Source of the DNA: a virus
Virus genome (UHGV): UHGV-1728205
Direction: 5' to 3' (one strand)
DNA length: 13,255 bases
Shown here piece by piece: positions 1 through 13,255 of this stretch. Numbering within the stretch: position 1 is the stretch's first letter; each line of letters starts with the position of its first letter. The notes under the pieces are model-generated. The model saw only the letters and a list, made by a program, of their open reading frames with translations. It was not told where the DNA came from and did no database searches. The translations under genes and the position numbers were made by a program.

Positions 1-147
1 ACGAGTGGAACCACCTGTATCACGAGTGGAAGCACCTGTATCACGAGTGGAACCACCTGTATCACGAGTGGAAGCACCTGTAGCACGAGTTGAAGCACCT
101 GTAGCACGAGTTGAAGCACCTGTAGCACGATTTGAACCGCCTGTAGT
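1..147 (+). repeat. 21-bp tandem repeat, about 7 copies, in-frame coding (heptapeptide repeats)
   Basis: Units acgagtggaaccacctgtatc / acgagtggaagcacctgtatc / acgagttgaagcacctgtagc repeat head to tail from base 1, with a degenerate last unit near 127-147. The repeat probably continues upstream of the window. Confidence 0.85.
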
Positions 148-271
148 CGATGTCAGCGATTTGAAGGAGAAAATCAGACTGTATGCGTTATCACACAATC
201 CTCATTGCGATGTAGATAATATGCCGGATGATGTTGTTTTGATGATGTATAAAGATATGATGGGTCAATAA
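1..271 (+). CDS. 3' end of a gene entering from upstream of the window; heptapeptide-repeat region plus ~45-aa C-terminal segment, function unknown
   Basis: Frame with codons at 2-4, 5-7... is open from base 2 to TAA at 269-271. The M at position 5 in the ORF track is a GTG inside the open frame, not a real start. Encodes PVSRVEA/PVARVEA repeats then ...DLKEKIRLYALSHNPHCDVDNMPDDVVLMMYKDMMGQ. A hairpin terminator follows directly. Confidence 0.5.
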   Translation, partial: RVEPPVSRVEAPVSRVEPPVSRVEAPVARVEAPVARVEAPVARFEPPVVDVSDLKEKIRLYALSHNPHCDVDNMPDDVVLMMYKDMMGQ

Positions 272-275
272 AGAT

Positions 276-301
276 AGCGGGGTAGTTAGCCCCGCTTTTT
301 G
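276..301. terminator. Rho-independent hairpin terminator between convergent transcription units (likely bidirectional)
   Basis: Stem GCGGGG (277-282) / CCCCGC (290-295) with a 7-nt loop, followed by TTTTT (296-300) on the plus strand. On the minus strand the same hairpin is followed by a weaker T-rich run. It lies between the stop of the plus-strand gene (271) and the stop of the minus-strand gene (302). Confidence 0.7.
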
Positions 302-640
302 TTAACAGAAGGGTTCGTTTTTCCAGTCACCATCCTGTTTAAGTATATAAGGTTGATAATCTGTTTCACCCGTTTCAACATGTTCCAGATTACCCTGACG
401 ATTCGTTTTAAACTTGCCCAATGGTAAATACTGACGCGGGAAAACGTTATGCCATTTACCGTATTCGGTATCTTTTCCATCTTTGTATTTAACGGGACCA
501 CACGCTGAACATAATCGTTTACCTTTCCTTTCAGGTGCATATGACCAGTCGTATAATTTTTCAAAGAAGCCGTTAAACCCCTGAGAAGACAGAGCGGTGT
601 TTTCAACACACCCACAGTTTTCACATTGAAACAAACTCAT
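302..640 (-). CDS. small cysteine-rich (zinc-ribbon-like) protein, 112 aa, function unknown
   Basis: ATG at 640 preceded by GAGGTG Shine-Dalgarno with 5-nt spacing. Two CxxC pairs (CENCGC ... CSACGP). Preferred over the overlapping 286..624 frame because of the SD and Cys motifs. Confidence 0.55.
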   Translation of the reverse strand: MSLFQCENCGCVENTALSSQGFNGFFEKLYDWSYAPERKGKRLCSACGPVKYKDGKDTEYGKWHNVFPRQYLPLGKFKTNRQGNLEHVETGETDYQPYILKQDGDWKNEPFC

Positions 641-690
641 CGGTACACCTCATAGAAAACGTGCGCCACATAGAGCGCACTGATGATTAA

Positions 691-900
691 CTATTTATGA
701 TTAGCCAGGCTTTCGAACTGGCGGTTAGTTGTATCACAATCGTCTGCTATTTTGTCCAGTATCCCGTACGAATGAGAAACCAGCGAATTAAATTCATCAT
801 CACTGGTTACTGGTACAGGGACAAATCTAATCCCGGCATGTGCAAGACTGTTTGCCATTTCAAGACACTTACGTATTTCTACAGGCGATGCTTTATTCAT
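691..900 (-). CDS. hypothetical protein (~69 aa)
   Basis: ATG at 900 lies 2 nt after the TGA of the upstream HD-hydrolase gene; alternative GTG at 906 overlaps that stop. Same strand and packing as neighbours. Ends TAG at 691-693. Confidence 0.45.
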   Translation of the reverse strand: MNKASPVEIRKCLEMANSLAHAGIRFVPVPVTSDDEFNSLVSHSYGILDKIADDCDTTNRQFESLANHK

Positions 901-902
901 AA

Positions 903-1472
903 TCACAGATTCCCCATCGCTTTAACCAGCGCGTCGTAGTGTTTGTCAAACGCGGTTAACTGGACGTTCGTTAGTTTGTATTTGGCTTTAAACAATTCAC
1001 GCTCAACAAGCGCGTATAACTCCTGGTTGCTTGCGTCTGACAGATGAGAAAGCATGAGTTGTTTTTCAGCCAGGTACGTTACAGCAAACTTCGGATCGTG
1101 TCGGACAATTGAAGATGTGTTATCCAGCAGATCACACAGTTTTATAGTTTTCACCACAGGTTCAGCCCGTGATAAATGGTCGATGTCCCGTGCTTTACGC
1201 TTAACACGGTTGCCGTGGTGTGGACGACTCACATCAGTAAGCTGATCAACATAACGTGCGACCGTCTCACCGAACTGCGAGCACACATCACCCACGGTCA
1301 CGCGCGTATCTTCAACGACGTCATGTAGCCAGGCAGCGGTAATCATATCCGGCGTACCACCATAGCGTTTAACCAGTTCAGCAACGTTCCGGCAGTGGTT
1401 CACATATGGGTCGTTGGTGTACTTACGAAGTTGATCACCGTGTGCTGCTGTTGCGAATTGTTCAGGTGTCAT
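903..1472 (-). CDS. RelA/SpoT-family HD-domain phosphohydrolase (small alarmone hydrolase-like, putative (p)ppGpp/(p)ppApp hydrolase)
   Basis: 189 aa. HGDQLRKYTNDPYVNHCRNVA ... AAWLHDVVEDT ... FGETVARYV ... KLCDLLDN closely follows the SpoT/Mesh1 hydrolase pattern (H..R..G.PY..H...VA, AALLHDV.EDT, FG..VA..V, KLADRLHN). ATG at 1472 overlaps the upstream stop (ATGA). Confidence 0.8.
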   Translation of the reverse strand: MTPEQFATAAHGDQLRKYTNDPYVNHCRNVAELVKRYGGTPDMITAAWLHDVVEDTRVTVGDVCSQFGETVARYVDQLTDVSRPHHGNRVKRKARDIDHLSRAEPVVKTIKLCDLLDNTSSIVRHDPKFAVTYLAEKQLMLSHLSDASNQELYALVERELFKAKYKLTNVQLTAFDKHYDALVKAMGNL

Positions 1473-1714
1473 GATGGTTGTACCTCTGTTTGTTTTTCTG
1501 CCTTCAACACCATGCGAGAACCATCATCCAGTTCCCACGCGATCTCACCACCTTCAGCAATAACCAGTTACCATACTAACTGTGCTGCTTCATTGGTTAC
1601 ATCACGACCGGGATCATTGCCAACGCGCATACGCCCACCTTCAACATCGCGCATTTTTGCCAGCATGATAGTTTTTGATAGTGGTGAAAAACCAAGTTGA
1701 AGTTTAGTACTCAT
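1469..1714 (-). pseudogene. 81-codon reading frame interrupted by an in-frame TAA (ochre) at 1568-1570; possible pseudogene, sequencing error, or two very short ORFs
   Basis: Minus-strand ATG at 1714-1712 lies 2 nt after the stop of the upstream gene. The frame reads MSTKLQLGFSPLSKTIMLAKMRDVEGGRMRVGNDPGRDVTNEAAQLVW-stop-LVIAEGGEIAWELDDGSRMVLKAEKQTEVQPS and ends at a TGA that overlaps the ATG of the HD-hydrolase gene (ATGA). Both ends look like genuine coupled gene junctions. Confidence 0.3.
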
Positions 1715-1716
1715 AT

Positions 1717-1977
1717 TCAATACCCTTTTAATTTTCTACACTCAGGACAGCGCCATCTACCTTTTTGGTAAACTCGCGTATGACCACGTTTACATTTATT
1801 GGTTACCAGTGATATACCGAGACGTGACGCTTTAATGTGCACCGCTTCAACGTCCCGGCGAAGGTAATACGCTATTTCATCCGCACTGATCTTTCCTGCA
1901 TTAATTTTTAATAACGCCAGATCTCGTGCGGACCACTTCAAACCGTTACGAGGGAACCTGTTAGTTACATTCGACAT
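1717..1977 (-). CDS. putative DNA-binding protein (helix-turn-helix-like segment plus C-terminal Cys/His zinc-ribbon-like motif), 86 aa
   Basis: First ATG at 1977; the ORF-track start at 1980 is TTG. ...ISADEIAYYLRRDVEAVHIKASRLGIS... resembles a sigma70 region-4 style HTH. C-terminus CKRGH...CPEC. Stop TGA at 1717-1719. Confidence 0.5.
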   Translation of the reverse strand: MSNVTNRFPRNGLKWSARDLALLKINAGKISADEIAYYLRRDVEAVHIKASRLGISLVTNKCKRGHTRVYQKGRWRCPECRKLKGY

Positions 1978-2185
1978 CAATCATTAAATCTTCTGGTACT
2001 GTCACCACAACGCGGTCGTTTTCGCAAAATGGTGATAGCGGTTCCTCTTCCGGCTGTAAACGAAGCGTAATCTGTGACCCGTGGTAATTGATATAGCGCA
2101 CCCAATACCAATCGTTAAATACTTCAATCTTGTCACCCGGTTTAATATCACGGACAACGGTTGGATTCATCAGTCGGATAGTCAT
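1961..2185 (-). CDS. hypothetical protein, 74 aa
   Basis: ATG at 2185 overlaps the upstream stop (ATGA at 2182-2185). Same strand, tight packing. Confidence 0.5.
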   Translation of the reverse strand: MTIRLMNPTVVRDIKPGDKIEVFNDWYWVRYINYHGSQITLRLQPEEEPLSPFCENDRVVVTVPEDLMIDVECN

Positions 2186-2343
2186 TTCTTTTTACTCCCG
2201 GTTAGTTTAGCGATCCAACGATTTTCATTAACGCTGGGAAAACTGTTATTGAATTTACACTGACGTTCTTCTTCTTTTGTCAACGGTTTAAATTTAGAAC
2301 GACAGGTCAACGTAAAGTAAATTGATGTTAAGTTATCTGACAT
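2182..2343 (-). CDS. hypothetical protein, ~53 aa
   Basis: ATG at 2343 preceded by AAGGAG Shine-Dalgarno. The longer track ORF starting at 2418 begins with GTG and would overlap the upstream gene extensively. Confidence 0.4.
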   Translation of the reverse strand: MSDNLTSIYFTLTCRSKFKPLTKEEERQCKFNNSFPSVNENRWIAKLTGSKKK

Positions 2344-2536
2344 AAATTCTGTCTCCTTTAGGGTGCCGGTGGTTTTTCCAGCGGTTTTGCGCCGCGCTGG
2401 GCTTTTTGCAAAAACCACAATCCATCATCCCGTAATATTTCATCAACCCCATTCGTCGGTTGCTGAGTCTCACCCACTGCCAGACGCCGGGAGCGTTTCT
2501 ACGAACTAACAGAATCTTTGCCTTGCGGTTTTTCAT
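2333..2536 (-). CDS. hypothetical basic protein, 67 aa
   Basis: ATG at 2536 overlaps the TGA of the ParB-like gene (ATGA). Lys/Arg-rich. Confidence 0.45.
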   Translation of the reverse strand: MKNRKAKILLVRRNAPGVWQWVRLSNRRMGLMKYYGMMDCGFCKKPSAAQNRWKNHRHPKGDRIYVR

Positions 2537-3300
2537 AACTGGTGCTCCTTCAGTGCTTTTAACGCTTCGAACTGTTCAGCGGTAAGTTCAACCAGTACTT
2601 TACCACCTTCCGAACGGGTTACAGACCATTCACCACGGATTGCTTCCACTGCAGACCGTACCAGTTTAGCAGGTGGACGACGCGTTACTACTGGTTCTTT
2701 ATCACCTGCTTTAAACTGGCGAATGGCTGCTGATGCGCTGATTTCACCGTTCTGAATACGACGTTTAAGTTCCAGCGGCATATCAAGAATATTCAGTTGT
2801 TCGTAAACGTGTTGGACGGTTTTACCGACCTGTGTAGCGATCTGCTCAACACTCATACCATATGAACGGAAACGACCGTAAATAACAGCACGTTCAACGG
2901 GTGACCACGGTTTACCCTCATTACCTTTTAACAGTGTCAGGGTCTGTTGTAGTTCGTCACCGGACGATTCAACAACGTCTACTGTCAGAATCGGCGTCCC
3001 GGCCTCAATAGCTGCCAATACGCCACGTAAACGATGCTCACCATCCTGAACATAAGGAACACCATCAACAACCTGTACCACGATCGGTGGAACGAAATCG
3101 CCGTTGGTATAAGCCTGACGAAAGTTTTCAATGTGTGCCAGTGCTGCTTCAGTTTCCCAGTAGTTGTCGGTAAATACACCGCGTGGGTTATGTCCTGGAC
3201 GAATCTTGATAATACGCGGATCAATGCGATATGCGTTACCACGTTTTACGTTGGTTTTATCGGTATCAGATAGCTTGCGAAGGGAGTTAATGTTAGCCAT
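2533..3300 (-). CDS. ParB/Srx-like N-terminal domain protein with HTH (ParB-like nuclease/CTPase fold)
   Basis: 255 aa. PPIVVQVVDGVPYVQDGEHRLRGVLAA matches the ParB box (GxxRxxA-type GERRxRA motif). A helix-turn-helix-like segment (MSVEQIATQVGKTVQHVYEQLNIL) follows. ATG at 3300, with a promoter-like motif just upstream. Confidence 0.7.
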   Translation of the reverse strand: MANINSLRKLSDTDKTNVKRGNAYRIDPRIIKIRPGHNPRGVFTDNYWETEAALAHIENFRQAYTNGDFVPPIVVQVVDGVPYVQDGEHRLRGVLAAIEAGTPILTVDVVESSGDELQQTLTLLKGNEGKPWSPVERAVIYGRFRSYGMSVEQIATQVGKTVQHVYEQLNILDMPLELKRRIQNGEISASAAIRQFKAGDKEPVVTRRPPAKLVRSAVEAIRGEWSVTRSEGGKVLVELTAEQFEALKALKEHQL

Positions 3301-3334
3301 TTGTGTTTAGCCTCATGTGTGTTAACTGAGGCTA

Positions 3335-3379
3335 ATTATCGGGGGAGGTTGGTAATCTGTCAAGAATTATTTTAAGGGT
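3335..3379 (-). promoter_or_regulatory. sigma70-type promoter with AT-rich UP-like element (copy A of a conserved motif), driving the ParB-like gene and downstream genes
   Basis: Minus strand reads TAAAATAATTCTTGACA GATTAC...: -35 TTGACA (3363-3358), 17-bp spacer, -10 GATAAT (3340-3335). Overlaps the stop codon of the SLOG gene. Confidence 0.5.
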
Positions 3380-3767
3380 ACGGCACCCACACAGTTAAAC
3401 CAGCTTTCAACATGCGACGGTGCATATCAGCCGTACCACGCCCACCTGGGAACACAACACCGTATGTAGGTCGTGGTTCACCCTCTAACATTGCCTGATT
3501 GCGTTGATGACCTGCAACAGCGTTATAAGCCCCGTGCTTACCCTGTTTTACAACCGCACCCGGCACTGTCAGATCGTTCCACGCTGCCGGACAACTACGA
3601 ACTGGAATACCGTGTAATTGCGCCCACTGCTTACACAAGTTATCAACACCTGATGCACCGCCTTCAATTAGTTCGGTAACCGGGTGTTGTTTGTGAAGTA
3701 ACCCTAATGCTGAAAATATCGCTGTTCTGTCGTTGAAGTCACGACCACCTGTAACGACTATTATCAT
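3372..3767 (-). CDS. SLOG-superfamily protein (LOG/DprA/YpsA-like Rossmann domain, DUF2493-like), putative nucleotide-binding or nucleotide-processing
   Basis: 131 aa. N-terminal IIVVTGGRDF, then LIEGGASGVD, then C-terminal VVFPGGRGTADM resembling the LOG-family PGGxGTxxE signature. ATG at 3767 overlaps the TGA of the methyltransferase-like gene (ATGA). Confidence 0.5.
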   Translation of the reverse strand: MIIVVTGGRDFNDRTAIFSALGLLHKQHPVTELIEGGASGVDNLCKQWAQLHGIPVRSCPAAWNDLTVPGAVVKQGKHGAYNAVAGHQRNQAMLEGEPRPTYGVVFPGGRGTADMHRRMLKAGLTVWVPYP

Positions 3768-4444
3768 TGTTTATTAGCCTCAAATACAGCACGAGCAAAA
3801 CCACGCGGGGTTAATGAACGTAACTGTTTAGTTGTTTCAGACTTACCACCCAGATATTTCCAACCCCAGAAGAAACCAATATTAATCGGTCCGGGACGTT
3901 TTTCAGGCATTCTGAAACCGTTACCGAACCACAGACATGTTTTCTTCGTGTATCCGTCAAACATCGGCATTTTAGGGTGAAAAGGTTTATCATCTGTTGT
4001 CATATAACCGCCATATTCCCACGGATGAAAATAAGCGTCAGGTGTCCCCATCATTTCAGACCGTGATAAAGCACCGACAGGGTTTTCGACCATCCAGGGT
4101 ACGTTATAACGTTCTCCGAGTTCACGGATCAGTTTTGCGTTTGCCAGTGCATACTGTAGTTCAGCGTCATCCCGGTCATGTTGCGAACCGCTTTGAGCAA
4201 ACAGGGTGCAATCCGGAAAACCAAAAATAATTGACGGTAAAGGTGTTCCCAGTATTTCCTGCTTAATTGCAAATTGTGGGTCAATCCACTGATTAACGTA
4301 ATGAAGATTTGGGTGTTGCATTTTGATTTTATATTCCCCGTGATTACCGGAATCAGCATTAAAGCAATAAACCTGATAGCCAGCCTTAGCCCACGGTAAA
4401 CCCATAATCCCGGAACCATCGAATAACGACCAGACGACTTTCAT
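3764..4444 (-). CDS. compact C5-cytosine methyltransferase-like protein (226 aa; catalytic motifs present, no obvious target-recognition domain)
   Basis: SLFDGSG (motif I, FxGxG AdoMet-binding like), FGFPDCTLFAQSG (aligns with motif IV GGPPCQxFSxAG including the catalytic Cys), MVENPVG (motif VI ENV). ATG at 4444 overlaps the upstream stop (ATGA). Confidence 0.5.
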   Translation of the reverse strand: MKVVWSLFDGSGIMGLPWAKAGYQVYCFNADSGNHGEYKIKMQHPNLHYVNQWIDPQFAIKQEILGTPLPSIIFGFPDCTLFAQSGSQHDRDDAELQYALANAKLIRELGERYNVPWMVENPVGALSRSEMMGTPDAYFHPWEYGGYMTTDDKPFHPKMPMFDGYTKKTCLWFGNGFRMPEKRPGPINIGFFWGWKYLGGKSETTKQLRSLTPRGFARAVFEANKQ

Positions 4445-4656
4445 CCTTCTGTTTCCTCTACGATCCGCGTGATTTTAACAGGCGCAATTGTTACTTTTCT
4501 GCAATTGAAACCCTGATCGCGAAGTGCTTTAAGTGCAACACCAGCCATGTAAGTTGAACTGAACAGAGTAGCTTCACTGATATCAACCCAGGTAATCCGG
4601 GTATCAATATGTGCATAACGGTCTTCTTTTTTGATCACAGCACCGAATTCAGTCAT
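4441..4656 (-). CDS. hypothetical protein, 71 aa
   Basis: ATG at 4656 overlaps the end of the upstream membrane-protein gene by 8 nt; stop TGA overlaps the start of the methyltransferase-like gene. Confidence 0.5.
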   Translation of the reverse strand: MTEFGAVIKKEDRYAHIDTRITWVDISEATLFSSTYMAGVALKALRDQGFNCRKVTIAPVKITRIVEETEG

Positions 4657-4846
4657 GATCGTTTTTCACTCCCCACATGCAAGCGCCAATTGATGCCGCA
4701 GCCGCTAATAATCCAAGACCAGCCAGAAACCACCACGGAGTTTCCGCATGATTACCACGGGTCATTAGTCCGACAATGCAAGACGCTAGTGTTACGGACA
4801 CAAGGAACACGATAACAGTGATTAAACGGTCAAATATGTTTTTCAT
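4649..4846 (-). CDS. small membrane protein (two predicted transmembrane helices), 65 aa
   Basis: Hydrophobic stretches LITVIVFLVSVTLASCIVGLM and WWFLAGLGLLAAAASIGACMW. ATG at 4846 overlaps the upstream stop (ATGA). Confidence 0.55.
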   Translation of the reverse strand: MKNIFDRLITVIVFLVSVTLASCIVGLMTRGNHAETPWWFLAGLGLLAAAASIGACMWGVKNDHD

Positions 4847-5076
4847 GGTTTTTTGTACCCCGTGTTAAACTTTTCTATTGCTTCTTCTTTAGTTGCTGAA
4901 ATACAAATACCAATGCCGTTATCTAATAAGAAAGACCAGTAGTTTTCACCGTACTTTTTAATCATTTCTGGATGTAAAGATTTTCTTTTGATAAGTGTTG
5001 GATTGTGTGACTCAACAAAAGAATATAAGTCTTCGCCTTGTAAGTTTTCAAAGTCTGTTAATTTAGATGGTTTCAT
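4843..5076 (-). CDS. hypothetical protein, ~77 aa (start uncertain)
   Basis: ATG at 5076 chosen because the track start at 5214 is TTG and would overlap the upstream zinc-ribbon gene by ~150 nt. An internal ATG at 5172 is an alternative. Confidence 0.4.
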   Translation of the reverse strand: MKPSKLTDFENLQGEDLYSFVESHNPTLIKRKSLHPEMIKKYGENYWSFLLDNGIGICISATKEEAIEKFNTGYKKP

Positions 5077-5302
5077 GGTTTTTCTTCCAGTTCCATTCGC
5101 GACGTGCAGCCGCTGATGTTGTTTGATAAGTGTGACCGCAGTTTTTACAATGACAGGTGTACACGTTTCCATTTTCACCAGTAACTTCAACGTTTTCCCA
5201 GTTGCGTGTACCAAACCCTAATAAATAATCACGTAGGTTTCGCTCATAACACTTACTGCAGCGTAATGAACGAGTTCGACGACATGATCCACGACCACCC
5301 AT
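5063..5302 (-). CDS. small zinc-ribbon-like protein, 79 aa
   Basis: ATG at 5302 preceded by AAGGTG Shine-Dalgarno, 2 nt after the stop of the upstream gene. Cys clusters C-x8-C-x2-C and CHCKNC. Confidence 0.55.
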   Translation of the reverse strand: MGGRGSCRRTRSLRCSKCYERNLRDYLLGFGTRNWENVEVTGENGNVYTCHCKNCGHTYQTTSAAARREWNWKKNHETI

Positions 5303-5304
5303 TA

Positions 5305-5517
5305 TTAGTTCACCTTAGCCCATACAAGTTTATGAATAGATGTTCTGTATTTTCGCGCGGTAATATTAAAATCATGACCCTCGTGATAAATACTTTCGTG
5401 TTTCTTGAAGCTGTTAGCAATTAACGTGAAAGGTAATAGTTGCTTCAGACGATAAAAATAAAACCGTGTTCCATTAGGACACTGTGAAAGTCTCATTAAT
5501 CGGTAGCGTGGTTTCAT
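5305..5517 (-). CDS. hypothetical protein, ~70 aa
   Basis: ATG at 5517 preceded by a strong AAGGAG Shine-Dalgarno (5531-5526, 8-nt spacer). The track start at 5562 lies upstream of the predicted transcription start of the adjacent promoter, so the shorter form is preferred. Confidence 0.5.
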   Translation of the reverse strand: MKPRYRLMRLSQCPNGTRFYFYRLKQLLPFTLIANSFKKHESIYHEGHDFNITARKYRTSIHKLVWAKVN

Positions 5518-5548
5518 AACAATCACTCCTTGTTCACTTGATGTACAG

Positions 5549-5594
5549 ACTATAGCGCACATATCTGTAATTCGTCAAGAATTATTTTACACAT
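5549..5594 (-). promoter_or_regulatory. sigma70-type promoter with AT-rich UP-like element (copy B of the conserved motif)
   Basis: Minus strand reads GTGTAAAATAATTCTTGACG AATTAC...: -35 TTGACG (5578-5573), 18-bp spacer, -10 TATAGT (5554-5549). Lies between the primase-helicase stop (5608) and the next gene. Confidence 0.5.
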
Positions 5595-5607
5595 CCTTGT
5601 GCAATGA

Positions 5608-7962
5608 CTAACCGTTACTCGCAGGTGGGAAAGGCACTACATTAGCTGTTGATTGAAAATGGAGAAGACGAATACCCCTGAAACCGTTTAATCGTACGTT
5701 ATTTATATTAACAACGTCTTTTTTCACTTTACCACGAAGGGTGGATTTAAACGCCCGACTAAATGCAGTTTTAGTCATTGCTGGACCACCTTCCTGTGTT
5801 TTCCAAAGACGATAACGACCATAGAGTTCTTCAGTATGTACCTCACCATCAGATACCAATTCGCAACAATCTCTGATAAAACTTCTAAGTGGTGATTGTT
5901 GATCCATAATTTCCTGACGTTCTTCCAGACTTGCTTTTGGTTCAGTAAACCGTCCGTTTGCACGTAACCGTTGTAAACCTTCAATCGCCCAGTTACAGAT
6001 CCCCGGTAGTTCTTTCATCAGTCGTGCTTCCAGAGTGGTATCTTCACGACCCAGGAACGAAATGTTGAATGGCAGGATCAGCAAACGGTTAGCCATTGCA
6101 CCTGAATCATCAGCAAATGCCGGTATGTTGTTAGCAGCCAGTGTCATACGTCCCGGTAAACGACCGTTCCATGCACCTTTATACTTACGATTAACCGGAA
6201 TCGCATCACAACCTGTAATAGATTTGAAACGGTCCAGAATTCGGTTGCGATCAGGCCCGGACACACTGTGAGCATCACCAATAAACAGCACAGATTTATC
6301 CAGCACAGTTTCAAGTACCGCATCACTGGCTAAACCCTCTAGTGTGATCCCTGCATACGCTTCATCACCTACCAGTGCCTGAATGATGCGACCAATCGTA
6401 CCTTTACCGGAACGTGGTGCACCAATCAACAGCATCGCTTTCTGATAGTCATACGAGTTGACAAGCATGTAACCCAGCCATTCCTGCAACAATGCAATAC
6501 GTTCCTGATCACCTTCCAGAGTTGTATTAAGGAACTGTTCAAATGCTGGCGCACGGGCAAACGGATCGTAGCTATACGGTAAAATACTGGTCGTAAAGAA
6601 GTCTGGGTTATGTGCATCACATTTACCCGTATGTACATCCAGTATCCCGTTCTGACAAACAATATAGTGTGATACATCAACGCCGGGCCATGTTCCAAGC
6701 TCACGATCAGCGCGTGTGAATAAATACGACAATACCTTGTACGTACCATTGATCACGTCAGCTTTTGGTTCGCTGGCAAGCATTGCAATAGAAATTTGAT
6801 GTTTCAGTTCATCTTCACTGACACGTTCCCATACACGGCCGTTAAACCGGTACGGCTGTTGCTGGACGAAAATCAATGTGTTGTTCGGATAATAGTTATT
6901 AACGAACGTGGATGCGTTAACCGTATGGTTTGAACCATATGCACCTTCACCGGGTCTCACACTCATGTACGCAGGTGTTCCACCATTAGGAACGACGGTA
7001 GGCGCTGGTGTGACTGCTTTCATCAGTTCTGGTGTCATTGTCGGTTGACTACGATACACAGTATCACAACGTTCCACAGCGCCCAGAATCGTGTTTTCAC
7101 GGTAATCCTGACGATCTGTCCATTTACCACGAACCAGCCCGGAACGGTTAAACAATCGTTCAATACGTTCGCAATCTTTCCCGGTCCAGAACGCAAGGTG
7201 TGAACACAGGGCAGCATCTGCTGCTGATGCGTTGTAGTCTTTCCCCTGGTCACTAGGATATGACACAGACAGGCGTTCAACGTTTGCATTCCACAGATCC
7301 GCAAATGACGCTTTATTGCCAAATACTGAAGCAGCACTGGACGAATTTAACGCCATTTTAATCAGTTCATCGTCGTCTGTCGGTCCTGACCAGTCATCAC
7401 AAGGTGCTGTTGTCCAGCGTGCGGAACGGTCTGAACGGATACGACCATACCGGGCAATAGAATCATGAATACCCTGGGTATAATCAATATCAACATCACC
7501 ATTACCCGTGAGCGTCATCGCGACGAAACGATCACGCCAGTACATTTCCAGCCCGGTTTTCTGGTCGTTCAGACTGTTAAAACCTTCCGGTATGCTGGTA
7601 TAAGCACAGATGATATGCAAACCTGTTCCTGACTGACTGACTTCGGTGTACGCGTTTGGAAAACGGTTTACGAATTCATGCGCCAGTGGTGACCACGTAG
7701 CTGTTGCCTGATCTACCAGACAGTTATCAACATCGATAAAGAAATAAGGGTCATTTTCTGTGAATACAAAACCAACACCAGACATACCGTACATTTGCGC
7801 CATGCCTAACGCGGTGTGATAGTCAGACCAGTCGTTAGGGTTAGTGGTACTGGCTTTATAACCGTGTACCGGACTGTATGGTACTTTCGTTGGTTTTGGA
7901 CGATCGGCGACTGTCTCAAGCCGCCACATGACCCACTGTTTACGGTTCAGTAACCCTTTCAT
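5608..7962 (-). CDS. bifunctional primase-polymerase (archaeo-eukaryotic primase fold, prim-pol type) fused to an SF3 (D5/P4-type) helicase
   Basis: 784 aa. N-terminal QWVMWRLE...KVPYS, DxD motif FFIDVDNC and SGTGLHIICAY (AEP motifs I and II). C-terminal P-loop LLIGAPRSGKGT (Walker A) typical of phage/plasmid primase-helicase C-terminal domains. ATG at 7962, stop TAG at 5608-5610. Confidence 0.85.
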   Translation of the reverse strand: MKGLLNRKQWVMWRLETVADRPKPTKVPYSPVHGYKASTTNPNDWSDYHTALGMAQMYGMSGVGFVFTENDPYFFIDVDNCLVDQATATWSPLAHEFVNRFPNAYTEVSQSGTGLHIICAYTSIPEGFNSLNDQKTGLEMYWRDRFVAMTLTGNGDVDIDYTQGIHDSIARYGRIRSDRSARWTTAPCDDWSGPTDDDELIKMALNSSSAASVFGNKASFADLWNANVERLSVSYPSDQGKDYNASAADAALCSHLAFWTGKDCERIERLFNRSGLVRGKWTDRQDYRENTILGAVERCDTVYRSQPTMTPELMKAVTPAPTVVPNGGTPAYMSVRPGEGAYGSNHTVNASTFVNNYYPNNTLIFVQQQPYRFNGRVWERVSEDELKHQISIAMLASEPKADVINGTYKVLSYLFTRADRELGTWPGVDVSHYIVCQNGILDVHTGKCDAHNPDFFTTSILPYSYDPFARAPAFEQFLNTTLEGDQERIALLQEWLGYMLVNSYDYQKAMLLIGAPRSGKGTIGRIIQALVGDEAYAGITLEGLASDAVLETVLDKSVLFIGDAHSVSGPDRNRILDRFKSITGCDAIPVNRKYKGAWNGRLPGRMTLAANNIPAFADDSGAMANRLLILPFNISFLGREDTTLEARLMKELPGICNWAIEGLQRLRANGRFTEPKASLEERQEIMDQQSPLRSFIRDCCELVSDGEVHTEELYGRYRLWKTQEGGPAMTKTAFSRAFKSTLRGKVKKDVVNINNVRLNGFRGIRLLHFQSTANVVPFPPASNG

Positions 7963-7965
7963 AAT

Positions 7966-8241
7966 TTACGCTCCGAACTGACGTTCAGCAGCCATCAGTT
8001 TGACCAGGTTGATAGCAGATCGCCCGGTAAGCAGATTACGTTTAACATGAATTTCAGTAACGTTCAGACGTTTGGCAACAGCTTCAATACCGTGGTTATC
8101 AATCAGTTTTTGCAGACGTGATACGCGCTGGTTTGTTTTTTTAACGTCATCAAATTCAGAAACAATTTCAGACGTTATTGATTCACGTTTTTGTTTGTAT
8201 TCAGGACTTACAATTGTTGCGATTAAAGATTTTTTATTCAT
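7966..8241 (-). CDS. small putative HTH DNA-binding protein, 91 aa
   Basis: ATG at 8241 overlaps the TGA of the VRR-NUC gene (ATGA). C-terminal segment GIEAVAKRLNVTEIHVKRNLLTGRSAINLV resembles a helix-turn-helix. Confidence 0.5.
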   Translation of the reverse strand: MNKKSLIATIVSPEYKQKRESITSEIVSEFDDVKKTNQRVSRLQKLIDNHGIEAVAKRLNVTEIHVKRNLLTGRSAINLVKLMAAERQFGA

Positions 8242-8729
8242 TGTTTAATCCATTTTTCAAATTGTGAAGGATGAGTGATGAAACGAAATTCACCACCTGC
8301 GTTTTCAACAATCGCACCGAAAGTGGCTTGTGCTTGTGCACGTCTGTCACTCGGGGTCATATGCCAGTCAGGACGTTTCATTTCGGCAGCAATAAAGACG
8401 CCTACTTTAGAACCGACCATATCCGGTGTAACGATTTTGGTTTTAATGCCGATATAGTCGCTTGACTTCATAACAGCGTTAATTTTCGCACTGGTATTGC
8501 CAAGACCATAACGAACCATCATTCCTTTTTCGTTTTTTAAAGCACCTGAGTTATTACGCCAGATACGTTGCCCGGCGCGTGCTGCAATCAGTTCACATTC
8601 TTTACTGGTGGCGCTTTCACTTACACCGTCTTCGTGTGGTGTTCCGTCAGGCTGATAAAGAGCGTATAACTCGTACAACGCCATCTGACTAACACCGTGA
8701 CGAATCGCCCATTGTTCAAGCGTTGTCAT
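8238..8729 (-). CDS. VRR-NUC domain nuclease (PD-(D/E)XK superfamily)
   Basis: 163 aa. RIWRNNSGA..., SSDYIGIK and FIAAEMKRP give the D ... ExK arrangement typical of VRR-NUC. ATG at 8729 preceded by AAGGAA Shine-Dalgarno. Confidence 0.7.
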   Translation of the reverse strand: MTTLEQWAIRHGVSQMALYELYALYQPDGTPHEDGVSESATSKECELIAARAGQRIWRNNSGALKNEKGMMVRYGLGNTSAKINAVMKSSDYIGIKTKIVTPDMVGSKVGVFIAAEMKRPDWHMTPSDRRAQAQATFGAIVENAGGEFRFITHPSQFEKWIKQ

Positions 8730-8770
8730 TACAGTTCCTTACGTTTAAAATATTTCTATGCAGATTACCA

Positions 8771-10432
8771 TCAGATTAATGAACTTGCAACCCTTGCGGC
8801 GAGTTTATTAGCTTCACGAGTACGTAACCCCTGAGCGCTAAGTACATCAACACCAAACACCCTGTAAAACATCTTGTAAGCGTCATCAACGGGTATACCT
8901 TTATCACGCTGAATACCGGCCCATGTGGTAATCATGCTACGTAATTTACGTTGTGCATCGTTCATTGCCTGAATGTTTTTCATTGCACTGTAAGCTGCAA
9001 CAGGGGGTGCACCAGCGTTTAACATTTGTTCTTTTACCGCAACAGGGTCACGGTCGATTATCACAACTGCCCTGCGTAATTCTTCCAGTTCTTCAGGTGT
9101 CAGTTCACGTAAATTACCTTCTACACGATCCGGGCCTGAGCGTTCGGCTTTTTCAGGAACATGACCACAATACGGGCAGCACGGCAGACCAGACGGATAA
9201 GGCTTCAGACACGGTGGAATACCGTTATCAGGATCACCCTTGTTTGTACACGTTGTGTTACTGTTCCCACTGCTGTTTGATGAACGACGGTCACGGTCAT
9301 CTAAAGACCAGTTGTAGTGCTGATCGGGAAGTGGAAAACCACGGGCCAGAAATCGACGAACATTACCGACTTTATCAATAATCAGTGCTTTTTTACCGGG
9401 TTTGAAACGCAACGGTCGGCCCATTTGTTGTACAAACAAAGAGTAAGATTCTGTTGGACGGTCCATTACAGCACATTCCATCGCCGGGCAATCGTACCCT
9501 TCACCGAATAAATCGTTGTTACATAGCACGAGTGTTTTACGTCGTTCAAAACGTTCCAGAATATCCGCTCGTTCCTGATTGCTGTTTCGTGAGCTGATCG
9601 CCTCTGCAGGAATGCCAGCATCGCGAAATTCTTTTGCCAGTGCTTCAGCAGAATCTACGTCACACGTAAAAACAACAGTGAGTAAGCCATCTGCATATGT
9701 TTTCCACGTACTGACGGTATCACCAACGATGTTTGAATCTTCCATCGCTTTTTTTAACGCAGAGGGTTTGTAATCACCCGTAGTATGGGAAATCATTTCT
9801 ACAGTTAATTCCAGGTCTGTTTCAGCCATAATCAGGCGATAATCAGCCAGGTGTTGTTGACTGATTAACTCACGCATTGACGGACCAATGATCATCTGAT
9901 CTGCATAACCTGACGCATGACGACCCAAGCCTTTACCGTCAGCACGGATCGGTGTAGCTGTAACACCCAGACCTTTAGCGTTAGGGAATTTTTCCCGGCA
10001 ATCTCCCCACTGTGTGCCACGTACCAGGTGATGCGCTTCGTCGCTGAATACAAGAGACACGTCGTTGTACCATCGTTCGTACTGTTTTGTTCTTAACGTT
10101 TGTGAACTGGTAATAACGATGTCAGCGCCGGGGGAATAGGTACTGTAACCAAGCGTTTTCATCTGCTGATTAGTTGCAAACTTAACAGTATCTTTTTGCG
10201 CTATAAATCTGTGTGGTAATCCCTGGCGAGCAACAGCCATTGCGATTTGACTAACCAGTTCTTTACGGTGTGCCTGGATGACTTTTACACCGTCTCTTGT
10301 TTTTACCAGTTCAGACATACAGAACGTTTTTCCTGCCCCCGTGGGAAGCACAAGAATCACGTCGTCAGCACCGCTTGACCATGCCTGACATACGTTATTG
10401 ATAGCTTCAGTCTGATAATAACGAGCTTTCAT
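8771..10432 (-). CDS. SF2 DEAD/DEAH-box helicase with C-terminal cysteine cluster
   Basis: 553 aa. Walker A VLPTGAGKTF, DEAH box VFSDEAHHL, motif III GVTATP, motif VI QQMGRPLR. C-terminal region contains CLKPYPSGLPCCPYCGH. ATG at 10432, stop TGA at 8771-8773. Confidence 0.85.
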   Translation of the reverse strand: MKARYYQTEAINNVCQAWSSGADDVILVLPTGAGKTFCMSELVKTRDGVKVIQAHRKELVSQIAMAVARQGLPHRFIAQKDTVKFATNQQMKTLGYSTYSPGADIVITSSQTLRTKQYERWYNDVSLVFSDEAHHLVRGTQWGDCREKFPNAKGLGVTATPIRADGKGLGRHASGYADQMIIGPSMRELISQQHLADYRLIMAETDLELTVEMISHTTGDYKPSALKKAMEDSNIVGDTVSTWKTYADGLLTVVFTCDVDSAEALAKEFRDAGIPAEAISSRNSNQERADILERFERRKTLVLCNNDLFGEGYDCPAMECAVMDRPTESYSLFVQQMGRPLRFKPGKKALIIDKVGNVRRFLARGFPLPDQHYNWSLDDRDRRSSNSSGNSNTTCTNKGDPDNGIPPCLKPYPSGLPCCPYCGHVPEKAERSGPDRVEGNLRELTPEELEELRRAVVIIDRDPVAVKEQMLNAGAPPVAAYSAMKNIQAMNDAQRKLRSMITTWAGIQRDKGIPVDDAYKMFYRVFGVDVLSAQGLRTREANKLAARVASSLI

Positions 10433-10462
10433 TTTCTACCCTGTAATATCGAATCGTGAAAA

Positions 10463-10508
10463 AAGTTTAAAATAGTTCTTGACGCATTGCAACTTATTCC
10501 TCTAACAT
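10463..10508 (+). promoter_or_regulatory. sigma70-type promoter, upstream copy (D) of the conserved motif
   Basis: TTTAAAATAGTTCTTGACG CATTGC: -35 TTGACG (10479-10484), ~18-bp spacer, -10 TAACAT (10503-10508). A more divergent copy of the motif. Confidence 0.4.
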
Positions 10509-10525
10509 CTGCATCAACGAAAGGT

Positions 10526-10570
10526 GAGTGTAAAATAATTCTTGACAGATTACACAACACCTTTTAAAGT
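10526..10570 (+). promoter_or_regulatory. sigma70-type promoter with AT-rich UP-like element (copy C), driving the plus-strand operon
   Basis: GTGTAAAATAATTCTTGACA GATTAC: -35 TTGACA (10542-10547), 17-bp spacer, -10 TAAAGT (10565-10570). About 30 nt upstream of the AAGAGGA Shine-Dalgarno and ATG at 10603. Confidence 0.55.
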
Positions 10571-10602
10571 TAGCGACAACCAAACAACAAGAGGAAAACG
10601 TA

Positions 10603-11364
10603 ATGTTCGAAGTTAAATTACTTGTAACTGCTCCGGGTCTGGAAACTGCGATCAACAATCTGGCAAACGCTATTGCGACTGGTGCTGCACCACTCATGAC
10701 TGCTCAGGGTGATGGTATCACTAAAGAAACCGTGACTGTCGTTGCTGAATCATTGCCTGTTGTATCTGCACCAACTGAAGATGTTGACGATAATGAAACC
10801 AGCACTGAAGAGTTCGACAAATGGGGTTTGCGTCATGATCCGCGTATCCACACTGACAGTAAATCCCTGAACAAAGGTGATGGTCTGTGGCGTCAAAAGA
10901 AAAAACTGGATGAAGCGTTTGTTGACGGTGTTAAACGTGAACTTATCGCTGAAGCAGTTGAAGCAGGGCGTTATACCGGACCTGCAGAACTTGCACCGGG
11001 TTATGTAGCACCTGTTGATCCTGCTCCAGCGGTTCCTGCCGCTCCGGTAGCTCCAGTTGTACCAGCAGCACCGGCTGCACCAGTCGAGCAACCTGTAACC
11101 ACGGATCCGGCTAAAGTTTATAACACCCAGGTTCTTCAGTCAGCACTAATGCAGATGTTTGGACAAATTACGGGCGACCGTGCCGCGCCATTAAGTCAGC
11201 GAATCATGGGACTGTATGAAACTCAGAATGTAATGCAGATTGATGACCCGGTGAAACTGAAATCTATCATCGAACTGATTGAACGTATTAACGCTGCCCC
11301 TGCTGATGCTGAAAATATTGTCGGTCAGGCTGAGTCTGTTAAACAAATGGGTGGGGCATTCTGA
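10603..11364 (+). CDS. hypothetical protein with central Pro/Ala-rich low-complexity linker, 253 aa
   Basis: ATG at 10603 with AAGAGGA Shine-Dalgarno. First gene after the promoter region. Linker APGYVAPVDPAPAVPAAPVAPVVPAAPAAPV encoded around 10975-11095. Stop TGA overlaps the next ATG (TGATG). Confidence 0.6.
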   Translation: MFEVKLLVTAPGLETAINNLANAIATGAAPLMTAQGDGITKETVTVVAESLPVVSAPTEDVDDNETSTEEFDKWGLRHDPRIHTDSKSLNKGDGLWRQKKKLDEAFVDGVKRELIAEAVEAGRYTGPAELAPGYVAPVDPAPAVPAAPVAPVVPAAPAAPVEQPVTTDPAKVYNTQVLQSALMQMFGQITGDRAAPLSQRIMGLYETQNVMQIDDPVKLKSIIELIERINAAPADAENIVGQAESVKQMGGAF

Positions 11365-12509
11365 TGACCAGTCACGCTACCTTTAGTGCCAGTGGATCAA
11401 AACGTTGGTTAGCTTGTCCGGGTAGCGTTCAACTGTCACAGCGGATTGATTATGTAGAACCATCATCACCCAGTGCTGAAGAAGGTACAGCCGGGCACTG
11501 GGTGTTAGAACAGAAGATTAAAGGTAAACCGCCATTAATGCCGTGTCTTGCTCCTAACGGTGTTCAGGTTACTGAAGACATGCACATTTACGCGGATGAC
11601 TTTATAGCAGATGTTCTTTCAGTTGGTGCGAAACTTGATCCGCTGTTTTCAGAAGTTCGCATTCACATTGACTGGTTGTTACCCGGTCAGTACGGAACCT
11701 GTGATTATCGCTGGTATGATTTTAATACTGATACGCTTTATGTATGGGATTATAAATATGGTCATGTTGCAGTTGACGCAGTTGATAACTCACAGGGGGT
11801 CTATTATGCACTGGACCAACGTTGCATCGACACCGTTAAGCGCGTTGTGTTCACAATTGTTCAGCCACGGGCTTATCACCCACTCGGACCTGTAAGACGA
11901 TGGGAGTTTAACCGGACAACATTGATGGAATGGGCTGAACGATTTAAACACGGGTTTAACGAAGCACATAAACCAGACGCGCCGTTAAATGTTGGTAGTC
12001 ATTGTCATTACTGTCCGGCGCGTGGTATGTGTCCGGCGATGTATGAGAGGATTTTAGAATTGGCTACTGTTCTTGATGCACCACCATCACTTACGCCAGA
12101 AGAAGTAGCGCGTCGTCTGGCACTTCTTGAAGAACTGTATACGCGTTCTTCTGAAGCAAAAACAGCGTTACATACTCAGGGGTTACATTTTGTTCGCATG
12201 GGTAAGGCTTTACCGGGTTTTAAACTTGCAACAAAGCAAACCCGACGTCAGCTTACGGACGAAGGAAAACTGATCGGTGCTGCACCCATGTTTGGTGTAA
12301 ACCCTGAAACATTGTACGAACGTAAATTAAAACCGTTGTCAACACTGGAAAAATCACTACCTCCGGCACTTGTTGACATGTGTACGACAAAACCAGAAGG
12401 TCAGCCAGTTTTAGTACCTGACAGTGACCCACGTAAAGGTCACAGCACACTGGCAGAATCTGTTTTTAATAAACCCGTGACGATGCCGACTGGCGCACGT
12501 CCACTTTAA
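11364..12509 (+). CDS. DUF2800-family PD-(D/E)XK nuclease (Cas4/RecB-like, with Cys cluster)
   Basis: 381 aa. N-terminus MTSHATFSASGSKRWLACPGS is the characteristic DUF2800 start. Core CDYRWYDF...VWDYKYGH gives the D...(D/E)xK motif. C-terminal CHYCPARGMCPA supplies three Cys which, with the N-terminal Cys, would form a Cas4-like 4-Cys cluster. Confidence 0.75.
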   Translation: MTSHATFSASGSKRWLACPGSVQLSQRIDYVEPSSPSAEEGTAGHWVLEQKIKGKPPLMPCLAPNGVQVTEDMHIYADDFIADVLSVGAKLDPLFSEVRIHIDWLLPGQYGTCDYRWYDFNTDTLYVWDYKYGHVAVDAVDNSQGVYYALDQRCIDTVKRVVFTIVQPRAYHPLGPVRRWEFNRTTLMEWAERFKHGFNEAHKPDAPLNVGSHCHYCPARGMCPAMYERILELATVLDAPPSLTPEEVARRLALLEELYTRSSEAKTALHTQGLHFVRMGKALPGFKLATKQTRRQLTDEGKLIGAAPMFGVNPETLYERKLKPLSTLEKSLPPALVDMCTTKPEGQPVLVPDSDPRKGHSTLAESVFNKPVTMPTGARPL

Positions 12510-12524
12510 AAGAAGGTTAATAAC

Positions 12525-13255
12525 ATGGCACAGAAAGAATCTTTTGTAACTCCGGTTGGTCGTCTGGTTGGCGGTTCTTTTTTCGATATCAACACTCATG
12601 ACCACGAAAATAAACCGTTAGCACCTGAAAAACACAACTGGTGGGTTGGTCTGGCGTTTCCTAAAACAGCGGCGAACTGGTGGGAAGAACAAGGTGAACT
12701 GGGTGCGGTATTCCAGGCGATTATGCGAGCGGCTAACTCACACTATGTGAACGGCGAACCACAACAACCTACTTTCGCATGGAAAATTATTAACGGTGAT
12801 GATCCGAAACATGCGAGTAAAACGGGTTATGCTGGTCACTGGGTAATTGGTTTCTCACGCAACGTGGCTATTGACGCGTGTCCGGTTTATAACGCAGCGT
12901 ACCAGCCAGTTATTGATAAAAATCTGGCGAAAAAAGGGTATTACTACCGTATCAGCGGATCATCTGTTGCAAACGGTCGTACAGGTAATCAGGCTGGCGT
13001 ATATATCAACATGGAAATGGCGCAATTGCTTTATGCGGGTGAAGAAATTATTTCTGGTCCGGCTCCTGCCTCTGTGTTCGGTGCTGCTCCTGCAATGCCT
13101 GAAGGTGCACGTCCGATCGGCGTAACACCAGCGGTAGCACCTGTAGCAGCGCCTATACCAGCGGCAGCACCTGTAGCAGCGCCTACACCAGCGGCAGCAC
13201 CTGTAGCAGCGCCTACACCAGCGGCAGCACCTGTAGCAGCGCCTACACCAGCGGC
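12525..13255 (+). CDS. DUF2815-like putative phage ssDNA-binding protein, 3' end truncated by the window; C-terminal Pro/Ala-rich tandem-repeat tail
   Basis: ATG at 12525 with AAGAAGG Shine-Dalgarno. My own translation is open to the window end: MAQKESFVTPVGRLVGGSFFDINTHDHENKPLAPEKHNWWVGLAFPK...GVYINMEMAQLLYAGEEIISGPAPASVFGAAPAMPEGARPIGVTPAVAPVAAPIPAAAPVAAPTPAAAPVAAPTPA... Sits directly downstream of DUF2800, as in the DUF2800-DUF2815 replication module. Family assignment is from memory of that arrangement and N-terminal pattern, not from a search. Confidence 0.5.
   Translation, partial: MAQKESFVTPVGRLVGGSFFDINTHDHENKPLAPEKHNWWVGLAFPKTAANWWEEQGELGAVFQAIMRAANSHYVNGEPQQPTFAWKIINGDDPKHASKTGYAGHWVIGFSRNVAIDACPVYNAAYQPVIDKNLAKKGYYYRISGSSVANGRTGNQAGVYINMEMAQLLYAGEEIISGPAPASVFGAAPAMPEGARPIGVTPAVAPVAAPIPAAAPVAAPTPAAAPVAAPTPAAAPVAAPTPA
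13131..13255 (+). repeat. 30-bp tandem repeat, at least 4 copies, in-frame coding (AAPVAAPTPA decapeptide repeats), running off the window
   Basis: Unit gcggcagcacctgtagcagcgcctacacca at 13161-13190, 13191-13220 and 13221-13250 (three identical copies), one variant copy at 13131-13160, and a partial copy to 13255. Confidence 0.9.

Follow-up and report, generated by a model that had tools for sequence, protein, structure and literature searches.

A predicted PaSpo-like small alarmone hydrolase in the replication region of a 9NA/Sasha-like phage

Why does a phage carry a hydrolase of the RelA/SpoT family, and on what would such an enzyme act in the infected cell? The question is raised by a gene in a stretch of 13,255 nucleotides of the virus genome UHGV-1728205 (the window), which an earlier note, made from the sequence alone, had read as a phage-borne small alarmone hydrolase (SAH) that either reprograms host stringent control or counters alarmone-based antiphage toxins. 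In Enterobacteria, toxic small alarmone synthetases (toxSAS) such as CapRel are an established mechanism of anti-phage immunity. Standalone phage SAHs and the hypothesis that they serve counter-defence have already been described in the literature, with experiments on the nearest homologue of the protein considered here. What is new is modest: the 9NA-like phage group carries a conserved PaSpo-like SAH.

The gene and its enzyme class

The gene spans positions 903..1472 of the window on the minus strand, stop codon included, and encodes 189 residues with a single RelA/SpoT-type HD_4 domain. This is exactly the open reading frame that the earlier note had delimited; the strand, which it had left out, is added here. 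The start codon is the ATG at 1472-1470 (minus strand), and what we read as a Shine-Dalgarno-like GAGGT (1482..1486, minus strand) stands 9 nt 5' of it. Both motifs quoted in the note are found in the translation. AAWLHDVVEDT comprises residues 46-56 (codons at 1305..1337, minus strand) and holds the HD metal dyad H50-D51 and the catalytic pair E54-D55, while KLCDLLDN comprises residues 111-118 (1119..1142, minus strand) and holds the metal-binding D114 and N118. The H..R motif said to lie upstream is present as well; in the alignment it is best read as H11-x4-R16 (AHGDQLRK), that is, the HD1 motif H11-G-D-Q14-L-R16 (1425..1442, minus strand), together with H26 (1395..1397, minus strand), the first metal-binding histidine, which corresponds to H35 of MESH1.

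Conservation was assessed in an alignment of the SAH with 38 homologues of 42-89% identity, the PaSpo of phage SSU5 included (39 sequences). Its invariant columns include H11, R16, H26, H50, D51, E54, D55, T56, D114 and N118, as well as K111. Loss of the metal-binding H and D residues on careful alignment had been named as grounds for abandoning the reading; all four (H26, H50, D51 and D114) are invariant in the 39 sequences. A HMMER alignment pairs R16 with R24 of MESH1, H26 with H35, H50-D51 with H61-D62, E54-D55 with E65-D66, D114 with D122 and N118 with N126. We take these residues to coordinate Mn2+, to form the catalytic Glu-Asp dyad and to bind the substrate, roles that we understand Hogg et al. 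2004 and Sun et al. 2010 to have assigned in RelSeq and MESH1.

Profile searches, which the earlier note had proposed as a check, place the protein in the RelA/SpoT HD family. Pfam HD_4 (PF13328) matches residues 5-124 (E=3.9e-15), scoring 56.3 bits where the gathering cut-off is 27.2, the PHROG 990 profile 'metal-dependent phosphohydrolase' matches with E=2.4e-38, and the match to NCBIfam spoT_relA is confined to profile positions 4-122 of 687, which is the hydrolase part. The architecture is that of the SAH class: within the 189 residues only HD_4/HD is matched, and synthetase, TGS and ACT domains are absent. The claim that a synthetase domain is lacking holds for the surroundings too, the neighbouring ORFs being without a Pfam RelA_SpoT match. 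A sequence search of the PDB returned as best matches Listeria Lmo0812, human and fly MESH1, the N-terminal domains of Rel/SpoT and several bacterial SAHs.

The closest CHARACTERISED relative of the SAH is PaSpo SSU5_099 of Salmonella phage SSU5, with 51% identity over residues 6-147 (E=3e-45). Among phages of other groups, the highest-scoring matches to the SAH reach about 50% identity and include SSU5_099. In the reciprocal search, with SSU5_099 as the query, sashavirus proteins rank directly behind those of SSU5 and its close relative pJN2-26. The 51% identity to PaSpo-SSU5 stands against 20-28% to the other enzymes compared (MESH1, PaSAH, RelH, the Leptospira SAH and Aph1). By pairwise identity and reciprocal best hits we provisionally call the protein PaSpo-like; homologues in beta-proteobacteria are what a PaSpo affiliation would lead one to expect.

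An AlphaFold2 model, built from the 38-sequence alignment without the SSU5 row, is all-helical, with a mean pLDDT of 97.1 and a pTM of 0.92. Foldseek against the PDB places human MESH1 first (TM 0.75-0.82, rmsd 1.9-2.1 Å over about 170 columns), followed by Drosophila MESH1, the P. aeruginosa SAH, Lmo0812, C. glutamicum RelH, the Leptospira SAH, SpoT, Rel and Aph1; the model gives TM 0.6-0.7 with the structures of SAHs, Rel and SpoT. A search of a viral structure library with the same model matched many phage HD proteins.

The prominence of MESH1 in these searches bears on a different function. Like the metazoan enzyme, the protein might mainly dephosphorylate NADPH, or a PAPS-like 2'/3'-phosphorylated cofactor, and so shift redox or cofactor pools. 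Its best structural matches are indeed MESH1-NADPH and MESH1-PAPS complexes, and the bacterial XccSAH also has NADPH phosphatase activity. That activity, however, is about 40-fold below that of Mesh1, which its authors blame on a missing nicotinamide-riboside motif, and identity to MESH1 is 27-28% as against 51% to the toxSAS-neutralising PaSpo. We know of no rationale for a phage to carry an NADPH phosphatase, and consider this function improbable.

The RelA/SpoT-type HD hydrolase of the earlier note thus stands, on profile matches, PDB matches, catalytic residues and structural superposition. From the sequence and the model, it is well supported as an enzyme class that 903..1472 encodes a single-domain small alarmone hydrolase of the RelA/SpoT family.

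The phage, the gene neighbourhood and the distribution of the gene

The window is about 96% identical, in a mosaic pattern (47-69% coverage), to phages PJ16, PDP46, Bas82, AVIO78A, Sasha, Sergei and Solent, and about 78-80% identical to phage 9NA and its Klebsiella relatives. With the window about 96% identical to Nonanavirus/Sashavirus genomes, the gene is rightly called phage-borne, and by nucleotide similarity the window derives from a 9NA/Sasha-like lytic siphovirus of the Escherichia/Salmonella phage group. It represents the replication region of the phage. The minus strand carries genes for a helicase (8771..10432), a nuclease (within the minus-strand replication block), a P4-type primase (5608..7962), a C5-methyltransferase (3764..4444), a SLOG/YAcAr protein (3372..3767) and a ParB-like protein (2533..3300), and an exonuclease/annealase block lies divergently on the plus strand. 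Downstream of ParB, the leftward helicase-primase-methylase-ParB block ends distally in a series of small genes, of which the SAH is one; this accessory part is variable, and ParB forms its conserved left anchor.

Within this run the genes overlap. The stop codon of the upstream DUF7446/phrog_1578 gene (1469..1720, minus strand; Pfam and PHROG matches) overlaps the SAH start in the sequence ATGA, and the start of the downstream DUF1382/phrog_292 gene (691..906, minus strand; 71 aa) overlaps the SAH stop by 4 nt. The DUF7446 gene is cut off by a premature TAA at 1568-1570, a change from CAA to TAA in the alignment with Bas82. The last gene of the block, phrog_11861 (302..640, minus strand), is the positional homologue of Sasha gp80. 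Beyond it, between the convergent blocks, lies a GC-rich hairpin (276..296), which may act as a bidirectional terminator and so close the SAH transcription unit; in the Sasha record a terminator is annotated at the equivalent place. Upstream of ParB lies a sigma-70-like promoter candidate, TTGACA-17-GATAAT (3335..3363, minus strand), which is a consensus match at 11 of 12 positions; promoter-like sites in the region are not enriched (3 found, 5.4 expected). Given this near-consensus site just upstream of ParB, it is plausible that a host-RNAP promoter drives the SAH in the early or middle phase of infection. PADLOC, run on the SAH and on nine small proteins encoded beside it, gave zero matches and hence no link between the block and known defence systems.

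In a tblastn search, only ten phage records held a protein with more than 90% identity to the SAH. They represent the E. coli phages Bas82, 536P12, PJ16, BDX09P1, PDP46 and AVIO78A, together with partial records of the Salmonella phages FSL SP-062 and SP069; the gene is carried by all six E. coli isolates found. The Bas82 protein is 97.9% identical to that of the window, and Bas82 is a public, cultivable E. coli K-12 phage of the BASEL collection, in which the BASEL paper saw no recognisable supplementary locus. GenBank labels for these SAHs are inconsistent ('metal-dependent phosphohydrolase', 'polyphosphate hydrolase'), and the PDP46 record wrongly calls the protein a 'RelA/SpoT family (p)ppGpp synthetase'. 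The present finding corrects the functional annotation of the SAH genes in these records.

Between ParB and the gp80 homologue, Sasha carries just two small genes, and the SAH is absent at this site. Sergei and Solent show match patterns like those of Sasha, and the DNA of 9NA and of the Klebsiella relatives resembles the window only past position 2527, which suggests that several other relatives also lack the SAH here. Because Sasha is without it and the match patterns of other relatives are alike, we regard the SAH as an accessory gene in a variable block. Bas82, PJ16 and metagenomic contigs share the order of ParB, small genes and SAH. Two orthologues from metagenomes, 89% and 84% identical, sit on sashavirus-like contigs, at the same site downstream of ParB and with different small flanking genes. 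The position of the SAH downstream of ParB is kept in these diverged contigs although the small genes around it differ.

Could the SAH be an inactive or decaying passenger that has no role in infection? The nonsense mutation in the adjoining DUF7446 gene means that the block tolerates some decay, and related phages such as Sasha dispense with the SAH. The SAH reading frame, in contrast, is intact, its catalytic residues are all invariant, and pairwise Nei-Gojobori dN/dS across SAH orthologues is 0.04-0.14 at dS up to 1.7, and therefore the gene is under strong purifying selection. A mere passenger is scarcely credible.

When the region was compared by megablast with 5,426 complete E. coli genomes, the only matches fell in the DUF7446 segment and lay in prophages. 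The SAH gave none and is therefore not, at the DNA level, a recent acquisition from a prophage. The wider SAH family comprises 1,859 matches and, among the matches listed, its members are about 150-230 aa long and HD_4-only. They include Burkholderia proteins, one of them in a prophage-like patch adjoining a phage lysozyme, and one orphan chromosomal copy; these homologues fit the proteobacterial range given for paSpo.

The SAH might also confer immunity to an RSH toxin encoded by the phage itself, or act as the antitoxin of one. SAHs do so elsewhere, ATfaRel for FaRel and Aph1 for the MuF-fused Apk2. An RSH synthetase domain is nonetheless absent from the flanking ORFs and from ten large unannotated Bas82 proteins, the Bas82 annotation holds no synthetase product, and the MuF protein of Bas82 ends with the MuF domain and has no C-terminal toxin. 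Both the Burkholderia and the other chromosomal homologue examined are likewise without a synthetase neighbour. With no synthetase in the flanks, in the ten Bas82 proteins and the MuF protein, or in the Bas82 annotation, we reject this reading, to which we assign very little probability.

Substrates and role in infection

R16 gives a first indication of the substrates. When coordinate offsets are applied to the alignment, it stands opposite R43 of TtRel, R44 of B. subtilis Rel and D24 of Aph1. [quoted passage not shown] Because R16 aligns with TtRel R43 and BsRel R44, the SAH resembles at this position the promiscuous, (p)ppGpp-capable enzymes and not Aph1; of the Aph1 signature (D24, R119 and others), the comparison covers the D24 position only. 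A (p)ppApp-only enzyme of the Aph1 type was rejected because the match is weak (E=0.005) and the SAH has an Arg at the D24 position; the SAH also has the full helical complement. Promiscuous bacterial SAHs hydrolyse both (p)ppGpp and (p)ppApp, and by analogy the same dual hydrolysis is most likely for the phage SAH.

PaSpo-SSU5 neutralises all five toxSAS tested, namely CapRel, PhRel, PhRel2, FaRel2 and FaRel, and the PbcSpo SAH of phage PVP-SE1 likewise neutralised all five (Jimmy et al. 2020, PNAS, PMC7229694). The same authors explicitly proposed that such hydrolases could serve incoming phages to get past alarmone-mediated defence (PMC7229694). In E. coli, PaSpo-SSU5 is in routine use for detoxifying CapRel-SJ46, PhRel2 and FaRel2 (10.1101/2021.04.30.441581; 10.1101/2024.07.05.602228). 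Since PaSpo-SSU5 was shown to neutralise toxSAS in 2020, the counter-defence idea of the earlier note is sound but already published.

The note did not consider one likely substrate. Four of the five toxSAS families are not alarmone makers; they pyrophosphorylate tRNA 3'-CCA ends, a modification that SAHs reverse (10.1101/2021.04.30.441581; 10.1101/2024.07.05.602228). PaSpo-SSU5 is reported to remove the tRNA modification (bioRxiv 10.1101/2024.07.05.602228), and MESH1, too, relieves the toxicity of toxSAS and returns pyrophosphorylated tRNA to its intact form (bioRxiv 10.1101/2021.04.30.441581). Because four of the five families act on tRNA 3'-CCA, modified tRNA is a likely substrate for the SAH as well. 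By analogy with PaSpo-SSU5, MESH1 and ATfaRel, the SAH probably removes pyrophosphate from tRNA.

We propose that the SAH would be expressed during infection as an accessory gene of the ParB-led replication-region block, and that its product, in a Mn2+-dependent reaction, most likely cleaves the pyrophosphate off the 3' position of (p)ppApp and (p)ppGpp. Probably it would also strip pyrophosphate from tRNA 3'-CCA ends that have been modified by toxSAS (CapRel, PhRel, FaRel2). The phage would most likely benefit in that abortive infection by RSH toxins fails and translation continues. What the SAH acts on, when it is expressed and that it serves counter-defence are our inferences, the first and the last drawn from a homologue of 51% identity; at this distance, the substrate range of the SAH need not equal that of PaSpo. 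With these analogies, we favour, with moderate confidence, a functional Mn2+-dependent SAH of the PaSpo type that strips 3'-pyrophosphate and most likely defeats abortive infection by RSH toxins.

On the other hand, the SAH may act on the alarmones of the host itself. It would degrade the (p)ppGpp that RelA/SpoT makes when infection drains amino acids and nucleotides, so that the phage could go on relying on transcription of rRNA and tRNA, on translation and on DNA replication. The SAH shares its catalytic machinery with (p)ppGpp hydrolases, R16 takes the guanine-stacking position of TtRel R43, and related promiscuous SAHs such as XccSAH hydrolyse (p)ppGpp efficiently. Accumulation of alarmones on phage infection is cited by Jimmy et al. 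(PMC7229694), and the gene sits among replication genes. E. coli, however, already has SpoT, and relief of the stringent response, if generally needed, would be expected of a core gene, yet Sasha is without the SAH. The accessory distribution fits a defence-specific role slightly better than a general need. Host reprogramming, the first alternative offered by the earlier note and the main rival of counter-defence, appears rather unlikely as the main function. The sequence is compatible with both roles, and they do not exclude each other, as one promiscuous enzyme could do both.

Is protection against toxSAS the function for which these phages keep the gene? The distribution of the SAH, present in some relatives and absent in Sasha, is typical of counter-defence cargo. 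A more specific proposal, which we put forward tentatively, is that in these strictly lytic siphoviruses the SAH is a broad-spectrum counter-defence acting mainly by repair of tRNA 3' ends, from whose CCA it would take off the pyrophosphate attached by toxSAS of the CapRel type, and that selection by toxSAS-bearing hosts explains why all six E. coli isolates found have the gene and Sasha does not. If this is true, the SAH would be the first natural example, in the searchable literature, of a phage SAH defeating toxSAS. The published support for the phage SAH counter-measure proposed in 2020 consists of co-expression rescues and not of infections: in the literature we found no phage SAH shown to protect a phage, or to defeat a toxSAS, in a real infection. 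Alarmones go unmentioned in the accessory-gene screen of Silas et al. For Bas82, a phage nearly identical to that of the window, the BASEL study reports no special robustness to the defence systems tested, a panel not reported to include toxSAS. Bas82 would lend itself well to an infection-level assay of a phage SAH against toxSAS.

Comparison with known small alarmone hydrolases

Human and Drosophila MESH1 (PDB 3NR1, 5VXA, 9CHY, 3NQW) are the best structural match to the SAH and share its H, HD, ED, D and N active-site residues. Identity is nevertheless only 27-28%, and MESH1 is a metazoan NADPH phosphatase, whose nicotinamide-riboside motif the SAH may lack. The P. aeruginosa SAH (6YVC), Xanthomonas XccSAH and C. 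glutamicum RelH (7QOD) have the same fold, with TM 0.64-0.69 and 22-25% identity. These promiscuous bacterial SAHs differ from the phage protein in being non-viral; they are chromosomal housekeeping enzymes or act against T6SS toxins. Aph1 (PDB 7SMG; PMC10083569) has the HD-domain alarmone hydrolase fold as well and is encoded by a prophage. Unlike the SAH, it adjoins its own toxin and is without two helices that the SAH has, and the match between the two is weak (E=0.005; TMq about 0.5).

The PbcSpo SAHs, represented by ATfaRel of Cellulomonas marina and by the enzyme of PVP-SE1, are single-domain RSH hydrolases that, like PaSpo, neutralise all tested toxSAS (PMC7229694). With the PVP-SE1 enzyme, a second, independent SAH subfamily is found to be phage-borne (PMC7229694). 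PbcSpo is nonetheless a different subfamily, and PVP-SE1 is not among the 60 best phage matches of PaSpo. ATfaRel, moreover, belongs to a three-gene toxin-antitoxin operon, whereas the SAH of the window has no toxin partner.

The nearest system is PaSpo-SSU5. It is longer (213 aa, with an insertion after residue 154, against 189 aa), and the C-terminal 40 residues of the two proteins have no detectable likeness. The phages differ too, SSU5 having a genome of about 103 kb while the SAH belongs to a lytic, 9NA-like siphovirus of about 55-58 kb. Yet both enzymes are standalone, phage-encoded and HD_4-only, neither adjoins a synthetase gene, and their catalytic motifs, LHDVVEDT and KL.DLLDNTSSIV included, are identical.

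A variable block of small genes around the hydrolase

The stretch of small accessory genes on the minus strand between the ParB-like gene and the terminal hairpin, a candidate terminator (window 2533-302), differs in content across all of the relatives examined, Sasha, PJ16 and Bas82. Sasha carries two genes there, whereas the window carries about six in addition to the small alarmone hydrolase gene (SAH); the ParB-to-hairpin block is a hotspot for accessory content of this kind. On the other side of ParB, between it and the C5-methyltransferase gene, lies a minus-strand gene for a SLOG-family protein (window 3372-3767; Pfam YAcAr PF10686; PHROG 'GTP-binding domain'). Domains of the SLOG family are predicted to bind nucleotide ligands; the gene itself is kept in Sasha, a phage that lacks SAH. 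In Sasha, an HNH endonuclease gene is located between the SLOG gene and ParB, whereas the window has none at that position.

The DUF7446 gene adjoining SAH

Adjoining SAH on its upstream side is a minus-strand gene of the DUF7446 / phrog_1578 family (window 1469-1720). Comparison with Bas82 reveals a premature TAA in this gene at window 1568-1570, where Bas82 has CAA, so that the product is 50 aa long instead of 81 aa; consequently, any translational coupling into SAH would be lost. The early stop could be a true nonsense mutation or a sequencing error. At the DNA level, a segment of the gene (window 1491-1703) is 91-93% identical to genes of lambdoid and Stx prophages and is matched in 152 of 5,426 complete E. 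coli genomes, while the neighboring SAH has no DNA match among the same 5,426. Given that prophages match the DUF7446 segment and none matches SAH, the sequences suggest that this small gene has recently been exchanged between lytic 9NA-like and temperate phages.

Coding tandem repeats

Coding tandem repeats are found at either end of the window, at 1-146 and 13125-13255, and the Sasha record likewise has tandem repeats annotated at both corresponding places. The first, seven copies of a 21-bp unit, encodes PVSRVEA-type peptide repeats in a plus-strand ORF (5..271). The second, 4.4 copies of a 30-bp unit, is Ala/Pro-rich and, judging by its position, is probably part of a Gp2.5-like ssDNA-binding gene extending past the window end. 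A predicted 253-aa protein encoded on the plus strand immediately upstream of the exonuclease (window 10603-11364) contains a low-complexity linker rich in Pro/Ala/Val, PAPAVPAAPVAPVVPAAPAAP, coded by an imperfect 27-bp repeat at window 11023-11074.

The hydrolase in related phages

The PDP46 orthologue of SAH (PQ783785.1, 54434-55000) is labelled 'RelA/SpoT family (p)ppGpp synthetase', a product name that is wrong, as the protein has the hydrolase domain only. In Sashavirus BDX09P1 (OZ035775.1, 55836-56404) the tblastn match to SAH falls into two pieces, which suggests a frameshift or indel in this copy. The sashavirus hydrolases (window 903-1472, minus strand) extend by an additional C-terminal helix (residues ~169-187) beyond the related bacterial proteins, whose length is mostly about 165-175 aa. 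The C-terminus of PaSpo from Salmonella phage SSU5 is likewise longer and hard to align, and carries a loosely similar F/Y-[DE]-K-H motif.

Follow-up and report, generated by a model that had tools for sequence, protein, structure and literature searches.

Genomic organization of the locus

The stretch of DNA analysed here (referred to as the window; 13,255 nt of UHGV virus genome UHGV-1728205) belongs to a phage of the 9NA/Sasha-like siphophage type. The part under study comprises two overlapping genes, the genes directly upstream of them and the adjoining transcription unit:

3764..4444, minus strand: Dcm-like short DNA (cytosine-5) methyltransferase, 226 aa
3372..3767, minus strand: standalone YAcAr/DUF2493 SLOG protein, 131 aa
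3764..3767, minus strand: ATGA, in which the stop codon of the methylase gene overlaps the start codon of the SLOG gene, read directly from the sequence
4441..4656, minus strand: upstream gene of the same overlapping chain, 71 aa, PHROG 26050, unknown function
4649..4846, minus strand: upstream gene of the same chain, 65 aa, membrane- or lipoprotein-like, PHROG 22517, annotation as in phage Sergei
3335..3363, minus strand: putative sigma-70-like promoter past the SLOG gene and ahead of the ParB-like gene, TTGACA-17-GATAAT, 11/12 positions, consensus match only
2533..3300, minus strand: ParB-like protein, adjoining downstream in a transcription unit of its own, PHROG 1033, HTH_ParB

Both open reading frames and their ATGA overlap were found at exactly the coordinates given in an earlier reading of this DNA, which was made from the letters alone (the sequence-only reading). 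The same reading described the genes between 4846 and 3372 as a coupled chain, and overlaps of 4 to 8 nt are indeed present along the whole series 4843..5214, 4649..4846, 4441..4656, 3764..4444 and 3372..3767. Directly past the SLOG stop codon, the promoter-like sequence TTGACA-17-GATAAT is located (3363..3335, minus strand), followed by the ParB-like gene, in agreement with the order of features described before. The ParB-like gene product was assigned to PHROG 1033 (E 8.5e-60) and matched HTH_ParB (1.3e-06); its match to TIGR00180 (2.4e-09) lies under the cut-off of that model. The proximity of this gene had been taken as support for a role of the locus in DNA modification, with reference to ParB-like domains fused to phage DNA methyltransferases. 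Such an association of ParB and methylase was rejected here: the ParB-like protein is encoded by a separate gene with its own promoter-like site, and the space between it and the SLOG gene is a variable slot, into which extra genes are inserted in related phages.

Both reading frames are real genes and not chance open reading frames, since each of them has hundreds of homologues and a confident fold model. At 90% identity, the homologues form 638 clusters for the methylase and 802 for the SLOG protein. Phage genome records with a homologue amount to 1,491 (about 3% of the GenBank phage records) for the family of the methylase and to 651 for the YAcAr SLOG protein, which is thus common in phages as well.

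The 226-aa protein and its family

With its 226 aa, the product of 3764..4444 represents the catalytic domain of a DNA C5-cytosine methyltransferase and belongs, as an ordinary member, to a large group of short enzymes encoded by phages. The FxGxG, PDC and ENP motifs, on which the sequence-only reading was based, are all present. Motif I (FDGSG, residues 8-12) corresponds to the N-terminal, AdoMet-binding FxGxG; D9, G10, S11 and G12 are invariant in close relatives, and the family consensus is LFDxTG. Motif IV is PDC (residues 77-79) with the catalytic Cys79, where the window protein reads FPDCT and the family consensus FPPCT; the residue preceding the cysteine is variable among close relatives (P, D or S). 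Motif VI is ENP (residues 120-122) with Glu120, the family consensus being ENPV. YTKKT, containing Lys167 and Lys168, represents a motif-VIII-like element, and RSLTPRGFARAV a motif IX/X-like helix. At the motif II position, Asn29 is found in the clade of the window protein and Asp in most of the family. Cys79, Glu120 and Lys167 are invariant in 51 representatives, whose identity to the window protein ranges from 32 to 61%.

The protein was assigned to PHROG 757 (E 1e-79, residues 1-225) and is 63% identical to a Dcm-like protein of phage PaulSarasin. The short family comprises 1,739 clusters at 50% identity, nearly always with a length of 200-260 aa. Genes for phage Dam, SSB and HNH proteins are among the neighbours of its members. 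The domain fusions of the family were checked for hints of a substrate other than DNA, and the only fusion partners found, in some members, were an HNH nuclease and a weak HTH.

Profile searches, which had been proposed as a means to place the protein among the C5-methyltransferases, did not do so with Pfam or NCBIfam. Pfam PF00145 gave no match to the window protein at E values up to 0.1, and the protein was not recognised in the NCBIfam search. Among the 51 family members, a single one is matched by PF00145 (E 0.007), and the family profile did not retrieve any C5-methyltransferase from the PDB sequences. The matches of the N-terminal part to M.HaeIII (E 0.26) and to PADLOC MTase_II (4.7e-05) are weak, and the sequence identity to DNMT3A/DNMT3B, M.HhaI and M.HaeIII (PF00145) is as low as 11-18%. 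Since Pfam and NCBIfam miss the short Dcm-like family, it is under-reported by profile-based annotation; Dcm-like DNA C5-methyltransferase is the appropriate annotation for the gene at 3764..4444.

Structure model and target-recognition segment of the methylase

The C5-methyltransferase fold attributed to the protein beforehand was recovered in its structure model (pLDDT 89), for which DNMT3B, a prophage C5-methyltransferase and M.HhaI are the closest structures. When the fold was tested, the protein was nearer to the DNA C5-methyltransferases than to other Rossmann methyltransferases, and the DNA enzymes outscored DNMT2. A natural C5-carboxymethyltransferase (8yf3) is also found among the structural neighbours.

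The enzyme had been described as lacking a target-recognition domain. This is correct for a conventional domain: none of the 51 representatives has room for a target-recognition domain of appreciable size between motifs VIII and IX, and the model shows the C5-methyltransferase fold with almost none. A miniature segment of about 35-37 aa, corresponding to residues about 174-207, is retained. The interval from Trp172 to Arg209 has a length of 33-48 residues (median 37) in all 51 representatives, and in this short distance between the motif-VIII-like element and motif IX the family differs from the bacterial type II C5-methyltransferases. The comparable stretch of M.HhaI has roughly 100 residues. 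Within the miniature segment, the variable part, with insertions and deletions, lies at residues about 181-200.

Comparison with an assayed homologue

One member of the family, the Dcm of phage K42, which is a phage about 95% identical to KarlJaspers (Bas06), has been assayed (bioRxiv 10.1101/2023.08.16.553469). According to this preprint, K42 Dcm (711-bp gene; C82, E128, K175 and K176; DNMT3A-like model) forms 5mC on double-stranded DNA in the CCWGG context and triggers retron Ec86. Methylation of the msDNA stem-loop by K42 Dcm was detected there as 5mC by LC-MS, sensing was abolished by a change of CCTGG to AATGG, and a quadruple alanine mutant of the enzyme was inert (bioRxiv 10.1101/2023.08.16.553469).

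The window methylase shares 43% identity with bas06_0055 of KarlJaspers along its entire length (E 1e-60), and the four residues C82, E128, K175 and K176 of K42 Dcm align to C79, E120, K167 and K168, all of which are conserved. Both enzymes belong to PHROG 757, share the same architecture (236 aa in K42/KarlJaspers versus 226 aa) and have a predicted DNMT3-like fold; the KarlJaspers orthologue likewise contains Asn at the motif II position. They differ in motif IV (PDC in the window, PPC in K42/KarlJaspers), in the variable part of the miniature recognition segment (residues about 181-200) and in their phages, which are 9NA-like in the former and Drexlerviridae in the latter case. Since the window enzyme is a different allele with a different recognition segment, the CCWGG specificity is not transferable to it. 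In the window, 19 CCWGG sites were counted versus 14.4 +/- 3.8 expected, which is neither a depletion nor an enrichment. For the Drexlerviridae of the BASEL collection, methyltransferase genes were reported not to be connected in any simple way with resistance to restriction.

In the sequence-only reading, modification of nucleotides or DNA, or processing of a nucleotide signal, was considered in place of the activity of a classical sequence-specific methylase. This functional interpretation was not supported. As a full-length homologue with 43% identity is reported to make 5mC on double-stranded DNA, the short enzyme is by analogy most likely a methylase of DNA and not an enzyme that modifies nucleotides. 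Moreover, phages with a Dcm-like gene may be sensed by retron Ec86, given that a member of the family is the reported trigger, which is of relevance for host-range prediction of E. coli, Salmonella and Klebsiella phages.

The 131-aa SLOG protein

The product of the downstream gene belongs to YAcAr/DUF2493 and is a SLOG protein of the standalone type. It matched Pfam PF10686 with 73 bits (cut-off 28.2; E 1.8e-20) and was assigned to PHROG 289; PF10686 is present in all 120 SLOG homologues among the matches listed. The Gly-rich motifs and the size are typical for standalone proteins of YAcAr/DUF2493 (about 115-135 aa). Conserved motifs are GGR (7-9), GxAxGxD (36-42), RN..M (89-93) and PGGRGTADM (107-115), and a polar pocket is formed by the strictly conserved residues R9, D42, R89, N90, T112 and D114. 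An insertion of ~16 residues (about 65-82), which is a beta hairpin in the model, distinguishes the window protein together with its closely related homologues from most YAcAr/DUF2493 proteins, in which it is absent.

The AF2 model (pLDDT 96.5) gave LOG, MCP, ShosA, the MHR of TRPM2 and DprA as top Foldseek matches, with a probability of 1.0 and TM values of 0.55-0.69, at E-values of only 1e-3 or weaker. The fold is common to LOG and PpnN/YgdH (Foldseek matches TT1465, type II LOG and YgdH), and with LOG the protein shares the PGGxGT loop as well as the R-x-x-x-M helix motif. The terminal Glu of the LOG motif PGGxGTxxE, which is catalytic, is replaced by Met115, and Met is nearly invariant at this position; Asp114 lies one residue ahead of it. 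Furthermore, GGGxxGxMG of LOG is changed to GGASGVD, and the protein is about 50-70 residues shorter than LOG and PpnN/YgdH. No Pfam LOG match was obtained, PF10686 being the sole Pfam match at E values up to 0.1, and the protein had no match in NCBIfam.

With DprA/Smf, the Rossmannoid core of SLOG proteins is shared (TM 0.5-0.66), and the GxAxGxD-type loop presumably resembles that of DprA. A DprA fragment, considered as an alternative identity of the gene product, was ruled out: the protein is a full-length, well-folded single domain of 131 aa with its own Pfam family, and neither a DprA match in Pfam or NCBIfam nor flanking DprA domains were found. Hence, of the LOG/DprA-like character assigned to the protein earlier, the SLOG fold and the PGGRGT signature (residues 107-112) were retained, whereas the family is YAcAr/DUF2493 and the LOG glutamate is lacking.

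As with DprA/Smf, links to proteins of DNA replication exist for the YAcAr family. Immediate neighbours of the SLOG genes encode SF2 helicases (12), sigma factors (8), phage RNA polymerases (4) and, in 2 loci, NADAR proteins; within 6 kb, a helicase is encoded in 18/80 and a beta clamp in 15/80 loci. A Sinorhizobium prophage harbors a SLOG gene overlapping a sigma-like gene upstream and a helicase gene downstream, and an ATGA-type overlap ties the SLOG gene of the locus L175 to both a sigma-like gene and an SF2 helicase gene. YAcAr domains fused to an SF1B helicase (HelB of ICP1) and to DciA (Streptomyces) have been described. In the literature searched, published functions of YAcAr/DUF2493 consisted of predictions and notes on domain fusions. 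The conserved Gly-rich pocket of the SLOG protein most likely accommodates single-stranded DNA or a ligand derived from a nucleotide, which the protein possibly processes as well. It probably serves the phage replication and early-gene apparatus, with which the family shows repeated linkage and fusions; both the ligand and this role are put forward with some uncertainty.

A possible, though rather doubtful, role of the SLOG protein is that of an anti-defence factor acting independently of the methylase, which would act by binding or cleaving either an immune signal of nucleotide type or an NAD-derived product, such as Thoeris cADPR isomers or ADP-ribose adducts. The SLOG domains of ThsA are reported to bind cADPR isomers, and the TRPM2 MHR among the fold matches contains bound ADP-ribose. 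The group of Aravind predicted that phage YAcAr domains use NAD+/ADPr, which argues against a role in replication, and noted fusions to Macro, NADAR and Nudix domains. The NADAR genes directly adjoining SLOG genes in the 2 loci mentioned above and the conserved polar pocket are also in favour of an anti-defence role. On the other hand, helicases, clamp, sigma factor and DciA are the main neighbours and fusion partners, the SLOG protein did not match any PADLOC model, and a phage SLOG sponge or hydrolase was not found in the literature searched.

Distribution of the two genes

The overlapping genes had been proposed to constitute a modification module. The methylase and the SLOG protein are not a conserved module and not a new two-enzyme modification module, because closely related phages can carry either gene alone and the alleles of the two genes differ in their history. 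According to a whole-genome HMM search, phage 9NA encodes the methylase only and Bas82 the SLOG protein only, both phages thus representing natural single-gene controls. VLCpiS10a encodes the SLOG protein without the methylase, and in BU9 the two genes are separated by a gene for a 65-aa protein. PDP46 and PJ16 carry the methylase as well as the SLOG gene. In both Sasha and Sergei, the methylase is 51% identical to that of the window, while the adjoining SLOG protein is 95% identical. In IMG/VR, a SLOG gene is located within 6 kb of the methylase gene in 2/80 methylase loci, and a methylase gene was found in 7/80 SLOG loci, five of these seven being 9NA-like relatives.

A SLOG gene adjoins a DNA methylase gene in three independent lineages. 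The gene order is C5-methyltransferase followed by SLOG in the window, MT-A70 methylase followed by SLOG in Vibrio phage K389, and SLOG followed by a C5-methyltransferase and a DpdA-like gene in the locus L140. A looser functional link between SLOG proteins and DNA methylases is therefore conceivable. A connection to 7-deazaguanine modification, prompted by the DpdA-like gene in L140, was considered and rejected, with a DpdA-like gene nearby in 1/160 loci.

Joint production of a non-canonical DNA or nucleotide modification by the two proteins, for example by transfer of a methyl or another group to C5 and a subsequent LOG-like step of N-glycosidic cleavage or processing of the base, is improbable. 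The ATGA overlap in the window, the overlap of the MT-A70 gene with the SLOG gene in K389 and the L140 cluster are in favour of it, as is the structural neighbour 8yf3, which indicates that C5-methyltransferase folds can transfer other groups. An ATGA-type overlap of this kind is found with helicase and sigma factor genes as well, and the LOG catalytic Glu is replaced by Met115. The single-gene phages 9NA and Bas82, the difference of 49% between methylase alleles compared to 5% between SLOG genes, the low co-occurrence within 6 kb and the scarcity of DpdA-like genes also argue against a joint function. In addition, K42 Dcm, when expressed alone and without a SLOG protein, gives plain 5mC.

Even less probable is a general helper function of YAcAr SLOG proteins for adjoining DNA-modifying enzymes, for which the window, K389 and L140 would be examples. 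Such a helper might relieve product inhibition by N-glycosidic cleavage of a by-product such as S-adenosylhomocysteine or, by a different mechanism, might supply or process nucleotide precursors. If this were true, the overlap of the methylase and SLOG genes would be functional and not incidental.

Proposed functions of the two gene products

The locus is probably best explained by two independent accessory genes, an orphan Dcm-like methylase gene and a YAcAr SLOG gene, which would adjoin by chance in the compactly arranged early/replication operon of a 9NA/Sasha-like phage. The SLOG protein is then probably not a partner of the methylase. While fold, motifs and homology of the 226-aa protein are directly observed, the transfer of a methyl group to C5 of a DNA cytosine is shown only for its homologue and is assigned to the window enzyme by analogy. 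As an orphan Dcm-like DNA (cytosine-5) methyltransferase, it would bind S-adenosylmethionine via motifs I-III and flip the target cytosine; Cys79 would attack C6, Glu120 would protonate N3, and the methyl group would be transferred to C5. The target would be contacted by the catalytic loop, the Lys167/Lys168 element and the short variable segment, much as in DNMT3. Most likely, a short motif in phage and host DNA would be methylated, whereby some restriction enzymes would be blocked; at the same time, the methylase may expose the phage to sensors of the retron Ec86 type.

That the 226-aa protein is instead a DNMT2-like RNA/tRNA m5C enzyme or a catalytically weakened DNA-binding protein is highly improbable, with DNA enzymes outscoring DNMT2, the invariant Cys79, Glu120 and Lys167 being under obvious constraint, fusions leading to DNA-related domains, and both deviations from the consensus recurring among relatives, the Asn at motif II in the KarlJaspers protein, an orthologue of the active K42 Dcm, and the exchange in front of the catalytic Cys among close relatives.

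Organization of the methylase and SLOG genes

The window shares ~95% nucleotide identity with 9NA/Sasha-like siphophages (Escherichia phages PDP46 and PJ16, Sashavirus BDX09P1). The genes encoding the methylase and the SLOG protein close a run of overlapping small genes, located downstream of a primase-polymerase/D5-helicase gene.

Features of the locus
5608..7962, minus strand: primase-polymerase (784 aa; NrS-1-type helix-bundle domain, D5_N and DUF5906, a D5-like helicase), the replication gene at the head of the block containing methylase and SLOG
4843..5214, same run: small overlapping gene, 5' of the methylase gene
4649..4846, same run: small overlapping gene
4441..4656, same run: small overlapping gene
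3764..4444, minus strand: methylase, 226 aa
3372..3767, minus strand: SLOG protein, 131 aa; its start overlaps the methylase stop (ATGA)
3363..3335: near-consensus sigma-70-like site (TTGACA-17-GATAAT), past the SLOG stop and ahead of the ParB-like gene
2533..3300: ParB-like gene, beyond the sigma-70-like site

The anatomy described in the sequence-only reading was thus confirmed, with the coordinates, lengths and overlap of the pair exactly as noted and the gene chain running up to a promoter-like site and a ParB-like gene, while its interpretation was only partly right. The gap between the SLOG and ParB-like genes (3301-3371 in the window, with an equivalent slot in the compared genomes L001, L003, L004 and L005) is an insertion hot spot. 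An HNH endonuclease gene occupies it in Sergei and BU9, PDP46 and Bas82 have a 76-aa gene there, and in the window only the promoter-like site is present.

Family and probable function of the methylase

Neither Pfam nor NCBIfam gave a match to the 226-aa protein, and the family HMM retrieved no methyltransferase among PDB sequences. In PHROGs, the protein belongs to phrog_757 ('DNA methyltransferase', E 1e-79); its alignment to generic Rossmann methyltransferases spans only 120-145 residues. The family comprises 1,739 clusters at 50% identity (exhaustive profile search), nearly all of 200-260 aa, and the gene was found by tblastn in 1,491 of 50,697 phage records. Eleven residues (Cys79, Gly86, Glu120, Pro122, Pro141, Tyr165, Lys167, Thr169, Trp172, Pro180 and Arg209) are invariant among 51 representatives, which are 32-61% identical to the window methylase. 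The methyltransferase fold and the catalytic motifs are evident. Family consensus sequences are LFDxTG (motif I), FPPCTDLAVSGA (motif IV) and ENPV (motif VI). The enzyme had been described as lacking a target-recognition domain (TRD). This is nearly right, since only 33-48 residues (median 37) separate the motif-VIII-like YTKKTCLW from the motif-IX-like RSLTPRGF helix; the family thus has a miniature recognition segment. Within the C-terminal half, variability is highest in the middle of this stretch. Rare fusions to an HNH nuclease or a weak helix-turn-helix, together with recurring neighbour genes for phage Dam, SSB, HNH and integrase, argue for a DNA substrate.

An experimentally studied homologue exists in phage K42, which is 95% identical to the BASEL phage KarlJaspers and whose escapers from retron Ec86 map to a 711-bp 'Dcm' gene (preprint 10.1101/2023.08.16.553469). 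Expression of this Dcm, whose predicted structure superposes on DNMT3A, was toxic only with retron Ec86 present, 5mC was found by LC-MS on the msDNA stem-loop, sensing was lost when CCTGG was changed to AATGG, and a C82A/E128A/K175A/K176A mutant was inert (same preprint). In KarlJaspers, bas06_0055 is likewise 711 bp long and annotated as 'Dcm-like C5 cytosine methyltransferase'; the window methylase is 43% identical to its product over the full length (E 1e-60), and the four mutated K42 residues correspond in this alignment to C79, E120, K167 and K168. The Asn at the motif II position, common to the window clade and KarlJaspers, is therefore compatible with activity. Close relatives have P, D or S immediately before the catalytic Cys. 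The window methylase is thus one more member of a known family, and judging from this homology and the mapped residues, it is most likely an orphan phage enzyme of ordinary DNA cytosine-5 methylation.

The formation of 5mC on double-stranded DNA was demonstrated for the homologue only and is assigned here by analogy. Cys79 would attack C6 of a flipped cytosine and Glu120 would protonate N3, with AdoMet as the presumed source of the methyl group. Lys167/Lys168 and the ~35-residue variable segment may contact the DNA, and the enzyme might be dimeric like DNMT3. The frequency of CCWGG in the window indicates neither avoidance nor enrichment. As to a putative benefit of the methylase, the methylase-less relative Bas82 is markedly sensitive to restriction systems, and in Drexlerviridae no simple relation links methylase genes to restriction resistance (BASEL data). 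The Dcm-like gene is not the sole methylase gene of 9NA-like phages, as, beyond the part of the genome that the window covers, 9NA encodes gp61 (COG0863 family; 35817-36998) and Bas82 encodes Bas82_0034 and Bas82_0062 (14144-14554 and 34262-34783), which are further DNA methyltransferases.

Association of the methylase and SLOG genes

The sequence-only reading had proposed that both proteins form a candidate modification module, which is not supported. Every combination of the locus occurs in one phage group: the SLOG gene directly follows the methylase gene in the window, PDP46, PJ16, Sasha and Sergei, a 65-aa gene lies between them in Klebsiella phage BU9, only the methylase gene is present in 9NA, and only the SLOG gene in Bas82 and VLCpiS10a. 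HMM searches covering the whole genomes of 9NA and Bas82 revealed no second copy, although E-values of up to 10 were admitted. The Sasha and Sergei methylases are only 51% identical to that of the window, the SLOG proteins 95%, so that the two genes differ in recombination history. In IMG/VR, a SLOG gene was located within 6 kb in 2 of 80 methylase-anchored loci and a methylase gene in 7 of 80 SLOG-anchored loci, five of these seven being 9NA-like relatives. The genes of the pair are independent. The stop/start overlaps are a mere packing habit of such operons; the SLOG gene of a Sinorhizobium prophage has overlaps on both sides, with a sigma-like gene upstream and a helicase gene downstream.

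In two further lineages, SLOG lies directly beside a DNA-modifying enzyme. Vibrio phage K389 (OZ196347.1, 608-3839) encodes a D5-type primase, a 185-aa MT-A70 methylase, of another class but in the same relative position as the window methylase, and SLOG, with a 4-nt ATGA-type overlap. The high-GC phage contig IMGVR_UViG_3300036715_002351 (6001-8024) harbors, just upstream of the large terminase gene, genes for SLOG, a C5-methyltransferase family member (16-nt overlap), a 75-aa protein and a DpdA-like protein (phrog_887, E 7e-45), possibly a DNA-modification island. Phage replication modules commonly include methylases, a DpdA-like gene was found near only one of 160 loci, that of this contig, and both adjacencies are read as coincidence of location. 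A loose functional link between SLOG and the adjacent DNA-modifying enzyme is improbable.

The SLOG protein

With 73 bits (cut-off 28.2), the 131-aa protein matches Pfam PF10686, the YAcAr family ('YspA, cpYpsA-related SLOG family', formerly DUF2493). It is a typical member of this uncharacterised family, and its homologues comprise 802 clusters, mostly of standalone proteins of 112-147 aa. The invariant residues are those of the SLOG loops GGR (7-9), GxAxGxD (36-42), AG..RN..M (85-93) and PGGxGT (107-112). In a fold search with the very confident model (pLDDT 96.5), no close relative was found among solved folds; LOG proteins, the Moco carrier protein, ShosA, the TRPM2 MHR domain and DprA came closest (TM 0.55-0.69, borderline E-values). 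The SLOG assignment stands. A LOG orthologue is rejected since the terminal Glu of PGGxGTxxE is replaced by a nearly invariant Met115. A DprA fragment is dismissed by the PF10686 match, DprA being only a fold neighbour.

The genes most commonly flanking SLOG encode SF2 helicases, sigma factors, phage RNA polymerases and beta clamps, and fusions of YAcAr with DciA and with HelB, the SF1B helicase of ICP1, are described in published notes. The protein may serve replication or early functions, its Gly-rich pocket binding a nucleotide-derived ligand or single-stranded DNA. The main alternative, an anti-defence role against nucleotide signals, is less probable but a serious possibility; NAD+/ADP-ribose-derived ligands were predicted for YAcAr by the Aravind group. 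Among the Queuovirinae, known for 7-deazaguanine DNA, homologues of ~46% identity are encoded by CAjan (3501-3893, among small early genes), Seurat and, from the BASEL collection, VogelGryff and WildeMaa.

Other features of the window

A 189-aa HD_4 (RelA/SpoT-type HD) phosphohydrolase is encoded at 903..1472 on the minus strand (Pfam 3.9e-15; PHROG 990). Its PDP46 counterpart is annotated as RelA/SpoT family protein, and the product is possibly a phage (p)ppGpp hydrolase. The divergent intergenic region 10433-10602 separates an SF2 helicase gene (minus strand) from a plus-strand operon (10603..12509) encoding an unknown 253-aa protein and a DUF2800 PD-(D/E)XK exonuclease; its coincidence with the minimum of the cumulative GC skew makes it a candidate for an early promoter or an origin. 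Coding tandem repeats are located at both window ends (1-146, 21 bp x 7; 13125-13255, 30 bp x 4.4). In ORF 5..271 the 21-bp units are translated as heptapeptide repeats. The annotation of Sergei marks a 'direct tandem repeat region' in a corresponding gene.
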